A stretch of DNA of 64,000 nt. It comes from Escherichia phage JM10. How positions within the stretch are numbered: position 1 is the first letter of the stretch; each line of letters opens with the position of its first letter. Below are positions 1 to 64,000 of this stretch, in pieces. The notes below the pieces were generated by a model. That model was not told the origin of the DNA. It did no database searches and was given only the letters and a program-made list of their open reading frames with translations. Both the position numbers and the translations under genes were made by a program. The stretch lies in the sequence record PP400777. One strand, given 5' to 3'.

Positions 1-47
1 TATATAATCCATGCTTAAAAAGCATTCGTTTTATATTCATAATTTCC

Positions 48-368
48 TCAACTGTAACGATAACATTCGTTAGCTTTACGTTTGGCTTCAGTATGAGAAG
101 TATTATAATCATAATCTTCTTTACTGTAAACATCTTTTTTCAACTTACGAACTTCTTTGCGGAGTTGTCGATTCATTTCGTTCTTGACTTCAGAATCAAC
201 GCCTTTCATACGTTTCCATTTATCTGAGCGGAAAATGTTTTCAACCATGTCTTTGTGGCTAACACCGTCAGGAGCTTTACGTTTACCAAAATAGTCATAA
301 TCACGAACTTTCAAATCTTTACGACGATACGTTTTACCCATAAGTACCTCAGAGGTTGATTGATACAA
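48..368 (-). CDS. hypothetical small basic protein
   Basis: 106-aa ORF, K/R-rich, co-oriented with the early gene block. Confidence 0.4.
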   Translation of the reverse strand: MYQSTSEVLMGKTYRRKDLKVRDYDYFGKRKAPDGVSHKDMVENIFRSDKWKRMKGVDSEVKNEMNRQLRKEVRKLKKDVYSKEDYDYNTSHTEAKRKANECYRYS

Positions 369-597
369 CGCGTTTGATAAAATTCACTTCACTTACTGAA
401 AGGTCTTTAAGACCGATTGATTCTAAACGCTGAATAAAAGTCAACATTGGGATATAGTCCCAATGTGTTTTAGACGTTTGATAAGTACGGACGCCATTAG
501 CAATTTCAACGTTCAAATCGGAAATGGTAACGAATACCGGTCGCTCATCATTAACTTTAAGGGTTAGAACAACTTTCTTTGAATCTAAACTAATCAT
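349..597 (-). CDS. hypothetical protein
   Basis: 82-aa ORF in the early-strand gene array. Confidence 0.4.
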   Translation of the reverse strand: MISLDSKKVVLTLKVNDERPVFVTISDLNVEIANGVRTYQTSKTHWDYIPMLTFIQRLESIGLKDLSVSEVNFIKRVVSINL

Positions 598-896
598 GGC
601 TTAATTTCCTTCGCAATTGAACAGAAGATACCACGGTCACAAAGCATTTCACCAATTTCTGGATATTTGATTGAACGGTACCAAACATCCAGGCTTGAAA
701 CTCTGGTTATCTGTACTGCATTACCGTTGACAGAATAGTACTGGTCAACCTTAATTTCTTTATCTTCAATTGTCATTTTATTTTCCTCTATAGTAGATGG
801 TTTAATCTTAACACATCTATTGAGGATGTAAACTGTTTTATGAAAATATTTTTGTTTTGAGAGGGGCACAAGGAGATAGTGAAGTGAAGATTCCAA
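594..896 (-). CDS. hypothetical protein (true start may be internal Met near 776)
   Basis: 100-aa ORF; internal MTIEDKEIK start is plausible. Confidence 0.3.
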   Translation of the reverse strand: MESSLHYLLVPLSKQKYFHKTVYILNRCVKIKPSTIEENKMTIEDKEIKVDQYYSVNGNAVQITRVSSLDVWYRSIKYPEIGEMLCDRGIFCSIAKEIKP

Positions 897-941
897 TGGA
901 TTATATTAGAAATGAGATAAAGAAGACCAGGCGGCACCTGG

Positions 942-1250
942 TCAATCTTCTATGATATCAGAGTCATATCCTAATGAAATCAAGGACTTTTTAAACTCTG
1001 CAATATTCTTTTGTTTCTTATCATTTAAAAATATGACAGGATAACGAATATTAAGTGAAGTGAATCCTGCACGTTTAGCAAGAGATACGATTAAAGGACG
1101 GTCATATTCAATCTTACCATTATTAGTGAGGACTTTATAAAATGTATAAGGAGCATTGAGTTCCTTTAAAAGTTTTGTAACAGTATAACATCCTGGACAA
1201 CGTCCAACTTCTTCAGGGATGCCATAAATTTCAATCTTGTTGTGTTCCAC
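942..1250 (-). CDS. nrdH: NrdH-like glutaredoxin/thioredoxin-fold protein
   Basis: CPGC redox motif near N-terminus; lies downstream of nrdG as in T4. Confidence 0.6.
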   Translation of the reverse strand: MEHNKIEIYGIPEEVGRCPGCYTVTKLLKELNAPYTFYKVLTNNGKIEYDRPLIVSLAKRAGFTSLNIRYPVIFLNDKKQKNIAEFKKSLISLGYDSDIIED

Positions 1251-1252
1251 AA

Positions 1253-1465
1253 TTATTCCTTGCCAAGAACAGAATTCAGTTTATTAGTAATTTTGTCCAA
1301 ACGTTCATTGAATTCGCTGGAGGATAAACCCTTTTCCGGAGAAATTAAACTAATCATGAAAAATACAACAGTAAAAGGAATAAGAAAAATAGCTCCAACT
1401 GCCATAAACAAAAAGAACGTTACAGTTGTAAGAAAATCAGCTAAACCTTTACGAAATTTATACAT
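1253..1465 (-). CDS. small membrane protein
   Basis: 70 aa, mostly hydrophobic. Confidence 0.35.
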   Translation of the reverse strand: MYKFRKGLADFLTTVTFFLFMAVGAIFLIPFTVVFFMISLISPEKGLSSSEFNERLDKITNKLNSVLGKE

Positions 1466-1575
1466 ATTTACCCTTAATTAACTAAGCATTGATAAGCACT
1501 AAACTATATTGCGAATAAAATTCTGGACCAAAACGAAAAATCATATCATTTATAGTATCCATAATGTAATTCAAT

Positions 1576-2046
1576 TTAATCATGTTTCCACACCCCATCA
1601 GTATTTGACCAAAGTCGCTGATTATCTGATCCTCGCCACAGCTTTTTAGTCGGAAGATTTTTCTCATACTTCCCATCAATAATAACATCAACATATTTAA
1701 GCATTTCTAGTTGTTTAATATCTTCAAACTTATATCCTGTCCACAACCAAATGCTTTTATTTGGATAAAGATTTTTAATAGTTTGAACCACAGAGTGAAT
1801 CACATCTCTGTTATCAGGATAGAGAGGGTCACCTCCGGTTATAGTCAATCCTTCTATATAATCATTATTCAAACATTCAATTAATTGTTCTAGTGTTTCA
1901 CCAGTGAATGGAATACCATTTCTAGCATTCCATGTTGATTTATTATAACACCCTTCGCATTTATGCAAACAACCTGTGACGAAAAGAACGACCCTGCAAC
2001 CAGGGCCATTCACAAAATCGCAAGGATAAAATCTATCATAATTCAT
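1576..2046 (-). CDS. nrdG: anaerobic ribonucleotide reductase activating protein (radical SAM)
   Basis: 156 aa; Cys cluster CLHKCEGCYNK; immediately downstream of nrdD. Confidence 0.9.
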   Translation of the reverse strand: MNYDRFYPCDFVNGPGCRVVLFVTGCLHKCEGCYNKSTWNARNGIPFTGETLEQLIECLNNDYIEGLTITGGDPLYPDNRDVIHSVVQTIKNLYPNKSIWLWTGYKFEDIKQLEMLKYVDVIIDGKYEKNLPTKKLWRGSDNQRLWSNTDGVWKHD

Positions 2047-3322
2047 TGGTGTTTAACCCTATGCATGATTTCTTTATTTTTACCAAGATTAAATCCGCGT
2101 TCGTTCGGATTTCCCAAATAACCGCATGTTCTTCTTATGGTGTTCATCTTTTTAGGATCACTTTCTCCACAAACTGAACAAACAAATCCGTTTTCAGTAG
2201 GAGTCATTTCATGGGTACTTCCACATGTAAAACATTTATCTACTGGCATATTAACACCAAAATAATCTAAATGTTGTGCAGCATAATCCCAGACAGCCTC
2301 AAGTCCCTTTAAATTGTTTTTCATATCTGGAAGTTCAACATAAGAAATGTGACCACCTGTCGCAATGAAATGATATGGCGCTTCACGAGAAATCTTTTCA
2401 AACGGAGTAATATTTTCTTCTACTGAAACATGGAAACTGTTAGTGTACCAGCCTTTATCGGTGACATCCTTTACACTTCCATATTTTTCTGTATCAAGTT
2501 TACAGAAGCGATAACAAAGGTTTTCAGCAGGAGTAGAATATAAACTAAAAGCAAATCCAGTTCTTTCAGACCACTGTTTAAGATGAGCATTCATTTTAGT
2601 TAAAATTTCTTGTCCAATATCACGACCGACAAGAATATTCAATTCGTGAATACCGATGTATCCCAAAGACACTGAACTTCTACCGTTTTTAAATAACTCA
2701 ATTATGTCGTCATCAGGTTTAAGACGAACCCCGAATGCACCTTCTTGGTAAAGAATAGGAGCTACAGTTGCTTTAACACCCTTTAAAGAACTAATTCTAC
2801 ACATCAAGGCTTCAAAACACAGATCCATTCGTTCATTAAATAGCTCAACAAATTTCTGTTCATTGAACTGTGTTCCAATATAAGAATCTAACGCAATACG
2901 AGGAAGATTCAATGTTACAACACCAAGATTATTACGTCCGTCAAGAATTTCATTTCCAGTTGAATCTTTCCATACACTCAAGAAACTACGACAGCCCATT
3001 GGAGAAACTGGAACTGAAGAACCAGTAATAGCTTTATTATTCTTAGCTGAAATAATATCAGGATACATCCTTTTGCTTGCGCACTCTAAAGCAAGTTGCT
3101 TAATGTCGTAATTCGGATCGTCTTTATAAAGATTAACGCCTTCTTCAACGAACATAACAAGCTTAGGGAAAATAGGAGTTATCCCATCACGTCCAAGACC
3201 TTTAATACGATTTTTCAGAATTGCTTTCTGAATCATTCGTTCGGTCCAGTCAGTTCCCGTACCAAATGTAATTGTTACAAAAGGAGTCTGTCCGTTTGAA
3301 CTGAAAAGTGTATTTACTTCAT
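2043..3322 (-). CDS. nrdD: anaerobic ribonucleoside-triphosphate reductase, exon 2
   Basis: C-terminal glycyl-radical region; joined to exon 1 gives a 605-aa product; 3' splice site inferred after an intron-terminal G. Confidence 0.8.
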
Positions 3323-3348
3323 CATTATATTCAGCATGAGTCGCAAAT

Positions 3349-4119
3349 TCATGCCCGTTTATATGAAACAACAAAATTTGGATAGTCCATAGATATGCAA
3401 CGTTCTTTTATAGTGCTAGGATGAAAATTTAGCGCTTTAGCTGCTTCTATATAAGACGTATACTTAATACCGTCAACAACCACATATTCAGGAACTTTAT
3501 GAATAGTAGTCTTAATACTCAAAACAAGAGGATGAGTTTCGACTTCACTTTCAGTGCAATTTAAATATTCCGCTGCTTTTTTAAAACTTCTAAAAGTTTT
3601 ATTTTTAAGCTTTATCGATACTTGTTTTTTACTTTTTCGACTATTGATATTATTTTGCACATGTTCCTTAGATCTTCCGTTTTTAGCATAATATTCAGCT
3701 ACAGAAGATTTTATATTGTTTTTATGAGATTCGGATAACACTTTACCCTTATGAGCATCTCTTAATTTTTGAATATGTTCTTCAGTATCCGGATGCTTAT
3801 AAAACTTTTTACCGCCTATGGATTTATTTAAACATTTTTTGCTATAAAAATATTTACGTATGACCTCTTCTTCATGTTTTAATGCATCTTTATAACTATC
3901 AAATGTTTTTAAAATTATCCATTTAGTAGGTGTATCAGTTTTTAAGCGTTCATTTATATACTTAGATGACGTTGTGTAAGTTTTCCAGTTTGTGGGCTTG
4001 TTTTTAATTGTTCTAAATTTTTTATAACCGATATAAATGTCGCCATTAGAAAACTTAACTAAGTATGTAAATGCGTCTTTATCTTTTATTTTAGTACAAC
4101 GTCTTTTTATCCATTTCAT
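3349..4119 (-). CDS. intron-encoded GIY-YIG homing endonuclease (I-TevII-like)
   Basis: 256 aa; N-terminal TYL..(x8)..IYIG module; C-terminal NUMOD-like DNA-binding repeats; lies inside the nrdD intron. Confidence 0.65.
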   Translation of the reverse strand: MKWIKRRCTKIKDKDAFTYLVKFSNGDIYIGYKKFRTIKNKPTNWKTYTTSSKYINERLKTDTPTKWIILKTFDSYKDALKHEEEVIRKYFYSKKCLNKSIGGKKFYKHPDTEEHIQKLRDAHKGKVLSESHKNNIKSSVAEYYAKNGRSKEHVQNNINSRKSKKQVSIKLKNKTFRSFKKAAEYLNCTESEVETHPLVLSIKTTIHKVPEYVVVDGIKYTSYIEAAKALNFHPSTIKERCISMDYPNFVVSYKRA

Positions 4120-4148
4120 TGTTTCACCTCGTATTCATAAGATAATCT

Positions 4149-4156
4149 TATTTATA
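4149..4156 (-). promoter_or_regulatory. T4 late promoter TATAAATA inside the intron, upstream of the endonuclease ORF
   Basis: exact TATAAATA on minus strand about 30 nt upstream of the ORF start. Confidence 0.5.
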
Positions 4157-4367
4157 CAAGATGACTGCTGCATGTCGCCATGCAGATTAGACTATATCTT
4201 CATCTTTCGATGCCGGCCGTTTCGAATAGCATTAGCTTCTATTCTACACCGCTACATTCATCACGGTTAGTCGTTAGGCATTTAGTTCAAAAGAACATTT
4301 AGCACGGGATTGTCTACTAGAGAGGTTCCCCGTTTAGACCGGTTTTACATGAGCCTGAATTAAATTA

Positions 4368-4905
4368 ACTCATACGCCTGGAATGCATCGTATACATCTT
4401 TTTCTGTTTTAGATTGAGCATAATTCAACGCATCAGCGATTTGCCATTTTTCTGCATCCTCAATATGTTTTGCATAGGTGCGTTTAACATAAGGAGAAAG
4501 AACTTTATCTACATTCGCAAATGTAGTTCCGCCATACTGGTGTGAAGCAACTTGTGCGGTAATTTGTGCCATAATTGCAGTAGCAACACCAATAGATTTA
4601 GGCGTTTCAATTTGAGCATTGCCTAATTTAAATCCATTCTCAAGCATCCCCTTTAAATCGACTAAACAGCAATTGGTAAACGGAAGAGCAGGAGAATAAT
4701 CAATATCATGCATGTGAATGATTCCACTTTCATGCGCATTCATAATAAAAGACGGGACCATATTTTTGGCAATGTGCTTAGACACAATACCAGCCATAAG
4801 GTCCCGTTGAGTTGGAAAAACACGAGAATCTTTATTAGCATTCTCGTTTAAAAGATCTTTATTAGTTTTATGAATCAGTCCTTCAATTTCTTTTTCAATT
4901 TTCAT
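4368..4905 (-). CDS. nrdD: anaerobic ribonucleoside-triphosphate reductase, exon 1
   Basis: N-terminal NrdD sequence; frame stops just inside the intron. Confidence 0.8.
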
Positions 4906-5375
4906 TTTAAACTCTTTCTAAGCTGCTTTTTGAATGAAGCTATTAATTGTGTTTTAGTATCAGATTCATTATATTCAAATCCTCTTTGAAGCATCTCAGC
5001 CATCATTTCCTCTTTACCTAGTCTTGAGAACTCTTTAGTTTTGTCTGGAACAAAATTAGGATGGATATTATTATCAGAATAATCTTGTTTCAAATAAGCA
5101 AGAAGAGCTTCAAGCCATTCGAGGTAGTCAACATCACGTCCTTTAAGACCGGAACGGTTGAACTTATGCTTCATTTGACCTTCTGCTGCGTTGCACAGAT
5201 TACAGAGTAATCCACGAACTCTACCGGCTTTTGGCCCGTTTAATTCGTGGTCGTGGTCAAGATGGTTACCTTGAACATCAGGGTCTAATTCACGGTGGCA
5301 AATAGGACACTTACCGTTCTGTGCATCATAAAATTTTTGTTTTTCTTCTTTATATTTTGCGCCTGATAATAACAT
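4902..5375 (-). CDS. 49: endonuclease VII (Holliday junction resolvase)
   Basis: 157 aa; near-identical to my recall of T4 gp49 (CPICHREL..HDHELNGPKAG..LCNLCN). Confidence 0.9.
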   Translation of the reverse strand: MLLSGAKYKEEKQKFYDAQNGKCPICHRELDPDVQGNHLDHDHELNGPKAGRVRGLLCNLCNAAEGQMKHKFNRSGLKGRDVDYLEWLEALLAYLKQDYSDNNIHPNFVPDKTKEFSRLGKEEMMAEMLQRGFEYNESDTKTQLIASFKKQLRKSLK

Positions 5376-5414
5376 GATAAACCCTTACCTTAAATAGATA
5401 AGGGTATTTATAAT

Positions 5415-5612
5415 TTAGTAAACGTTATAAAAGTTACGATGAGAACGTTTAGCTTTGCGAAGCTGACGTTTAGTAGGACGAACTGTAAATGGTTGTCCAG
5501 AGAAAAAATTCGGATCGGTTTTAATAAGCAAATACCAATCATGCTTGCCATTTTTTAATAAACGGTACAATAATTTAACTTGCATAATAATCTCTTCCCA
5601 TTTCCATGTCAA
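5415..5612 (-). CDS. hypothetical small protein
   Basis: 65-aa ORF. Confidence 0.3.
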   Translation of the reverse strand: MTWKWEEIIMQVKLLYRLLKNGKHDWYLLIKTDPNFFSGQPFTVRPTKRQLRKAKRSHRNFYNVY

Positions 5613-5713
5613 TTAATTCATTTATTGAAGGCTCATCATAACATGTTTCTTCGTCGTTGTAAACTGTTTCGACGTCTGGCTCGACAGTCTCCCATCGAGC
5701 CGAATACCACGGT

Positions 5714-6049
5714 TTAACCGCGGAGTTTATTGAGCTCTTCATAATCAATCCAGGATTCTAGTCCGGATGGCAAAGCTGATTCAATGTTCCACAGAAGCTC
5801 TTCGATGGCTTGTAGGCGATTATATTCTTCAACAGTAATAGTAACCATTGTTTCAGGCTTTTTAACCAACATGTCATTCATCAGAATATACAGGTCTTCA
5901 CAAACAGCCGGGTCGTCCCATGTCCATATTTCAGCATCTCGAACCAATGAAGTCGGAATCGAATTTAAAACTTCAAGCTTAGTAGGAGCGTCAGGGCCAA
6001 GAAGAGTTGCTACAAATTTATATGCTTTGGCGAAATCAATATTGTTCAT
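5714..6049 (-). CDS. hypothetical protein
   Basis: 111-aa acidic ORF upstream of gene 49. Confidence 0.45.
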   Translation of the reverse strand: MNNIDFAKAYKFVATLLGPDAPTKLEVLNSIPTSLVRDAEIWTWDDPAVCEDLYILMNDMLVKKPETMVTITVEEYNRLQAIEELLWNIESALPSGLESWIDYEELNKLRG

Positions 6050-6309
6050 TTAAAATATTCTCGCAGTTGGTCAAATCCACCAATATGACTTCCGTCAGGA
6101 GCAAACACTTGAGGCATAGTCAATCCGACTTGTGATTCACGCCCAAGCTTAACCAGAAGCTCAGCAATTTTCTCATCATCGAACACACCTTTTTCTGGCA
6201 TAACATTAATGAATTCGAACGGCTGTTTCTTAACAGCCAGCAATCGTTTCGCATTATCACAATAAATGCATTTATGAATAGTAGAGTCATAACCGTACAC
6301 TTTAAACAT
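6046..6309 (-). CDS. nrdC: glutaredoxin (phage thioredoxin)
   Basis: 87 aa from MFKVYGY; CIYC redox motif; matches my recall of T4 NrdC. Confidence 0.85.
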   Translation of the reverse strand: MFKVYGYDSTIHKCIYCDNAKRLLAVKKQPFEFINVMPEKGVFDDEKIAELLVKLGRESQVGLTMPQVFAPDGSHIGGFDQLREYFK

Positions 6310-6715
6310 TATTTTTCCTTTCATCGATTAAATATGCAACACCAAATACAATACATGTAATAAAACCTGTGATACCGATAGAGAACATCAACACTGTACC
6401 AAAGAACCAAATCAGGTTATCTTTAGTAGTTTGTTTGATATCCATCTCACGAATTTCTATAGCTATCGTATCACCTTTATTCAGAAGCGTATAAAATGAT
6501 GGAGATACATGCCTGTCAAAAACTCGTCCTTGTTCATCTTTATAAACTGCAATAAATTCTAATTTAGAATATTTTCCTGTAGATTGTCCTGAGATTAGCT
6601 CTACTACCTCCACAGGAATTACTTTAGTTTCCATATAAGTATTCTGGCTGTTCCAAATGAATGGAATAATGGCAAAAACTAAAGCTGCGATAAAACAACG
6701 AAGGCTATATCTCAT
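6302..6715 (-). CDS. membrane protein
   Basis: 137 aa; hydrophobic N- and C-terminal segments. Confidence 0.4.
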   Translation of the reverse strand: MRYSLRCFIAALVFAIIPFIWNSQNTYMETKVIPVEVVELISGQSTGKYSKLEFIAVYKDEQGRVFDRHVSPSFYTLLNKGDTIAIEIREMDIKQTTKDNLIWFFGTVLMFSIGITGFITCIVFGVAYLIDERKNNV

Positions 6716-7020
6716 TATAATGTTCTCTCAAATTTGTGGAAGCATTTACGACATTTCAATTTCAAGTTATCAGTGGTCCAGTTAACCAGTTGGACTTGGA
6801 TAGTTCCACATTCCGGACATGGGTGTTTTGCTGCCGATTTGGCAGCATTTTCACGTCGTTCAACCATTTTCATTATTTCGTCCCATGCCGGAGGAACGAA
6901 CTCTTCTTCACCGTGGATTTTATTTCTCTGAACAAATTCAATCTTTGAACTATCGTCAATAAACTTAACCAAGCGGTGACTAGTGTTCATATCAATATCC
7001 TCTAAAAGACGTAGGTTCAT
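6715..7020 (-). CDS. zinc-ribbon protein
   Basis: CPEC...CRKC pairs near C-terminus. Confidence 0.4.
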   Translation of the reverse strand: MNLRLLEDIDMNTSHRLVKFIDDSSKIEFVQRNKIHGEEEFVPPAWDEIMKMVERRENAAKSAAKHPCPECGTIQVQLVNWTTDNLKLKCRKCFHKFERTL

Positions 7021-7970
7021 TATAACACCTCAATGGCATTTCGTAAACCATCCGCTTTCGCATTCAGAGCTTTTAACGATTTAGTCTGTTCTTTAATCTG
7101 AGCTTCGACTTCTTTCAGACGAGATTTGAGATATTCGCGTTCTTCTCTTAAGTTATCAACTTTTTCTGCTTTAGGCTCTTTAATAGGCTTAGGTTTATAC
7201 GTATTAGGGTTCTTCAGCTTAATTTGAATACGAGAACTGAATAACATTGAACCGTTATCTTCGGATTCGTCGAACGTTTCAACAACATCCATAGTCTCTA
7301 ACAATGTAATAAGTTTATAAGACAACGAACGAACGGTTTTGTTATGCTTATTAATTTCTTCGGCTTTCATGGTACCGAGATTACGTGAGTAGTAATAAGG
7401 AACCTGGATATCAATTGACAATGATGCGTTACCATTACCAGTTGGTTTGAATACTGCAGTAACCCAATCTTTAACATGAACTTTATTTGTACGACCATCA
7501 CCGCCTGTGAATAATTTACGAGAATGTTTAAAAAGCATATTCACTTGGTTATTGAATTCACAAGCAAATTTATCAGCAAATTTAGTTTCAGGAATGGTAG
7601 AGAACCAATCAGCCAAATGAGCCTTTTTAACATCATTAACAATAGTGAATTCAACCAAATCGGTTTTAGATGTCACAGATTTAATAAAGCTCGGCTTCAT
7701 AAAGTTTTTGATGTTATCACGAGCTACAGTAGAAGATAATAAACGAGAACGTTTGAACCATTGAAGCAGTGTCCCTAATGAATGAGAATATGCATTCTGA
7801 GTATCTTTACAGATATGATTTTCTTGGCCTGTGTATGTACCAAAATCGCGAAGAATACCACTTACTACATCTCGGTGTGGAACATCAAATCCTAGTGCAC
7901 CAGAAGCGCGCTGAGCATGAACGTTAGCGATAAGACCGGCAAAGTATTCAATGTAATGTGAACGTGTCAT
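7020..7970 (-). CDS. hypothetical protein with C-terminal coiled coil
   Basis: 316 aa; K/E-rich heptad-like C-terminus. Confidence 0.45.
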   Translation of the reverse strand: MTRSHYIEYFAGLIANVHAQRASGALGFDVPHRDVVSGILRDFGTYTGQENHICKDTQNAYSHSLGTLLQWFKRSRLLSSTVARDNIKNFMKPSFIKSVTSKTDLVEFTIVNDVKKAHLADWFSTIPETKFADKFACEFNNQVNMLFKHSRKLFTGGDGRTNKVHVKDWVTAVFKPTGNGNASLSIDIQVPYYYSRNLGTMKAEEINKHNKTVRSLSYKLITLLETMDVVETFDESEDNGSMLFSSRIQIKLKNPNTYKPKPIKEPKAEKVDNLREEREYLKSRLKEVEAQIKEQTKSLKALNAKADGLRNAIEVL

Positions 7971-8027
7971 AATATTTTCCTCTCGTTAAGATAGAAAGAT
8001 TATACTCCAACCATCCTTGGTTGTACA

Positions 8028-9023
8028 TCATTCCTTAAGAAGTTTTACTACCTGAATAAGATTAGCTCGTTCTGTTTTATTTTTACCATTTAAGCCTGCT
8101 AATCGTGAGATTTCATAGTCAGTCTGTTGAATAGTTACATTAAGTTCGTTAATCAAAGCTTCAAAGTATTTGATTTGCTCAGCATGTTTTGATTCAAATT
8201 TCTGAACCGGAATAACGTCTTGGTTCAGTTCATCAATAAGGTCTTTAAGAGCATCTTCTTGGTTGATATCATATTCAACTTCTTTTATTTCTTCAGCGAG
8301 CTCGTCTTTATATCTAACGTCTTTTAGTCCTGGTGCTGGTCCTGAAATCTCTTCTTTAAGAGTACAAACATATCCAATACGGTATCCAATGCCGTCTCGC
8401 TTGATATCAACTTCGTCGATAAATCCACAATGTTTAAGACCGGAGCCGATTAGGTCAAAATATCCTTGACGTCGTCCTTCAAACGTTACACGAACTACTA
8501 AAACGGTTTTACCTGCAACCTTTTGAAGCTCGCATTTATAAAAGTCTGTTGAACCTGAATAACGCGGATGAGTTTTAAAGTTCATCTGACGATCTAGACC
8601 CATTTGTAAGCGTGCTGATACAGCCAGAAAACGTGTTTGGTTCTCGTTAAGATGAGCAACAATCCATTTCAAAGGCATTTTACCCTGTTCACGACCGAAC
8701 AAATCAGTACGTCCTAAATTACGCAGGATATTGTTAGAGTTAATCATCGACAGAATGTTAAGTTTATTCAGCGCGCTGAAGATTCCATCGGCCATTGATT
8801 TTCCGTAACCTTTACACGCTTTAATAAGTGCTCGCGGTAGATTAGTATAGATTTCAGGCGGCATATGAAAATCAAATTTACTAACCAGTAATTGATGAAC
8901 TTGGATAGCAATTTGTTCATAATTAAGTGCTCTGCGATCGTTATGGTCTTTAAACCACACTTTAATCTGTGAAGCACATAAACCGTTAATTTCATGTTTT
9001 ACCGCATCAGATGTAATGCTCAT
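8028..9023 (-). CDS. hypothetical protein
   Basis: 331-aa ORF. Confidence 0.45.
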   Translation of the reverse strand: MSITSDAVKHEINGLCASQIKVWFKDHNDRRALNYEQIAIQVHQLLVSKFDFHMPPEIYTNLPRALIKACKGYGKSMADGIFSALNKLNILSMINSNNILRNLGRTDLFGREQGKMPLKWIVAHLNENQTRFLAVSARLQMGLDRQMNFKTHPRYSGSTDFYKCELQKVAGKTVLVVRVTFEGRRQGYFDLIGSGLKHCGFIDEVDIKRDGIGYRIGYVCTLKEEISGPAPGLKDVRYKDELAEEIKEVEYDINQEDALKDLIDELNQDVIPVQKFESKHAEQIKYFEALINELNVTIQQTDYEISRLAGLNGKNKTERANLIQVVKLLKE

Positions 9024-9085
9024 AACTATTTCCTCAGATTGAATTGGAACTCAAAACCATTATAACCCGTCCTTGGGTAAAGCGT

Positions 9086-9613
9086 TTATGCGTGAACCGT
9101 CTTTAAACGTTCTTCAAATTTCCGAAGAGTACTAATACGTTCTGCTTTCTGTTTTGTATAGTTTGCAATACGTTCTGAAGTGAGAGCGTATCGTTCGTTT
9201 ACTGTTTCTTTCATGAAGTCAGGGATTTCACGAGAAGCTTTAATTTCATCAAACTTATCGAGTACTGCCTGGTCTTCAGCGATTAAATTTTCGTACATCT
9301 CGATATCTTTCTTGATAAACTCGATATCTTCCTGGGTTACTTTGGATAAATGAGATGCTTTATCCTTTTTGTACTGCTCGTTAGTTTCACGAGACCAGAA
9401 TAATGTACGTTTTTTGTTAGTGTTTTTGTAGACTTCCACAATTCCAACCGAATCGATGATAACAATCCAATTCCAGCGAGATTTGAAAATCTGACCTCCG
9501 TCCACGGTAATCTCGTTACCATAAGCAACGTCATTAAAGAACTTGCTTTGTGCTTCAGATTTAAATTTACCGTCGTTATAATTTACCAGGTTGAAAATAT
9601 CTTTAGCGTTCAT
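9086..9613 (-). CDS. hypothetical protein
   Basis: 175-aa ORF downstream of an early promoter. Confidence 0.45.
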   Translation of the reverse strand: MNAKDIFNLVNYNDGKFKSEAQSKFFNDVAYGNEITVDGGQIFKSRWNWIVIIDSVGIVEVYKNTNKKRTLFWSRETNEQYKKDKASHLSKVTQEDIEFIKKDIEMYENLIAEDQAVLDKFDEIKASREIPDFMKETVNERYALTSERIANYTKQKAERISTLRKFEERLKTVHA

Positions 9614-9640
9614 GTTTTACCTCCAGTAGTTGATAGGTCT

Positions 9641-9669
9641 ATAATAACATAACCGTAGACCTTGTAAAC
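9641..9669 (-). promoter_or_regulatory. T4-type early promoter (GTTTAC -35, 17-nt spacer, TGtTATTAT -10)
   Basis: minus-strand read GTTTACaaggtctacggttatgtTATTAT. Confidence 0.5.
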
Positions 9670-9671
9670 AA

Positions 9672-9959
9672 CTAAAAGAAACTTTTTTCGGTATTTTTTC
9701 CACTGAACCAAACAGACTTCGGGATTTTTTGTAATTTTTCAGATTTAAGTTTCTCTTCCTGTTCTTTCTTATATACACCCTTGTCGTACTGGAGCATCTC
9801 TATGGCATTCTTTTGCAAACGATCTAAGGTAATTAAGGCTTTAGTTTTTCCTTTCAAGGAAGAGTCCTGGCGAACCTCCTCACTATATTGCATCGTAGAA
9901 CTAACCATACGATGAGCATAGAGTTCGACTGCGGCTTTAATTTTTTGCATAAAATCCAT
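9672..9959 (-). CDS. hypothetical protein
   Basis: 95-aa ORF. Confidence 0.4.
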   Translation of the reverse strand: MDFMQKIKAAVELYAHRMVSSTMQYSEEVRQDSSLKGKTKALITLDRLQKNAIEMLQYDKGVYKKEQEEKLKSEKLQKIPKSVWFSGKNTEKSFF

Positions 9960-10097
9960 AACATATCCTCTTTGATTTGTACATCATTATTTTTAAATAT
10001 TTCTATGCCCTCAGTAGGTTCCTGGTGTCCTTCTTTGAGGTAAGCCATATGATTATTCATCTTTATGGCTTTTGTTACCTCAGAACTTCCTATAAGC

Positions 10098-11099
10098 TTA
10101 TTTCAGTAAAGTTACTTCAGAGATTTCCTCCCAACCATCTTTATCAGTTGAAATAAAATCTGCTACATAAAGAGCCGTACGTAATGATACATTGCGAAGA
10201 CGAGATACGTTAGCCTTCATCCAGGACAATGCTTTATACGTTTCTGCATCCGTCAGACCACGTTTCTGCATCATGTCAGTAGATAATATTACATCTTCAA
10301 CTCGAACCATAATCTCTTCATTAGAGTGTACTCCAAGGTCCAAATACACTGAACGAGATACTAAAGCTTGAAGGTGTGGAGCAAGTTTAGAACCGCGTTC
10401 TAACTCTTTATCGATATCAACGTTTGTAATGAAAACGATAGTACCTTCAAACTCAAATTCTTTATCAATACCCTTATCATCGAGATAAGATGACGCAGTG
10501 CTCCAACAAACTTTGCGTTTATCTCCGGTATCTAATGCTGCTTTAAGAAGGTTCAAGATGTCCATATCTGAGAATACGTCAACGTCGTCGATTAAGAGAA
10601 CGCTGTCTGCATCACGGTTGAGCCAAAGTTGTTCGTAAAGGCCGATACCAGAGATTTTACCATTAATGCTTTTGTATTTGATGAAACCATTATCATTAGC
10701 ATTATTAAGCGCTTTATCCAGAGAATACGTCTTACCAATACCGGCTGCACCTGAAATAATGAGTGAACGAATTTTGCCATCAATAATGCCATTCGTCATC
10801 ATGTTCATTACTTTAAAGCGTTTGTTGATACGAGTTTTCATATCTTCAGTGCTTTCAACAACTGCAACCGGTGACGTCTCAACTCCTTCCATTACGATGT
10901 CTGATTTGAAGACCCATACTCCACGTTCAGAACCATCAATCATAACGAAAATTTTACCATCACCTAAGTGGGAACATTCAGGATTAAGCTTTGCCGGGAA
11001 CCAGGTCTTTGTGGCGACATAAGAACCAGAGATTTCGTTATTACGGTAGATACCTTTTTTGATTTGAACGTTGAACATTTTATTCTCCAATTTACTCAT
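10098..11099 (-). CDS. P-loop ATPase with N-terminal extra domain
   Basis: Walker A GAAGIGKT and Walker B LLIDDVD. Confidence 0.6.
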   Translation of the reverse strand: MSKLENKMFNVQIKKGIYRNNEISGSYVATKTWFPAKLNPECSHLGDGKIFVMIDGSERGVWVFKSDIVMEGVETSPVAVVESTEDMKTRINKRFKVMNMMTNGIIDGKIRSLIISGAAGIGKTYSLDKALNNANDNGFIKYKSINGKISGIGLYEQLWLNRDADSVLLIDDVDVFSDMDILNLLKAALDTGDKRKVCWSTASSYLDDKGIDKEFEFEGTIVFITNVDIDKELERGSKLAPHLQALVSRSVYLDLGVHSNEEIMVRVEDVILSTDMMQKRGLTDAETYKALSWMKANVSRLRNVSLRTALYVADFISTDKDGWEEISEVTLLK

Positions 11100-11116
11100 T
11101 TCGTTTCGATAGGTCT

Positions 11117-11145
11117 ATAATAACATGTTTAAAGCAAAAGTAAAC
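11117..11145 (-). promoter_or_regulatory. T4-type early promoter
   Basis: GTTTACttttgctttaaacatgtTATTAT on minus strand. Confidence 0.5.
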
Positions 11146-11147
11146 AA

Positions 11148-11366
11148 TTATTTGCGACGAGATTTTTTGGTAAGAGGTTGAAAGAACACTGCTTTACCGG
11201 CTGGGGTTAAGGTGACTCGTAACGCATTACCGATTCCTAAGGATGCTTTAACTAGACCTTTAGCTTTCAGTTCACCGAATGCTTGACGTTGGTCTGCATC
11301 ACGAGTGTTAACCATAAGACCTTTATCACCAGTTTCACGAATCATTTCTAACATTTTGGTTTTCAT
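11148..11366 (-). CDS. hypothetical small protein
   Basis: 72 aa from MKTKMLE; strong RBS (AGGAGAA); longer ORF start would overlap the promoter. Confidence 0.4.
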   Translation of the reverse strand: MKTKMLEMIRETGDKGLMVNTRDADQRQAFGELKAKGLVKASLGIGNALRVTLTPAGKAVFFQPLTKKSRRK

Positions 11367-11394
11367 TTTGTTCTCCTCTTGTTTTGATAGGTCT

Positions 11395-11423
11395 ATAATA
11401 ACATATCCTAAAAGCATGTACAC
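11395..11423 (-). promoter_or_regulatory. early promoter variant (GTGTAC -35, TGtTATTAT -10)
   Basis: minus-strand read GTGTACatgcttttaggatatgtTATTAT. Confidence 0.4.
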
Positions 11424-11474
11424 TACTTTTTAAAAATATTTTGACCCCCTAAAGGGACCCGAAGGTCCCCACAT

Positions 11475-11756
11475 TTACTTATCGCACTTAGCAACATAAT
11501 TAGGCATATCACAGAATACGGAGCGAGTAACTACTCGACCCTTTGACCATGCTTCAGTTGCTTGTCCGGCCGTGCTATTAATATAGCTTGATTTAATGTT
11601 CTCAATACCCTGAGAATGTGATGCATTTACCGAACCATTAGAAGGCCCAGAAGTCTGGTTACCACCAGCTCCTGTACTACCGTTGGCTGCACCCGTGGTA
11701 GCACCAACAGAGAATGCCATCATTACTGCGAATAAACCAATTACTAATTTTTTCAT
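11475..11756 (-). CDS. secreted small protein (signal peptide; G/S/T/N-rich; C-terminal Cys pair)
   Basis: N-terminal MKKLVIGLFAVMMAFSVGA. Confidence 0.45.
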   Translation of the reverse strand: MKKLVIGLFAVMMAFSVGATTGAANGSTGAGGNQTSGPSNGSVNASHSQGIENIKSSYINSTAGQATEAWSKGRVVTRSVFCDMPNYVAKCDK

Positions 11757-11787
11757 ATTTACCTCAAGTTAATGGTTATTTATCTAT

Positions 11788-12774
11788 TTATTTATAGTAA
11801 GAATTATGATTTTCGAGATAGACTTGCTCAAGGAAATCATCCCAGAAACTCATATCTACTTTTTGTTGCATACCATTCTTGGCAGCTTGTTCCGATGCTT
11901 GTTCAACTTGGTCAACGATATCTTCTAGGAATTCTTGTACAGTTTTAAACGTATGTTTACCAAGCTTAACATCGAGAATAAATGGAGCATCCTGAAGTGG
12001 GTAAACCAGGTCGCCGGTTTTGTAAATTTCCAATAATTGAAGTCCACCACGACATGCATGACTCAATGCTTTCCAGTCAATACCTTCGTTGGCTTCAGCC
12101 TTACGAGCACGTTCGCCATAGTTCTCTTCCAGTTTAACCAGGATGGCATTGAACTCTTTATTGGTTAACGTATCTTGGAATTTACGGTCTAACAGATTAT
12201 AGAATGTTTGCTTACCTGTTTTCTCGTTTTCGGTTTCAACCCACGAAGCAAATTCACCTACAGGCAGAACATTCTTCATATGTGATAAACGAATTACTGC
12301 ACCATTATCAAAGTATTGTCCCCATTCATTAGAACGTTTAAGGGCTTGACGAAGAACAGCCAGTCGAGAACCCTTGACACCGTATTTAGAAGCTTGCTTA
12401 CGGACATACCCTAAATAAGATTTCATGTTAGTGGTATAGAAACGAGACCTGTTATCTTGAATATACTTCCATACATCAGGCAAATCAGATTTAACTACTA
12501 GACTTTGTGGAGTGTGAAGCATATCTAATGCGACGGTTTCACCATCCGCAGCTAGTTTAAAGAAATATTTGAGACTATATAACTCATGGTCCACGTCGTC
12601 TTTTGTGTTCTTAGAAGATGTGTTATTCGTGTTCTTGCTCATGTGTTCTTTAACGTTACCGGACAAGATATCACGAGCATGAGGGACATAAATTTCTTTA
12701 AAATCGACGTCAGATTCAGGAGTAGACGTTCCATAAAGGTGGCTACCAAAGTAAGCCTTAACAATCGTTTTCAT
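11788..12774 (-). CDS. Pol-beta-superfamily nucleotidyltransferase-like protein
   Basis: GSHLYGTSTPESDVD (GS...DxD) near N-terminus. Confidence 0.5.
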   Translation of the reverse strand: MKTIVKAYFGSHLYGTSTPESDVDFKEIYVPHARDILSGNVKEHMSKNTNNTSSKNTKDDVDHELYSLKYFFKLAADGETVALDMLHTPQSLVVKSDLPDVWKYIQDNRSRFYTTNMKSYLGYVRKQASKYGVKGSRLAVLRQALKRSNEWGQYFDNGAVIRLSHMKNVLPVGEFASWVETENEKTGKQTFYNLLDRKFQDTLTNKEFNAILVKLEENYGERARKAEANEGIDWKALSHACRGGLQLLEIYKTGDLVYPLQDAPFILDVKLGKHTFKTVQEFLEDIVDQVEQASEQAAKNGMQQKVDMSFWDDFLEQVYLENHNSYYK

Positions 12775-13172
12775 TATTTAGCCTTATATTCAAGAGTAGG
12801 ACAGACTTTTTCTTTACGAGCTTTAAGGTATTCACCTATTAATGATTTCTTACGTTCAATAGGCTCAAGTCCATTTTTAATTCGTTCTTGGTTTTGCGCA
12901 ATGAGCTCAATTTCTTTATAATATTTTCTGTCGTTATATTTGTCTAACAACCAAGACGGACCAATTACTAACCCGGTAGCAATAAAATCCATGACTGCTA
13001 CAATTAAAATGCCTAAACCAATTGAAGCCGGAACTAATGTCCATAGACTGCTAAAAACAAAGAATTTAGTTAAAATTTCCTGGCAAATGATTGTGACTGC
13101 TGCTAAAATCACAAATCCAATAATTGAAGCAGCCAATACCGGGATTAACGTTTTCCAAAAATAAGCACACAA
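12774..13172 (-). CDS. membrane protein
   Basis: 132 aa; several hydrophobic helices. Confidence 0.4.
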   Translation of the reverse strand: MCAYFWKTLIPVLAASIIGFVILAAVTIICQEILTKFFVFSSLWTLVPASIGLGILIVAVMDFIATGLVIGPSWLLDKYNDRKYYKEIELIAQNQERIKNGLEPIERKKSLIGEYLKARKEKVCPTLEYKAK

Positions 13173-13256
13173 CGTTTTCGGACGATTCTATGTACTATTG
13201 AACGCGGTATAAAGTTTAAAGTGCCAAGAGTTTTCATTGATAATCATAATAATTCC

Positions 13257-13799
13257 TTATTTCAAAGTTGGGATAATAGAATCGAGATAAGCTTTAAGAG
13301 CAACTGCCTCATCTTTGTCTAATGTAATGATATGTTGACGAAGGTCATCAATTTGGCGAATAACTACGACATCACCATCTTCATAAGAAGGATTAACGCC
13401 TAGGACTGTTGTATAGTCAGGGCGGTCCTGATTTGTAATAAAAGCATTACGGCATTTAGCCCATTGAAGTTTGGCCTTTTTGGCTGTTTCAGATTCCATG
13501 AATTCTTTCACCTTAGTGACAAATGTTTTCCAATTATTAATAGAAAAACATTCATCTTCGGTTTCGATATTAACCCCACTATAAAGTCCGTGATAAAAAC
13601 GAACTTGAAGGTCTTCATCAATGTTAATTACAGATGCATGACCCGGTGGATTGAGTTTCAAAATCTTGTCTAGTTCCATAGGAAGAATAGTAACAACATC
13701 ATCTTCTTGCGTCAGAACGTACGCATAACCACGTTTTTCGATACATAAATCACCAAACAACTCAGTCGTTTCAATTACAGTTTTCATATTATTCACCAA
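13257..13799 (-). CDS. hypothetical protein
   Basis: 180-aa ORF. Confidence 0.45.
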   Translation of the reverse strand: MVNNMKTVIETTELFGDLCIEKRGYAYVLTQEDDVVTILPMELDKILKLNPPGHASVINIDEDLQVRFYHGLYSGVNIETEDECFSINNWKTFVTKVKEFMESETAKKAKLQWAKCRNAFITNQDRPDYTTVLGVNPSYEDGDVVVIRQIDDLRQHIITLDKDEAVALKAYLDSIIPTLK

Positions 13800-13887
13800 T
13801 TAAAGTTTCAACAAAATTCACCAAATCATTCTGACGAGCATCAACCTGATTTCTATAAAAATTAAATAAGATTAGCTTGTTCACAGG

Positions 13888-13998
13888 TCATTTTACCATA
13901 CTCGCTTCAATAAGATTCATTACACCATTTACCATGTTATACGTAAACATCGGATAATTGTATTGTATCACAACGTATACGATAAGCAAAAGTTTCAT
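13888..13998 (-). CDS. possible small hydrophobic peptide (36 aa)
   Basis: ATG with GGAGA RBS just downstream of the 14027-14056 promoter; below the ORF-track cutoff. Confidence 0.2.
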   Translation of the reverse strand: MKLLLIVYVVIQYNYPMFTYNMVNGVMNLIEASMVK

Positions 13999-14026
13999 TT
14001 TGTTCTCCATTTGTTTTGGTAGGACT

Positions 14027-14056
14027 ACTATAACATAGTCCTACCAAGTTGTAAAC
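14027..14056 (-). promoter_or_regulatory. T4-type early promoter inside a PeSL-like cassette
   Basis: GTTTAC + 18 nt + TGtTATAGT; palindromic TAGGACTA..TAGTCCTA core. Confidence 0.5.
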
Positions 14057-14289
14057 TACCGATTGTGTTTTAAATGTTGATAAAGTTCTTCAACTTGTTT
14101 AGGGTCCAAAACAATTAAGTCATTTTCTTGACGAAGATAAATCCATCCCTTATCCCCAGGACCATTTTTACAAAACATCACCACCATATCATCATCTTTA
14201 GCGCTTTCAGGTAAAAGTTCAAGTACACCGTCTTCAGATTTTCCAGTATAATCGTAAAGCATAATATCCTCACATAATCTCGTTAACAT
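14056..14289 (-). CDS. hypothetical small protein
   Basis: 77-aa acidic ORF. Confidence 0.35.
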   Translation of the reverse strand: MLTRLCEDIMLYDYTGKSEDGVLELLPESAKDDDMVVMFCKNGPGDKGWIYLRQENDLIVLDPKQVEELYQHLKHNR

Positions 14290-14449
14290 ACATTTGCAAT
14301 TCGGTGTGGGCGTCAGCCATCTTTTTCATAGCTCTGTTAATGTCGATGTCTCCATCTTCGCAACCATGAGCATTTTCCCAATCAGATACCGCATTAGCGT
14401 ACTCTTCAATCAAAAACATTAACTTAGAAATTTTTTCTTTACGTGACAT
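14270..14449 (-). CDS. hypothetical small protein
   Basis: 59 aa from MSRKEK with GGAGAA RBS. Confidence 0.35.
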   Translation of the reverse strand: MSRKEKISKLMFLIEEYANAVSDWENAHGCEDGDIDINRAMKKMADAHTELQMYVNEIM

Positions 14450-14476
14450 AACGTTCTCCTCTAGTAAGTAAGGTTT

Positions 14477-14505
14477 ACTATAACACAACCTGAGGAGAAG
14501 TAAAC
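14477..14505 (-). promoter_or_regulatory. T4-type early promoter
   Basis: GTTTACttctcctcaggttgtgtTATAGT. Confidence 0.45.
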
Positions 14506-14516
14506 TGATAGATGCC

Positions 14517-14544
14517 AAAAAGCCCCAACCTTTCGGAAGGGGCT
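14517..14544 (-). terminator. rho-independent terminator hairpin (repeat copy A)
   Basis: minus-strand AGCCCCTTCCGAAAGGTTGGGGCT followed by a T-run; downstream of rI. Confidence 0.55.
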
Positions 14545-14550
14545 AGTAAA

Positions 14551-14853
14551 TTAGATAGATGTAGGCTCTAATTTTATTTTCATGAACTCAGCAAATTGTC
14601 TGGCAGTTTTTATGCCTTGTTCATGACATTCAAATGCATCATCACAGGGGCTATTTTTGTAATGCTTTGCCATATACTTATAGAATTTTTCAGAATTCTC
14701 GACATTTTGAATTTCAAACAAAGTATATACGTTTTTAATCCCTGATTCCATAAAGTTATCAAAATATGGGTCGATATATGCAGTACCAACGATAGGAGTT
14801 GTTGCTGCAAAAAACCACAGCATCGCCATGACAGCTATCGCTCTTAAGGCCAT
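14551..14853 (-). CDS. rI: lysis inhibition regulator RI (antiholin)
   Basis: signal-anchor N-terminus; FMESGI..PC..FEC motifs match my recall of T4 RI. Confidence 0.75.
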   Translation of the reverse strand: MALRAIAVMAMLWFFAATTPIVGTAYIDPYFDNFMESGIKNVYTLFEIQNVENSEKFYKYMAKHYKNSPCDDAFECHEQGIKTARQFAEFMKIKLEPTSI

Positions 14854-14865
14854 ATAGGCCTCCTG

Positions 14866-15078
14866 TTAATTTTGGCCAGTATTTATTTTTCGCCTTTGGA
14901 CGGCCTTAACATCTGTGAGGTATTTTTCCAGCTTGCGCTTGCGTGTATAATCAGCTTTAGAACCAGTTTGACGGATATCCTCGTTTAAATGAGAAATAGA
15001 ATGTCCTAATTCTCTTCGGATTTCATCCAATTGGGTTACAGTAAGATTACGAAGTTGTCTTTCGTTTAATTGCTGCAT
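14866..15078 (-). CDS. hypothetical small protein
   Basis: 70-aa basic ORF between tk and rI. Confidence 0.4.
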
Positions 15079-15105
15079 ATATACCTCTTGGTTAGATATT
15101 AGTAT

Positions 15106-15687
15106 TTATAACAACCCTGTCAAATCATTCCAATGCTTCCGGCATAATGACACGTATCTATCGGTATCACCAATTTCAATTTGACTGCCATCTGTAATTG
15201 GAAGTCCGTCTTCCGTGACTCTAGCTACCATTGTGGCCTTTTTACCGCAATGACAGACACCTTTAAGTTCAACAAGCTTATCGGCAATAGCCATTAATGC
15301 TTGAGAACCTTCAAATAGATTACCTTTAAAATCTGTTCGTAGTCCATATGCCATTACCGGCACATTGTATACGTCAACAATACGACTAAGTTGATACACC
15401 TTTTCAGTAGTTAAGAACTGAGCTTCGTCAACAAATACACAATGAATATCCTTTTGTGCTGCAGCCCATTTATAGAATTCAAAGATATCCATGTCTTTTG
15501 TAATTATATTGGCATCCTGACGAATACCAATACGAGAGACTATTTCACCTTTTGAATCACGAGTATCAATAGCCGGTTTAAGAACTAATACACCCATGCC
15601 ACGTTCTTTATAGTTATGTGCGGCAGTAAGTAATGAAGCAGACTTACCGGCGTTCATAGCGGCATATGTAAAAATTAAACTAGCCAT
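15106..15687 (-). CDS. tk: thymidine kinase
   Basis: 193 aa; P-loop NAGKSASLL; C-terminal Cys pairs. Confidence 0.9.
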   Translation of the reverse strand: MASLIFTYAAMNAGKSASLLTAAHNYKERGMGVLVLKPAIDTRDSKGEIVSRIGIRQDANIITKDMDIFEFYKWAAAQKDIHCVFVDEAQFLTTEKVYQLSRIVDVYNVPVMAYGLRTDFKGNLFEGSQALMAIADKLVELKGVCHCGKKATMVARVTEDGLPITDGSQIEIGDTDRYVSLCRKHWNDLTGLL

Positions 15688-15696
15688 AAGAGTCCC

Positions 15697-15879
15697 TTAT
15701 AGTGAATTCACGTAGTCAATGAGTTCTTGTTCTTTCCTGTCAAATGATTCCATCAATGCGTGATATTCTTCGTCCGTCAAAGGAGCATATTCATCGTACG
15801 CATTGGTGGCTGCTTGTTCATCCAATAGGTCATGGATAAGTTCGAACAGTTTAGCTTTCTCTTCTTTAGTTAATTTCAT
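15697..15879 (-). CDS. hypothetical small acidic protein
   Basis: 60-aa ORF. Confidence 0.35.
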   Translation of the reverse strand: MKLTKEEKAKLFELIHDLLDEQAATNAYDEYAPLTDEEYHALMESFDRKEQELIDYVNSL

Positions 15880-16370
15880 TTAGGTTCCAAATCAACAATC
15901 ACAATTTCTAGTTTAGTGGAATACGTATCTAAAATCTCTTCGATGACATCCCAGTTTCCACCACCAATACCTGCACCAATTCTTGGCATATAAATTACAG
16001 GCTTTGTTATCTTATTCTTTCCGAATTCATTTAATTCTATTATACAATTCATTAAAGCAGAGTACTCAAAATTAGGTCCCGGCTCAAACTGTGTATAAAG
16101 ATTAAAGCAATAAGCTTTATGGGTCTTAAAATATTTTTCATAAACCGAATAAGACCCGAGTTTAGACTCATCTCCGAATTCGGTTTGAAGTTTATCGGCT
16201 TCCAGAATTTTTGGATAAGCCTTTGCTAATTGTCCTGCTACACCAGCGCCCATTGTATGAAAACAATTACACCCATGCGCAATATTATTACCTTTAGAAA
16301 ACAGGGCGACAATATCGCCCTTGATATAGTTTTTAATCACTTGCTGCAAGTCCTCTAGTATAAGAGTCAA
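15876..16370 (-). CDS. macro-domain-like protein (possible ADP-ribose binding/hydrolase)
   Basis: GCNCFHTMGAGVAGQL and IGAGIGGG glycine-rich motifs resemble macro-domain loops. Confidence 0.4.
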   Translation of the reverse strand: MTLILEDLQQVIKNYIKGDIVALFSKGNNIAHGCNCFHTMGAGVAGQLAKAYPKILEADKLQTEFGDESKLGSYSVYEKYFKTHKAYCFNLYTQFEPGPNFEYSALMNCIIELNEFGKNKITKPVIYMPRIGAGIGGGNWDVIEEILDTYSTKLEIVIVDLEPK

Positions 16371-16680
16371 CTAGGCGGTCCACCATAGAATTGCATGCTG
16401 CCTTATCTTTAGGTTCCGCCACCGAGCATTCTAATATTTGCCATTTTTTATAGTATCTTTTAATTAAGGTAGACGCCTTGAACCTACTAGACGCCCCATC
16501 TTTTTCTCCGTCTTTATACGCATATAACAATTTTTGTGAAAAATCTACTTTACACTCTTGACTTTTACCACAATAATCAGACGCCGTTCTGTTTGTATAC
16601 TCCGTTACATCAGTATATGTAGTATTAGCAAGAGCGTTAAATGAAACCAAGCCAACTATTAAAGCCAACATTTTGGTCAT
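16333..16680 (-). CDS. secreted protein
   Basis: N-terminal signal-peptide-like MTKMLALIVGLVSFNALA. Confidence 0.4.
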   Translation of the reverse strand: MTKMLALIVGLVSFNALANTTYTDVTEYTNRTASDYCGKSQECKVDFSQKLLYAYKDGEKDGASSRFKASTLIKRYYKKWQILECSVAEPKDKAACNSMVDRLVDSYTRGLAASD

Positions 16681-17219
16681 TCTTTTATTTCCAGTAGTTT
16701 ATTTGATTTAAGGTAATTAGCCTTTTCTAGGACTTCAGAAGCATATTTACTTCCAGCACTTGTCTTCCATCCTGCATTATATGAGGATATAGCTTTTCTT
16801 ATATCCCCGTTATGTATATTTAACCAATAAGAAAATTCGATATAAGCCCATCTGGCTGAATTAGACCGCTTAGATAGCATTTTCTTAATTTGGGCATCAG
16901 TCATATTATAACCAAGCTGGTTAATTCTTGCCCTCATTGTCGGTAGATAATTTTGGAACATTCCATACGCATGGTGACCTTTCTTATCTTTAAGATTAAT
17001 ACCGGCAGATGATTCCTGCCATAGTATTGCGGCCATTATGTATCCAAGTCCTTTCTTATGCATATTTTCATGCGTTTTAAATTTTCCGTCCTTAGAAAAC
17101 TGTTCCCCAAACTGATAAGCATAATTCAAGTTATCGAGTTGGACATTACTAAAAGTATGCTCGGAGCTATGTGCTGATAATGAAAGAGCAAATAGACCAG
17201 CGAGTAGTGCTTTTCTCAT
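16677..17219 (-). CDS. secreted lytic transglycosylase-like protein
   Basis: signal peptide; WQESS and SYNAGW motifs typical of SLT domains. Confidence 0.5.
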   Translation of the reverse strand: MRKALLAGLFALSLSAHSSEHTFSNVQLDNLNYAYQFGEQFSKDGKFKTHENMHKKGLGYIMAAILWQESSAGINLKDKKGHHAYGMFQNYLPTMRARINQLGYNMTDAQIKKMLSKRSNSARWAYIEFSYWLNIHNGDIRKAISSYNAGWKTSAGSKYASEVLEKANYLKSNKLLEIKE

Positions 17220-17227
17220 GTTTACCT

Positions 17228-17686
17228 CTAGATTTTAATCACTGCTTTAGAAGCTTTTCCTGGTAGTCGTTTATTGTTAATAATAGCCATTCTGCATTGA
17301 AGAGACTTCATTTTGAATGCTGGATTTTCGCGACAAACTGTAAGTCCTAACCAAAGATTTCCATCAGTTATTTCTAAACGGCCTGGGCGATATTCGACAC
17401 CTTCGACAAAATCTTCATCAACATCTGGACGTGCCGGCATTGATAAAAATTCTGCAACTTCTTTAACATGATTTTTTACTTTATGAAATAATTCAAAAAC
17501 GTAATTCTCATCTATTTCTCTCTGGATGGCACGATCTAAGAGATGTTGAGAATACTTGATATGAAAGCCTGGTAGTCCAAGAGACTTTGCAGCATCTTTT
17601 ATACTGGCATTTATTTTGCGGAACTCCGTTTCAAAGATTCGACGGAGTTTATTACGGCGGATAAAAACGTCTGAATTGATAGTCAT
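17228..17686 (-). CDS. regB: RegB site-specific endoribonuclease
   Basis: 152 aa; close match to my recall of T4 RegB. Confidence 0.85.
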   Translation of the reverse strand: MTINSDVFIRRNKLRRIFETEFRKINASIKDAAKSLGLPGFHIKYSQHLLDRAIQREIDENYVFELFHKVKNHVKEVAEFLSMPARPDVDEDFVEGVEYRPGRLEITDGNLWLGLTVCRENPAFKMKSLQCRMAIINNKRLPGKASKAVIKI

Positions 17687-17714
17687 TTTGATTTCTCCTC
17701 TAGTTGACAGGTCT

Positions 17715-17743
17715 ATAGTAACACAACTAGAGGAGAAGTAAAC
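17715..17743 (-). promoter_or_regulatory. T4-type early promoter upstream of regB
   Basis: GTTTACttctcctctagttgtgtTACTAT. Confidence 0.45.
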
Positions 17744-17747
17744 TACT

Positions 17748-17963
17748 TTATTGATAAAATGGAGTTAAAGCCCAAGATTCTTTAGATACTATATTGGCGA
17801 AATGCCTCATCTCTTCGATTTGGCGACGACGCTGGTCAGCATAGTCTTCTTCGCCTTCTTCCTTACAATCTTCAAGGTCTTCTTCAAGATACTTTAAGTA
17901 TTCACTACAAATTTTGTTGACCTTTTCTTGAAAGTCCAATAACCCAGTAATAGTAGAAGCCAT
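17748..17963 (-). CDS. hypothetical small acidic protein (vs.3 position)
   Basis: 71-aa ORF. Confidence 0.4.
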   Translation of the reverse strand: MASTITGLLDFQEKVNKICSEYLKYLEEDLEDCKEEGEEDYADQRRRQIEEMRHFANIVSKESWALTPFYQ

Positions 17964-18239
17964 TAGTATTTTTCCTCAGGTCGAAATACTGCACGACATG
18001 CCCACATGCTGGCTTCTTTTAGATGTTGCTTAGCATACTTAAGAGCCTGCACTGCATCCATATCTTCTTTGGTTTGTTGCTCTGTTTCATTTTCTTTCAA
18101 GATATATGCTTCTTCAATCAGAGCATCAAACAACAATCCAAGACGGACTTCGGCATCTTTAATAGCGTTCACTTTACCGATTTTATCATCGGTATGCGGC
18201 TTGTAGCCTTTGATGTCTTCAATCGACATAAGGAATTTC
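17963..18239 (-). CDS. Acb2-like protein (T4 vs.4 position); candidate cyclic-nucleotide sponge
   Basis: 92 aa from MSIEDIK; position and size match T4 vs.4; assignment from recall only. Confidence 0.4.
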
Positions 18240-18443
18240 CTCATCAGTGGCAAGGTCATATTCGACCAATTGGATAGGCTCATTAATACCATATCCACGT
18301 ACAGTGATATCAGTTGACGGATATTTTCCAGTAATATCACCCGTTCTAAATGCTTCAATGAATGATTGCTCGCCTGAGCAACTAAACCAGGCGGCAAAAC
18401 ATTTTAAAACATCTTCAGACCCTTCTATAATCAATTTAGCCAT
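18219..18443 (-). CDS. hypothetical small protein
   Basis: 74-aa ORF. Confidence 0.4.
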   Translation of the reverse strand: MAKLIIEGSEDVLKCFAAWFSCSGEQSFIEAFRTGDITGKYPSTDITVRGYGINEPIQLVEYDLATDEEIPYVD

Positions 18444-18805
18444 TATAGACTCTCAGTAAAGGTACGAGCGATAACGTCGCGCTGCTGTTCCGGAGTCAGA
18501 GAGTTAAAGCGAACTGCATAACCGGATACACGGATGGTCAGCTGCGGATATTTTTCCGGATGCTTAACTGCATCTTCCAGAGTTTCACGACGCAGAACGT
18601 TAACGTTCAGATGTTGACCACCTTCAATTTTAACTTTAGGTTGATGTTCAATTTCAATTTCACGGGCATGCAAACCGTAGAAAATTTCCGGGTCTACAAT
18701 AGCGTCTTCTTTAAAAGTCTTAGAGACAATAATCCGGGCTTGAGTACCGTCTTCAAAATAAATAGTGCCTTTATGCGCACCTTCAAGAATTTGATATGCT
18801 TTCAT
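18443..18805 (-). CDS. autonomous glycyl-radical cofactor (GrcA/YfiD-like)
   Basis: C-terminal [25 protein letters not shown] is the pyruvate formate-lyase glycyl-radical signature. Confidence 0.75.
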
Positions 18806-18811
18806 ATAACC

Positions 18812-19183
18812 TCAATTAGAAAATAAATTTATCCAAGTTTTTTCTTTAATCAAAAATGGGTCGGAATTAAACGCCATTAAACTTTGAGTGATTAATCCCT
18901 TAAATGGCCCATCAATAAATTCCATTTTGAAATGCGGAATACTAGTCATCAACCGTGCATTAGGAGCAGTACAAAGAACCTGCTGCCCTGCGAACGGACC
19001 TTTAGTCAAACGATATCGTTTAGGTTTAAAATGGTAAATCTCGTAATTTTCTACAAGAGCCCTTTTATTGCATACTGGGCTGTTATAACAATATTCAAAA
19101 ACTTCAATAGTGGTCATCATTGCATTCCAATCACAAAAAATTGAGGACGAGCAATACCGCCGATGCAATATTTGCTTTTGCAA
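18812..19183 (-). CDS. hypothetical protein
   Basis: 123-aa ORF. Confidence 0.4.
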   Translation of the reverse strand: MQKQILHRRYCSSSIFCDWNAMMTTIEVFEYCYNSPVCNKRALVENYEIYHFKPKRYRLTKGPFAGQQVLCTAPNARLMTSIPHFKMEFIDGPFKGLITQSLMAFNSDPFLIKEKTWINLFSN

Positions 19184-19656
19184 CAGTGTTGGACTGTTTT
19201 AATATGGACATTGTAAATCTTATCCATATCAGGAGCTTTAATAGGCTCGTCAATTATGTACAGAATACGAGAAAGCGTTAATCCACGGAATTTAGAACCT
19301 TCATTGCCAATAAAACTACGAACAGAATCAGTAAATAAACGGAATCGAATATCATCGCTAGAATAACGAGAAAATTCTTTTTTAATGTTGCCAGCAGAAA
19401 TTTTAGCATAAGCTGAAGTATTAGAAAGAACAATAACAGTTCCGCCATCATACAACCAATTAGCAGCGAAGTTAGTCACAGCAATTGATTTACCTGATTG
19501 TCTGCCGCCGTCTAAACGAAGTGTACAGTACTGCTTGAGTACATCTTCAAATGGTGGGACATAACCGTTCTTACAAATTTCTTCTACTCTAGCATCAGAA
19601 TGGTGTGTAAAAGCATTCATCAGGGATAGATAAGGTCCAGTTAAAAATGTTCTCAT
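19117..19656 (-). CDS. hypothetical protein
   Basis: 179-aa ORF; start uncertain because of overlap with 18812..19183. Confidence 0.4.
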   Translation of the reverse strand: MRTFLTGPYLSLMNAFTHHSDARVEEICKNGYVPPFEDVLKQYCTLRLDGGRQSGKSIAVTNFAANWLYDGGTVIVLSNTSAYAKISAGNIKKEFSRYSSDDIRFRLFTDSVRSFIGNEGSKFRGLTLSRILYIIDEPIKAPDMDKIYNVHIKTVQHCCKSKYCIGGIARPQFFVIGMQ

Positions 19657-19769
19657 TTAGTTTCTCTTTTAGGTTGGGCCATTCCGTGGCGCATGAATTG
19701 TCCATTTCTGTATTTACCCCTCCAAGTAATTATGAATATACTATCACAATTCTAGGAGAAAGTAAACTG

Positions 19770-20072
19770 TTATTTACCTTTAATTACTTTAGCTGCTTCG
19801 ATAGCCGCTTGCTGAAGGTCATCCATAGACATACCGAATTTAGAAGCAAAGTTATCAATTTTCTTTTCGACAGCATTCAAAGGCTTTGCCTGTTTACCTT
19901 CATTAGCGCCAGGAAGAGCGAGAATACGCTCTTTGTCAATATAAAGGCTTACAAGTTTCTTACGGTCTTTATCGGACAAATCATGAAATGAATGGGCCTT
20001 TTTATTTATAGCGGCTTCTAATTTACCTGCACTCACTCGCGCTTCAGTAATAAATTCTTGATAGGTTTTCAT
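19770..20072 (-). CDS. ipII: internal protein (IpII-like) with capsid-targeting sequence
   Basis: N-terminal MKTYQEFITEA is the T4 capsid-targeting sequence (CTS); 100 aa. Confidence 0.6.
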   Translation of the reverse strand: MKTYQEFITEARVSAGKLEAAINKKAHSFHDLSDKDRKKLVSLYIDKERILALPGANEGKQAKPLNAVEKKIDNFASKFGMSMDDLQQAAIEAAKVIKGK

Positions 20073-20100
20073 GTGTTTCCTTGTTTGTTTTGATAGAGTA

Positions 20101-20130
20101 ATTATACCATATTAATACTTAAGCGTAAAC
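20101..20130 (-). promoter_or_regulatory. T4-type early promoter
   Basis: GTTTAC + 18 nt + TGgTATAAT. Confidence 0.5.
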
Positions 20131-20210
20131 CGTTTAAGCTTTACCGCCAGAAATAATTCCGAAGTTGTTAAAATCATATCCAATATCGTCAACATCTACT
20201 TTAGGACTTG

Positions 20211-20396
20211 CTACAACATAAGCAATTTCACTACGTTTTGCATAGGTGTTTTGATTTCTTTACCATCGCCACCTAAGAAAGAATACCCATTACGTTTTAA
20301 TGAGCCAAAGTCTTCCGCATCACCAATGAAAGCTTTAACTTTAAATTTAGGACCTTTGGCATCTGCTTCAACGATAAATTCTTGATACATTTTCAT
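20211..20396 (-). pseudogene. CTS-containing small internal-protein gene, apparently frameshifted
   Basis: MKMYQEFIVEA start; frame ends after 61 aa and continues in the +1 frame for about 28 more codons. Confidence 0.35.
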
Positions 20397-20563
20397 TTTT
20401 CCTTAGTAAATTGATTTACCAAAGTATTTGTACCAAGTCGGGCGTTGAGCAATTTTTTATCTAAGCGTGCTTGACTTATCGCAATGGACGCTTCGGACGG
20501 GTCATAATTTCCTCCAAGTAGTTGATGAATGTATAGTATCAAAACCCTTGGAGGAAGTAAACA

Positions 20564-20845
20564 CTATTTTTCTGAAGCGCCTGAAATATATTTTTCAAGA
20601 CGTTGTTTCATCAGCGAGCCGTTCTTAGCAATTTCTTCCGGTTTATCGCACATACGCAACAAGGCTTCAAGCTTAACGATATCACTGGTGCGCTCAAATT
20701 TGCGAGTATCTATCTTACTAGCAAGTTCAGAAATACGTGCTAATAGACTTTCAGCTTCAACCAAAGCTGCACCTAGCTTAGTTGCAAATGTGTCAGTAGC
20801 TTCGTTAAGAATAGATTCTGATAAAAATTCACTATATGTTTTCAT
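20564..20845 (-). CDS. internal protein (IpIII-position) with capsid-targeting sequence
   Basis: [13 protein letters not shown]; directly upstream of e as ipIII is in T4. Confidence 0.55.
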
Positions 20846-21330
20846 ATATACGCTTTCCAAGTTCCTGTTTTAAATGTTGAGATTACGCGTTTCGCGCGAT
20901 TAGGTGTCTGACGATACCATTTAGATTGGGCTAGATTTACTGCCGCCTCGTCCCAACGTTTCTGTTGAAGCATACGAAGAGAATTAGTAAAACCGGCGAC
21001 GCCTGCTACACCCATTTGGAAGACCATATTGACCAATGCACATCGACGAACCGCATCTAAAGAATCATATACCGGTTTAAGTTTAGCATTACCCAAGATT
21101 CCGCGAACGGCTTTATCAACGTCTTCATTAAATAGCTTTTCAGCCTCATCAAGGGTAATTGTACCGTTGCATTTACGACCGATAATTCTGTCAAGTTCAG
21201 CTTTAGCTACGGCTAAAGACGGGTTCTTTGTTACTAAATGGCCTATGCCAATCGTCCAAAAGCCTTCAGTGTCTTTATATAAAGTCAGTCTAAGACCTTC
21301 GTCATTACGAAGCATTTCAAATATATTCAT
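20842..21330 (-). CDS. e: lysozyme (endolysin)
   Basis: [17 protein letters not shown]; strong match to my recall of T4 lysozyme. Confidence 0.9.
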
Positions 21331-21364
21331 AATACCTCCCACGTTTATAGGAGGTATTTATTAC

Positions 21365-21823
21365 TTATAGGAGGGTAGTGAGCACCTTATATAATGATTT
21401 GCCCATTACATATTCCCATTGAGAAGGTTTAATTAAAGCGAATGCATCAAATTCAGGAATCTGTCGTCCGTCTGGGAATGTATGATAGGAATTACAAACA
21501 CTGTTTCTGAATTGCTCGTGCTCTACAGGGATGGTATATTGGAACAGATGAATATTCTTATTGTCTGAGTAATGATGTTCACCTAGGTCTTTCAGGAAGG
21601 CAGGGTCATATTGTGTAAACCCAGTTTCTTCTTCGCATTCACGAATAGCGGCTTCAATAGGAGATTCGCCAGGTTCGACACGGCCTTTAGGAATATCCCA
21701 CCGATGGGCTAATGCACCTTTAGGACGAGAACCAGTTACACGCCCCATGAATAATTCTTTATCTTTGGTAAGGAAAATAATACCGGCTGATAGTTCTTTC
21801 ACTTTATTTTTCTTACTCATCAT
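21365..21823 (-). CDS. nudE: Nudix hydrolase
   Basis: Nudix box GRVEPGESPIEAAIRECEEETG. Confidence 0.8.
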   Translation of the reverse strand: MMSKKNKVKELSAGIIFLTKDKELFMGRVTGSRPKGALAHRWDIPKGRVEPGESPIEAAIRECEEETGFTQYDPAFLKDLGEHHYSDNKNIHLFQYTIPVEHEQFRNSVCNSYHTFPDGRQIPEFDAFALIKPSQWEYVMGKSLYKVLTTLL

Positions 21824-22064
21824 CTCGGTCCAATGATTTGGCCATTAATTCGGACATAAATTCTTCAAGGCGCGTTTCTTTAGATGGACTTTCACTATTA
21901 GAGATCGCAAGTTTGTAATCTGCAATAGGACAGAACATATCAAGGTCCATATTAAGGTCGTCTTTGATTTTTTCTTCTGACACATCTTTATCGTATGTGT
22001 ACAGATAACTATCACATGATTCTGATTTAATGTAAATTGCTATACTCATCTCAAATTCCTGCAT
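21813..22064 (-). CDS. hypothetical small protein
   Basis: 83-aa ORF. Confidence 0.35.
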   Translation of the reverse strand: MQEFEMSIAIYIKSESCDSYLYTYDKDVSEEKIKDDLNMDLDMFCPIADYKLAISNSESPSKETRLEEFMSELMAKSLDRDDE

Positions 22065-22537
22065 TCGGTAATAAAACGTTCAACTTCATTATTCTTGGCT
22101 TTTATCTTGTCTTTATGTTCTTGTAAACTACTTTTAATAAGATTAATAATGATGCCTACAGTACCTCCACCAATAATACCACCAATAATACTTACAATAG
22201 TAGATGATAATAAGATAGCGATAATATCTAGTACAGCAAAGGCACTTACTTTAGTACTAAAAAACCATACCGACGGTACAAATATAATCCATCCTGTTAT
22301 CCATTGGCACTTATTGAAAAACTTTTCAAGCTCAGCTTGGGTTGTTCGTATTACTTCATCGATAGGTTGATATCCATTAATGTATCTGTTCACGATAATA
22401 CCTGCTGGTTTGTCGATTTTAAATGCTTGACAATGGTGTTTCACTAAGTAGGATGGACATCCTGTCCAATCTACTGAATAGTATGAAATACCTTCGTCGC
22501 CATCGCCCATGTTTGACCAGTGAATTTTCTGTATCAT
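22046..22537 (-). CDS. membrane protein
   Basis: 163 aa; hydrophobic helices in the middle. Confidence 0.4.
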   Translation of the reverse strand: MIQKIHWSNMGDGDEGISYYSVDWTGCPSYLVKHHCQAFKIDKPAGIIVNRYINGYQPIDEVIRTTQAELEKFFNKCQWITGWIIFVPSVWFFSTKVSAFAVLDIIAILLSSTIVSIIGGIIGGGTVGIIINLIKSSLQEHKDKIKAKNNEVERFITECRNLR

Positions 22538-23223
22538 TACCAGCCTTCCATAGGGAATTCCAGATAAACTTGGGCATTGACACGAATTTCATTGGTAATC
22601 TTTTTAACTCGGTCTGTACTACGAGATACACGTCCGAACCAACGCCATCCGTTACTAATTGCACGAGAACCAGTGTGCCATGTTTGCCAATCAAACTGAA
22701 GAAGAGTACGATCTGGAGCTTCCCATTTCTCTAGTTCACCTTTTTCAATTTTTTCGAGGACTTCTTTGTGCCACTGACGATAGATAAGTTCGCCATCAGG
22801 AATCTGACTGAACTCTGCAGTTCCTGTTGCAAAATGAGTAGGACACACATCAGCGTTAACAAGACCAAGAATATGTTCAGACAAATAGCGAGGATTGTCA
22901 TAGTCAGGTTGTCCTGCAGTAATAAAGTGTTGACCAACTGGAATATCAGGGCGAGGAACATCATCATGGTGATATCCAGGAATAGCAGGGTACCAGCCAG
23001 GCATCAGCATGTGGACTCGTGAATCAAATACTACATCCGAGTCTTTCCAATCGTCAGGAAGATTTTGGATAAAGCTACGAGTAATTGGGCCGCCATTATC
23101 AAAAGCAAAATTTAAATCGCAGTTAAAGAACATAGGCTCGTTTTTAATCTGGTCGTTTTTAATCGCATGAGCAAAACCACCTACTGCACGAGCTTGACTA
23201 TTAAACACTTTAGAACTATTCAT
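22537..23223 (-). CDS. hypothetical protein
   Basis: 228-aa ORF. Confidence 0.45.
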   Translation of the reverse strand: MNSSKVFNSQARAVGGFAHAIKNDQIKNEPMFFNCDLNFAFDNGGPITRSFIQNLPDDWKDSDVVFDSRVHMLMPGWYPAIPGYHHDDVPRPDIPVGQHFITAGQPDYDNPRYLSEHILGLVNADVCPTHFATGTAEFSQIPDGELIYRQWHKEVLEKIEKGELEKWEAPDRTLLQFDWQTWHTGSRAISNGWRWFGRVSRSTDRVKKITNEIRVNAQVYLEFPMEGW

Positions 23224-23224
23224 A

Positions 23225-23530
23225 TTATTTTCCTCGGCATTCTTTAATGAAATTTTCTAGATTGGTAGATTCAATAGCTTTTTTACGAGCTTCTGCGTGT
23301 TCTTCTTCGGACAATTTACATTTATAATTGACCCAGACATTATGGTCAAAACTAGTCGTGGCATATAATAACAAAGCTCCGACGAATAATAAAAACGGTG
23401 ATAAGAATACAAAACCAGGAACACCATCCATACTGTAAGCCTTTTGTAATACTGCAACAGAAAGAGCTACGTAAAAAGGTGTTGCAAATATTGTAAAAAG
23501 ACCGATTCGATTGGTTTCGCCTAATTTCAT
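23225..23530 (-). CDS. membrane protein
   Basis: 101 aa; two hydrophobic helices. Confidence 0.4.
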   Translation of the reverse strand: MKLGETNRIGLFTIFATPFYVALSVAVLQKAYSMDGVPGFVFLSPFLLFVGALLLYATTSFDHNVWVNYKCKLSEEEHAEARKKAIESTNLENFIKECRGK

Positions 23531-23558
23531 AATATTCTCCTCATGTTTTAATAGGACT

Positions 23559-23588
23559 ACTATAACATAGTCCTATAATTGTGTAAAC
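23559..23588 (-). promoter_or_regulatory. T4-type early promoter in a PeSL-like cassette
   Basis: GTTTAC + 18 nt + TGtTATAGT with palindromic TAGGACTA core. Confidence 0.5.
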
Positions 23589-23600
23589 AGTTTTGCGAAA

Positions 23601-24557
23601 TTATTTGAAAGGTTTTACAATATTGAAATTTTGTTTGAAACGTTTGACGTAATCATCATGTCCTAAGCTTTGGTACATACTTACTACTTTGCTGTAGTTT
23701 TCCCAGGCATACTCACGGAACCAACCGGAGGTTATGCTTGTACAGACTTTTTCCAATGCCATCATGAAACTGGCTTCAGGGTTAATTTTAAAGTCATTAG
23801 GAATCTGAGAACGTTCTAATGCTAGTACACATGATTCTTCATATACACCGGCCAATTTGACCATTTCTGGTAACGATTCGAACTTCTCGCGTGAGGTCAT
23901 TACTTCAGAACCATCTTTCATGTAAAATGTATAAGCCGGACGGTCTGTTAGTGCAATGGCTTCGTGAATAGTATCGTGGTCATATGTATAGATGTCATCT
24001 TTAAAGAACGCACTTTTAGAAGTGTCAAGAACCGGGTGAGCATAGTTCAAGGTTTCTTTCTGGCGTTTCAGCATAATTTCGGTAAGTTCATCGTTCAGTG
24101 TAACACCTTTACCACGAAGATACTGAATATGGTTCATAGTCTTTAAAAAGAATGGATTATTTTTCTTGAAACGATGAGACATCTTAATTGCAAGACATAT
24201 CTCAGGAGTTGCCCAGTAAAACCCGTTCAAACGGTCTTTAGTCAAATTTTTCTTGGCGTATTTTAAAAGGTCATAAGAAGACGTGAAATCTTCAGGAGTG
24301 AGTTCACCGACTAATTCACGGACATTAGTGATTGCCGGAACAATATATGCTTCAAAATGAGTTTCGCGTCCATTATGGAAGCATTTGAAAACTTGGACAT
24401 CAGGGTTATCTTGGTGAACATATACACCCATCATTTGATTTTTGAATGCATTCCAAGAACATTGGTCCGCAATAAAGTCCCAATCACTATTTTTAATAGC
24501 GCTAGAATCAATAAGACCGTGATAGTGAAGTGCACGAGAACCAATAACCAACATCAT
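23601..24557 (-). CDS. hypothetical protein
   Basis: 318-aa ORF. Confidence 0.45.
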   Translation of the reverse strand: MMLVIGSRALHYHGLIDSSAIKNSDWDFIADQCSWNAFKNQMMGVYVHQDNPDVQVFKCFHNGRETHFEAYIVPAITNVRELVGELTPEDFTSSYDLLKYAKKNLTKDRLNGFYWATPEICLAIKMSHRFKKNNPFFLKTMNHIQYLRGKGVTLNDELTEIMLKRQKETLNYAHPVLDTSKSAFFKDDIYTYDHDTIHEAIALTDRPAYTFYMKDGSEVMTSREKFESLPEMVKLAGVYEESCVLALERSQIPNDFKINPEASFMMALEKVCTSITSGWFREYAWENYSKVVSMYQSLGHDDYVKRFKQNFNIVKPFK

Positions 24558-24625
24558 AATATTTTCCTCGGATTAATTCATTAACTTAAATTTCACGACA
24601 TGCGATATCATATTCATCCCAGAGG

Positions 24626-24838
24626 TCATCGTGTGAAGCCTCTACCAATGGAACGATTGTACCCGTTTATGTCTTCATTATAAGGGCAAATTGTACAGTG
24701 CGCATCTTCGAATCGGATGCCTTTATGTTCAGATTTTTTATAACGCATATCGAATATCTTTGCAAACTTTTCACGAGTAATGGTTTTAGCAACCACTTTG
24801 GTTCCGATACTTTCGTAATAAATCATTGTGGACTCCAT
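24626..24838 (-). CDS. hypothetical small protein
   Basis: 70-aa ORF. Confidence 0.35.
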   Translation of the reverse strand: MESTMIYYESIGTKVVAKTITREKFAKIFDMRYKKSEHKGIRFEDAHCTICPYNEDINGYNRSIGRGFTR

Positions 24839-24854
24839 TTAATTTGATAGAACT

Positions 24855-24884
24855 ACTATAACATAGCCCTATCTTGTTGTAAAC
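24855..24884 (-). promoter_or_regulatory. T4-type early promoter in a PeSL-like cassette
   Basis: GTTTAC + 18 nt + TATAGT-type -10. Confidence 0.45.
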
Positions 24885-24888
24885 TGTT

Positions 24889-25086
24889 TTAGCAAGAATA
24901 ACTAGATGATACCCAGCCTTGAACAGTAATACTATTATTTGATAACGAGATTGCGTCCTGGAGATTCAGACCTGCGTTATCTTCAATCCATAATATAACT
25001 TCTTCGCGTTCTTCTGTTGCAATTTGGAACAGGTTTTCCAGAGCAGCTACTGCCGTACGTACAGCGCAATCTAATTCACGAGACAT
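24889..25086 (-). CDS. small protein, paralog 1 of the C-terminal GWVxSSxxC family
   Basis: ends ..QGWVSSSYSC. Confidence 0.45.
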   Translation of the reverse strand: MSRELDCAVRTAVAALENLFQIATEEREEVILWIEDNAGLNLQDAISLSNNSITVQGWVSSSYSC

Positions 25087-25095
25087 ATGATTTCC

Positions 25096-25368
25096 TTAAC
25101 AAGTGTGAGAAGACGCGACCCAACCACCAGTTTCGAGGCTAAGGTTGTAGTCGTATTGGTAAACGTCAGCCCATTCAGCATAGCCGTTTTTTGTACAACG
25201 TTCAAGATCGGCTTTAAGATGTCCGGGTGAATGATAGGTTCCACCCATACCATAAGCTGGGTACAAGTCGAATGTTGTGTTTTGTTTATCAGCAATTTCT
25301 TTGGCAGCCTCAATAGCTGCATAGATTTTTGCTACAGCTTCAGCCAGTTCGGTTTGTTCTTTAGACAT
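25096..25368 (-). CDS. small protein, paralog 2 of the C-terminal GWVxSSxxC family
   Basis: ends ..GGWVASSHTC. Confidence 0.5.
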   Translation of the reverse strand: MSKEQTELAEAVAKIYAAIEAAKEIADKQNTTFDLYPAYGMGGTYHSPGHLKADLERCTKNGYAEWADVYQYDYNLSLETGGWVASSHTC

Positions 25369-25377
25369 AATGATTCC

Positions 25378-25683
25378 TTAGCACAACGCAGAAGACGAAA
25401 CCCAAGCACCTTCAGTAATAACGTAACCATTACCTTCACGCTTAACATCGCCACCATTATTTTCAATTTCATTTTTCATCCACTGGGATACGATTTCACC
25501 CTTAGGATAATAAGTACGACCGCTACCATAATCACCTACAGAAAATGATACGGCATATTGGTCTGCGATCTTTGTTGCTTCTTCTTCGATACGTTCAGCT
25601 TGATTCAGAAGTTTATAAATTGCATCTGAAGCGGATTTGGCATCATTAAACTCTGGTACTTTAATTTCAATAATCTTACTCAT
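25378..25683 (-). CDS. small protein, paralog 3 of the C-terminal GWVxSSxxC family
   Basis: ends ..GAWVSSSALC; shares MSK start and internal motifs with paralog 2. Confidence 0.5.
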   Translation of the reverse strand: MSKIIEIKVPEFNDAKSASDAIYKLLNQAERIEEEATKIADQYAVSFSVGDYGSGRTYYPKGEIVSQWMKNEIENNGGDVKREGNGYVITEGAWVSSSALC

Positions 25684-26039
25684 TTTCTACATTCCTTAAT
25701 AAAGTTTTCGATTGTTTCATTTTCACGTCTAGCTAGGAGTTCATTATAACTAATCATTTGAGAAGCGTAAACCTTTTTATTTTTCTTGTTATGGTTTATA
25801 AAATCGTAGTAAAAATAGACTACAGTACAAAATGATGCGATGGATGCAAAGGCTTGGGTATACCGTAAGTCCTGCCATTGGTCTGTGAATCCACCAGTGT
25901 TCCCTATAAATCCTAACACAACGCCGTCAATAAGAAATCCAACTAATCCAAAGGCAAATCCCATGCCAATACTCATAATAAAAATTAGAATGTTCTCACC
26001 AAGAGAAGGCCATACGGTTAAGAGTTGAGGCTTTTGCAT
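25680..26039 (-). CDS. membrane protein
   Basis: 119 aa; hydrophobic helices. Confidence 0.4.
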   Translation of the reverse strand: MQKPQLLTVWPSLGENILIFIMSIGMGFAFGLVGFLIDGVVLGFIGNTGGFTDQWQDLRYTQAFASIASFCTVVYFYYDFINHNKKNKKVYASQMISYNELLARRENETIENFIKECRK

Positions 26040-26443
26040 CTTATTTCCTTAACGAATTCCATAGCTTCTTCATATTCATACTTTTTAACAGCTTCATCAT
26101 ACTGAGCTTGGGCTTTTGCGCACTGAACTTTCCATTCTCTTAATCGGGCTCTGTGATGACGACCTTGGTGCCAATATCCTACCCAATTAATAGGCATTAA
26201 TAAAAATGGTACAATAAACGACCCGGCTATAATAAGTAAAAACACTGCATCAGACGATATAACTTCACTAGAATCTAAAACAGCTCCTATAATCATAAAG
26301 ATTAAAAATGCTAAAGCTAAAATAGGGCCAAATAGTACTTCATTTGGAATTAATTTACGCTTGTATTCATACGCCAAGGGTTTAATTGGCATGTACAGGG
26401 TTGGCTTTGACATATTCTCTACATTCCATAATAAATTGCTCAA
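26018..26443 (-). CDS. membrane protein
   Basis: 141 aa; hydrophobic helices. Confidence 0.4.
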   Translation of the reverse strand: MSNLLWNVENMSKPTLYMPIKPLAYEYKRKLIPNEVLFGPILALAFLIFMIIGAVLDSSEVISSDAVFLLIIAGSFIVPFLLMPINWVGYWHQGRHHRARLREWKVQCAKAQAQYDEAVKKYEYEEAMEFVKEIRCKSLNS

Positions 26444-26999
26444 GGATTAAATTGTTAGTGAAATTAGGACTAACAACCATGGTTTCATAAAGCGCATCAA
26501 TAGCACTTAAAGCATCAACTCTTTTAAGCAAAGGCTTGCCTTCATACATAGTTTCAGAATCGATGATTAACGTAAAGTAATATTTTTTATTATCGACTAG
26601 AACTTCTGTATCGATATAAAACATATTAGACCTCAGAAGCTTATCTCTAAAACCATAATAATCTTCAGAGCGTTCGCTGATATATTCCAATTCAGTGTTT
26701 AAACAACAAACAGACCATGTAGGAGCAACGAAATCAGTGAATCTAATATCATGGTCTGCAACTAGTTTAGCAATAGCTCCGATATCATGAATCATAATAC
26801 CTGGGGCTAATAAAGATTTTCGGTGATTTGCATATTCAGTTGTCTCATAAGAAGACGACCAGTACCATTTACGTCCAGTTGCAACATATCGTAATGAATC
26901 AACTAAAGACGTAGGTGGATTTACCTTATCTCGGAACTCTTCGAACATTGAGTCAATATCATTATTTTGGTTTCGCATGTTAACTCCTTTATTATCCAA
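26382..26999 (-). CDS. hypothetical protein
   Basis: 205-aa ORF. Confidence 0.45.
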   Translation of the reverse strand: MDNKGVNMRNQNNDIDSMFEEFRDKVNPPTSLVDSLRYVATGRKWYWSSSYETTEYANHRKSLLAPGIMIHDIGAIAKLVADHDIRFTDFVAPTWSVCCLNTELEYISERSEDYYGFRDKLLRSNMFYIDTEVLVDNKKYYFTLIIDSETMYEGKPLLKRVDALSAIDALYETMVVSPNFTNNLILEQFIMECREYVKANPVHAN

Positions 27000-27027
27000 A
27001 AGGAGGACCGGAGTCCTCCGTATTATT

Positions 27028-27621
27028 TTATTTCAAAGAGTTAATATATTCTTGTACATCAGCAGAAGTGGTTTCTACACCAGCTGGAGTGCCATTGAAC
27101 GTTTCAACACGAGTCAGAGTGTCTTCGATATCAACCTTAGTCAGTGCAGCGATTTCAATTACATCATCAGCCGTAGAGATACCAAGGGCATTGGCTGCTC
27201 GAGTTTCACGAATGTATTCGAGTTTGATTGCCAGGTTCTGACGAGCATCGTCAAGTTCAACCACCTTACGAGCAATTTCAATTCGCATAGCGGCATACCC
27301 ATCAGCTTTTGTATTAAGTTGTTCGGCAGTTCTACGATACAGAAGACCAAGCTTAGCATGCATGGTAACATCTTGTCCTTCAGCCAGGAGCTTACGAATT
27401 TCACGTTCCTTAGAAGCGGCTTGCTTGTTCTTTTCATTAACAAGTTCGCGAATACGTTTTTCTTCATTAATAGATTTAACAGAAGCCGTTTTTAGTTCTT
27501 TGATTTGGGTAATCAACTTATCTGCAGCTGCGTTATACTGTTCTTCGACAGTCAGATTTTTAGCCATAGCAGTACCAAGTTTAGTGCGGATGAATTCGAC
27601 AAGTTTCTTCAGTGTGTTCAT
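27028..27621 (-). CDS. coiled-coil protein
   Basis: about 197 aa from MNTLKK; long helical K/E/R-rich region. Confidence 0.4.
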
Positions 27622-27691
27622 ATTATTACCTTTCAATTGGTGGTTTATTATCCAACGAGAGCATTATACTCTGCTCTCAAGAGTTTGTAAA

Positions 27692-27919
27692 TTATTTTTT
27701 AATCAAATTGACATAAAACTTGGCGTCTTCGGGGTGCATGCCTTCGCAGTATTCTTCAACCATGAACTTCTTAACAGCTTCATAAGGACCACTCAGATTA
27801 AGCTCAGTTGTCCAGAACTTGGAATCTTGGACTGAATCGATACGAACTTCAGGGTGTCGGTTGCGAATAACTTCTTCGGTGTATTCATAATCAACGACAT
27901 CAATACTAACTTTAGCCAT
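27692..27919 (-). CDS. hypothetical small protein
   Basis: 75-aa ORF. Confidence 0.4.
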   Translation of the reverse strand: MAKVSIDVVDYEYTEEVIRNRHPEVRIDSVQDSKFWTTELNLSGPYEAVKKFMVEEYCEGMHPEDAKFYVNLIKK

Positions 27920-27947
27920 TTTGTGTTCCTCGTATTTTGATAGGACT

Positions 27948-27977
27948 ACTATAACATAAACTTACTTAGATGTAAAT
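27948..27977 (-). promoter_or_regulatory. early promoter variant in a PeSL-like cassette (ATTTAC -35)
   Basis: ATTTAC + 18 nt + TATAGT. Confidence 0.4.
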
Positions 27978-28130
27978 TATTTCAACGTCACCTTTAGCTG
28001 CTTTATAACCTTCGGCCCAAGATACAACAGAGTTTTTATCTGAGGATTCAAATTCAGGCATTGGACTTTCACCAATATTCACACAGTATGTTTCTTCATT
28101 TTCATCGAACCAAATAATTAAAGTAGTCAT
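27966..28130 (-). CDS. possible small protein (54 aa)
   Basis: ATG with AGGAG RBS; below the ORF-track cutoff. Confidence 0.25.
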   Translation of the reverse strand: MTTLIIWFDENEETYCVNIGESPMPEFESSDKNSVVSWAEGYKAAKGDVEIIYI

Positions 28131-28198
28131 TTTGTTTACTCCTCTGTAGTTGATAAGTCTATAGTATCACCGTCCTTGGTGCTTGTACATCATTATTT

Positions 28199-28504
28199 TT
28201 AATTTTTCCAACTTAACAACTTGTAGTGTCCTTCATTCATACGTGGTTTATCCCAAGAAATACTAATATATGATTCACCGTCAATAGAAGTCGCCGGGTT
28301 TTTCTCTACCGTAAGACCTTCACTTTCCAGCCATTCGATAGTATTTGCGCATAAATCAGAAGAACACCTCATCGGGAACCGGCAAGATTTTTCACCTTTA
28401 GCTGCAGTGTTATACATCTTTTCTAAAATACGCTTTTGCACGTTTTTAAAAATAGTTTCAGCAGATTCTTCAGATTTTTTATTCAGTTCAGTGTAAAGAC
28501 TCAT
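28199..28504 (-). CDS. hypothetical protein
   Basis: 101-aa ORF downstream of an early promoter. Confidence 0.4.
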   Translation of the reverse strand: MSLYTELNKKSEESAETIFKNVQKRILEKMYNTAAKGEKSCRFPMRCSSDLCANTIEWLESEGLTVEKNPATSIDGESYISISWDKPRMNEGHYKLLSWKN

Positions 28505-28532
28505 AATATTTTCCTCTGTGGTTGATAAGTCT

Positions 28533-28561
28533 ATAATATCATGTCCTTAGAAGAAGTAAAC
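28533..28561 (-). promoter_or_regulatory. T4-type early promoter
   Basis: GTTTACttcttctaaggacatgaTATTAT. Confidence 0.5.
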
Positions 28562-28595
28562 AACTTTATGAAATATTTTTATGCCCTAGATACCA

Positions 28596-28621
28596 AAAAG
28601 CCCCAACCATAAGGAAGGGGC
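28596..28621 (-). terminator. rho-independent terminator hairpin (repeat copy B, variant loop)
   Basis: GCCCCTTCCTTATGGTTGGGGC + T-run on minus strand. Confidence 0.5.
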
Positions 28622-28627
28622 ATTCTA

Positions 28628-29092
28628 TTATTTAATTTGTTTAGCAGACCAGATACGGTCTTTAATAAGTTTTTGGATATCTTCAACATACTCAAGGCTA
28701 TGAGCGTGAGGATTATCTTTGAAGCTATGTGCTCGTGCCAGTTTCTGGCCTTCTGTTTTGATTACTAAAAGCTCTTTAAGAATTGCTTCATACTTAGAAA
28801 TAATTCCTTTGGCGATATTTTTTTCTTGAGCTGCTTTAGGGTCTGCTTTTGGCGCAGGTGCTTTACCTGTAGCTTTCTGGAACAATTCACCTGATGCAGC
28901 TAGGCTTTTAAAAACTCGGCTAACAGTATTAGCATTAGTAAAACCTTCGGCTTTAAAATCTCTAATAAAACGGAAACGTTCTTCATCAGAGGCGTCTTTG
29001 TAAGAATATTTACCTGCTTGAATTGCTGCAATCGCAGCGGCTTTTACATCTGAACTAGATTGTTCAGTCAAAAATTCAGCGTATGATTTCAT
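28628..29092 (-). CDS. CTS-tagged candidate internal protein
   Basis: MKSYAEFLTE resembles the T4 capsid-targeting sequence; 154 aa. Confidence 0.5.
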   Translation of the reverse strand: MKSYAEFLTEQSSSDVKAAAIAAIQAGKYSYKDASDEERFRFIRDFKAEGFTNANTVSRVFKSLAASGELFQKATGKAPAPKADPKAAQEKNIAKGIISKYEAILKELLVIKTEGQKLARAHSFKDNPHAHSLEYVEDIQKLIKDRIWSAKQIK

Positions 29093-29137
29093 GTTGCTTT
29101 TCCTAAGTTAATTAACTTATCTATTTATTATTATGCC

Positions 29138-29164
29138 AAAAAGCCCCAACCTTTCGGAAGGGGC
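29138..29164 (-). terminator. rho-independent terminator hairpin (repeat copy C) ending the tRNA unit
   Basis: AGCCCCTTCCGAAAGGTTGGGGCT + TTTTT on minus strand. Confidence 0.55.
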
Positions 29165-29207
29165 TATATACCTTGTCGGGGTTCCACCTGCTAAGGCAAG
29201 TGTTTGT

Positions 29208-29299
29208 ACGAAACGCCGGGATTCGAACCCGGTTATTAAGCAGTTGACGCTACTCAATATTTTTAAAAGGCCATATCTCGACCATATCCGAACGTTCCG
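29208..29299 (-). ncRNA. tRNA-like RNA (92 nt) with canonical T-arm and acceptor stem but non-canonical core
   Basis: acceptor CGGAACG/CGTTTCG (one G-U); T-arm CCGGG-TTCGAAT-CCCGG; D and anticodon arms not resolvable by eye. Confidence 0.35.
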
Positions 29300-29472
29300 T
29301 CAAAAACGCTACTCGGCTTACGGCAAAGATATTTCCTCGAATCGATAATTCGGTGCGCCGTTTCTGCTGTGATGTAAGGGGATATTAACAAATCATAAAG
29401 ATTTATTAAGACCAGTCCTTACTCAGGGAACATCAGTCCGACGACTTACCGGTAGCGACCCGGCTTCTTATT

Positions 29473-29549
29473 TGGTCGAGGCAGAAGGATTCTAACCTTC
29501 AACCTACGGATTAGAAATCCGTTGCTCTATACAATTGAGCTATGCCTCG
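29473..29549 (-). tRNA. tRNA-Arg (anticodon UCU), CCA encoded
   Basis: hand-folded cloverleaf: acceptor CGAGGCA/TGCCTCG, D-stem GCTC/GAGC, anticodon stem ACGGA/TCCGT, loop TTTCTAA, T-arm GAAGG-TTAGAAT-CCTTC. Confidence 0.75.
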
Positions 29550-29555
29550 AATATA

Positions 29556-29629
29556 TGACCCAGACCAGATTCGAACTGGTAACCTTTCCCTTATGAGGGG
29601 ACTGCTGCTAACCATTGAGCTACAGGGCC
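29556..29629 (-). tRNA. tRNA with CAU anticodon (Met or Ile2-type)
   Basis: hand-folded: acceptor GGCCCTG/CTGGGTC (one mismatch), anticodon loop CTCATAA, T-arm ACCAG-TTCGAAT-CTGGT; 6 nt from tRNA-Arg. Confidence 0.65.
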
Positions 29630-29750
29630 TAAATAACTTTCTATTATGAAAGGCACTTTAGAGTACCTTTGGTAATAGAGGGTATGAATTAATAATAACA
29701 CATAATTCTTAAAGCAAATCAATCATTTTAACAGTTGGCAAAACGATTTC

Positions 29751-30035
29751 TCACCATATTTTGTATGTGTTCTGAATGCAATCAAGTCCTAAAGGATTCT
29801 TGAAAATATCATATTCAAGAGGGCCTTTTTCTGTTTCAATAAAGAAATCAAAGTTCACTGTATTAAATTTACGGTCTTCCCATAGTAATTTGACCTGTGA
29901 AGACGAACGGTCGATATAAACCTTTTCAACCTCAAAGTTAGTCAGAATACCGTAGTCATTAACTAGTGCTTTAGCTGCACGTTGATCGCTTTCGTATCCA
30001 TTCTCAACGGATTTTACCTTAGCGTAAAGAATCAT
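29751..30035 (-). CDS. hypothetical protein
   Basis: 94-aa ORF. Confidence 0.4.
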   Translation of the reverse strand: MILYAKVKSVENGYESDQRAAKALVNDYGILTNFEVEKVYIDRSSSQVKLLWEDRKFNTVNFDFFIETEKGPLEYDIFKNPLGLDCIQNTYKIW

Positions 30036-30394
30036 GAATGTTCCACCATTTCAAAGGTATGAGCATCAACAATATGATACCAGTCAAAATTTTCTTCTGC
30101 GTTTTTATAAATTTCGCGAAGAGCCTCAACAGTTTTTCCTGTAGCAACAAGGTCGTCAATACCGCCAAGAGGATAACAGTCATAACCAGCAAACAGAAGG
30201 AAATTAATAGTTTCTGTAGGTTCTGGATGCAGAACACCGTTATCGTCTACCACTTCAAAGAAAGTGTAAGAAGGAGTACAAGTTTTAATCCAAGCCCATG
30301 CTTGAGCCGCTGAATCAAATGGTCTGCGTATCAAACGACAATCAGGGTCTTTAGAAGGATTTGCTTCAAAATCCGCATATACGTGATATTTCAT
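30032..30394 (-). CDS. hypothetical protein
   Basis: about 120 aa from MKYHVY. Confidence 0.4.
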   Translation of the reverse strand: MKYHVYADFEANPSKDPDCRLIRRPFDSAAQAWAWIKTCTPSYTFFEVVDDNGVLHPEPTETINFLLFAGYDCYPLGGIDDLVATGKTVEALREIYKNAEENFDWYHIVDAHTFEMVEHS

Positions 30395-30395
30395 T

Positions 30396-30602
30396 TTACT
30401 CACCTTTTGCAATTTTATCCATAACGATAGCGATTAAGCCGATTAGAAATGCTACTACCAACGAGATAGAGTTTTCAGTTGTTGTCAGTAGTCCACAAAT
30501 GAATCCTACAAACATCGAAAAACTAAAAGCCATTGAAGCAATTACTACAGCAACATTACGAATCAGTTCAGCGCGTTTCATTTTATTTCTCCATTTACTC
30601 AT
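30396..30602 (-). CDS. small membrane protein
   Basis: 68 aa; two hydrophobic helices. Confidence 0.35.
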   Translation of the reverse strand: MSKWRNKMKRAELIRNVAVVIASMAFSFSMFVGFICGLLTTTENSISLVVAFLIGLIAIVMDKIAKGE

Positions 30603-30650
30603 TTGTTTTGATAGGACTACTATAACATAGCCCTATAGGCTTGTATACCT

Positions 30651-30914
30651 TTATTTCAAATATATTGCGTATTTTTTATAGCCACCAGGCTCGTGTCGAA
30701 GACCTTTATCATTCGCAAAACGTTGAATGTTATTGAACTGATTTTCATCAAGTTCGGATGTGTCAAATATGAAAAAGTTTCGTTTGTTACCAAGCGTGAT
30801 ATGCGGAGTTAAGTCAATGTTATACAAATTAAGAATATCAGCAATAACCTGATTGACCGCTTTGTTAATTTTCACACCAGACGATTCTGAGATGAATTCG
30901 TTGAAAGTTTTCAT
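30651..30914 (-). CDS. CTS-tagged candidate internal protein
   Basis: MKTFNEFISE CTS from the internal Met. Confidence 0.5.
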   Translation of the reverse strand: MKTFNEFISESSGVKINKAVNQVIADILNLYNIDLTPHITLGNKRNFFIFDTSELDENQFNNIQRFANDKGLRHEPGGYKKYAIYLK

Positions 30915-30946
30915 TTTAGGTTCCATTTGGTTGTTTTGATAGGACT

Positions 30947-30976
30947 ACTATAACATAGTCCTACCATGATGTAAAC
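30947..30976 (-). promoter_or_regulatory. T4-type early promoter in a PeSL-like cassette
   Basis: GTTTAC + 18 nt + TGtTATAGT; TAGGACTA..TAGTCCTA palindrome. Confidence 0.5.
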
Positions 30977-31287
30977 TATTTTATGCCTTTAGATGAAATA
31001 GTATTCTGGCGTTTGACCCCAGTTTGTGAAAAATCATGGTTATCAATTTGGTCAACTCGCATAACACCAAATGCGGATTTAATTTTGGCTTTTGAACCTT
31101 TTTTGATACTAATTATCATATAAGTATCATTTTTCTTATATTCGAAATTTGTTACTTCAACGCCTTGATTAGAAATTGACTTAATAATAGCATTAGCGTA
31201 TTCATCATCTAACGGACCGGTGGTGTTAATAATAAAATTTTTATCGGCTTTAGTAGCTTCAGCGATAAACTCTTGATAGGTTTTCAT
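30976..31287 (-). CDS. CTS-tagged internal protein at the ipI locus
   Basis: MKTYQEFIAEA CTS; 103 aa; immediately downstream of 57B as ipI is in T4. Confidence 0.55.
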   Translation of the reverse strand: MKTYQEFIAEATKADKNFIINTTGPLDDEYANAIIKSISNQGVEVTNFEYKKNDTYMIISIKKGSKAKIKSAFGVMRVDQIDNHDFSQTGVKRQNTISSKGIK

Positions 31288-31364
31288 TTTATTTCCTTGA
31301 GGTTGTTTATTTGATAGGATGATAGTAACACACCATCATCCTTATGTAAACTGTTTTGTGAAAA

Positions 31365-32050
<686 letters not shown>

Positions 32051-32054
32051 TTTA

Positions 32055-32789
32055 TTACCTTAAGATTGTTTCAATTTTAGAATAAAGCTCTTCTAAAGAG
32101 CCGTCGTTTGTAATAACTAAATCGCCTTCTTCAATAGGCAACCCAGCTTCTGTAATATGTTTATCAGTGGATTCCGTACCAGAGCGAACCACATGAATAA
32201 CTGTAGCACCCATCGCTCTAGCGGTTTCCATTTCATGGACTTGGCGTGTATCGGTTACAATATAGTAATCGAAATCACTTCCAATATAATCCATATAGTT
32301 TAATGCAAAAAGCTTAACCCAATACATACGGTCAAATAAATTAACGACAACATCCGTACCGAGGGCTTGCATAAGACGGCGGACTGACCATGTGTCGTTG
32401 ATATTATTTATAGCTTCACGCAGGACTTCATATGGTTTAATATCTAGATACGAATATCCGCCTTCTAACGATGATAATACTTTAACATTATTAATCGGTA
32501 AATATTGACTTTGCAAATAAATTAGCGCTTCTTCCAATAATTCAATAACATCCAACTTATTGAGATTTAATGGTGTTTCACGGTCATATCCAATGCCTTC
32601 AAAGTATTCGTATTTCAACTCTGTGAATACATCAGGATTTTCAGCATGCCTACGTCCCCAGGCTATTGCTAGAGCGTCTTTAATTGGATACGCTAATTGG
32701 TATTTTACGGATTTAAAGTTTGAATTGATGTAATCAGCAGTAGTGTCTTTACCGCTACGTTTGATGCCACTTAAAAAGATTAGCTCCAT
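32055..32789 (-). CDS. 1: deoxynucleoside monophosphate kinase
   Basis: LSGIKRSGKDT P-loop; matches T4 gp1. Confidence 0.85.
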   Translation of the reverse strand: MELIFLSGIKRSGKDTTADYINSNFKSVKYQLAYPIKDALAIAWGRRHAENPDVFTELKYEYFEGIGYDRETPLNLNKLDVIELLEEALIYLQSQYLPINNVKVLSSLEGGYSYLDIKPYEVLREAINNINDTWSVRRLMQALGTDVVVNLFDRMYWVKLFALNYMDYIGSDFDYYIVTDTRQVHEMETARAMGATVIHVVRSGTESTDKHITEAGLPIEEGDLVITNDGSLEELYSKIETILR

Positions 32790-32842
32790 AGGTTTTCCTC
32801 ATATAATTTATGAGTGATTATAACATACGGAGCTAGAAGCGA

Positions 32843-33427
32843 TTAACGCAAGGAAGGGTGTCTAGAAATGGATTTAGATTCGACCGCTTGACGTGGTTGT
32901 TGAGATACAATGACTTCACCATCTTTTTCTATCGTCATATACGCATAGTGAATAGTTGCTACGCACGTAACGGCCGGGTCAGAATCTTCAGTGTAACTAA
33001 ATTCAATTTCGCTCAGATCGGAAATCCATGGTTTATAGAAATTCGCCGTCAAAACTACTTCAGTCTTATTGTTGTTTAAAATGTGCAAAGTAACAAACTC
33101 AGGGCCATCGGAGTGTGCAGTATTATGTCCGGTTATATAGTTATTAGTGCTGAGCATCCATTTATACATGTTCATCCAGGACGTCATGTCTTCATCAACT
33201 ATAAATCGTACAACAAAAGGGTCATATTCAAATGTGGTGCCTGCACGCATTGCACGTCCTAACCCCATTGTGCCTGTCACAGTTTCAACAACAGGAATTC
33301 TCACACCTGGCAACGGTGCCGTTTGGGCATTGAGCACAAAACCTGAAGTTCGTGTACTATCTGGGATATCCACAACAAAGTTTGTTATATTTGTTTGGTT
33401 AAAAATCTGTCTCGTTGGACGAGTCAT
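32843..33427 (-). CDS. 3: tail completion / sheath-stabilizer protein gp3 (by position)
   Basis: about 194 aa between genes 1 and 2; start at ATG after GAGGTG RBS. Confidence 0.5.
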   Translation of the reverse strand: MTRPTRQIFNQTNITNFVVDIPDSTRTSGFVLNAQTAPLPGVRIPVVETVTGTMGLGRAMRAGTTFEYDPFVVRFIVDEDMTSWMNMYKWMLSTNNYITGHNTAHSDGPEFVTLHILNNNKTEVVLTANFYKPWISDLSEIEFSYTEDSDPAVTCVATIHYAYMTIEKDGEVIVSQQPRQAVESKSISRHPSLR

Positions 33428-33529
33428 AAGCACCTCAAAAACGCTTTAATAAAAATGCAGTATAATGGTTTTAGGTCTCTTCCATTAATCTGGTTCAACA
33501 GAATATCAGAAGAACGGAAGAGAATAGAA

Positions 33530-34351
33530 TTAAGATTTCCAAACAGTATTCGCAGAGAAACGTTTTCCTTTTGACATAAACTGCTGAGTAGGTAACATGA
33601 TTATGTTAGCCCAGTCTTTAGGAGCTATTTCTGTTATTGTTCCTCTAATGTGGCCTGGCAAGTATGCTTTAATCATTTTGTCAGCACCTTGAAATCCTTT
33701 CACCTTGCTCCAGTCTATCTTCAACTTTGTGTTATTAGTAATAGTAGTTGTGCTAGCATATTGCTTCAGCAATTCTTCAAGAAACTGTTGTCGTGCTTTA
33801 GGTGGGATATAGTGCAAGTTTAACCCATACATCAAATTATGTTTACCTAATCCTAAATAAATAATCAAAGGATATCTGTCCCAGTATGGCAGAGTATCTT
33901 TATGTTTAGCATCATACACGTAAGTATAAATTTTGCCTGGCGTAGGCTTGACTACTTTATGACCTTTTACACTTTTCTTAATTGTTTCAACAAACCACTT
34001 AGATGATTTGTTGTTTACTGCTGCGCCTTCATTTCTAATCTTTTCTCGTATTGAACTGCGAAACGAGTTTATCATCAGAAGTTGACGTTCTTGCTTATTG
34101 AGTTTATTTTTAGGTTTAGATTCAAGCGTTTCAATTTTCTGTGCAGTCTTAATAGATGATGCATATCTAGACATTGCAGATGTAAACGACGAGTATTTTA
34201 TTCCTTTTGATTCTGCAAATGCTTTTGCAGTGATTCCTTTCTCTTTAGCTTTCTTGTATTCTAATCCTATCTCAATCCATTTTCTTTCATTCATAGACTG
34301 AGCAATCTTAGGGGCTTGTACGCCTTCAGATATAATTTGGAATATGCTCAT
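33530..34351 (-). CDS. 2: DNA end protector protein gp2
   Basis: 273 aa; position and size as T4 gp2. Confidence 0.7.
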
Positions 34352-34353
34352 AA

Positions 34354-34803
34354 TTACCCCTTGTATCCGAGTTTTCTAAGACCATCTTCGGTTAGAACTC
34401 GAAATTTTATATTTCTCTTTTCAGCAACAGCTGAGGCAGCTTTCCATTTGTCGCAGTTCACAGACCAGGTATATATTTCATTCATATAACGTTTCTTTGC
34501 TGCAGTCGTAAGATTTGCAGGCTTAATAGGTGGTTGAGTTTCTTTCTTTGGTTTTATTTCTACAAAGAACTCTTGACCTGATGCATCTTTCATCCATATG
34601 TCCATATAGTATCGACGTTTCTTACCTTCAGCATTACAAAAATATGGAATTACTGCTGTTTCACTACCCCATGCAATAATTTCTGGATTTTTATCCAACC
34701 ATTCGAAAAAGAATTTTTCCCAGTTTGAACGATACGTTATTTTGGTATGGTCTCCACGGTATTTTTTTAAATTTTTTGGGACCCATTTACCAGAGTAGGC
34801 CAT
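34354..34803 (-). CDS. 4: head completion protein gp4
   Basis: 150 aa from [10 protein letters not shown]; upstream extension in the ORF track rejected. Confidence 0.7.
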
Positions 34804-34814
34804 GTTGTCCTCCT

Positions 34815-34822
34815 TATAAATA
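34815..34822 (+). promoter_or_regulatory. T4 late promoter TATAAATA for gene 53
   Basis: exact TATAAATA about 40 nt upstream of the gene 53 start. Confidence 0.6.
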
Positions 34823-34864
34823 GTATTATTATTTATACCAATTTCATATTGGAAGGAGACTATC

Positions 34865-35440
34865 TTGTTATTTACATTCTTCGACCCAATAGGATATAGT
34901 GCTAAAACAGTTGATAAGAATGCACCTACTATTCCTATGACAGACATATTTCGTAACTATAAAGAGTACTTTAAGCGTGTTGCTGCCAATTATAGATTAC
35001 GTTCTTATTATATTAAAGGCTCTCCACGTCCTGAAGAACTAGCAAACATAATTTATGGCAACCCTCAATTATACTGGGTCCTTTTGATGTGTAATGATAA
35101 CTATGATCCGTATTATGGTTGGATTACATCTCAGGAAGCAGCGTATCAAGCTTCTATTCAGAAATATGCTAATGCAGGCGGCGACCAAATTCTTTACCAT
35201 ATTAATGAGAACCGTGAGAAATTTTACAATTTAGTTTCATATCCAGACGAGCCTTTAGTGTGGTACGATAAAGGTGATGAAGCTCGTAAGTATCCGCAAT
35301 ATAAAGGACCTTTAGCTGCAGTAGATACTTATGAAGCGGCAGTATTAGATAATGAAAAACTTCGTAAAATAAAAATTGTTGCAAAAGAAGATATAAACTC
35401 GTTTATCACAGATTTGATTCGTGAGATGGAGATTGCATAA
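34865..35440 (+). CDS. 53: baseplate wedge protein gp53
   Basis: 191 aa; apparent TTG start after a GGAGA RBS. Confidence 0.8.
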   Translation: MLFTFFDPIGYSAKTVDKNAPTIPMTDIFRNYKEYFKRVAANYRLRSYYIKGSPRPEELANIIYGNPQLYWVLLMCNDNYDPYYGWITSQEAAYQASIQKYANAGGDQILYHINENREKFYNLVSYPDEPLVWYDKGDEARKYPQYKGPLAAVDTYEAAVLDNEKLRKIKIVAKEDINSFITDLIREMEIA

Positions 35441-37173
35441 TGGAAATGATTAGCAGTAGCCTTAATTGGTTCGTGGGTGTTGTCGAGGACAGAATGGACC
35501 CATTGAAACAAGGGCGTGTTCGAGTACGAGTCGTAGGCCTGCATCCAGCACAGAGAGCACAAGGTGATGTACAAGGTATTCCTACAGAAAAACTTCCATG
35601 GATGACTGTTATTCAACCTATTACGTCTGCATCAATGTCAGGTATTGGTGGTTCTGTTACAGGTCCTGTTGAAGGAACTCGAGTATATGGTCATTTCTTA
35701 GACAAATGGAAAACAAACGGGATCGTACTTGGTACATACGGCGGAATCGTACGTGAAAAGCCTAATAGACTTGAAGGTTTTTCGGACCCGACAGGCCAGT
35801 ATCCACGACGTTTAGGTAATGATACGAACGTATTAAACCAAGGTGGTGAAGCTGGTTATTATTCAAACTCTAACGTAATTCAAGATAACAACTTGGATTA
35901 TGGTATAAACCCAGACGATACAGATTTAGCAAATATTCCAGAAGATGATGACCCTAATTTTACAATAACAGAAATGTTACGTCGTGACGAAGGTCTTCGT
36001 GATAAAGTGTATTGGGACCATCTCGGATATCCTACCGTAGGTATTGGACACCTTATCGTAATTGAAAAGACCCGAGATATGTCTCGAATTAATAAATTGT
36101 TATCTGATCAAGTAGGGCGTGAAGTAACAGGAAATCCCGGGACCATTACATTAGAAGAAGCAACAGCGTTATTTGAGAAGGACCTTGCTAAGATGCAGAA
36201 AGACATTCGTTCTAATTCTAAAGTAGGTCCTGTTTATGCTAAAATGAACAGATCTCGCCAAATGGCATTAGAAAACATGTGCTTCCAAATGGGCGTTGGT
36301 GGTGTAGCAAAATTCAATACTATGCTTAAAGCAATGGCCGAAGGCGATTGGAAAACTGCATACAAATCTGGACGCGATTCATTATGGTTCCAACAGACTA
36401 AAGGACGCGCTTCACGTGTAACAACAATTATTTTAACTGGTAACATGGAATCATACGGTGTTCCTGTTAAAACACCACCTTCACCAGGAGTTGGTGCTGA
36501 TTTAGTTACTAGAAATACCAATCCAGAAGACCCAGCCGGTCCTCCTGTTCCATTAGATTCACGCATCCTTTTTAAAGAACCGGAATCAAGTTATCGTGGT
36601 GAGTATCCATACGTTCATGCTATGGAAACAGAAAGTGGTCATATCCAAGAATTTGACGATACTCCAGGTAATGAACGTTATCGCTTAGTTCATCCAACAG
36701 GGTCATATGAGGAAGTTTCTCCGTCTGGGCGTCGTACTCGTAAAACTGTAGAAGACCTTTTTGACATCACTAATGGTGATGGAAACTTCTTGATTTCTGG
36801 CGATAAGCTTGTTAACGTTGGTGCTAATGAAATATATTATAACATGGCAGACCGCCTCCATCAAATAGACGGCAATGACACAATCTTTATTCGTGGTAAC
36901 CAATCTAAAACTGTTGAAGGCGATGGAACTCTTTACGTTAAGGGTAATATCAAAATAGTTGTTGACGGAAATGCAGATATTCTTGTTAAAGGCGATGCTA
37001 AAACTCAGGTCGAAGGGAATCATGATTACACTGTCAACGGAAACGTTAAATGGACCGTTAATGGTAATGTTGATATGACTGTTGCCGGGGATTGGGCAGA
37101 AACAATGTCTACAATGAGCTCAGTAGCTTCAGGACAATACACTGTTGACGGATCTCGTATTGATATTGGGTAA
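35440..37173 (+). CDS. 5: baseplate hub / tail lysozyme gp5
   Basis: 577 aa; lysozyme motif DEGLRDKVYWD..GYPTVGIGHL; C-terminal beta-helix repeats. Confidence 0.9.
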   Translation: MEMISSSLNWFVGVVEDRMDPLKQGRVRVRVVGLHPAQRAQGDVQGIPTEKLPWMTVIQPITSASMSGIGGSVTGPVEGTRVYGHFLDKWKTNGIVLGTYGGIVREKPNRLEGFSDPTGQYPRRLGNDTNVLNQGGEAGYYSNSNVIQDNNLDYGINPDDTDLANIPEDDDPNFTITEMLRRDEGLRDKVYWDHLGYPTVGIGHLIVIEKTRDMSRINKLLSDQVGREVTGNPGTITLEEATALFEKDLAKMQKDIRSNSKVGPVYAKMNRSRQMALENMCFQMGVGGVAKFNTMLKAMAEGDWKTAYKSGRDSLWFQQTKGRASRVTTIILTGNMESYGVPVKTPPSPGVGADLVTRNTNPEDPAGPPVPLDSRILFKEPESSYRGEYPYVHAMETESGHIQEFDDTPGNERYRLVHPTGSYEEVSPSGRRTRKTVEDLFDITNGDGNFLISGDKLVNVGANEIYYNMADRLHQIDGNDTIFIRGNQSKTVEGDGTLYVKGNIKIVVDGNADILVKGDAKTQVEGNHDYTVNGNVKWTVNGNVDMTVAGDWAETMSTMSSVASGQYTVDGSRIDIG

Positions 37174-37176
37174 TAT

Positions 37177-37692
37177 ATGGCACAAATACTTCCTTTAAAT
37201 ACCGACTTAGGAGAAGACATGGAAGGGGCGTCTATTGACGTCCTTTTTACTCCACAGTTAGAAACATCCGAAACTTTAGTGTCAATAAATATAACAGATT
37301 ATGAACCGACACAAGGCATTACGGTAGATGGTAATCGTTTATATGGAACATATGAAAGTGTGTTTAGCTTTTCTTCGGATGCATTGAAATACCGATTAAA
37401 TGATGATTTTGAAACCGCATCTTCATGGGATGATTTACCAAAAGATGAATCCACACAGTTATATTTGTGGAGGGCTCCTCAGAATCTTCGTAAAGTGTTT
37501 AGTTATACGGTTGAAATGATTTATAACTACCAAGAAGAAAGTTCATCAGGCGGTTCTAGAAGTGACTCTGGTACAGAACCTCCACCGGCTCCAGTACAAA
37601 AAACTCTTACTAAGGTTTATACAAAAACTATAGTAGGAAATTGGAGCAAATGGGCTCATCAATTACGAAACTATGTTTATGTGAGGCCGTGA
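37177..37692 (+). CDS. gp5.1-like protein
   Basis: 171 aa between genes 5 and 5.4. Confidence 0.5.
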
Positions 37693-37694
37693 AA

Positions 37695-37988
37695 ATGTCT
37701 GGCTTAAGTTACGACAAGTGCATTACAACAGGTCATGAAGCGTGGCCTCCTACTGTAATAAATGCTTCCCAATCTAAAGTGTTCACCGGCGGTATTCCTG
37801 TTCTTGTGGCAGGAGACCAAATAACACCTCATACAGAAATTAAAAAACCATACGAGACTCATGGAGGTGTTACTGAACCTCGTACATCTAAAGTATACGT
37901 CACCGGTAAAAAGGCCGTTCAAATGGCTGACCCAATTTCATGCGGGGATACTGTTTCTCAGGCCTCGTCAAAAGTCTTTATAAAATAG
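37695..37988 (+). CDS. 5.4: PAAR-like spike tip protein gp5.4
   Basis: 97 aa from MSGLSYDKC. Confidence 0.6.
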
Positions 37989-37996
37989 GAATTAAA

Positions 37997-39970
37997 ATGG
38001 CAAACACTCCTGTAAATTATCAATTAACCCGAACAGCGAATGCTATTCCCGAGATTTTTATCGGGGGCACATTTGCCGAAATCAAACAGAACATTATCGA
38101 ATGGCTTAATGGGCAGAATGAATTTCTTGATTATGATTTTGAAGGTTCACGCTTAAACGTATTGTGTGACCTTTTAGCATATAACACTCTTTACATCCAA
38201 CAGTTCAGTAATAGTGCAGTGTATGAAAGTTTTATGCGCACTGCAAACTTGCGTAGTTCTGTTGTACAAGCGGCTCAAGATAACGGATATCTACCTTCAT
38301 CTAAATCAGCAGCACAAACAGAAATTATGCTCACATGTACGGATGCATTAAATAGAAACTACATCACCATTCCACGTGGCACTCGTTTCTTAGCATACGC
38401 TAAAGATACTTCTGTTAACCCGTATAACTTTGTTTCTACCGAAGATGTCATTGTAGTTAAAGACAAAAATAACCAATATTTTCCACGTCTTCGATTAGCT
38501 CAGGGTCGTATTGTTCGCACTGAATTAACATTTGATAGATTAAAACCTATCATTATTCGTGATAAGAATATTGACCGTAATTTGGTTAAGTTGTATGTTG
38601 ACGGAGCAGAATGGATTAACTGGACTCGTAAGTCGATGGTTCACGCTGGTTCTACGTCAACAATCTATTATATGCGTGAAACAGTTGATGGGAACACCGA
38701 ATTTTATTTTGGTGAAGGCGAAATCTCTATTAACACATCAGAAGGTGCGTTAACATCTAACTATATTGGTGGTCTTAAACCTGTTCAGGGTTCTAAAATC
38801 GTAATTGAGTATATTTCTACTAATGGCGCAGATGCTAACGGTGCTGTAGGATTTTCTTATGCTGATACATTAGCTAATATCACGGTAATCGATATTAACG
38901 AGAACCCTAGCAATAACCCAGACTTTGTTGGGGCTGACGGTGGCGGTGACCCTGAAGATATTGAACGTATCCGCGAATTAGGCACAATTAAACGCGAAAC
39001 TCAACAACGTTGTGTAACCGCTTCCGACTATGACACATTCGTCTCTGAGCGGTTTGGTTCTATTATTCAAGCGGTTCAAACATTCACAGATTCATCTAAA
39101 CCAGGGTACGCATATATTGCTGCTAAGCCTAAATCCGGATTGTATTTGACTTCTGTCCAACGCGATGATATCAAAAACTATTTGAATGATTATAACTTAG
39201 GGACTATTACACCTGTTGTTATTTCGCCTGATTATTTGTTTATCAAAATGAATATCAAAGTTACATACGCGTTGAATAAACTCCAAGAATCAGAACAATA
39301 TCTTGAAGGGCAAATTATTAATAAAATTGACCGATATTATATTGAAGATGTAGAAATTTTTAACTCATCGTTTGCAAAATCTAAAATGCTAACTTATGTC
39401 GATGATGCAGATATTTCTATTATTGGTTCTTCAGCTACCATTCAAATGGTTCGCGAAGTACAAAACTTCTATAAAACGCCTGAGGCCGGTATTAAATACA
39501 ATAATCAGATTAAAGATAGATCGATGGAATCTAATATATTCTCGTTTGATTCGCACAGACCTAATCCAGAAAATGCAAACGAAACTATTAAATACGGTGT
39601 TCGCATAGTATCTTCTGACCGTAATGACCGTGGCATAGGTCAAGTTATTATTGGTCCATTTGCGGACGGTGATGTTGTTGAAAACGAAAATATACAACCT
39701 TATACAGGTAATGATTTTAATAAACTTACTGTTACTGACGGACGAAACAAATATTATTCAATTGGTGAAGTGAATTATCCTGCCGATTCGATTTATTGGA
39801 ACATTGCTAAAATTGACCTCACTTCAGACCGTTTTGAAGTTCAAACAATTGAACTTTATTCCGACCCTGCAGATGATATTATTTTTACAAAGGATGGTTC
39901 TTTAATCGTATTCGAAAATGACTTACGTCCTCAGTACTTAACTATAGATTTGGAGCCTATTTCACAATGA
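37997..39970 (+). CDS. 6: baseplate wedge protein gp6
   Basis: about 657 aa from MANTPVNYQ. Confidence 0.85.
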   Translation: MANTPVNYQLTRTANAIPEIFIGGTFAEIKQNIIEWLNGQNEFLDYDFEGSRLNVLCDLLAYNTLYIQQFSNSAVYESFMRTANLRSSVVQAAQDNGYLPSSKSAAQTEIMLTCTDALNRNYITIPRGTRFLAYAKDTSVNPYNFVSTEDVIVVKDKNNQYFPRLRLAQGRIVRTELTFDRLKPIIIRDKNIDRNLVKLYVDGAEWINWTRKSMVHAGSTSTIYYMRETVDGNTEFYFGEGEISINTSEGALTSNYIGGLKPVQGSKIVIEYISTNGADANGAVGFSYADTLANITVIDINENPSNNPDFVGADGGGDPEDIERIRELGTIKRETQQRCVTASDYDTFVSERFGSIIQAVQTFTDSSKPGYAYIAAKPKSGLYLTSVQRDDIKNYLNDYNLGTITPVVISPDYLFIKMNIKVTYALNKLQESEQYLEGQIINKIDRYYIEDVEIFNSSFAKSKMLTYVDDADISIIGSSATIQMVREVQNFYKTPEAGIKYNNQIKDRSMESNIFSFDSHRPNPENANETIKYGVRIVSSDRNDRGIGQVIIGPFADGDVVENENIQPYTGNDFNKLTVTDGRNKYYSIGEVNYPADSIYWNIAKIDLTSDRFEVQTIELYSDPADDIIFTKDGSLIVFENDLRPQYLTIDLEPISQ

Positions 39971-42900
39971 CAGTAAAAGCGCCAGCAGTCACAAGTCTCA
40001 GAATATCCAAGTTGTCCGCTAACCAAGTTCAAATACGCTGGGATGACGTTGGTGCTAATTTCTACTATTTCGTAGAAATCGCTGAGACTAAAACGGCAGA
40101 CGGGGAAATAATTCCCCCTGCCAACTACAGATGGATAAATTTAGGATATACTCCTAATAGCAACTGGTTCGAAAGTAGCTTAGACCCATTAACTTCTTAT
40201 ATTATTCGTGTATCAACTGCAGCCGAAGGCTTCGAGAGATCTGATTGGGTATATACCGAAATATTTGAATCATTTCAGACTAACGCGTATACATTTCAAC
40301 ATATGATTGAAATGCAATTGGCTAACACTTTTATTAGAGAAAAATTTACAAATAATAACATGGCTTATGTCGATTTTAATAACGACACTATAATGGCAGC
40401 TCTAATGAATGAATCATTCCAATTTAGCCCTGCTTATGCGGATATTTCATCTATTAAAAATTTCATTATTGGCGAAAATGAGTATCATGAAATTCAAGGT
40501 TCGATTCAACAGGTGTGTCATGATATAAACCGTGTTTATTTGATGGAATCCGAAGGAATTCTTTATTTGTTTGAACGGTATCAGCCTGTGGTTAAAGTCT
40601 CTAATGATAAGGGACAAACCTGGAAATCGGTTAAATTGTTTAATGACCGTGTAGGGTATCCTGTATCAAGAACAGTGTATTACCAGACAGATTACACCAC
40701 GTATGTTCTTGGGTATGATAAATTATTTTACGGTCGTAAATCAACAGACGTTCGATGGTCTGCTGATGATGTGAGATTTAGTTCCCAAGATATAACATTT
40801 GCTAAAATTGGCGACCAATTAAATTTAGGATTTGATGTAGAAATATTTGGTAACTATGCATCATTACCTGCTAACGTATCACGTATTGCAGAAGCTATCG
40901 TTTGCAATGACGATTATGTATATGTCGCTGCTCGAGATAAAGTTCGTTTTATTAAAACTAGTAATGCCCCTATTGATTCAGACCCGTTATCTCCGACATA
41001 TTCCGAACGTTTGTTTGAACAAGAAACATTTAACATCACAGGTAACCCTAAGGCAGTTTGCTATAAAATGGATTCTGTCGGTGGTAAAATATTTGCACTG
41101 ATTATCGGTGAAGTTGTTAATCTTAATGACGACCCGAGGACCACTCCTATTGTTGATTCTGCTGATAAGGGTGTTTATGTTCTAGACCATGATGCTGGCA
41201 CATTTAAACGTGTGTTTGGTAATACTGAAGAAGAACGCCGTCGTATTGAACCTGGGTACACCAGTATGTCTACTGATGGTGTTGAGTTATCTATTTCATC
41301 TAGTAATTTTAAATTTCTAGAATCAGATATTGTTGATGACCAAAAAACACAAGTCAAGTACGGTTTAACTGGTGCTGTTAAATATGAGTATCCTCGCGAA
41401 TGGTTGGCTGATAAACATTATCATATGATGGCATTTATTTCAACTGAAGACTCTCAATGGGAATCGTTCACTCCTCAACCGATGGAATACTATGCTGAGC
41501 CATTCTTTAGTTATTCTAGAAAGTCTGGTACTCGATGTTGGATTAATAACTCAGACAAGGCCGTTGTAATTTATTCTGATTTACTTTACACTAAGGTTAT
41601 TGAGAATCATCCACTTAGTTCTTCAGACCGTGAAGTTCATGAATATTGGAAGGACGGTGACTGTACAATAGTGATGCCTAACGTAGATTTCACCGGATTT
41701 AAAAAATATGCATCCGGCATGATTTTCTATAAATCGTCAGGTGAGATTATTTCTTATTATGATTTTAGTTATCGTGTTAGAGATAATGTTTCTATAATTT
41801 GGAAGCCTACTAATATATTCTTAACAGCATCGTTACAAAACCAAGAAAAAGATACCACATGGACTCCTGTAGAAGAGAACGGTATTGCAGACCCAGATTT
41901 ACGTCCATTGCTCACTACAATGATGCCGGAGTCTTATCTTTTAGATAATACAAACTTCGAAGCATTCTGCGAGGCTTATATTCAGTATCTTTCTGATGGT
42001 TATGGGACCCATTATAATAACCTTTTGAATCTTATTAAAAATCAATATCCGCGAGAAGAACATGCGTGGGAATATTTATGGTCCGAGATTTATAAACGAA
42101 ACATTTACTTAAACGCCGAAAAACGCGATTTAGTGTCTCGTTTCTTTGAATCAAGAAGTTATGACTTCTATTCAACTAAAGGAACTGAAGCATCATATAA
42201 ATTCTTGTTTAAAGTGCTTTATAACGAAGATGTTGAAATTGAAATTGAATCTAGTTCCGGGACCGAATATGATATCATCATTGAATCTGATTCGTTGACA
42301 GAAGATTTGGTCGGACAAACCATATACACCGCTACAGGACGTTGTAATGTGACGTATATCGAGAGAAGTTACTCTAAAGGTAAATTACAATGGACTGTAA
42401 CAATTCACAACCTCTTAGGTCGTTTAATCCAAGGACAGGAAGTTAAAGCTGAAAGACTCCCGGGTTTTGAAGGTGAAATTGTTCGTGGTATTAAAGGTAA
42501 AGAGCTTTCTCAGAACAACATCGATTACATAAATCGTGGTAGAGCATACTACGTAATGAAGATTAAATCTAAACTTCCATCATCTCGTTGGAAATCAGAC
42601 GTATTACGTTTTGTTCATCCGGTTGGATTTGGATTTATCGCAATTACCCTTCTCACAATGTTTATTAACACCGGATTAACACTTAAACATGTTGAAACCA
42701 TTATTAATAAATACAAAAACTATAAGTGGGATTCTGGATTACCGACTAAATATGCAGGCCGAGTGGCTAAATTAGACCCACAAGGAAATGTTGAGTTTGA
42801 CCCTATTACAGGTAAAGCGATATATGAAATAGGCCCTATGGCTGGTCAAGATTATCCATTGCCTGAAGATTATAACGCTGAAAACAATAACTCCATATTT

Positions 42901-43065
42901 CAAGGTCAACTTCCATCGGAACGACGTAAACTGATGAGCCCATTATTTGATGCGTCCGGAACAACATTCTCTAGATTTAGAGATTTGGTTGAACAACGGT
43001 TAATCGATAATGTAGGAAATCCAAGAGACCCCGTGAATCCACCACAGGTTAAATTAGATGAATGA
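39967..43065 (+). CDS. 7: baseplate wedge protein gp7
   Basis: 1032 aa, same length as T4 gp7. Confidence 0.85.
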   Translation: MTVKAPAVTSLRISKLSANQVQIRWDDVGANFYYFVEIAETKTADGEIIPPANYRWINLGYTPNSNWFESSLDPLTSYIIRVSTAAEGFERSDWVYTEIFESFQTNAYTFQHMIEMQLANTFIREKFTNNNMAYVDFNNDTIMAALMNESFQFSPAYADISSIKNFIIGENEYHEIQGSIQQVCHDINRVYLMESEGILYLFERYQPVVKVSNDKGQTWKSVKLFNDRVGYPVSRTVYYQTDYTTYVLGYDKLFYGRKSTDVRWSADDVRFSSQDITFAKIGDQLNLGFDVEIFGNYASLPANVSRIAEAIVCNDDYVYVAARDKVRFIKTSNAPIDSDPLSPTYSERLFEQETFNITGNPKAVCYKMDSVGGKIFALIIGEVVNLNDDPRTTPIVDSADKGVYVLDHDAGTFKRVFGNTEEERRRIEPGYTSMSTDGVELSISSSNFKFLESDIVDDQKTQVKYGLTGAVKYEYPREWLADKHYHMMAFISTEDSQWESFTPQPMEYYAEPFFSYSRKSGTRCWINNSDKAVVIYSDLLYTKVIENHPLSSSDREVHEYWKDGDCTIVMPNVDFTGFKKYASGMIFYKSSGEIISYYDFSYRVRDNVSIIWKPTNIFLTASLQNQEKDTTWTPVEENGIADPDLRPLLTTMMPESYLLDNTNFEAFCEAYIQYLSDGYGTHYNNLLNLIKNQYPREEHAWEYLWSEIYKRNIYLNAEKRDLVSRFFESRSYDFYSTKGTEASYKFLFKVLYNEDVEIEIESSSGTEYDIIIESDSLTEDLVGQTIYTATGRCNVTYIERSYSKGKLQWTVTIHNLLGRLIQGQEVKAERLPGFEGEIVRGIKGKELSQNNIDYINRGRAYYVMKIKSKLPSSRWKSDVLRFVHPVGFGFIAITLLTMFINTGLTLKHVETIINKYKNYKWDSGLPTKYAGRVAKLDPQGNVEFDPITGKAIYEIGPMAGQDYPLPEDYNAENNNSIFQGQLPSERRKLMSPLFDASGTTFSRFRDLVEQRLIDNVGNPRDPVNPPQVKLDE

Positions 43066-44062
43066 TTCAAGTGTTATCTATCGTGCAATAGTTACATCAA
43101 AATTTAGAACAGAGAAAATGCTGAATTTTTACAATTCAGTTGGGGATGGAGATGATAAGAACTCCATTTATATTACGTTTGGACGTTCAGAGCCTTGGGC
43201 GTCAAATGAAAATGAGGTGGGCTTCGCCCCACCTTATCCTACAGATTCTGTTCTTGGTGTTACTGATATGTGGACCCATATGATGGGTACCGTTAAAGTT
43301 TTACCTTCAATGTTAGATTCTGTTATTCCTAGACGTGATTGGGGAGATGTGCGATATCCAGACCCTTACACGTTTAGAATTAACGATATAGTCGCATGTA
43401 ATACTGCTCCGTACAACGCGACAGAAGTTGGAGCTGGTTGGTTAATTTACCGTTGTTTAGATGTCCCTGACGTAGGGCTCTGTTCAATAGAATCTTTAGA
43501 TAATAAAGATGAATGTCTTAAATTGGGTGGTAAATGGACTCCATCTGTTCGTTCTATGTCTCCTCCTGAAGGCAGAGGCGATGCTAATGGGGTTATCGAA
43601 ACCGGTGATGGATATATTTGGGAATATCTTTATGAGATTCCTGCCGATGTGTCAATTAACCGTTGCACTAATGAATATCTTGTAGTTCCATGGCCGGAAG
43701 AAATTAAAGAAGACCCCACCCGTTGGGGATATGAAAATAACTTAACTTGGCAACAAGATGACTACGGTTTGATTTACCGTGTTAAAGCTAATACGATGCG
43801 GTTTAAAGCATATTTTGATTCTGTTTATTTCCCTGAGGCAGCTTTGCCTGGTAACAAGGGTTTTAGACAGATATCAATTATCGCAAACCCGTTAGAAGCT
43901 AAGAAAAATCCAAATGACCCTAATGTTAAAGCAGAAAAGGATTATTACGACCCTAGAGATCTGCAACGTCATTCTGGTGAAATGATTTATATGGAAAACC
44001 GACCACCTGTTATTATGGCAATGGACCAAACAGAAGAAATTAACATTTTGTTTATGTTTTAA
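43058..44062 (+). CDS. 8: baseplate wedge protein gp8
   Basis: 334 aa. Confidence 0.85.
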   Translation: MNDSSVIYRAIVTSKFRTEKMLNFYNSVGDGDDKNSIYITFGRSEPWASNENEVGFAPPYPTDSVLGVTDMWTHMMGTVKVLPSMLDSVIPRRDWGDVRYPDPYTFRINDIVACNTAPYNATEVGAGWLIYRCLDVPDVGLCSIESLDNKDECLKLGGKWTPSVRSMSPPEGRGDANGVIETGDGYIWEYLYEIPADVSINRCTNEYLVVPWPEEIKEDPTRWGYENNLTWQQDDYGLIYRVKANTMRFKAYFDSVYFPEAALPGNKGFRQISIIANPLEAKKNPNDPNVKAEKDYYDPRDLQRHSGEMIYMENRPPVIMAMDQTEEINILFMF

Positions 44063-44065
44063 TTA

Positions 44066-44089
44066 GGGAGCCTTCGGGCTCCCATTTTT
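44066..44089 (+). terminator. rho-independent terminator after gene 8
   Basis: GGGAGCC-TTCG-GGCTCCC hairpin + TTTTT. Confidence 0.6.
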
Positions 44090-44094
44090 GTATC

Positions 44095-44102
44095 TATAAA
44101 TA
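44095..44102 (+). promoter_or_regulatory. T4 late promoter TATAAATA for gene 9
   Basis: exact TATAAATA about 33 nt upstream of ATG. Confidence 0.65.
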
Positions 44103-44134
44103 GAATATAATATCGGACAACAAAAGGCAGAATT

Positions 44135-45007
44135 ATGGCATTTTTTAAGCAAACTCCTAAACAATTAATCGATACCGGCGAAATTGGTAATGCCTCAACA
44201 GGTGATATCTTATTCGACGGTGGTAATAAAATAAATGACGATATCAACGCTATTTACAATGCATTTGGCGATCAACGTAAAATGGCCGTAGCAGATGGAA
44301 CCGGACCTACAGGTCAAACTATTCATGCCACAGGATATTATCAAAAAGGAAAGGCGGTCGATTATCAAACTCCTATTAAACCAGGCACTATGCATGATAT
44401 TGATGCTTCTGATGGCGGTGTGATTGTTATTATTGACCGTCCTGAATTAGGTGACTCTGTAGAATTCATAAACTCTAATGGGTCTATTTCTGTTAACAAT
44501 CCTTTAAGTATCCAAGTAACCGATGGTTCAATTAAAGGTGTTCTTAATAATCTTGTTATTTCCATCCCTTATACCCATGTTGTTCTTCGTTGTGTTGAAC
44601 TTAATGGGACAACTTCAGTATGGAATTATTCTACTGATAGCATGTTTGGGCAGAAAGAATCTCCTGTCGATGGGACTTGGAGTCTTACAGGAAACACAGT
44701 TTCTATTCCTCTGTTTTATCGCACAGATTATAACACGGCTAAATTGCTTGTTACATGCCAATCCGCTGACGGTAGAAAAATAAAAACATGCGAAATAAAT
44801 ATTCTAATAGATACAATTAACTCAGAAGTTCTTTCTACCGAATTTGCAGTAATGCGAGTTGGTAATGTAGATGAAACCGACGAGATTGCTAATATTAGCT
44901 TTAGTATTATTAACAACTTTGCTACTATGACGATTACATCCGATATTATTGGATTACGTTCGGCAGTTAAAATTATCTCAACTCAGAAAATTGGGGTCGC
45001 TCAATAA
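44135..45007 (+). CDS. 9: baseplate protein gp9 (long tail fibre socket)
   Basis: 290 aa. Confidence 0.85.
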   Translation: MAFFKQTPKQLIDTGEIGNASTGDILFDGGNKINDDINAIYNAFGDQRKMAVADGTGPTGQTIHATGYYQKGKAVDYQTPIKPGTMHDIDASDGGVIVIIDRPELGDSVEFINSNGSISVNNPLSIQVTDGSIKGVLNNLVISIPYTHVVLRCVELNGTTSVWNYSTDSMFGQKESPVDGTWSLTGNTVSIPLFYRTDYNTAKLLVTCQSADGRKIKTCEINILIDTINSEVLSTEFAVMRVGNVDETDEIANISFSIINNFATMTITSDIIGLRSAVKIISTQKIGVAQ

Positions 45008-46812
45008 TGAAACAAAATATTAAAATTGGTAACGTCGTTGATGACGGACAAGGCGATTACCTTCGTCGAGGTGGTGAAAAAATAAATGAGAACTTTGACG
45101 AAATCTATTATGAATTAGGTGATGGTGAAGTTCCTTATGCCGCTGGCGCATGGAAGACTTATGATGCGGCTGATGGTCTTAATCTTAAGGCTGCTTGGGG
45201 TAAATCTTATGCAATTAATACTACTTCTGGACGAGTTTCGGTAAATCTTCCTAAAGGGACAATTGCAGACTATAATAAAGTTATTCGTGCTCGTGACGTA
45301 TTTGCAACTTGGAACATTAACCCTGTTACTTTAATTCCGGCAAACGGAGACACGATTAAAGGTTCTTCATCTCCGGTAGAAATTAACGTTCAGTTCTCTG
45401 ACTTAGAATTAGTTTATTGTGCTCCTGGACGTTGGGAATACATCAAGAACAAACAAATTGACAAAATAGTTAGCTCTGACATTAGTAACGTTGCTCGTAG
45501 AGAATATCTGGTTGAAACCCAAGGTCAGACCGATTTCATGGATGTTTTTAATGGAACATCTTATAACGTTAACAACATTCGCGTAAAACATCGTGGCAAC
45601 GAATTGTATTATGGTGATGTATTCAGTGATAATAGTGATTTTGGTTCTCCAGGCGCTAATCCTGGTGAACTGGTTGCACTCGATGGATTTAATATTAGAT
45701 TACGCCAACCATGTAATGTTGGGGACACTGTACAAATTGAGACATTTCTAGATGGCGTTTCTCAGTGGCGTAGTTCATATACTCGTCGACAAGTTCGCAT
45801 TTTAGATAGTAAATTGACTGCTAAAAAGTCTATTGATGGAAGTATTTACGTCACTGATTTGAGTACGTTCCGGTCTATTCCATTTACAGCATTTGGTATT
45901 AATCCTACAGAACCACCTAACCCGAATTCATTAGAAGTTCGCTTCAATGGTATTCTCCAAGAATTAGCTGGTACTGTTGGAACTCCTATTTTCCGTTGTG
46001 AAGGTGTGGATGCTGATTCTGAAGAGTCATGCGCTAATCTCGGTGGGACATGGACTCAATCGTATACAGATTATGCGATTGAATATACTGATAATATCCC
46101 TAGCGCAATTCTGTTTGACCGTCAATTTGAAGACCAAGACATTATTACCATCACATGGTTTAATAACGATTTAGGAACTCTTCTTGAAATGGAAGAAATT
46201 CTTGATGTCGCTGATGAGAAATATGTTTCTCAAGGGTCTAACATTGAAATTACTGGTGACGTTGCATTAACCGATTTCGATAAAATTGGATGGCCTAATG
46301 TAGAACCTGTTCCTAAGTATGAACGTGAATTCTCGACTATCTCAGCAATATTTGACACAATTTATCCTGTTGGGACTATTTACGAAAATGCTGTTAACCC
46401 TAATAATCCGGCAACTTATTTAGGTTTTGGTTCGTGGAAAATTTGGGGACAAGGCAAAGTATTAGCAGGTTGGAATGACGACGCGTCGGATCCTAATTTT
46501 GCATTAAATAATAATGACCTTGACGTCAATGGTAACCCTACTCATACCGCAGGTGGTACCGTTGGTGTAACAACCATCACATTAGAAAATGCTGATTTAC
46601 CAGCTACACAAACCGATGAAAAGGTTCTTATTTCTGATGATAATGGTACAGTAATTATAGGCGGTTGCCAATACGACCCGGATGCAGAAGGTCCTATTTA
46701 CACTAAATATCGTGAAGACCATGCAAAGACTAACGGATCTCATGTTCCAGCGCGTTCTATAACTAATATTCAGCCATCTATAACTGTATACCGTTGGGTA
46801 AGGATTGCATAA
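45007..46812 (+). CDS. 10: baseplate wedge protein gp10
   Basis: 601 aa. Confidence 0.85.
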
Positions 46813-47471
46813 TGACTGTACTTAATACAAAGGCGGGAGTTATTTCCCGTCATGCTGATTTTTTGAATTACAGAAAAAATCCAGCTCAAATTGATGTTTT
46901 AAACAACCAAGCTGTAGGTTCCGTGACTATTTCTCAGTTAGCTCGCGGTTTTTATGATGCTAACGTAGAATCTGCAATAAATGATGTCCATAATATGGCA
47001 CGAGCTGATATTGGTACTGTTGTCACAAACACTTCAGGCATATCGCCTGAAGGTACAGCACAAGTTGATTATTGGACTTTTTCTGGTGATGTTCTCGACG
47101 ATACTTTGGCCCCTGGAACGCCGGTCGTTATTAACGTATTTGGACTTGCTGTTAAAGCAACAATCGGTATGACTGATAACGAATTAACGGCACAAGTTCG
47201 TATAGCTTTACAAGAAGCCATTGCTAATCAAATCGCTATTTCTTCTTATAGAGACCATCCGTCCGAAGGTAATAAACTTCAGGTGACATATTTAGATAAC
47301 CAACGTCATGTGTTGCCAACATATGCTTCGTTTGGTGTAACAATTTCGCAAGAAATTTTGTCTGAAGCAAAATCCGGATACGGAACATGGAATTTATTGG
47401 GTGCCCAAACGGTTACTCTTGATAACCATGATACTCCTACCGTTTTCTACCACTTTGTGAGAGCCTCATGA
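46812..47471 (+). CDS. 11: baseplate wedge protein gp11
   Basis: 219 aa from MTVLNTKAG; ATG overlaps the gene 10 stop (TAATG). Confidence 0.85.
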
Positions 47472-49051
47472 GTAATAACAATACATACCAACACGTTTCA
47501 AATGAATCTATTTACGTTGAATTCGACCCCGTAGGGTCGAATTTTCCAGATACAGTCACTAATGTCCAAGCCGCATTAGCTGCCATTTCTCCTTCAGGTG
47601 TTAATGGCGTACCGGAAGCAACAACTACTACACCTGGAATTATTCAAATAGCTACTCCACAAGAAGTTATTGATGGATTAGATAATAGTAAAGCTGTTAC
47701 TCCGGCAACACTGAATGCTCGTCTACAATATCCTAATGCAACCGAAACTCAATATGGCTTAACTCGTTATGCTACTGAAGATGAAGCAGTAACCGGAACT
47801 ATTGACGATGCATCAATTACTCCGCTTAAATTGAATCAAAAAATAGACAATGTATTTCAGACAAAAGTGTCAACAGAAGCAACAAATGGTGTAATTAAAA
47901 TTTCAACTTCTGCTGCGGCATTAGCTGGTTCTGACGATACAACGGCAATGACCCCGTTAAAAACACAACAATTAGCAATTAAACTTATTTCACAAATTGC
48001 TCCAAATAATAGTGACGCCACCGAATCTATTACCGGTGTTGTTCGTTTGGCTACAGTTGCTCAAGCACAACAAGGCACCCTGCGTGAAGGCTATGCAATT
48101 TCACCTTATACCTTTATGAATTCAGTAGCATCAGAAACTAATAAAGGTGTCGTTAAACTAGGGACACAGACTGAAGTAAATAGTAACAACTCTTCAGTTG
48201 TAGTGACTGGCGCAACATTAAACGGGCGTGGGGCTACAACTTCTTTACGTGGAGTTGTTCGTTTAACTACACAAGCGGGTAGCCAATCAGGTGGTGATGG
48301 TTCTTCTGCCCTTGCTTGGAATGCTGATGTTATCCACCAACGAGGTGGACAAACTATTAATGGCACGCTTCGCATTAATAATACGTTGACGGTTGGTTCT
48401 GGTGGAGCTAATATAACTGGTAATGTCAATATGACCGGTGGTTATATTCAAGGCAATCGTATTGTGACTCAAAATGAATTAGACCGAATTCTTCCAGTTG
48501 GCGCTATTACAATGTGGGCTGCAGATAGTTTACCGAGTTCTGACTGGCGCTTCTGTCACGGTGGGACCGTTTCTGCTTCAGAATGTCCGGTATATGCTTC
48601 CAGAATTGGGACACGATATGGTGGTAGCTCTTCTAACCCAGGCTTGCCTGATATGCGTGGATTATTTGTTCGCGGCTCAGGTCGTGGTAACCATTTAACT
48701 AACCCTAATGTTAATGGTAATGACCAATTCGGTAAACCTCGTCTGGCGGTAGGTTGTACCGGTGGATATGTTGGTGAAGTGCAAAAACAACAGATGTCAT
48801 ATCATAAGCATGCTGGTGGTTTTGGTGAACATGACGATTCCGGTGCATTTGGTAATACTCGTCGTTCAAACTTTGTTGGTACTCGTAAAGGACTTGACTG
48901 GGATAACCGTTCATATTTTACTAACGAAGGATATGAAATTGATCCAGCGTCTCAGCGTAACTCTAAATATACCATGAATCGTCCAGAATTAATTGGAAAT
49001 GAAACTCGTCCATGGAATATTTCTTTAAACTATATTATTAAGGTAAAATAA
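47468..49051 (+). CDS. 12: short tail fibre gp12
   Basis: 527 aa. Confidence 0.9.
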
Positions 49052-50499
49052 TGGCTGATATAACTCTGGTAGATTTACCATATGTTGACGGCCCGCCAGA
49101 CGCGGGTCAGAGTCGTATTGAATGGATTAAAAACGATGAAGAAATAACAGGTGCTGACACAAAATACGGTTCTGAAGGTGTAATGAACCGTCCTATTGTT
49201 GAAGTTCAACGTAACGTAGAAGCGTTAGATGTTAATATTAAAACTATAGCATCTTCTTTGAATACGGCCAATGAAGATATCAAAGTTATTCAAGGTATTT
49301 TAGATGTTTCTGGGGATGTTGATGCTCTTGCACAGATAGGTCAGAACACCCAAGATATTGATGTCATTAAAGTCACAGTTCAAACCCATGCTAGTGAATT
49401 GAATGATTTGAATGAACATATTGATGCGAATACTGATGATATTGGTGTTTATAATCAGGAAACAGATTCAGTTTATAGAACGGTTCGTAATGACCTGCTT
49501 TGGATTAAAAATGAATTAGGACAATATACTGGTCAAGATATTAATGGGGTTCCTACTCCAGGAAATGATAGCACTGGTATGAAACGCCGTATTATGACTA
49601 ATAGCTCTGTAATTGTTGACCACGGTGTTCGATTAACTGATTTAGAAACTAAATTTGCTGATTCTGATGTTGGCTCTTTAACTCTTGAAGTTGAACACTT
49701 GCGCGAAGAAATGGGGCCTCGTACTTCTTTCACTACTCCAGTGTTTAGTCGTCTTTCCGGTATTGATTTAACTTTGTCGCGTCAAAATGCTGACTTGGAT
49801 GGCATTAAACAGTCTATTGGGTATCCTAATACGACTTCTATTATTACTACAACTAATGCGAATAGTTCAGCAATAAACGACATTAATCTTGAGCTCAATC
49901 AATCCGGTGGTATTAAACCTCGTTTGACTACAGTAGAAACTGCCATTGGCGCTGATGATTTGCCTACTACAATCCAAGGACGTATTAAACTCAATACTGA
50001 TGCTATCGGAGCATTGAACACTGTTGTCGGCTCTGATTCTTCGTCAGGATTGCGTTTTAATGTGTCATGGTTAAATAACGTAGTCGGTGTTGACGCTTCA
50101 GGTGGTAAACCGGAACCAGACGGCTCTTTGCTTTATCGTACTCGAGAGCTTGAAGGAACTATCGGTGGGCTGAGTAATGACATTCAGAACATTCAAACTG
50201 ATGTTGGGACTAATTCCACAGGAATTAAGGGTTCTGTAAACACATTAAATACTCTTATAAATGGCACCAACCCAAATGGTTCAACTGTTGAAGAACGCGG
50301 TATATTGCCTACAGTTAAAAGTCATGATACGACAATTAATGGTTTAACTTCTAGAATTGCTACTCTTGAAACTGATTTGGCCGCTGCAGAAGCTGAAATT
50401 CAAACTCTTAAGGACGCTGGATATATTGAAGATGCTCCTTCAGACGGTAAATTCTATGTTCGCAAAGATGGTGCATGGGTTGAACTTCCTACAGCTTAA
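49051..50499 (+). CDS. wac: fibritin (whisker antigen control)
   Basis: 482 aa; coiled-coil repeats; C-terminal foldon GYIEDAPSDGKFYVRKDGAWVELP. Confidence 0.9.
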   Translation: MADITLVDLPYVDGPPDAGQSRIEWIKNDEEITGADTKYGSEGVMNRPIVEVQRNVEALDVNIKTIASSLNTANEDIKVIQGILDVSGDVDALAQIGQNTQDIDVIKVTVQTHASELNDLNEHIDANTDDIGVYNQETDSVYRTVRNDLLWIKNELGQYTGQDINGVPTPGNDSTGMKRRIMTNSSVIVDHGVRLTDLETKFADSDVGSLTLEVEHLREEMGPRTSFTTPVFSRLSGIDLTLSRQNADLDGIKQSIGYPNTTSIITTTNANSSAINDINLELNQSGGIKPRLTTVETAIGADDLPTTIQGRIKLNTDAIGALNTVVGSDSSSGLRFNVSWLNNVVGVDASGGKPEPDGSLLYRTRELEGTIGGLSNDIQNIQTDVGTNSTGIKGSVNTLNTLINGTNPNGSTVEERGILPTVKSHDTTINGLTSRIATLETDLAAAEAEIQTLKDAGYIEDAPSDGKFYVRKDGAWVELPTA

Positions 50500-50504
50500 T
50501 GAAA

Positions 50505-50520
50505 AGGGCCTTCGGGCCCT
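50505..50520 (+). other. GC-rich stem-loop after wac (no clear T-run)
   Basis: AGGGCC-TTCG-GGCCCT. Confidence 0.4.
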
Positions 50521-50531
50521 AAAGGATTTAT

Positions 50532-51458
50532 ATGTCAGGTTATAATGCACAAAACCCTAAAGAATTAAAGGATGTAATATTACGTCGTTTAGGCGCTCCT
50601 ATTGTAAATGTTGAATTAACTACAGACCAAATTTATGATTGTATTTCACGAGCGTTAGAACTTTATGGCGAATACCATTTTGACGGGTTGAATAAAGGTT
50701 TCCATGTATTTTTTGTTGATGACGAAGAAAAATACCGTCACGGCGTATTTGATATGCGTGGTTCTAACGTATTTGCTGTAACAAGAATTATAAGAACAAA
50801 TGTTGGCTCTATTACTTCAATGGACGGTAATGCAACTTATCCATGGTTCACTGATTTCCTTTTGGGGATGGCAGGTGTTTCAGGTGGTATGGGTAGTAAT
50901 TGTGGTAAATTCTACGGCCCAAACGCTTTTGGCGCTGACCTCGGGTATTATTCTCAATTAGTATCTTATATGGGTATGCTTCAAGATATGATTGCTCCTA
51001 TTCCGGATTTTTGGTTTAACTCTGCAAACGAGCAATTAAAAGTAATGGGTAACTTTAGACAGAAAGATGTCATTATCGTTGAATCGTATGTTCGCTCTTA
51101 TATCGAGACCCATAAGATGGTAGGAAATACAGTAGGGTACGGTCAGGTAGGTCCTCGTGATTCATGGTCTATTTCTGAACGTTATGATAATCCAGACAAT
51201 AATTTGGTCGGACGTCGAGTTGGTGAAGATCCTGCAACTAAACAAGGCGCATATAACAACCGCTGGGTTAAAGATTATGCAACTGCATTAGCTAAAGAGC
51301 TTAATGGACAAATTCTTGCTAAACATCAAGGTATGATGTTACCAGGTGGCGTCACTGTTGATGGTGTTCGATTAATTGAAGAAGCTCGTTTAGAGAAAGA
51401 AGCTTTACGAGAAGAGTTATATTTACTGGACCCTCCTGCAGGTATTTTGGTAGGTTAA
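50532..51458 (+). CDS. 13: neck protein gp13
   Basis: 308 aa. Confidence 0.85.
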
Positions 51459-51459
51459 T

Positions 51460-52095
51460 ATGGCAACATACTACAGATTGTATATTACAACATTTGAAAC
51501 ATCCACCGGTATAAAGATTTATGGTGGTAAACACAAATCAGTTTACGAAGACCCTTCAAAAGACCCTTATACTGGGTCTGGTACCTTTATACGAAGAGCC
51601 AAAAGAAAATACGGTCCGTCTTGTATAAAAGAAATTATATGGTCTAAGCCATTTGAATCTAAAGCTCTAATGGATGAAGCTGAAGAGTTACTGGTAGATG
51701 AATTATCCATTTTAGAAAATTGCGCAAATCTTGTTAAAGGGGGTGCAGGCGGAAGGTCGTATATTAACCCAGAAGATAATCCATCTATAGGACAAAAACG
51801 TTCAGTCCAATCTAAAAAGAAAATGTCTGACGCCGCGAAATCAAGAAAATGGACTGAAGAAGGGTTAAGAAAACGTAAAGAATCTACAGCAAGAATGTGG
51901 AAAGATTTCAAACATAGACATCCTGATTTTTCTGGTTCAAAAAATCCAGCAGCTCGAAAAGTTAGTGTAAATGGTAAAATATTTAACACCTGCAAAGAAT
52001 GTGGTGAAGAATTTAATATCACATCAAGCGCGGTTATAGGCCGATGCAAAAACAACAAACCTAAATGGGCAGGATGGAATTATGTCGACGTATAA
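51460..52095 (+). CDS. free-standing GIY-YIG homing endonuclease (Seg-like) between genes 13 and 14
   Basis: YRLY..(x11)..KIYGG module; NUMOD3-like basic repeats; C-terminal CKECG zinc-finger-like segment; overlaps gene 14 start by 14 nt. Confidence 0.6.
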
Positions 52096-52846
52096 TTCAA
52101 ATTTATTTGCAAAGTTAGAAAATCGAGAAGGCTATTCTAAAACTAATGAAACCGAGATTTTAAACAAATACGTGAACTTCAACAAATACGAAAATAGTCA
52201 AACCCTAGCTGATGTTCTAGTGGCAGAAAGCATACAGATGCGCGGTATTGAATGTTTTTATGTTCCGCGTGAATATGTTGCCGTGGACCTTATCTTTGGT
52301 GAGGACCTTAAAAATAAATTTACTAAAGCATGGAAATTTGCTGCATATCTGAACTCTTTTGAAGGTTATGAAGGAGCGAAATCGTTCTTCAGCAACTTCG
52401 GAATGCAAGTTCAAGACGAAGTTACATTATCTATTAACCCGGGTCTTTTCAAACACCAGGTCAACAATCAGGAGCCCAAGGAAGGTGATTTAATATACTT
52501 CCCAATGGACAACAGTTTGTTTGAGATTAACTGGGTTGAACCATATGACCCATTCTATCAAGTAGGTAAAAATGCGATTCGTAAAATTACTGCAGGCAAG
52601 TTTATTTACTCTGGCGAAGAAATCAATCCGGTGCTTCAGAAAAATGAAGGTATCAATATACCTGAATTTAGTGACTTGGAACTTAACCATGTTAGAAATC
52701 TTGACGGTATCCATGACATTAATATCGATGAATATTCTGAAGTTGAGCAAATCAATTCAGAGGCAAGTGAATACGTTGAGCCGTATGTAGTAGTTAACAA
52801 CCGTGGTAGACAAAATTCACCGTTTGACGACGGGTTTATGAATTAA
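52082..52846 (+). CDS. 14: neck protein gp14
   Basis: 254 aa. Confidence 0.85.
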
Positions 52847-52895
52847 TAAATAGATAAGATAAAGCAAACACCGGTCGAAAGGCCGGTTAGGAGAA

Positions 52896-53720
52896 ATGAT
52901 GTTTGGTTATTTTTACAACTCGTCGTTCAGGCGATATATCACAATGATGGGCGATTTGTTTTCAAATATCCAAGTTAACCGTCAATTGTCTACAGGCAAT
53001 AAATTAATTAGAGTTCCTATTACGTATGCATCTAAAGAGCACTTTATGATGAAACTTAATAAATGGACCTCTATAAACTCACAAGAAGATGTGGCTAAAG
53101 TCGAAACTATTCTACCACGTATAAATCTCCAAATGGTGGATTTCGTTTATAACCCAACGTTTAAAACGAATATATTGAATAACTCTCTTTTGAGTAAATC
53201 GACTAAGGATATTGTAGACCAATACAACCCATCACCAATTAAAATGATTTTTGAACTGAGCATCTTTACTCGTTATGAAGATGATATGTTCCAAATCGTT
53301 GAGCAAATTATTCCATATTTTCAGCCGCATTTTAATACGACTATGATTGAGCAATATGGGCAGGATATTCCATTTGAAAGGGATATTAAAGTCGTATGGA
53401 TGGCAGCAGCAATGGATGAACAAATAGACGGTGATAATTTATCTCGTCGACGTTTAGAGTGGTCATTAACATTTGAAGTAAATGGATGGATGTATCCTCC
53501 GGTAGGCGCAGCTGAAGGCCTTATTAAAACGACTTATCTTGATTTTCATGCTAATGAACGAGACCTTCAAACAGCCGCCAGTGTTTTTGAATCAGTTGAT
53601 ACAGAAATTAAACCGAGAGACGTTGAAGCACAAGATTGGAATGGCGAAGTTGAACAAACTTATACTCATGATATTCCAATCCCGACTCCACCAACCCCTC
53701 CTGGTCCTAGAAAACAATAA
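52896..53720 (+). CDS. 15: tail sheath stabilizer / connector gp15
   Basis: MFGYFYNSSFRRY..; 274 aa. Confidence 0.9.
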   Translation: MMFGYFYNSSFRRYITMMGDLFSNIQVNRQLSTGNKLIRVPITYASKEHFMMKLNKWTSINSQEDVAKVETILPRINLQMVDFVYNPTFKTNILNNSLLSKSTKDIVDQYNPSPIKMIFELSIFTRYEDDMFQIVEQIIPYFQPHFNTTMIEQYGQDIPFERDIKVVWMAAAMDEQIDGDNLSRRRLEWSLTFEVNGWMYPPVGAAEGLIKTTYLDFHANERDLQTAASVFESVDTEIKPRDVEAQDWNGEVEQTYTHDIPIPTPPTPPGPRKQ

Positions 53721-56046
<2,326 letters not shown>

Positions 56047-56073
56047 AAATAAAGCAAATTAAGAGGAATTAAA

Positions 56074-58056
56074 ATGTCACTTCTCTCTCCGGGCGTTGAG
56101 CTCAAAGAAACTACCGTACAGAGTACTGTAGTTAATAACTCCACTGGTACTGCTGCCCTGGCTGGAAAATTCCAATGGGGACCTGCATTCCAGATTAAAC
56201 AAATCACTGATGAAGTTGCATTGGTTGATATGTTTGGTACTCCTAATACGGATACAGCAGATTATTTCATGTCTGCTATGAACTTCCTTCAATATGGTAA
56301 TGACCTTCGTGTTGTACGCGCAGTTGATCGTGATACTGCTAAGAACTCATCTCCTGTAGCAGGCAATATTGAATTCACAATCTCTGCTGCTGGTAGTAAC
56401 TATGCGGTTGGTGATAAAATTATCGTTAAGTATTTGACCGAAACTGTTGAAGCAGATGGTTATGTCACTTCAGTTGATGTCGATGGTAAAATTCGTAACA
56501 TTTATATCCCAACCGGTAAAATTATTGCTCGTGCAAAAGAAATTAATGAATATCCGGCATTGGGTTCTAACTGGACCGCCGAAGTTGCCAGTTCTTCTTC
56601 TGGTCTCTCTGGCGTTATTACAATTGGTTCTATCGTAACCGATTCGGGTATTCTGTTAACTGAAGTTGAAACTTCTGAAGAAGCTATTACTTCTCTAACT
56701 TTCCAAGAATCTATTAAAAAATATGGTGTCCCAGGCGTAGTTGCTCTTTATCCTGGTGAACTTGGCGACCAACTCGAAATTGAAATCGTATCTAAAGCAG
56801 ACTACGACAAAGGTGCTTCAGCCCAGTTAAAAATTTATCCTGATGGTGGTACTCGTGCATCTACTGCTAAAGCAATCTTTGGGTACGGCCCACAAACTGA
56901 TGACCAATATGCAATTATAGTTCGTCGTAACGATGCTGTAGTCCAGAGTGTAGTTCTTTCTACTAAACGCGGTGAACGCGATATTTATGGTAGTAATATC
57001 TTTATTGATGATTTCTTTGCTAAAGGCGCAAGCAATTATATTTTCGCTACTGCACAAGGTTGGCCAAAAGGTTTCTCTGGCGTAATCAAACTGGGCGGCG
57101 GCTTATCATCTAATGAAACTGTTGACGCTGGTGATTTAATGGAAGCTTGGGATTTGTTTGCTGACCGTGAATCTGTTAATGCGCAGTTGTTTATTGCTGG
57201 TTCTTGTGCAGGTGAATCTTTAGAAGTTGCTTCTACAGTTCAGAAACATGTTGTAGCAATTGGTGATTCTCGCCAAGATTGTTTGGTTCTTTGCTCACCA
57301 CCACGTGCAACTATAGTCGGTATTCCTGTTAATCGTGCAGTTGATAATCTGGTTGATTGGCGTACTGCGTCAGGAACTTACACTGATAATAACTTTAATG
57401 TAAGTTCTACTTATGCTGCTATTGACGGTAACTATAAATATCAATATGACAAATATAATGATGTGAATCGTTGGGTTCCATTAGCTGCTGATATTGCTGG
57501 TCTTTGTGCTCGCACAGACAATATTTCTCAGCCTTGGATGTCTCCTGCCGGTTATAACCGTGGACAAATTCTTAACGTTATTAAGCTTGCAATTGAAACT
57601 CGCCAAGCGCAGCGTGATCGTTTGTACCAGGAAGCTATTAATCCTGTTACTGGTACCGGTGGTGATGGGTATGTTCTGTACGGTGATAAAACTGCCACTT
57701 CTGTTCCTTCACCATTTGACCGTATTAACGTTCGTCGTTTGTTCAATATGGTTAAAACGAACATTGGTTCAGCATCTAAATATCGCCTGTTTGAATTGAA
57801 CAACGCATTTACCCGTTCTTCTTTCCGTACAGAGACTTCTCAATATCTACAGGGTATTAAAGCTCTCGGTGGTGTATATAACTTTAAAGTTGTTTGTGAT
57901 ACTACCAATAACACACCAGCAGTTATCGACCGTAATGAATTTGTAGCTACTTTCTACTTACAACCTGCGAGATCGATAAATTATATTACGTTGAACTTTG
58001 TAGCAACAGCAACGGGTGCCGATTTCGACGAACTAATTGGTGCTGTAGGTGCCTAA
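56074..58056 (+). CDS. 18: tail sheath protein gp18
   Basis: 660 aa. Confidence 0.9.
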   Translation: MSLLSPGVELKETTVQSTVVNNSTGTAALAGKFQWGPAFQIKQITDEVALVDMFGTPNTDTADYFMSAMNFLQYGNDLRVVRAVDRDTAKNSSPVAGNIEFTISAAGSNYAVGDKIIVKYLTETVEADGYVTSVDVDGKIRNIYIPTGKIIARAKEINEYPALGSNWTAEVASSSSGLSGVITIGSIVTDSGILLTEVETSEEAITSLTFQESIKKYGVPGVVALYPGELGDQLEIEIVSKADYDKGASAQLKIYPDGGTRASTAKAIFGYGPQTDDQYAIIVRRNDAVVQSVVLSTKRGERDIYGSNIFIDDFFAKGASNYIFATAQGWPKGFSGVIKLGGGLSSNETVDAGDLMEAWDLFADRESVNAQLFIAGSCAGESLEVASTVQKHVVAIGDSRQDCLVLCSPPRATIVGIPVNRAVDNLVDWRTASGTYTDNNFNVSSTYAAIDGNYKYQYDKYNDVNRWVPLAADIAGLCARTDNISQPWMSPAGYNRGQILNVIKLAIETRQAQRDRLYQEAINPVTGTGGDGYVLYGDKTATSVPSPFDRINVRRLFNMVKTNIGSASKYRLFELNNAFTRSSFRTETSQYLQGIKALGGVYNFKVVCDTTNNTPAVIDRNEFVATFYLQPARSINYITLNFVATATGADFDELIGAVGA

Positions 58057-58088
58057 TAAGACGCCTGATGGGCTATTTCGGTAGCCCA

Positions 58089-58096
58089 TATAAATA
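58089..58096 (+). promoter_or_regulatory. T4 late promoter TATAAATA for gene 19, preceded by hairpin 58070-58087
   Basis: GGGCTA-TTTCGG-TAGCCC hairpin then TATAAATA. Confidence 0.6.
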
Positions 58097-58168
58097 TACT
58101 ATATCGTTTAAAAATTAATTCTATGGGCATCCGGTTAATCCTAAGCCCATATTACTACAGAGGCTAAT

Positions 58169-58660
58169 ATGTTTGTAGATGACGTAACTCGTGCCTTCGA
58201 ATCAGGTGATTTCGCTCGCCCTAACCTGTTCGAAGTAGAAATCTCTTATCTTGGGCAAAACTTTAGCTTCCAGTGTCGTGCTACGGCTCTTCCTGCTGCG
58301 ATCGTTGAAAAGGTTCCTGTTTCTTATATGAACCGTAAAATTAACGTGGCCGGCGATCGTACATTTGATGATTGGACTATTACAGTAATGAACGATGATG
58401 CTCATAGCATTCGTCAGAAATTTGTTGATTGGCAAGGTATTGCAGCAGGACAAGGTAATGAAATTACCGGTGGTAAACCTGCTGAATATAAAAAGTCTGC
58501 TATCGTTCGTCAATTTGCTCGTGATGCTAAAACGGTCACTAAAGAAGTTGAAATTGTCGGCTTGTGGCCTACTAACGTTGGTGAAGTATCTCTTGATTGG
58601 GATTCGAATAACGAGATTGAAACGTTCGAAGTAACTCTTGCTCTTGATTGGTGGGAATAA
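58169..58660 (+). CDS. 19: tail tube protein gp19
   Basis: 163 aa. Confidence 0.9.
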   Translation: MFVDDVTRAFESGDFARPNLFEVEISYLGQNFSFQCRATALPAAIVEKVPVSYMNRKINVAGDRTFDDWTITVMNDDAHSIRQKFVDWQGIAAGQGNEITGGKPAEYKKSAIVRQFARDAKTVTKEVEIVGLWPTNVGEVSLDWDSNNEIETFEVTLALDWWE

Positions 58661-58708
58661 TCTGGTTGGGGAGAAATCCCCAGCTTCCCGTGATGACGGA
58701 GAAGTCCA

Positions 58709-58716
58709 TATAAATA
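58709..58716 (+). promoter_or_regulatory. T4 late promoter TATAAATA for gene 20, preceded by hairpin 58668-58681
   Basis: GGGGAGAAATCCCC hairpin then TATAAATA. Confidence 0.6.
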
Positions 58717-58744
58717 TAACTATAATTCCCATTCGGAGAATACA

Positions 58745-60316
58745 ATGAAATTTAATATCTTAAGTTTGTTTGCTCCATGGGCAAAAATGGACGAACGTGA
58801 TTACAAAGACCAAGAAAAAGAAAATTTAGAATCTATCACCGCACCAAAATTAGACGACGGCGCTAAAGAATACGAAGTATCTGAAAATGAAGCACAGCAA
58901 ACATATAATGCTATGTTTCAGAGAATGTTCGGTAGTCAAGAACCAGGGCTCAAATCAACCCGTGAATTAATCGATACGTATCGAAATTTGATGACGAACT
59001 ATGAAGTGGATAATGCAGTCTCTGAAATAGTTTCCGATGCTATCGTATATGAAGATGATACAGAAGTCGTTTCTATAAATTTAGACAACACAAAATTTAG
59101 TCCAAATATAAAATCAATGATGTTGGATGAATTTAACGAAGTGTTGAATCATTTATCTTTCCAACGTAAAGGTTCAGACCATTTTAGGCGTTGGTATGTA
59201 GATTCTCGAATTTTCTTCCATAAAATTATTGACCCTAAACGCCCTAAAGAAGGTATTAAAGAGCTTCGTCGTTTAGACCCACGTCAAGTTCAATATGTCC
59301 GTGAAGTTATTACAACCACTGAAGCCGGTGTTAAAATAGTCAAGGGTTATAAAGAATATTTCATTTATGACACATCACACGAATCTTATGCTTGTGATGG
59401 TCGCATATATGAAGCTGGCACAAAAATAAAAATCCCTAAAGCCGCGATTGTTTATGCCCATTCTGGTTTAGTTGATTGTTGTGGTAAAAATATCATCGGT
59501 TATTTGCATCGGGCTATTAAGCCGGCGAACCAATTAAAACTTCTTGAAGATGCCGTCGTAATTTATCGTATTACTCGTGCTCCCGATCGTCGTGTATGGT
59601 ACGTTGATACAGGTAATATGCCTTCAAGAAAAGCAGCAGAACATATGCAACATGTTATGAATACGATGAAAAACCGTATTGCATATGATGCTACTACAGG
59701 CAAGATTAAAAACCAACAGCATATTATGTCGATGACCGAAGATTATTGGTTACAACGACGTGACGGTAAAGCAGTAACAGAAGTTGACACATTACCAGGT
59801 GCAGATAATACTGGAAATATGGAAGATGTACGTTGGTTCCGTAATGCGCTTTATATGGCTTTACGTATTCCTATTACCCGTATTCCAAGTGACCAAGGTG
59901 GTATACAGTTTGATGCTGGTACTTCTATTACACGAGATGAATTGTCATTTGGTAAATTTATTCGTGAGCTGCAACATAAATTTGAAGAGATATTCCTAGA
60001 CCCGCTTAAAACTAATTTAATTCTTAAAGGAATTATTACAGAAGATGAGTGGAATGATGAAATAAATAATATTAAGATAAAATTTCATCGGGATAGTTAT
60101 TTCTCGGAATTAAAGGATGCTGAGATTCTGGAGCGTCGCATTAATATGCTTCAGATGGCCGAACCATTTATTGGTAAATATATTTCTCACAGAACAGCTA
60201 TGAAAGATATTCTTCAGATGTCTGATGAGGAAATTGAACAAGAGGCTAAGCAAATTGAAGAAGAGTCGAAAGAGGCTCGTTTCCAAGACCCCGACCAAGA
60301 ACAAGAGGATTTTTAA
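58745..60316 (+). CDS. 20: portal vertex protein gp20
   Basis: 523 aa. Confidence 0.9.
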
Positions 60317-60546
60317 TGGACGATTTAATTCAAGCTATTAAATCAAACGACCTCGTTGCTACTCGAAAGTTTTTTGAAAGTGCAATGGCAGAAAAAACGG
60401 TTCGTTTGATTGAAGCACGCAAAGCAGAAATCGCTTCTCAATTTTTGATTGAAGGCGAAGAACCTGAAGAAGAAAAGAAAGCTTCGGAAGACGACGCTGA
60501 TGAAGGCGATGACGACGAAGACGAAGATGATGAGGACGATGAATAA
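60316..60546 (+). CDS. 67: prohead core protein gp67
   Basis: 76 aa with acidic D/E-rich C-terminus. Confidence 0.75.
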
Positions 60547-60971
60547 TGTATCTTATCCCTGAATCTTATGAATTGGTACTCGAAAATGTCGAAGCACTTA
60601 TTCCTGAAGCACAGGGCCGAATCGATGCATTGTCTTCTGCTCTCGATATTGACGATATAAATACTATTATCGAGAACATGCTTGAAACTGAAACGGATTT
60701 AGCTGTTGCAATGGCTTCCATTATTAATGAAGAACAGTTAAATGAGTTTATCGTTAAACATGTTTCTTCTCGTGGTGAAGTCACCCGCACTAAAGACCGT
60801 AAAACTCGTGAACGTAACGCGTTCCAAACCACTGGTCTTTCTAAAGCAAAACGTAGACAAATCGCTCGTAAGGTCGTTAAAGCTAAAAAAGCTAACCCTT
60901 CAGGCCAAGTTAAAGGCTTGCGTAAGCGTAAAAAAGCTCTTAAACGTCGTAAAGCATTAGGATTAAGCTAA
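60546..60971 (+). CDS. 68: prohead core protein gp68
   Basis: 141 aa. Confidence 0.75.
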
Positions 60972-61612
60972 TGAATAAACCCGAGTTACTTATTGAAACT
61001 TGGGGTCAACCCGGTGAGATTATTGATGGCGTTCCAATGTTGGAATCTCATGATGGAAAAGATTCTGGCTTAAAACCAGGGCTTTATATAGAAGGTATTT
61101 TTCTTCAGGCAGAGGTTGTTAACCGAAATAAACGTTTATATCCTAAACGCGTTTTGGAAAAAGCAGTAAGTGACTATATTAAAGAACAAGTCGCAACCAA
61201 ACAAGCCCTTGGAGAATTAAACCATCCACCTCGTGCAAATGTTGACCCTATGCAAGCCGCTATCATTATTGAAGATATGTGGTGGAAAGGAAACGATGTA
61301 TATGGACGTGCTAGAATTATTGAAGGCGACCATGGTCCCGGTGATAAATTAGCTGCTAATATACGAGCTGGTTGGATTCCAGGTGTTTCCTCTCGTGGTC
61401 TTGGTTCTTTAACCGACACCAATAAAGGGTACCGTATCGTGAACGAAGGATTTAAATTAACCGTCGGCGTAGATGCCGTATGGGGACCTTCTGCTCCAGA
61501 TGCTTGGGTTACTCCTAAACAAATATCAGAATCAGAAAATTCGGTGGAAATCACCAAAAACAGTGCTGACGAAGCATTTAAAGCTCTCGCAGAGAGTTTA
61601 AAAGCATTATAA
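60971..61612 (+). CDS. 21: prohead core protease gp21
   Basis: 213 aa. Confidence 0.85.
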   Translation: MNKPELLIETWGQPGEIIDGVPMLESHDGKDSGLKPGLYIEGIFLQAEVVNRNKRLYPKRVLEKAVSDYIKEQVATKQALGELNHPPRANVDPMQAAIIIEDMWWKGNDVYGRARIIEGDHGPGDKLAANIRAGWIPGVSSRGLGSLTDTNKGYRIVNEGFKLTVGVDAVWGPSAPDAWVTPKQISESENSVEITKNSADEAFKALAESLKAL

Positions 61613-61615
61613 ATA
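61608..61615 (+). promoter_or_regulatory. T4 late promoter TATAAATA for gene 22
   Basis: exact TATAAATA overlapping the gene 21 stop. Confidence 0.55.
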
Positions 61616-61645
61616 ATAATGTAATCTAAACCACAGGACACTAAA

Positions 61646-62458
61646 ATGATCAAAGAACAACTTTTGAAAGAAGCTCAGAACATCGAGACTTCAGTTGCTC
61701 TTAATAGTGTTTTCGAATCAGTAGAACTGTCTCCGGACGTTAAAGCTAATTTCAGCACTGTATTCGAAGCCACCGTTAAGCAGGAAGCAGTCAAACTTGC
61801 TGAATCTCATATCAAAGCCATCGCCGAAAAGGCCGAAGAAGAAGTTGAAAAGGCTAAAGAAGATGCTGAAGAGAAAGCTGATAAAAAATTGGCTGAACAA
61901 GCTTCTAAATTCCTAGACCATCTTGCAAAAGAATGGCTCGCAGAAAACCAAATCGCAGTTGATAAAGGCATTAAAGCTGATTTGTTCGAATCCATGCTTG
62001 GTGGTCTGAAAGAACTGTTTGTTGAACATAACGTTGTTGTTCCAGAAGAATCTGTAGATGTTGTAGCAGAAATGGAAGAAGAGCTGGCCGAACATAAAGA
62101 AGAAACCGCTCGTTTGTTCGAAGAAGTTACCAAACGTGATGCATATATCAATTACGTTCAGCGTGAAACCGCTATTAATGAAAGCGTAAAAGACCTGACT
62201 GAATCTCAGAAAGAAAAAGTTATTGGCCTGGTTGAAGGTATGGATTATTCTGACGCATTTGGTACTAAGTTAACTGCTATTGTAGAAATGGTTAAAGGTT
62301 CTACTAAAGAAGAAGCCGCTATTACCGAAAGTATAAATACAGTTGACAATGACGCTGCCGGTCTTAATTTTGTTGCCGAAGCAGTTGACACTACCACAAC
62401 TCAGGTAGAACAGAATTCTAATGTAAGTTTATATGCGAAAGTCGCATCTCGTTTCTAA
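61646..62458 (+). CDS. 22: prohead core scaffold protein gp22
   Basis: 270 aa; acidic and helical. Confidence 0.85.
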   Translation: MIKEQLLKEAQNIETSVALNSVFESVELSPDVKANFSTVFEATVKQEAVKLAESHIKAIAEKAEEEVEKAKEDAEEKADKKLAEQASKFLDHLAKEWLAENQIAVDKGIKADLFESMLGGLKELFVEHNVVVPEESVDVVAEMEEELAEHKEETARLFEEVTKRDAYINYVQRETAINESVKDLTESQKEKVIGLVEGMDYSDAFGTKLTAIVEMVKGSTKEEAAITESINTVDNDAAGLNFVAEAVDTTTTQVEQNSNVSLYAKVASRF

Positions 62459-62475
62459 TTTAAAGGTTAACACAA

Positions 62476-64000
62476 ATGACTACTATCAAAACTAAAGCTC
62501 AGCTCGTAGACAAATGGAAAGAACTGCTGGAAGGTGAAGGCCTGCCGGAAATCGCTAATAGCAAGCAGGCTATTATCGCTAAAATCTTCGAAAACCAGGA
62601 AAAAGATTTCGAAGTATCCCCTGAATATAAAGACGAGAAAATCGCTCAGGCATTTGGTTCTTTCTTGACCGAAGCTGAAATTGGTGGTGACCACGGTTAT
62701 AATGCTCAGAACATCGCAGCAGGTCAAACCTCTGGTGCAGTAACCCAGATTGGGCCGGCAGTTATGGGTATGGTTCGTCGTGCTATTCCTAATCTGATCG
62801 CTTTTGATATTTGTGGTGTTCAGCCTATGAACAGCCCTACCGGTCAGGTATTTGCTCTCCGTGCAGTATATGGTAAAGACCCTATCGCTGCTGGCGCTAA
62901 AGAAGCTTTCCATCCGATGTATGCTCCAGATGCGATGTTCTCTGGTCAGGGTGCTGCTAAGAAATTCCCAGCTCTGGCTGCTAGCACTACTACTGTTGTA
63001 GGTGATATCTATACTCACTTCTTCCAGGAAACTGGTACTGTATATCTGCAAGCTTCTGCTGTCGTAACACTTGATTCTGGTGCAACTGATGCAGCTAAAT
63101 TAGATGCAGAAGTTAAGAAACAAATGGAAGCTGGTGCACTGGTAGAAATCGCTGAAGGTATGGCTACTTCTATCGCTGAACTCCAGGAAGGTTTCAACGG
63201 TTCTACCGATAACCCATGGAATGAAATGGGCTTCCGTATCGATAAACAAGTTATCGAAGCTAAATCTCGCCAGTTGAAAGCTGCTTACTCTATCGAATTA
63301 GCACAAGACCTCCGTGCAGTACACGGTATGGATGCTGATGCTGAACTGAGCGGTATTCTGGCTACAGAAATTATGCTAGAAATCAACCGTGAAGTTGTTG
63401 ATTGGATTAACTACTCTGCACAGGTTGGTAAATCTGGTATGACCCTGACTCCGGGTTCTAAAGCTGGTGTATTTGACTTCCAGGACCCGATTGATATCCG
63501 TGGTGCTCGTTGGGCCGGTGAAAGCTTTAAATCTCTGTTGTTCCAGATTGATAAAGAAGCAGTTGAAATTGCTCGTCAAACCGGTCGTGGTGAAGGTAAC
63601 TTCATTATCGCTTCCCGTAACGTAGTTAACGTACTGGCTTCAGTTGATACTGGTATTTCTTACGCTGCACAGGGCCTGGCTTCTGGTTTTAATACCGACA
63701 CTACTAAATCTGTATTTGCCGGTGTACTTGGTGGTAAATACCGCGTATACATAGACCAGTATGCTAAACAGGATTACTTCACCGTTGGTTACAAAGGCGC
63801 TAACGAAATGGATGCAGGTATTTACTATGCTCCTTACGTTGCACTTACCCCACTGCGTGGTTCCGATCCTAAGAACTTCCAGCCGGTAATGGGCTTTAAA
63901 ACTCGTTACGGTATCGGTGTTAACCCGTTTGCTGAAAGTTCCCTGCAGGCTCCAGGTGCTCGCATCCAGTCTGGTATGCCGTCTATCCTGAACAGCCTTG
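62476..64000 (+). CDS. 23: major capsid protein gp23 (3'-truncated by window end)
   Basis: MTTIKTKAQLVDKWKELLEGEG.. N-terminus; runs to the window edge. Confidence 0.9.
   Translation, partial: MTTIKTKAQLVDKWKELLEGEGLPEIANSKQAIIAKIFENQEKDFEVSPEYKDEKIAQAFGSFLTEAEIGGDHGYNAQNIAAGQTSGAVTQIGPAVMGMVRRAIPNLIAFDICGVQPMNSPTGQVFALRAVYGKDPIAAGAKEAFHPMYAPDAMFSGQGAAKKFPALAASTTTVVGDIYTHFFQETGTVYLQASAVVTLDSGATDAAKLDAEVKKQMEAGALVEIAEGMATSIAELQEGFNGSTDNPWNEMGFRIDKQVIEAKSRQLKAAYSIELAQDLRAVHGMDADAELSGILATEIMLEINREVVDWINYSAQVGKSGMTLTPGSKAGVFDFQDPIDIRGARWAGESFKSLLFQIDKEAVEIARQTGRGEGNFIIASRNVVNVLASVDTGISYAAQGLASGFNTDTTKSVFAGVLGGKYRVYIDQYAKQDYFTVGYKGANEMDAGIYYAPYVALTPLRGSDPKNFQPVMGFKTRYGIGVNPFAESSLQAPGARIQSGMPSILNSL

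Follow-up and report, generated by a model that had tools for sequence, protein, structure and literature searches.

Gene content of the locus

The window discussed here is a stretch of 64,000 nt from Escherichia phage JM10 (PP400777), read as one strand, and all coordinates given below are window positions. It is a section of the genome of an RB69-like T-even phage of the genus Mosigvirus, and the 4-kb stretch around the gene of interest shows 95-97% identity to phages JM17, pEB20, mogra and SA79RD. This gene, taken from the ORF list, occupies positions 28628..29092 of the minus strand, with an ATG start and a TAA stop at 28628-28630, and encodes a 154-aa candidate internal protein of the PHROG 2280 family, the N-terminus of which reads MKSYAEFLTEQSSSD. 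The original prediction had described a 154-aa reading frame starting with MKSYAEFLTE and adjoining the tRNA cluster, and the gene indeed exists as claimed, with tRNA-Arg and tRNA-Met upstream and homologues of rnaD and rnaC in between.

Along the minus strand, the gene order begins with 57A, 57B/Acb1, an Ip7-type internal protein gene (30976-31287, minus strand), an Ip9-type internal protein gene (30651-30914, minus strand), trna.4, trna.3 and trna.2. It continues with tRNA-Met(CAT) (29556-29629, minus strand, identified by ARAGORN), tRNA-Arg (29473-29549, minus strand), the rnaD/rnaC homologues, a hairpin, the 154-aa ORF and a second hairpin, and ends with an early promoter followed by small genes towards e.6. 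The rnaD and rnaC homologues (T4 stable RNAs, species 2 and species 1 RNA) were located by alignment to T4 and its annotation. They align with T4 L013:8380-8676, with near-identity across rnaC, and occupy 29165..29472 on the minus strand up to the upstream hairpin, as the immediate upstream neighbours of the ORF. An Rfam scan of 27500-31500 returned two tRNAs and nothing else, rnaC and rnaD having no Rfam families.

The gene was also correctly placed outside the canonical ip loci, which correspond to window positions 30651-31287 (ipI locus) and 19770-20845 (ipII/III locus). It is situated between rnaC and the e.x genes, at a distance of about 1.6 kb from the closest ipI-locus gene and of about 7.8 kb from the ipII/III locus, and thus at neither of the known ip sites (57B-trna.4 or e-denV). 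Location at an ip locus is a habit of the internal-protein family and no part of its mechanism.

Two side observations concern the neighbourhood. The product of 57B (31365-31820, minus strand) is clearly an anti-CBASS phosphodiesterase of the Acb1 type (Pfam PF23474, E 1e-58), so that between 57B and e.6 there are several genes with a known or candidate role in counter-defence, namely Acb1, the two Ip genes and the 154-aa ORF. The GenBank records of relatives are split over the tRNA at 29556-29629, which is given as Met in some and as Ile in others, and T4 has an annotated tRNA-Ile among the tRNAs that come just before tRNA-Arg. Modification to lysidine enables a CAT anticodon to read Ile; this tRNA may be an AUA-reading tRNA-Ile that is inconsistently annotated between records.

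The leader as a putative capsid-targeting sequence

Codons 1-10 of the ORF, MKSYAEFLTE (29063..29092, minus strand), form a putative capsid-targeting sequence (CTS), with a predicted cut by the gp21 prohead protease after Glu10 (L-T-E). In the CTS of T4 IPIII, positions 4 and 7 serve targeting, and positions 8 and 10 serve processing (Mullaney and Black, 1996, reviewed in PMC9026906); the CTS alone suffices to package foreign proteins in T4 (PMC9026906). The ORF leader has Y4, F7, L8 and E10 at these key positions, thus carrying both the two aromatic residues expected within a CTS of about ten residues and, as far as can be read from sequence, the L/I-x-E site (L8-T9-E10) expected at its end. 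Compared with MKTYQEFIAE of T4 IPII/IPIII, it agrees at M1, K2, Y4, E6, F7, (I/L)8 and E10.

The frequency of such leaders in the six-frame translation of the window was compared with that in residue shuffles. A loose CTS pattern, M-x1-3-[YF]-x-[ED]-[FYWL]-[ILVM]-x-[ED], occurs six times (0.13 expected), and a strict one, MK[STM][YF]x[EQ]F[IL]xE, also occurs six times (0.000 expected, with none in 200 shuffles). All six hits are N-termini of ORFs with a ribosome-binding site upstream, and the remaining five belong to PHROG 'internal head/virion protein' families and map to the two classical ip loci. Note also that the ORF list over-extends two of the internal-protein genes, giving one as MEPKMKTFNEF... 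from 30926 and another from 20860; the leader motif and the position of the Shine-Dalgarno sequence place the true starts at the ATGs at 30914 and 20845. A further CTS-bearing ORF of 61 aa, MKMYQEFIVE... (20211-20396, minus strand), has a match to the Ip7-type family phrog_2667 that is limited to the first 43-48 positions, and looks like a truncated or remodelled ip gene between the IPII-type gene and the gene of a 93-aa internal protein.

The leader pattern is also kept across relatives. L8 is invariant in an alignment of 12 sequences, Glu10 is invariant in the six close homologues, and the leaders of distant relatives likewise terminate in Glu. The pattern M-x-x-[YF]-x-[ED]-[FVIL]-L-x-E, followed by A, G or S, is found in the distant relatives P0011-P0017 and P0021 (32-44% identity), which come from Yersinia phage fHe-Yen9-01, Klebsiella phages and metagenomes, and the leaders of which include MKFNEFLNE/A, MLEYSEFLKE/L, MKFKEFLAE/A, MLNFNEFLAE/S and MITFNDILVE/G. 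Length and other positions vary between these leaders; what they keep is the aromatic residues, a Leu placed two residues ahead of the cut, and Glu plus a small residue. Directly after the predicted cut, the JM10 ORF has Gln, where Ala, Gly or Ser is found in its relatives and in T4 IPII/III. A second x-V/I-L-x-E site is present in several homologues from E. coli phages (MKSYAQFLNE/AVLNE/AS) and also in the internal protein encoded at 20564-20845 of the window, and in the homologue g140 of Yersinia phage fD1, AVLNEASSTEIQAVAK starts after Glu10 and ASSTEIQAVAK after Glu15, both being predicted gp21 sites. Since the key leader positions are kept while the rest diverges, the leader behaves as a functional signal and not as a relic. 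The six motif hits against an expectation of 0-0.13, together with the conservation of the leader pattern, indicate that the resemblance to a CTS noted in the original prediction is not coincidental.

Conservation and annotation of the family

The 154-aa protein matches PHROG 2280 (E 1e-53), a family of unknown function, and a tblastn search found a homologue in 511 phage records, including phages of Escherichia, Shigella, Yersinia, Salmonella, Citrobacter and Klebsiella. None of the 60 records listed among these 511 names the protein as an Ip, all 60 having it as hypothetical, under a neutral tag (gp36) or unannotated; the top listed record additionally bears RASTtk tool notes. Neither Pfam nor NCBIfam has a family for the protein. 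Comparison by phmmer with 1.84 billion representatives returned relatives from T4-like phages only and no named family, and in two word-indexed protein searches the matches were similarly confined to T4-like phages, again with no named family. We found no mention of RB32ORF133c in the literature, and the fPS-2 paper contains no proteome. The "hypothetical" label carried by the PHROG 2280 family is probably owed to the absence of the gene from T2, T4 and T6.

The copies in E. coli phages are under purifying selection, with dN/dS of 0.10-0.19 at dS values of up to 1.3, and in Klebsiella and Yersinia phages the gene is found in the same place downstream of the tRNA genes. As a separate observation, a homopolymer of seven T on the plus strand (A7 in the ORF, at about codons 90-92) lies at window positions 28818-28824, and it is exactly at this A7 that a frameshift cuts short the relatives P0007, P0008 and P0009 (the last being Shigella phage SfPhi01). 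AV111, bov10K1 and G28 are among the phage records in which the gene matches in two pieces or is annotated as two ORFs. Two explanations are available, sequencing error at the homopolymer or a real inactivation that has recurred.

Expression signals

A Shine-Dalgarno sequence, AGGA, is read 8 nt before the ATG (29101..29104, minus strand), and locus comparison reveals a late-promoter-like octamer, AATAAATA (T4 consensus TATAAATA), 36-37 nt upstream of the ATG (29122..29129, minus strand). In 9 of 14 loci compared, the full late-promoter octamer TATAAATA is found immediately past the upstream hairpin and 34-48 nt before the ATG, and ATAAATA is present in all 14. The loci bearing TATAAATA include those of Yersinia phage fD1 and of Klebsiella phage RCIP0032, the latter with otherwise unrelated flanks. 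The same octamer occurs 16 times in the 64-kb window, counting both strands. In the window and in near-identical relatives it reads AATAAATA, inside cATAATAATAAATAg, with A at the first position, and this variant of the putative promoter is the main weakness, at the level of sequence, for JM10 itself.

Terminators on both sides insulate the gene, and such an insulated late transcription unit within an early/middle region suits a virion component. Just past the downstream hairpin, an early (sigma-70-type) promoter, GTTTACT-N16-TATTAT (28533..28560, minus strand), serves the next gene (28199-28504). The canonical ip genes of the window and of T4 stand behind early promoters enclosing a stem-loop, not behind late promoters. 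In the window, the Ip9-type and Ip7-type genes have an early promoter with a stem-loop spacer upstream (30927-30975 and 31288-31362, minus strand), e.g. GTTTACAtaaGGATGATggtgtgttactATCATCCtatc; T4 ipI, ipII and ipIII share this layout, with PeSL-like elements at the classical ip loci.

Terminator hairpins and the empty site

The original prediction had the gene flanked by two copies of a repeated terminator hairpin, and pattern search, folding and repeat search all find a 32-nt repeat on either side. The upstream hairpin, AGCCCCTTCCGAAAGGTTGGGGCTTTTTGG (29133..29164, minus strand), ends the tRNA/rnaD/rnaC unit and forms the left boundary of a cassette, the right boundary of which is the downstream hairpin (28590..28621, minus strand), 6 nt past the stop codon. 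As a direct repeat the two are 88% identical at a spacing of 543 nt; each is G+C-rich, has a folding energy of -16 to -17 kcal/mol and precedes a U run. The hairpin pattern has three copies in the window, against none expected. A scan for consensus terminators missed these hairpins because of a 2x2 internal loop in the stem.

Between rnaC and e.8, T4, T6 and T2 have a single hairpin, in the arrangement CCGCAAGGCTT-AGCCCCGACCGAAAGGTTGGGGCTTTTT-GGTATCTAGGCC, and no homologue of the mature protein was found at these loci. In slur03 and fD1, the T4 left flank is followed by the first hairpin, GTATAAATA, the gene, the second hairpin and the T4 right flank GGTATCTAGGCC. The presence of a single hairpin with both outer flanks in T2, T4 and T6 identifies the hairpins as the cassette boundaries. 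With the T4 empty site as query, the site was empty (one-piece match) in 8 of the 31 sampled records covering it completely, and occupied (two pieces, about 555 bp further apart) in the other 23. The gene is therefore a presence/absence cassette of about 545-555 bp, non-essential and polymorphic among close relatives. Its absence from T2, T4 and T6 can be explained by loss through recombination between the hairpin copies, and recombination at a single copy could likewise insert it. The identical position in Klebsiella and Yersinia phages suggests that presence is probably ancestral and that the model phages lost the gene, which would explain why classical work on those phages never saw it.

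The third copy of the hairpin, an exact match to AGCCCCTTCCGAAAGGTTGGGGCTTTTTGG, is found at 14517-14543 (minus strand) in the tk region, where it follows an ORF at 14551-14853. It is directly followed by an early promoter, GTTTAC-N17-TATAGT (flanks 14460-14550), forming a terminator plus promoter unit of the PeSL kind, and is a possible recombination partner of the copies at 28.6 and 29.1 kb. A different rearrangement is seen in Logan contig ERR11570814_2163 (L015), where at positions 2394-2724 the N-terminal 60 residues of trna.3 are fused in frame to the last ~32 codons of the gene, followed by the hairpin; this contig has no ip gene between 57B and trna.4. Such a structure would mean that trna.2, all tRNAs, rnaD/rnaC and most of the gene had been deleted; being a single contig from one sample, it could also be an assembly chimera.

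The predicted mature protein

With the leader taken off, the predicted mature protein has 144 aa, about 15.9 kDa and a pI of 9.6, its charge being akin to that of the window's other internal proteins. It consists of a conserved three-helix N-terminal domain (residues 11-72; 28877..29062, minus strand), a Pro/Ala/Lys-rich linker, KATGKAPAPKAD... (residues 73-84; 28841..28876, minus strand), which has low confidence in the AlphaFold2 model, and a helical C-terminal domain (residues 85-154; 28631..28840, minus strand) with a long helix at 85-121 and further helices at 128-132 and 137-151. In relatives, the linker is replaced by other P/A/K-rich stretches of variable length. AlphaFold2 predicts the leader with low confidence and as disordered, and the three-helix domain modelled alone (residues 13-67) reaches a pLDDT of 94. 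An internal L-K-E (residues 105-107) does not vary within the close family, and has its counterpart as L-D-E or L-N-E at the same place in P0011 and P0021; it could be a second protease site, but in the model it is located within the confidently predicted long helix.

Our searches detected no homologue and no informative fold for the mature part, and a PDB sequence profile search likewise gave no named family. Homology of the mature part to IPII was considered, given a full-protein BLASTP alignment of 40% identity over residues 1-43 (E 4e-6) and weak PHROG matches that were reciprocal. Once the leader was removed, just 22 residues aligned (E 0.004), and profile-profile comparison gave a probability of 0.2% (E 0.27), so this homology was rejected, the similarity being that of the leader. 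The alignment with T4-type internal proteins that had been proposed as a check thus gave a common leader and an unrelated mature part, which is the rule for the group.

Detection in Yersinia phage fD1 virions

Yersinia phage fD1 (Tequatrovirus) encodes, at the same locus, the 157-aa homologue g140, which is 77% identical. LC-MS/MS of ultracentrifuge-purified fD1 virions detected g140 as particle-associated at the strict threshold, and the same table marks it as lacking a T4 counterpart (PMC8309999, Table S3). The particle-associated list comprises 113 of 277 gene products; from the section of the table around g140 it includes DenV, lysozyme e, NudE, e.5 and e.6, with e.7-like, e.8, trna.4 and others absent (PMC8309999). 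Because this list holds clearly non-virion proteins, the detection mainly demonstrates that g140 is expressed and co-purifies; it is what the internal-protein hypothesis predicts, but no proof of it, and thus of limited value.

Proposed function and alternative explanations

The best reading of these data is that the ORF is the sixth CTS-tagged internal protein of the window, and that it occupies a third locus. By analogy with T4, we consider it likely that it encodes a head-packaged internal protein that is targeted by its CTS, processed by gp21 and injected. Under this proposal, the 154-aa protein would be made late from its own small unit, consisting of terminator, late promoter, Shine-Dalgarno sequence, ORF and terminator. 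MKSYAEFLTE would act as the capsid-targeting sequence and direct binding to the prohead scaffolding core, after which the gp21 prohead protease would cut after Glu10 (L-T-E), and the basic mature protein would become embedded in the packaged DNA and be injected with it into the next host. There it would most likely act at once, ahead of any phage gene expression, and its most likely role would be to block a host defence, as T4 Ip1, Ip2 and Ip3 do against distinct GmrSD enzymes. The protein may also remain on the incoming DNA, with which the three-helix domain and the Lys/Pro/Ala-rich linker would be compatible. Since the mature part has neither a homologue nor an informative fold, the counter-defence role is proposed only by analogy. 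The larger size, the two domains and the occurrence in genera with different cytosine modifications make a different target or a DNA-associated role conceivable. A more specific proposal, that the protein founds a new injected class of two-domain, DNA-associated effectors (an HTH-like three-helix domain, a linker and a helical hairpin) directed against a first-response defence other than GmrSD, is speculative and carries perhaps one chance in a handful.

A rather unlikely alternative is that the leader is a relic of recombination, i.e., that the Shine-Dalgarno sequence and the first 10 codons were inherited and now precede a late, cytoplasmic protein that is not packaged. T4-type phages are documented to shuffle modules at conserved regulatory and 5' sequences (PMC2839356), and the relation of the mature part to other internal proteins (none), the regulation unlike that of the canonical ip genes and the unspecific fD1 virion list would all agree with such an origin. 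A relic would drift, yet the functional leader positions and the Glu plus small residue are kept in divergent relatives, and since a CTS packages foreign proteins in T4 (PMC9026906), a CTS protein made late would be expected to be packaged anyway. Slightly less probable again is a prohead core or scaffold accessory, targeted by its leader, fragmented by gp21 and expelled like gp22, gp67 and gp68, in which case there would be no injected effector. The late promoter would suit this role, as would the internal L-K-E at 105-107, invariant in the close family and seen as L-D-E/L-N-E in P0011 and P0021, but that motif lies inside a long, confidently predicted helix, peptides of the homologue are found in mature fD1 particles, and absence of the gene from T2, T4, T6 and about a quarter of the sampled sites means that it is not needed for assembly.

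It is hardly credible, finally, that the leader resembles a CTS by chance or that the ORF is no gene, for which nothing speaks beyond the absence of a functional annotation. Chance is contradicted by six motif occurrences against the 0.000-0.13 expected per window, and the absence of a gene by 511 homologous records, a dN/dS of 0.1-0.2 and a Shine-Dalgarno sequence, promoter and terminators in place; with the peptides detected for the fD1 homologue, conservation and proteomic data already refute this reading. At the level of sequence, the internal-protein reading put forward in the original prediction is thus supported, each of its testable expectations having been borne out.

Implications

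Injected proteins of this kind, the polymorphic leader-tagged internal proteins of T-even phages, are well known. What appears to be unrecorded so far is the candidacy of this family, the third locus at which it lies, the late promoter that it has of its own, and a cassette organisation for which T2, T4 and T6 show the exact empty site. Targets are known for Ip1-3 only, and the field counts two ip loci and about ten families (PMC12373910). Present in some 500 sequenced phages, the family provides a counter-defence candidate that is easy to test, T4 being a natural null, and the cassette site points to a third hotspot in which to seek further injected proteins. Its candidacy as an internal protein also puts right the annotation in hundreds of genomes that serve phage therapy work. 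If the proposal of a new effector class were true, T4 would offer a clean knock-in background for finding the target.

Comparison with known systems

Like T4 IPI-III and the polymorphic Ip4-Ip10, the ORF product has a CTS leader with an L/I-x-E site, is small, basic and non-essential, and is variably present; as in other T4-type internal proteins, its mature sequence is unrelated to the rest of the group. T4 Ip1, Ip2 and Ip3, which have the leader alone in common, are injected, and the GmrSD type IV restriction enzyme that each one inhibits is a different one; tests of Ip4-10 gave no reproducible hits, and the expectation of the authors is that proteins encoded at 'the two Ip loci' are directed against variants of the same system (PMC12373910). 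The sequence of the ORF product is not found in the supplements to that 2025 study, in which ip1-10 were tested, and the family does not seem to have been among those (PMC12373910). The predicted delivery route and timing of the 154-aa protein, injected together with modified DNA, would by analogy be those of the GmrSD inhibitors Ip1*, Ip2 and Ip3 (PMC12373910). Differently from Ip1-3, it has no sequence or fold similarity to IPII, and the phages that carry its family differ in their cytosine modifications (Tequatrovirus and Mosigvirus). In contrast to IPI-III and Ip4-10, the gene occupies a third locus, with rnaC on one side and the e.8/e.x genes on the other, and has its own late promoter instead of the early promoter with stem-loop of the canonical ip genes; unlike T4 IPI-III, it is absent from T2, T4 and T6. 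At 154 aa, with two domains and a linker, the protein is larger than the products of the window's other CTS ORFs (61-103 aa) and smaller than T4 IPIII (~193 aa).

The genetic arrangement invites a second comparison, with the PeSL cassettes (Arbiol, Comeau, Kutateladze, Adamia and Krisch, 2010; PMC2839356), for which PeSL-mediated shuffling has been described in RB49 and phi1 (PMC2839356). In both cases a single accessory ORF lies between repeated stem-loops, and related genomes, here T2, T4 and T6, have an exact empty site holding a single chimeric element. The PeSL arrangement places an early promoter and stem-loop on both sides, and at the JM10 locus an early promoter follows the downstream copy only. 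Unlike in PeSL cassettes, the repeat of the ORF cassette is the terminator of the tRNA/rnaC operon, and its internal promoter is of the late type, not an early sigma-70 promoter.

Follow-up and report, generated by a model that had tools for sequence, protein, structure and literature searches.

Homologs of the T4 species 1 and species 2 RNAs in the tRNA operon of Escherichia phage JM10, with a predicted cloverleaf-like fold for species 1 RNA

The tRNA cluster of Escherichia phage JM10 (sequence record PP400777) is reduced relative to that of phage T4, and the DNA adjoining it raises the question of what, if anything, it encodes. A preliminary description made from the sequence alone had drawn a 92-nt tRNA-like RNA there (29208-29299), with a perfect T-arm and a 7-bp acceptor helix, which was thought to be either a degenerate tRNA or a stable small RNA; the neighboring 29300-29472 was described as noncoding DNA with direct repeats. 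The window analyzed here is the whole stretch of 64,000 nucleotides, and all coordinates refer to it. The "tRNA-like RNA" is almost certainly the JM10 copy of the T4 small stable RNA species 1 (rnaC), as judged by its sequence. Both rnaC and its neighbor rnaD are already known and annotated in T4 and are thus not a discovery; what the analysis adds is their right boundaries in JM10, the recognition of rnaD, and a covariation-supported fold of rnaC with a testable loop-loop contact. The explanation that joins the identity of rnaC, its operon, its fold and a tRNA-like mimic is, taken whole, highly probable.

The tRNA operon

In this RB69-like phage the locus makes up the distal portion of a tRNA operon of T4 type, with every feature on the minus strand. 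Megablast matches to the region are RB69-like phages of the genus Mosigvirus (93-98% identity). The order of the operon is MotA-type middle promoter, tRNA-Ile(CAU), tRNA-Arg(UCU), rnaD, rnaC, terminator:

29692-29716, minus strand: putative MotA-type middle promoter, a TGCTTTA box, a 12-nt spacer and TATTAT (pattern match)
29556-29629, minus strand: tRNA with a CAU anticodon, homolog of T4 tRNA-Ile, lysidine type (ARAGORN; Rfam, 54.0 bits)
29473-29549, minus strand: tRNA-Arg(UCU) with encoded CCA (ARAGORN; Rfam, 72.6 bits; alignment)
29352-29471, minus strand: homolog of rnaD (T4 species 2 RNA), 120 nt (alignment to the T4 misc_RNA rnaD)
29346-29351, minus strand: 6-nt spacer GAAUUA between rnaD and rnaC (transfer of the T4 annotation)
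29207-29345, minus strand: homolog of rnaC (T4 species 1 RNA), 139 nt (alignment to T4, minimum free energy folding, covariation)
29181-29202, minus strand: 3' trailer hairpin CACUUGC-CUUA-GCAGGUG (folding; conserved in T4)
29138-29165, minus strand: terminator-like GC-rich hairpin AGCCCC..GGGGCU, then UUUUU (folding; conserved in T4)

ARAGORN and the Rfam tRNA family RF00005 agree that the 64-kb window contains exactly two tRNAs; both are minus-strand genes, with RF00005 scores of 72.6 and 54.0 bits. Neither program gives a further canonical tRNA anywhere in the window. The preliminary description had seen the same two by eye, and its account of a tRNA-Arg(UCU) with encoded CCA lying 6 nt from a CAU tRNA is borne out by ARAGORN, as is its count of eight tRNAs in T4 by the T4 record. 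Beyond these two genes, an Rfam search of 28900-29900 at E <= 10 returned noise only, and no Rfam family covers rnaC or rnaD. The CAU tRNA, which does not encode its CCA, shares 73 of 74 bases with the T4 gene whose annotation is isoleucyl-tRNA; the CAU tRNAs of T4-like phages are lysidine-type tRNA-Ile (PMC1524935). The tRNA-Arg(UCU) and T4 tRNA-Arg come from different sequence lineages and cannot be aligned; the T-loop of the JM10 tRNA is unusual (UUAGAAU), and its D-loop lacks GG. The tRNA set is likewise reduced to two in other Mosigvirus records, where only a tRNA-Arg and a tRNA-Met are annotated at this locus, and a two-tRNA set has been published for RB69 (PMC1524935).

The sequence at 29692-29716 probably functions as a promoter. 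Its MotA pattern has 8 matches in the 64-kb window against 1.8 expected, and 29681-29728 is 87.5% identical to the T4 region just 5' of the T4 tRNA cluster. In T4, a middle promoter lies directly upstream of the cluster, which yields a single ∼1.75-kb precursor transcript that ends after the species I gene (PMC2330249). At the other end of the JM10 operon, a simple terminator scan found nothing, because the stem contains two U.U mismatches; the hairpin is evident upon folding.

Identity of rnaC and rnaD

The species 1 and species 2 RNAs of T4 have been known since the early 1970s, and Paddock and Abelson reportedly sequenced the species I RNA in that decade. The T4 reference record has two misc_RNA genes directly 3' of tRNA-Arg, rnaD ("species 2 RNA," annotated as 119 nt) and then rnaC ("species 1 RNA," annotated as 139 nt). 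The part of the window 3' of tRNA-Arg aligns almost base for base with this T4 stretch, and the boundaries of rnaD, spacer and rnaC listed above are those of the T4 annotation transferred through the alignment. JM10 rnaC is identical to that of T4 at 137 of 139 bases (98.6%) and collinear with it from the first to the last annotated base; the T4 northern probe for species 1 starts at the same TCGATTCG as JM10 rnaC. The neighboring protein genes are only 71-82% identical to their T4 counterparts, a difference that suggests selection on rnaC. The flanking genes are syntenic with T4 57B, ipI and trna.x (by family, the flanking ORFs match T4 57B, internal head protein and trna.x ORFs), and other T-even records place rnaC and rnaD annotations at the same site.

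Species 1 RNA has been detected by northern blot in T4 (PMC9697503). Given the 98.6% identity and the conserved promoter and terminator, JM10 rnaC is most likely also a stable RNA of ∼140 nt, and its expression, RNA ends and processing are expected, by analogy, to be those of the T4 RNA. Thus, of the two possibilities offered originally, the stable small RNA was the right one. The 92-nt unit is only its 3' two-thirds; the RNA runs from 29345 to 29207, and the 5' end had been misplaced by 46 nt. Similarly, 29300-29472 is not a spacer, since it consists of rnaD and the 5' third of rnaC. Of the two repeats reported with it, one is real (see below); the other, GGACTG, is present at chance frequency (12 copies against 15 expected). 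The adjacent rnaD had gone unrecognized.

In GenBank, rnaC and rnaD lack annotation in many records of T4-like phages or are hidden under spurious "hypothetical protein" genes, and the present alignments could seed Rfam families for both.

Distribution of homologs

A set of 32 distinct rnaC sequences was assembled by distant BLAST and pattern scanning, with members from the genera Tequatrovirus, Mosigvirus, Karamvirus, Winklervirus, Gelderlandvirus, Kanagawavirus, Moonvirus and Marfavirus and from a genus-unassigned Citrobacter phage. In these nine phage lineages the length of rnaC is held at 141-145 nt when the CAA tail (CAG in one sequence) is counted. The RNA is flanked by tRNA-Trp and tRNA-Gly in Karamvirus and Gelderlandvirus and by tRNA-Phe and tRNA-Trp in a Winklervirus, in each case with tRNA-like spacers of 5-6 nt. 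Other genera have rnaC without rnaD, and Dhakavirus and Gaprivervirus have rnaD without rnaC (in Gaprivervirus it follows a protein gene, away from tRNAs); since each occurs without the other, the two are independent modules. A loose three-block pattern gave 4 real loci (by nhmmer) among the matches listed for viral contigs, nearly all the rest being chance, and a 21-base pattern gave 58 loci in metagenomes, only 3 of them real homologs. None of the 92 loci from the pattern scan of bacterial and archaeal genomes is an rnaC homolog by nhmmer; hence there is no sign of rnaC in such genomes within that pattern's limits.

Predicted secondary structure of rnaC

Folding and covariation together indicate that rnaC probably adopts a cloverleaf-like four-way junction. 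The minimum free energy and centroid structures are the same (-50.2 kcal/mol, z = -4.55), with the following predicted elements:

29338-29344, minus strand: P1 5' strand CGAUUCG (nt 2-8), the true acceptor-like 5' strand, which pairs with nt 131-137 (covariation)
29268-29337, minus strand: P2, a long rod-like arm (nt 9-78) with the apical 8-nt loop UUUGACGG (folding, covariation)
29298-29303, minus strand: loop 1 hexamer UUGACG (nt 43-48), proposed kissing partner (complementarity)
29234-29259, minus strand: P3 hairpin (nt 87-112), a 10-bp stem and the 6-nt loop CGUCAA at 29244-29249 (covariation)
29216-29232, minus strand: T-arm CCGGG-UUCGAAU-CCCGG (nt 114-130; 100% paired)
29209-29215, minus strand: P1 3' strand CGUUUCG (nt 131-137; folding, anchor-based counting)

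An 8-nt A-rich junction separates P2 from P3, and a single nucleotide after P3 is followed by the T-arm, which abuts P1. The perfect T-arm of the preliminary description is present at 29216-29232; it is an arm with a T-loop motif stacked on the 7-bp helix of the RNA's own termini (P1). After the P1 3' strand come U138, A139 and then genomic CAA; this tail is UACAA in 25 of the 32 sequences, UCCAA in six and UACAG in one.

Covariation was assessed in two sets, a MAFFT alignment of 20 sequences and the 32 sequences by anchor-based counting, which made a covariance model unnecessary. In the 20-sequence set the model has 88.5% of its cells paired, a share that drops to 35-48% upon sliding the partners; changes on both sides are seen at 24 pairs, and none of 500 shuffles reached the observed covariation score. 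Among the 32, pairs with changes on both sides number nine of ten in P3, four of four in the apical P2 stem (P2e), one of five in the T-arm and one of seven in P1. Divergent clades have a second type of P2 arm, in which most of the P2 sequence is replaced and the rod design kept, with 8 of 21 pairs compensatory. The middle pair of the T-arm is G-C, U-A or A-U, and the T-loop is canonical in 29 of the 32. In P1, an A-U of T4 and Mosigvirus is G-C in other clades; with one covarying pair and two invariant U.U pairs, the case for this helix is weaker than that for P2e or P3.

The loop-loop contact and alternative pairings

The hexamers of the P2 loop (UUGACG) and the P3 loop (CGUCAA) are exact complements in 32 of 32 sequences, and in six Marfavirus-type sequences the two loops have changed jointly, to UUGGCG and CGCCAA. 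The stems that flank them both covary strongly, so both hairpins form, and an internal kissing contact between the two loops is therefore the simplest reading. We consider this contact reasonably likely and grade it no higher because the joint change represents one evolutionary event, confined to a set of sequences that resemble each other closely. The contact would also explain the second repeat reported for this DNA. GAGTAGCGT occurs in two copies on the minus strand, at 29247-29255 and 29306-29314 (0.25 expected; 4 of 100 shuffles reach two), and these would be the 5' strands of the two kissing hairpins. Complementarity and joint change fit pairing between molecules just as well as pairing within one, and the loops might thus serve in rnaC dimerization or each bind an external RNA target. 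However, a single molecule carries both loops, the distance between them does not vary, no external target came to light, and the total length stays at 141-145 nt in spite of the replacement of P2, which fits an internal geometric constraint; action between molecules is quite unlikely.

The acceptor helix drawn originally (ACGGAAC/GUUUCGU) can indeed be formed on paper, but its 5' strand is the wrong one, being made of loop and 3'-strand bases of a conserved hairpin. More fully, ACGGAACG (nt 46-53) can pair with CGUUUCGU, giving a perfect 8-bp helix in T4, in Mosigvirus and in two Karamvirus-type sequences (L021 and L141), and the pairs of this helix could form in 85.9% of cases over the 32 sequences. 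Since both 5' strands compete for one 3' strand, rnaC could be imagined as a two-state RNA that alternates between the P1 fold and this pairing, which draws three of its bases from the kissing loop and others from the 3' side of the apical P2 stem and so disrupts both the apical hairpin and the kissing contact. Against such a switch, none of the eight pairs is compensatory (where the 3' strand changes from U to C its partner changes from G to A, turning G.U into A.C with no improvement), and three of the eight use invariant kissing-loop bases and are hence uninformative. Moreover, there are two or three mismatches in Gelderlandvirus, Marfavirus and some Karamvirus sequences, and forcing the helix costs 8-15 kcal/mol before the kissing contact is counted. 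A two-state rnaC thus appears very doubtful. The originally drawn helix is possibly a minor conformer and not the native fold.

Features of rnaD

The predicted fold of rnaD begins with a 5' hairpin, GCCGG[GUCGCUA]CCGGU, after which comes a domain with the closing stem GUCGUCG/CGGCG(C)AC (minimum free energy -36.9 kcal/mol, z = -2.9). In a consensus of 16 homologs, the 5' 50 nt and the 3' 22 nt are nearly invariant, and the middle is lineage-variable, with at least three unrelated versions. T4 rnaD (T4s002) has the same predicted architecture and, like that of JM10, begins two nucleotides beyond the tRNA-Arg CCA; the two differ in the sequence of the middle hairpin and at the 3' end, which is ACCA in T4 and ACCG in JM10. 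Most Mosigvirus and T2-type phages have an ORF of 114 amino acids (phrog_3355) between tRNA-Arg and rnaD, which is absent from JM10 and T4. A pairing of the rnaD loop GUCGCUA with the UAGCG repeats of rnaC was considered and dropped, because these repeats fall within covarying stems and because the occurrence of either RNA in a genus is independent of the other. When a T4-like phage was evolved on a semi-permissive host, all lines acquired a convergent SNP in rnaD (PMC12685909; 2025), an observation that hints at a host-specific role.

Possible maturation and function

The roles of the species 1 and 2 RNAs have been given as unknown (PMC3014915; PMC9697503), and our literature searches for rnaC and rnaD function returned only statements to that effect. 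By the model favored here, a MotA-dependent middle promoter would give one transcript that carries the two tRNAs, rnaD and rnaC and ends at the intrinsic terminator. In rnaC, the acceptor-like helix P1, formed by the real 5' and 3' ends, would stack on the T-arm, with P2 (∼70 nt) at the position of a D-arm and P3 at that of an anticodon arm; kissing of the P2 and P3 loops would then make a compact particle without an exposed anticodon, and this compactness could account for the stability of the RNA. An acceptor/T-arm minihelix is the minimal shape recognized by RNase P and other tRNA enzymes. Because rnaC has such a minihelix, is embedded in tRNA arrays and has no accessible anticodon-like loop, we propose both tRNA-like maturation and a role as a mimic. 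Host tRNA maturation would excise rnaC like a tRNA, RNase P making the 5' end and exonuclease trimming the 3' end, and we think it fairly likely that rnaC matures in this way. The species 1 RNA of T4 and its precursor are classic substrates of RNase III and other processing nucleases; cleavage by RNase III would fit the long P2 rod.

What the mature RNA might do is a more speculative matter. As an effector, rnaC could mimic a tRNA in shape, binding and titrating a tRNA-binding protein of host or phage, and such a decoy or sponge role is put forward as a tentative and rather doubtful suggestion. A narrower form of it, in which the protein is a host tRNA-binding factor (a tRNA-targeting defense nuclease, or a processing or repair enzyme), host range is influenced, the anticodon-arm equivalent is clamped by the kissing contact and could thus be neither decoded nor cut like an anticodon loop, and rnaD acts independently and in a similarly host-specific manner, is in our view unlikely. 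Strict tRNA mimicry is weakened by the three noncanonical T-loops among the 32 sequences. The genomic 3' tail is CAA and not CCA, with ACAA following the helix. Were the narrower form true, two long-known RNAs would finally gain a function. The comparative model supplies the mutants to make: P1 with its two invariant U.U pairs, the rod-like arm and the complementary loops.

Other accounts of the locus need to be set beside the tRNA-like mimic. If rnaC were a functionless tRNA pseudogene left by a shrinking cluster, the canonical T-arm with its abutting helix, a cluster now down to two tRNAs, and a weak tRNA-Sec match on rnaC (16.6 bits against a gathering score of 47, E = 3.3) would all be understandable. 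But a match of 137 in 139 positions to T4 next to genes of 71-82% identity, a length of 141-145 nt in nine lineages and compensatory changes in arms that are foreign to tRNAs all speak against decay; rnaC is present also in T4, which has all eight tRNAs, and is a demonstrated stable RNA there, and it has no RF00005 or ARAGORN match. The degenerate tRNA of the preliminary description is thus hardly credible. Small protein-coding genes, as the "hypothetical protein" annotations would have it, are less credible still: ORFs of 42-71 codons do overlap the region and CDS features are drawn over it in several records, yet no frame stays open across the homologs, which have junction indels of 1-3 nt, substitutions in the stems are compensatory, and the RNA itself has been detected in T4.

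A more serious competitor holds that the locus is purely a cis-acting processing or stability module and that the accumulation of rnaC and rnaD is its by-product. The RNAs are cotranscribed with tRNAs and flanked by tRNAs or the terminator, and the place of species 1 RNA and its precursor among the classic nuclease substrates, mentioned above, also speaks for it. Its position is not constant, however, in that rnaC closes the operon at its 3' end in T4 and Mosigvirus and is found in mid-array in Karamvirus, Gelderlandvirus and Winklervirus, and rnaD of Gaprivervirus follows a protein gene away from tRNAs. The independent occurrence of the two RNAs, near-invariant loops and junctions over 139 nt, which exceed the needs of a cleavage signal, and the rnaD SNP under host-specific selection also count against it, and on balance a purely cis-acting role is improbable.

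Comparison with known RNAs

YrlA (RF02553), viral tRNA-like structures and mascRNA are, like rnaC, noncoding RNAs with a partial tRNA shape that engage tRNA enzymes for maturation or for protein binding. In YrlA, though, the termini form a Ro-binding stem and the tRNA-like part is internal, and rnaC has no membership in this class by sequence or architecture; the only RF02553 match lies over the true tRNAs at 29524-29584, with 17.8 bits against a gathering score of 69. The tRNA-like domain of tmRNA resembles rnaC in having an acceptor/T-arm minihelix made of the termini and a long helix that leads on from the acceptor 5' strand. rnaC, in contrast, is much shorter and lacks a tag reading frame, a series of pseudoknots and the G3.U70 pair, and it was rejected as a tmRNA, ARAGORN reporting none and Rfam giving no tmRNA match. 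A tRNA-Sec-like identity was also rejected on the features tested (the tRNA-Sec match is the weak one given above).

A canonical tRNA (RF00005) shares with rnaC the four-way junction, the UUCGAAU T-loop, a terminal helix stacked on the T-arm without a linker, and an embedding in tRNA arrays with tRNA-like spacers. Unlike a tRNA, rnaC is 139 nt long, has a 70-nt rod in place of the D-arm, a 10-bp "anticodon" stem whose 6-nt loop would pair with another loop, two U.U pairs in the acceptor helix, an 8-nt P2/P3 junction and CAA instead of CCA, and it received no ARAGORN call and no RF00005 match even at E <= 10. T4 rnaC (T4s001) has the same position as the JM10 RNA, after rnaD and before the terminator, with a spacer that is likewise 6 nt long and the same predicted fold. 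Of the two substitutions in JM10, one (C for U) falls at a mismatch position in P2 and the other (G for A) gives U.G instead of U-A in P3; the one RNA belongs to a Mosigvirus with two tRNAs and the other to T4 with eight.

Conserved elements of the species 1 RNA homologue

The terminal, acceptor-like helix of rnaC (P1; nt 2-8 with 131-137), the homologue of T4 species 1 RNA, contains two neighboring U.U mismatches (nt 5-6 with 133-134) that are invariant in all 32 homologues, as is the AGGA...GCCU junction that flanks them, whereas the other rnaC helices vary freely. This difference in constraint suggests that a protein may recognize the U.U pairs and the junction in a sequence-specific manner, or else that they may take part in a tertiary contact. 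In Winklervirus phage LC53 and a few related contigs, the loop of the T-arm adjoining P1 is UGCAUCC or UGCAUGC rather than the canonical UUCGAAU.

L003 1200-1362 (homologous locus of a related phage): rnaC with variant T-loop; also in loci L007, L016, L017 and L191

Since the remainder of rnaC is conserved in these phages, the T-loop motif is apparently dispensable for the role of rnaC, whatever that is.

Many GenBank records have a "hypothetical protein" CDS drawn over rnaC or over rnaD (the species 2 RNA homologue), and only a few (T4, T4T, RB5, RB9, and Aplg8) label either RNA.

Loci of related phages listed for a CDS over rnaC or rnaD:
L002 2188-2316
L020 1016-1153
L206 242-415
L207 265-375
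L208 404-532

A conserved reading frame across the homologues was looked for and none was found; these CDSs look like annotation artefacts.

Genomic surroundings of the RNA genes

In most of the Mosigvirus relatives and T2-type phages, tRNA-Arg and rnaD are separated by an ORF of 114-116 amino acids (phrog_3355) with its own Shine-Dalgarno sequence, whose stop codon lies within the rnaD 5' tail. It is absent from the window, T4, and phage JM17.

L002 1749-2111: phrog_3355 ORF; the corresponding site in the window is the 29472/29473 junction

Because the two endpoints of this segment have CCAA/CCAAAA microhomology in common, its presence or absence is evidently a clean insertion or deletion polymorphism. 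In Gaprivervirus phages DK-13 and UPEC01, an rnaD homologue directly follows a protein gene, and the record annotation gives no tRNA in the 800-bp flanks; in UPEC01 a helix adjoining the closing stem is lengthened by changes on both strands (GCCUG/CAGGC).

rnaD homologues of Gaprivervirus phages (DK-13, UPEC01):
L202 801-922
L204 801-914

Upstream, about 1.7 kb from the tRNA/rnaC/rnaD block in both the window phage and T4, lies gene 57B or, in the window, an ORF that matches it; the T4 record, too, names 57B an RNA ligase.

31365-31820 (-): ORF matching T4 57B; phrog_755, annotated "RNA ligase"

The tRNA-Arg gene

29473-29549 (-): tRNA-Arg(UCU)

The T-loop of this tRNA is UUAGAAU, so that position 56 is A and not C, and its D-loop, AAUUGUAUA, lacks the usual GG. 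The tertiary G19-C56 pair would thus become U19-A56. By contrast, the related tRNA-Arg genes of phages JS10 and BW-1 retain the standard GG and UUCGAUC.

Follow-up and report, generated by a model that had tools for sequence, protein, structure and literature searches.

In the window analysed here (64,000 nt of the Escherichia phage JM10 record PP400777), an ORF listed with an ATG start and 211 codons for amino acids lies on the + strand between two complete genes, the neck genes 13 and 14, as a separate ORF that leaves gene 14 intact (Table 1). The TAA stop codon of gene 13 (51456–51458) is separated from the ATG of this ORF by a single base, T at 51459, and the ORF overlaps the start of gene 14 by 14 nt, stop codon counted. 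A preliminary description of the same DNA had reported a 211-aa ORF between 13 and 14 with a 14 nt overlap; the coordinates agree, and the spacer to the gene 13 stop is one base. JM10 is a Mosigvirus, and the region is 98–99 % identical to that of phages moskry, mogra, F2 and others. Among the neighbours, wac was identified by a Fibritin_C profile match and gp15 by PF16724. The antisense ORFs beneath the endonuclease ORF (51567..52058 and 51352..51534) gave no family matches, and no second copy of the endonuclease was found within the 64-kb window. The full-length PHROG 314 match, together with 44 phage records that hold a full-length homologue, argues that the ORF is not a chance reading frame.

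Table 1. Features of the JM10 gene 13/14 junction, in window coordinates
Feature	Position	Strand	Basis or remark
Gene 13 (neck / head-tail adaptor), 308 aa	50532..51458	+	phrog_211, E=2e-43
Probable Seg-type homing endonuclease ORF, 211 aa	51460..52095	+	PHROG 314, E=5.5e-37
Captured gene 14 start, ATGGCAACATAC (M-A-T-Y)	51460..51471	+	Junction alignments; insert-free phages have ATGGCAACTTAT
Predicted GIY-YIG catalytic domain, residues 1 to about 95	51460..51744	+	beta-beta-alpha-beta-alpha topology; Y8, Y21, E75, N90 invariant
Basic linker, predicted long helices at residues 116–128 and 133–149	51757..51954	+	One sub-threshold NUMOD3 match
Predicted C-terminal helix-turn-helix DNA-binding domain, I-TevI type, residues 159–208	51934..52083	+	Contains non-conserved C178xxC181
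AGGA, Shine-Dalgarno-like element for the relocated gene 14 start	52071..52074	+	Read from sequence
Gene 14 (neck / head closure)	52082..52846	+	PF11649, E=1e-127; phrog_679
Recoded gene 14 5′ tract	52082..52129	+	16 codons with 15 nt changes relative to the empty-site allele

Positions 50505–50520, after the wac stop and ahead of the gene 13 start, form a perfect GC-rich palindrome, AGGGCCTTCGGGCCCT. Several related records label it a terminator; since no T-run follows it on the + strand, its role may instead be that of a hairpin that stabilises RNA.

The PHROG 314 family, named ‘homing endonuclease’, matches the JM10 protein from end to end, and the PADLOC HEase models match it at E=2.5e-9. 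In tblastn searches, the protein is 33 % identical to T4 SegC over 92 % of the query, 32 % identical to SegD and 37 % identical to the region of the old ‘gene 69’ (SegF). The Pfam families PF01541 and PF19835 do not match the JM10 protein at E≤1; the family assignment therefore rests on relatives, profile-profile comparison and fold. An exhaustive HMMER search returned 1606 cluster representatives at E≤1e-3, and of 61 relatives screened with Pfam, 14 matched SegE_GIY-YIG (PF19835), 18 NUMOD3, 10 I-TevI_DNA-bd and 2 GIY-YIG (PF01541). The JM10 protein itself has sub-threshold Pfam matches to I-TevI_DNA-bd (E=9.9e-5) and NUMOD3 (E=0.0026), and its C-terminus matches a profile of the I-TevI DNA-binding domain at E=4e-6. 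A phmmer search with the single protein against PDB sequences gave nothing meaningful; the profile of 61 sequences recovered the I-TevI catalytic domain from all PDB sequences, weakly, at E=0.39, and pairwise hhalign against I-TevI gave a likewise weak score (P 0.0012).

The GIY-YIG-like module (YRLY...KIYGG) of the preliminary description is borne out: YRLY is found at residues 5–8 and KIYGG at 19–23, both tyrosines are invariant and the predicted fold agrees. That description had also regarded a profile search without a GIY-YIG domain as evidence against its reading. Here the outcome is divided, as Pfam misses the JM10 protein, but 16 of the 61 relatives are matched and both the fold and the residues are in agreement. 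The AlphaFold2 model has a mean pLDDT of 81, with 85–93 in the N-terminal domain, and its strands at residues 4–14 and 17–27 form a beta-hairpin that holds the two motifs. Eleven positions are invariant in the alignment of 61 relatives (Y8, Y21, G23, Y37, G39, G41, G52, E75, N90, G94 and G95). Four of these, Y8, Y21, E75 and N90, fall on I-TevI Y6, Y17, E75 and N90 in hmmsearch and hhalign comparisons, with weak scores. The features of the GIY-YIG superfamily are thus present in the form of hairpin motifs with both tyrosines, a catalytic Glu, a structural Asn and an alpha/beta fold. The position of the catalytic R27 of I-TevI has no invariant Arg as counterpart; K24-H25 is found there (K-R-H in close relatives), and hhalign places a gap at R27.

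The remainder of the protein has a modular DNA-binding region of NUMOD3 plus helix-turn-helix, as in Seg-type genes, and the domain order predicted from the model runs from a GIY-YIG fold through a linker to a helix-turn-helix, the last two both I-TevI-like. Two details of the preliminary description stood only in part. The NUMOD3-like basic repeats correspond to a stretch at residues 100–170 that is indeed rich in lysine and arginine (27 % K+R), but NUMOD3 matches only once, at residues 105–123, with 18.1 bits against a Pfam cut-off of 20.4. The C-terminal CxxC segment is present as C178-K-E-C181, but the pair is not conserved and forms no zinc motif. Among the relatives C181 alone is invariant, C178 is replaced by G or L, and C196 is variable. 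A zinc finger was rejected because C178 and C196 are not conserved and the segment forms helix 1 of the helix-turn-helix.

Comparison with I-TevI, which is encoded by the td group I intron of T4, brings out both kinship and difference. The helix-turn-helix DNA-binding domain and a C-terminal K-W-x-W-x-Y motif are shared. In contrast, the JM10 ORF is not in an intron, the protein is without the Cys4 zinc finger of I-TevI and has one conserved Cys in that region, and the helix that bears R27 and H31 is replaced in the JM10 family by a GKHxS...DxYxGSG loop. The T4 proteins SegC, SegD, SegE, SegF and SegG have a similar architecture to that predicted for JM10, in which a GIY-YIG domain of the SegE-like subtype at the N-terminus is followed by a basic linker and, at the C-terminus, by a DNA-binding domain, although at 32–37 % identity to SegC, SegD and SegF the sequence kinship is only distant.

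The junction itself retains a record of how the gene is accommodated. In insert-free phages the junction reads ...GGTAGGTTAA-T-ATGGCAACTTATGAT..., i.e. TAA-T-ATG, with gp14 starting at that ATG. In JM10 the endonuclease now begins with the ancestral ATG and first four codons of gene 14 (MATY|YRLY...), and an SD-like GGTAGG in the 3′ end of gene 13 (51449–51454), which originally served gene 14, lies just upstream. Gene 14 restarts at 52082 within the final codons of the endonuclease (..W-N-Y-V-D-V-stop; in the other frame ATG TCG ACG..). The AGGA element lies 7 nt upstream of this ATG, inside the conserved K-W-x-x-W codons of the endonuclease, and by its position would serve translation of the relocated gene 14 start. 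AAGGAG or GGAG equivalents are found in MX01, Phi1, KpCCP1 and G5211. MX01 has the same plan, with a restart, ATGTCGAC, identical to that of JM10, and KpCCP1, G5211 and Phi1 also follow the plan. Start capture is likewise evident in VR26 when compared with its endonuclease-free relative TH15. In the VR26 record (NC_028957) the endonuclease is annotated from locus 1555, which deprives it of its 18 N-terminal residues and with them of the GIY-equivalent motif; the true start is at locus 1501 (MATYYRLY), where the ATG overlaps the stop of gene 13 as TAATG.

Downstream of the restart, the 5′ end of gene 14 departs from the endonuclease-free allele. Of its first 16 codons 11 are changed, 7 silently and 4 with an amino-acid change, against a background of about 1 difference in 60 nucleotides over the remainder of the 3-kb comparison. 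A 65-nt stretch of the gene 14 5′ end has matches of ≥97 % identity only among the 12 carrier records; every other phage is at ≤80 %. When five carriers were aligned with four non-carriers over 8.6 kb, the sole fixed differences were at 51468–51476 and 52103–52129. The gene 14 tract is inherited strictly with the endonuclease gene. Departure of the carrier allele from the endonuclease-free allele beside the insertion site is what would be expected of a Seg-type gene, and the recoded tract is presumed to be an immunity tract that covers the target region. An AAGCTAG in gene 14, altered in two carrier alleles, was considered as the core of the target and rejected, as endonuclease-free Mosigvirus phages also have AAACTAG. 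At position 52145 JM10 has AAT where the carriers moskry, SQ17, RPN187 and phiEC1 have AAC (both Asn, codon 14); the JM10 SNP is private and synonymous, and phiEC1 has one more base change in that codon.

No T4-type late promoter (TATAAATA) is present on the + strand from 44102 to 56039, where one-mismatch sites only occur (48962, 50256 and 51510), and no terminator-like site was found on the + strand near the endonuclease ORF. With neither a late promoter of its own nor a nearby + strand terminator-like site, the endonuclease gene is most likely read as part of the late 13–14 message. In T4, segC, segF and segG are promoter-less cassettes according to the review of Edgell, Gibb and Belfort (PMC2988022), intergenic and overlapping their neighbours, and the JM10 gene resembles them in this, as it resembles the T4 seg genes in its patchy distribution among relatives. 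It is unlike them in that it takes the start codon of the downstream gene and supplies a replacement start, and in that it occupies 13/14, a junction used by no T4 seg gene. The preliminary description had placed no T4 seg gene here, in agreement with the published list of T4 seg sites, which has none at 13/14 (PMC2988022).

The ORF is far from universal at the junction, a point on which the preliminary description had made its reading depend. Among about 150 close Mosigvirus records 12 are carriers; some 140 are empty, and in these the alignment falls into two parts from which precisely the insert is absent, gene 13 being joined directly to gene 14. Within Gaprivervirus 9 carrier records stand against 21 insert-free records among the 30 listed, and presence/absence polymorphism at 13/14 is also found within Krischvirus. 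Gene 13 is collinear and 97–99 % identical in carriers and non-carriers alike, and the non-carrier KAW3E185 matches the JM10 flanks as closely as any carrier does. Among carriers the endonuclease gene differs by 0.7–0.8 %, gene 13 by 1.2–3.1 % and gp12/wac by up to 31 % (SQ17), a contrast between gene and flanks that is only marginally significant (Fisher p 0.04–0.12, pooled). Between genera, endonuclease identity (51–62 %) does not track gp13 identity (50–89 %). In all 44 of the phage records with a full-length homologue at E≤1e-30 the gene adjoins neck genes; the genera are Mosigvirus, Dhakavirus, Gaprivervirus, Krischvirus and Slopekvirus. A scan of IMG/VR yielded only three loci, two of them already known phages, and so gave no further information on distribution. 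The carrier pattern, the linkage and the divergence fit repeated lateral spread of a compact cassette, and part of the carrier/non-carrier pattern could reflect loss rather than gain.

Two individual records deserve mention. SQ17 has the same cassette (0.8 % different), with gp12/wac about 31 % different from JM10 47400–50499, which points to mosaic exchange of the short tail fibre/fibritin module beside conserved neck genes. The cluster of 99 %-identical proteins also contains an NCBI entry from a 90-kb contig, named ‘hypothetical protein ABH225_001158 [Shigella flexneri]’; the gene is probably not bacterial but part of phage DNA that was assembled as bacterial.

Taken together, the ORF is best explained as a free-standing, promoter-less Seg-type GIY-YIG homing endonuclease cassette, with a probability of roughly 0.8, and the preliminary identification of a free-standing GIY-YIG homing endonuclease between genes 13 and 14 is supported. 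That the cassette is currently active in homing is somewhat less probable. The mobile unit would comprise the endonuclease ORF and the first ~48 nt of gene 14. It would be transcribed late, together with genes 13 and 14, and translated from the former ribosome-binding site and start of gene 14. In a mixed infection the protein would bind the DNA of a phage without the gene and cut it at the uninterrupted 13/14 junction or in the gene 14 5′ region. Recombinational repair on the carrier genome, with gene 13 as the left and gene 14 as the right homology arm, would then copy in the endonuclease gene and the recoded tract. Carriers would be immune to cutting because their gene 14 tract is recoded and the insert splits their junction.

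A decayed or domesticated relic is an unlikely explanation of the same locus. Here the gene would have descended vertically, with patchiness produced by repeated loss, and the protein would be inactive or capable of DNA binding only. The failure of the Pfam GIY-YIG models on the JM10 protein and the lack of an invariant Arg matching I-TevI R27 are in keeping with such decay, and an ORF so tightly woven into gene 14 expression could be fixed in place. However, all 44 close homologues are full-length, and Y8, Y21, E75 and N90 are invariant over 61 diverged relatives. Additionally, the cassette is almost unchanged between phages whose flanks diverge by up to 3 % (gene 13) and 31 % (gp12/wac), and recoding of the target tract is difficult to account for unless an active nuclease selected for it. 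An origin inside an intron is very improbable. Some GenBank records do use the terms ‘intron-associated’ or ‘group I intron endonuclease’, and TIGR01453 (‘group I intron endonuclease’) matches below its cut-off at E=4.9e-6, but this match is limited to residues 95–208, the linker and DNA-binding part. The ORF moreover lies between two complete genes and shares the start region of gene 14. An intron-encoded origin was rejected on the Rfam search, in which no group I intron or any other Rfam family was found in 50400–53000 even at E≤1.

The nuclease might instead be active and site-specific with a main payoff other than its own spread, either the exclusion of markers of co-infecting phages of other genera or the promotion of recombination or amplification of neighbouring genes. 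The occurrence of at least four Seg-like lineages at 13/14 across genera, with three types in Krischvirus, suggests competition, and SegB has recently been reported to amplify anti-defence loci (PMC13096335). Against this, nothing cargo-like is found nearby, the flanks are conserved neck genes and the linked tract is only ~48 nt. Such a payoff is largely compatible with ordinary homing and does not exclude it; as the main explanation it is quite improbable.

The free-standing homing cassette of JM10 has counterparts at the same place in other genera. GenBank genes labelled ‘segC’ or ‘homing endonuclease’ in Phi1, SP18, VR26, MX01, phT4A, G5211, moskry, mogra and F2 share the junction, the orientation and the overlap with the gene 14 start, and the Mosigvirus copies among them (moskry, mogra and F2) are 99–100 % identical to the JM10 protein. 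Relatives at this junction in Gaprivervirus, Dhakavirus, Krischvirus and Slopekvirus have 55–62 % identity to it, the Phi1 copy apart. In Krischvirus four junction states occur: empty (RB49), the G5211 type, the Phi1 ‘segC’ type and a 271-aa Seg-like type. The G5211-type endonuclease is 57 % identical to the JM10 protein and the Phi1 ‘segC’ type 29 %; the 271-aa type (Makalu_001, KFS-EC, MIZ4/5) resembles it in the DNA-binding end only (28 % over 105 aa). Krischvirus phages with 95–98 % identical neck genes thus have three different Seg-like genes, or none, at 13/14, and Phi1 and G5211 have 98 % identical gp13 yet different endonucleases at this junction. On balance there is a slight preference for reading the Straboviridae 13/14 junction as a contested landing site of at least four Seg-like lineages. 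In that reading the JM10-type family, present in five genera, would be adapted to the site by a captured start and ribosome-binding site, an embedded replacement SD and ATG, and a 48-nt recoded tract. If this reading is true, the tract marks where recognition or cleavage takes place, namely within the first ~50 bp of gene 14.

The record of vB_EcoM_005 (MK295203) contains both allele types at this junction. Within 1313–1509 the 3′ end of gene 13 is repeated directly and exactly over 50 nt, at 1313 and 1460. Between the two copies lie 97 nt of a gene 14 5′ end of the endonuclease-free type (MATFDSS...), and the endonuclease gene follows just downstream. One record thus has the ‘empty’ as well as the ‘occupied’ allele, and several of its neck genes are fragmented; in the related MX01 the repeated segment is present once. 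The double allele may be a mixed-population assembly or a recombination scar.

The kind of element is textbook, and the JM10 gene is an uncharacterised seg-like endonuclease. Little is new in its identification, because GenBank already has endonuclease labels on identical copies: the same Mosigvirus protein is named ‘homing endonuclease’, ‘GIY-YIG endonuclease’ or ‘putative endonuclease’, and the Phi1 and SP18 genes at 13/14 were labelled ‘segC’ years ago. T4 segC lies between 5.1 and 5.3 (PMC2988022), and ‘segC’ at 13/14 is a best-hit annotation, not orthology. The lesson for annotation is that ‘segC’, ‘intron-associated endonuclease’ and some GenBank starts, as in VR26, are best-hit labels or errors. 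A literature search found no paper that describes or tests a 13/14 endonuclease. Only the start-codon capture, the embedded restart and the occupancy of the site by several lineages are mildly noteworthy; general understanding is unchanged, and the value of the case lies mostly in housekeeping and teaching.

For the phages themselves, the JM10 gene adds a seg-like homing endonuclease at a site that T4 does not use. It would provide a clean natural example of how a selfish gene enters an essential late operon and leaves it unbroken, through start capture, an embedded restart and silent recoding of the target. From the short linked tract the target site can also be predicted directly and at little cost, and this prediction, if confirmed, could bring a new specificity to the GIY-YIG toolbox.
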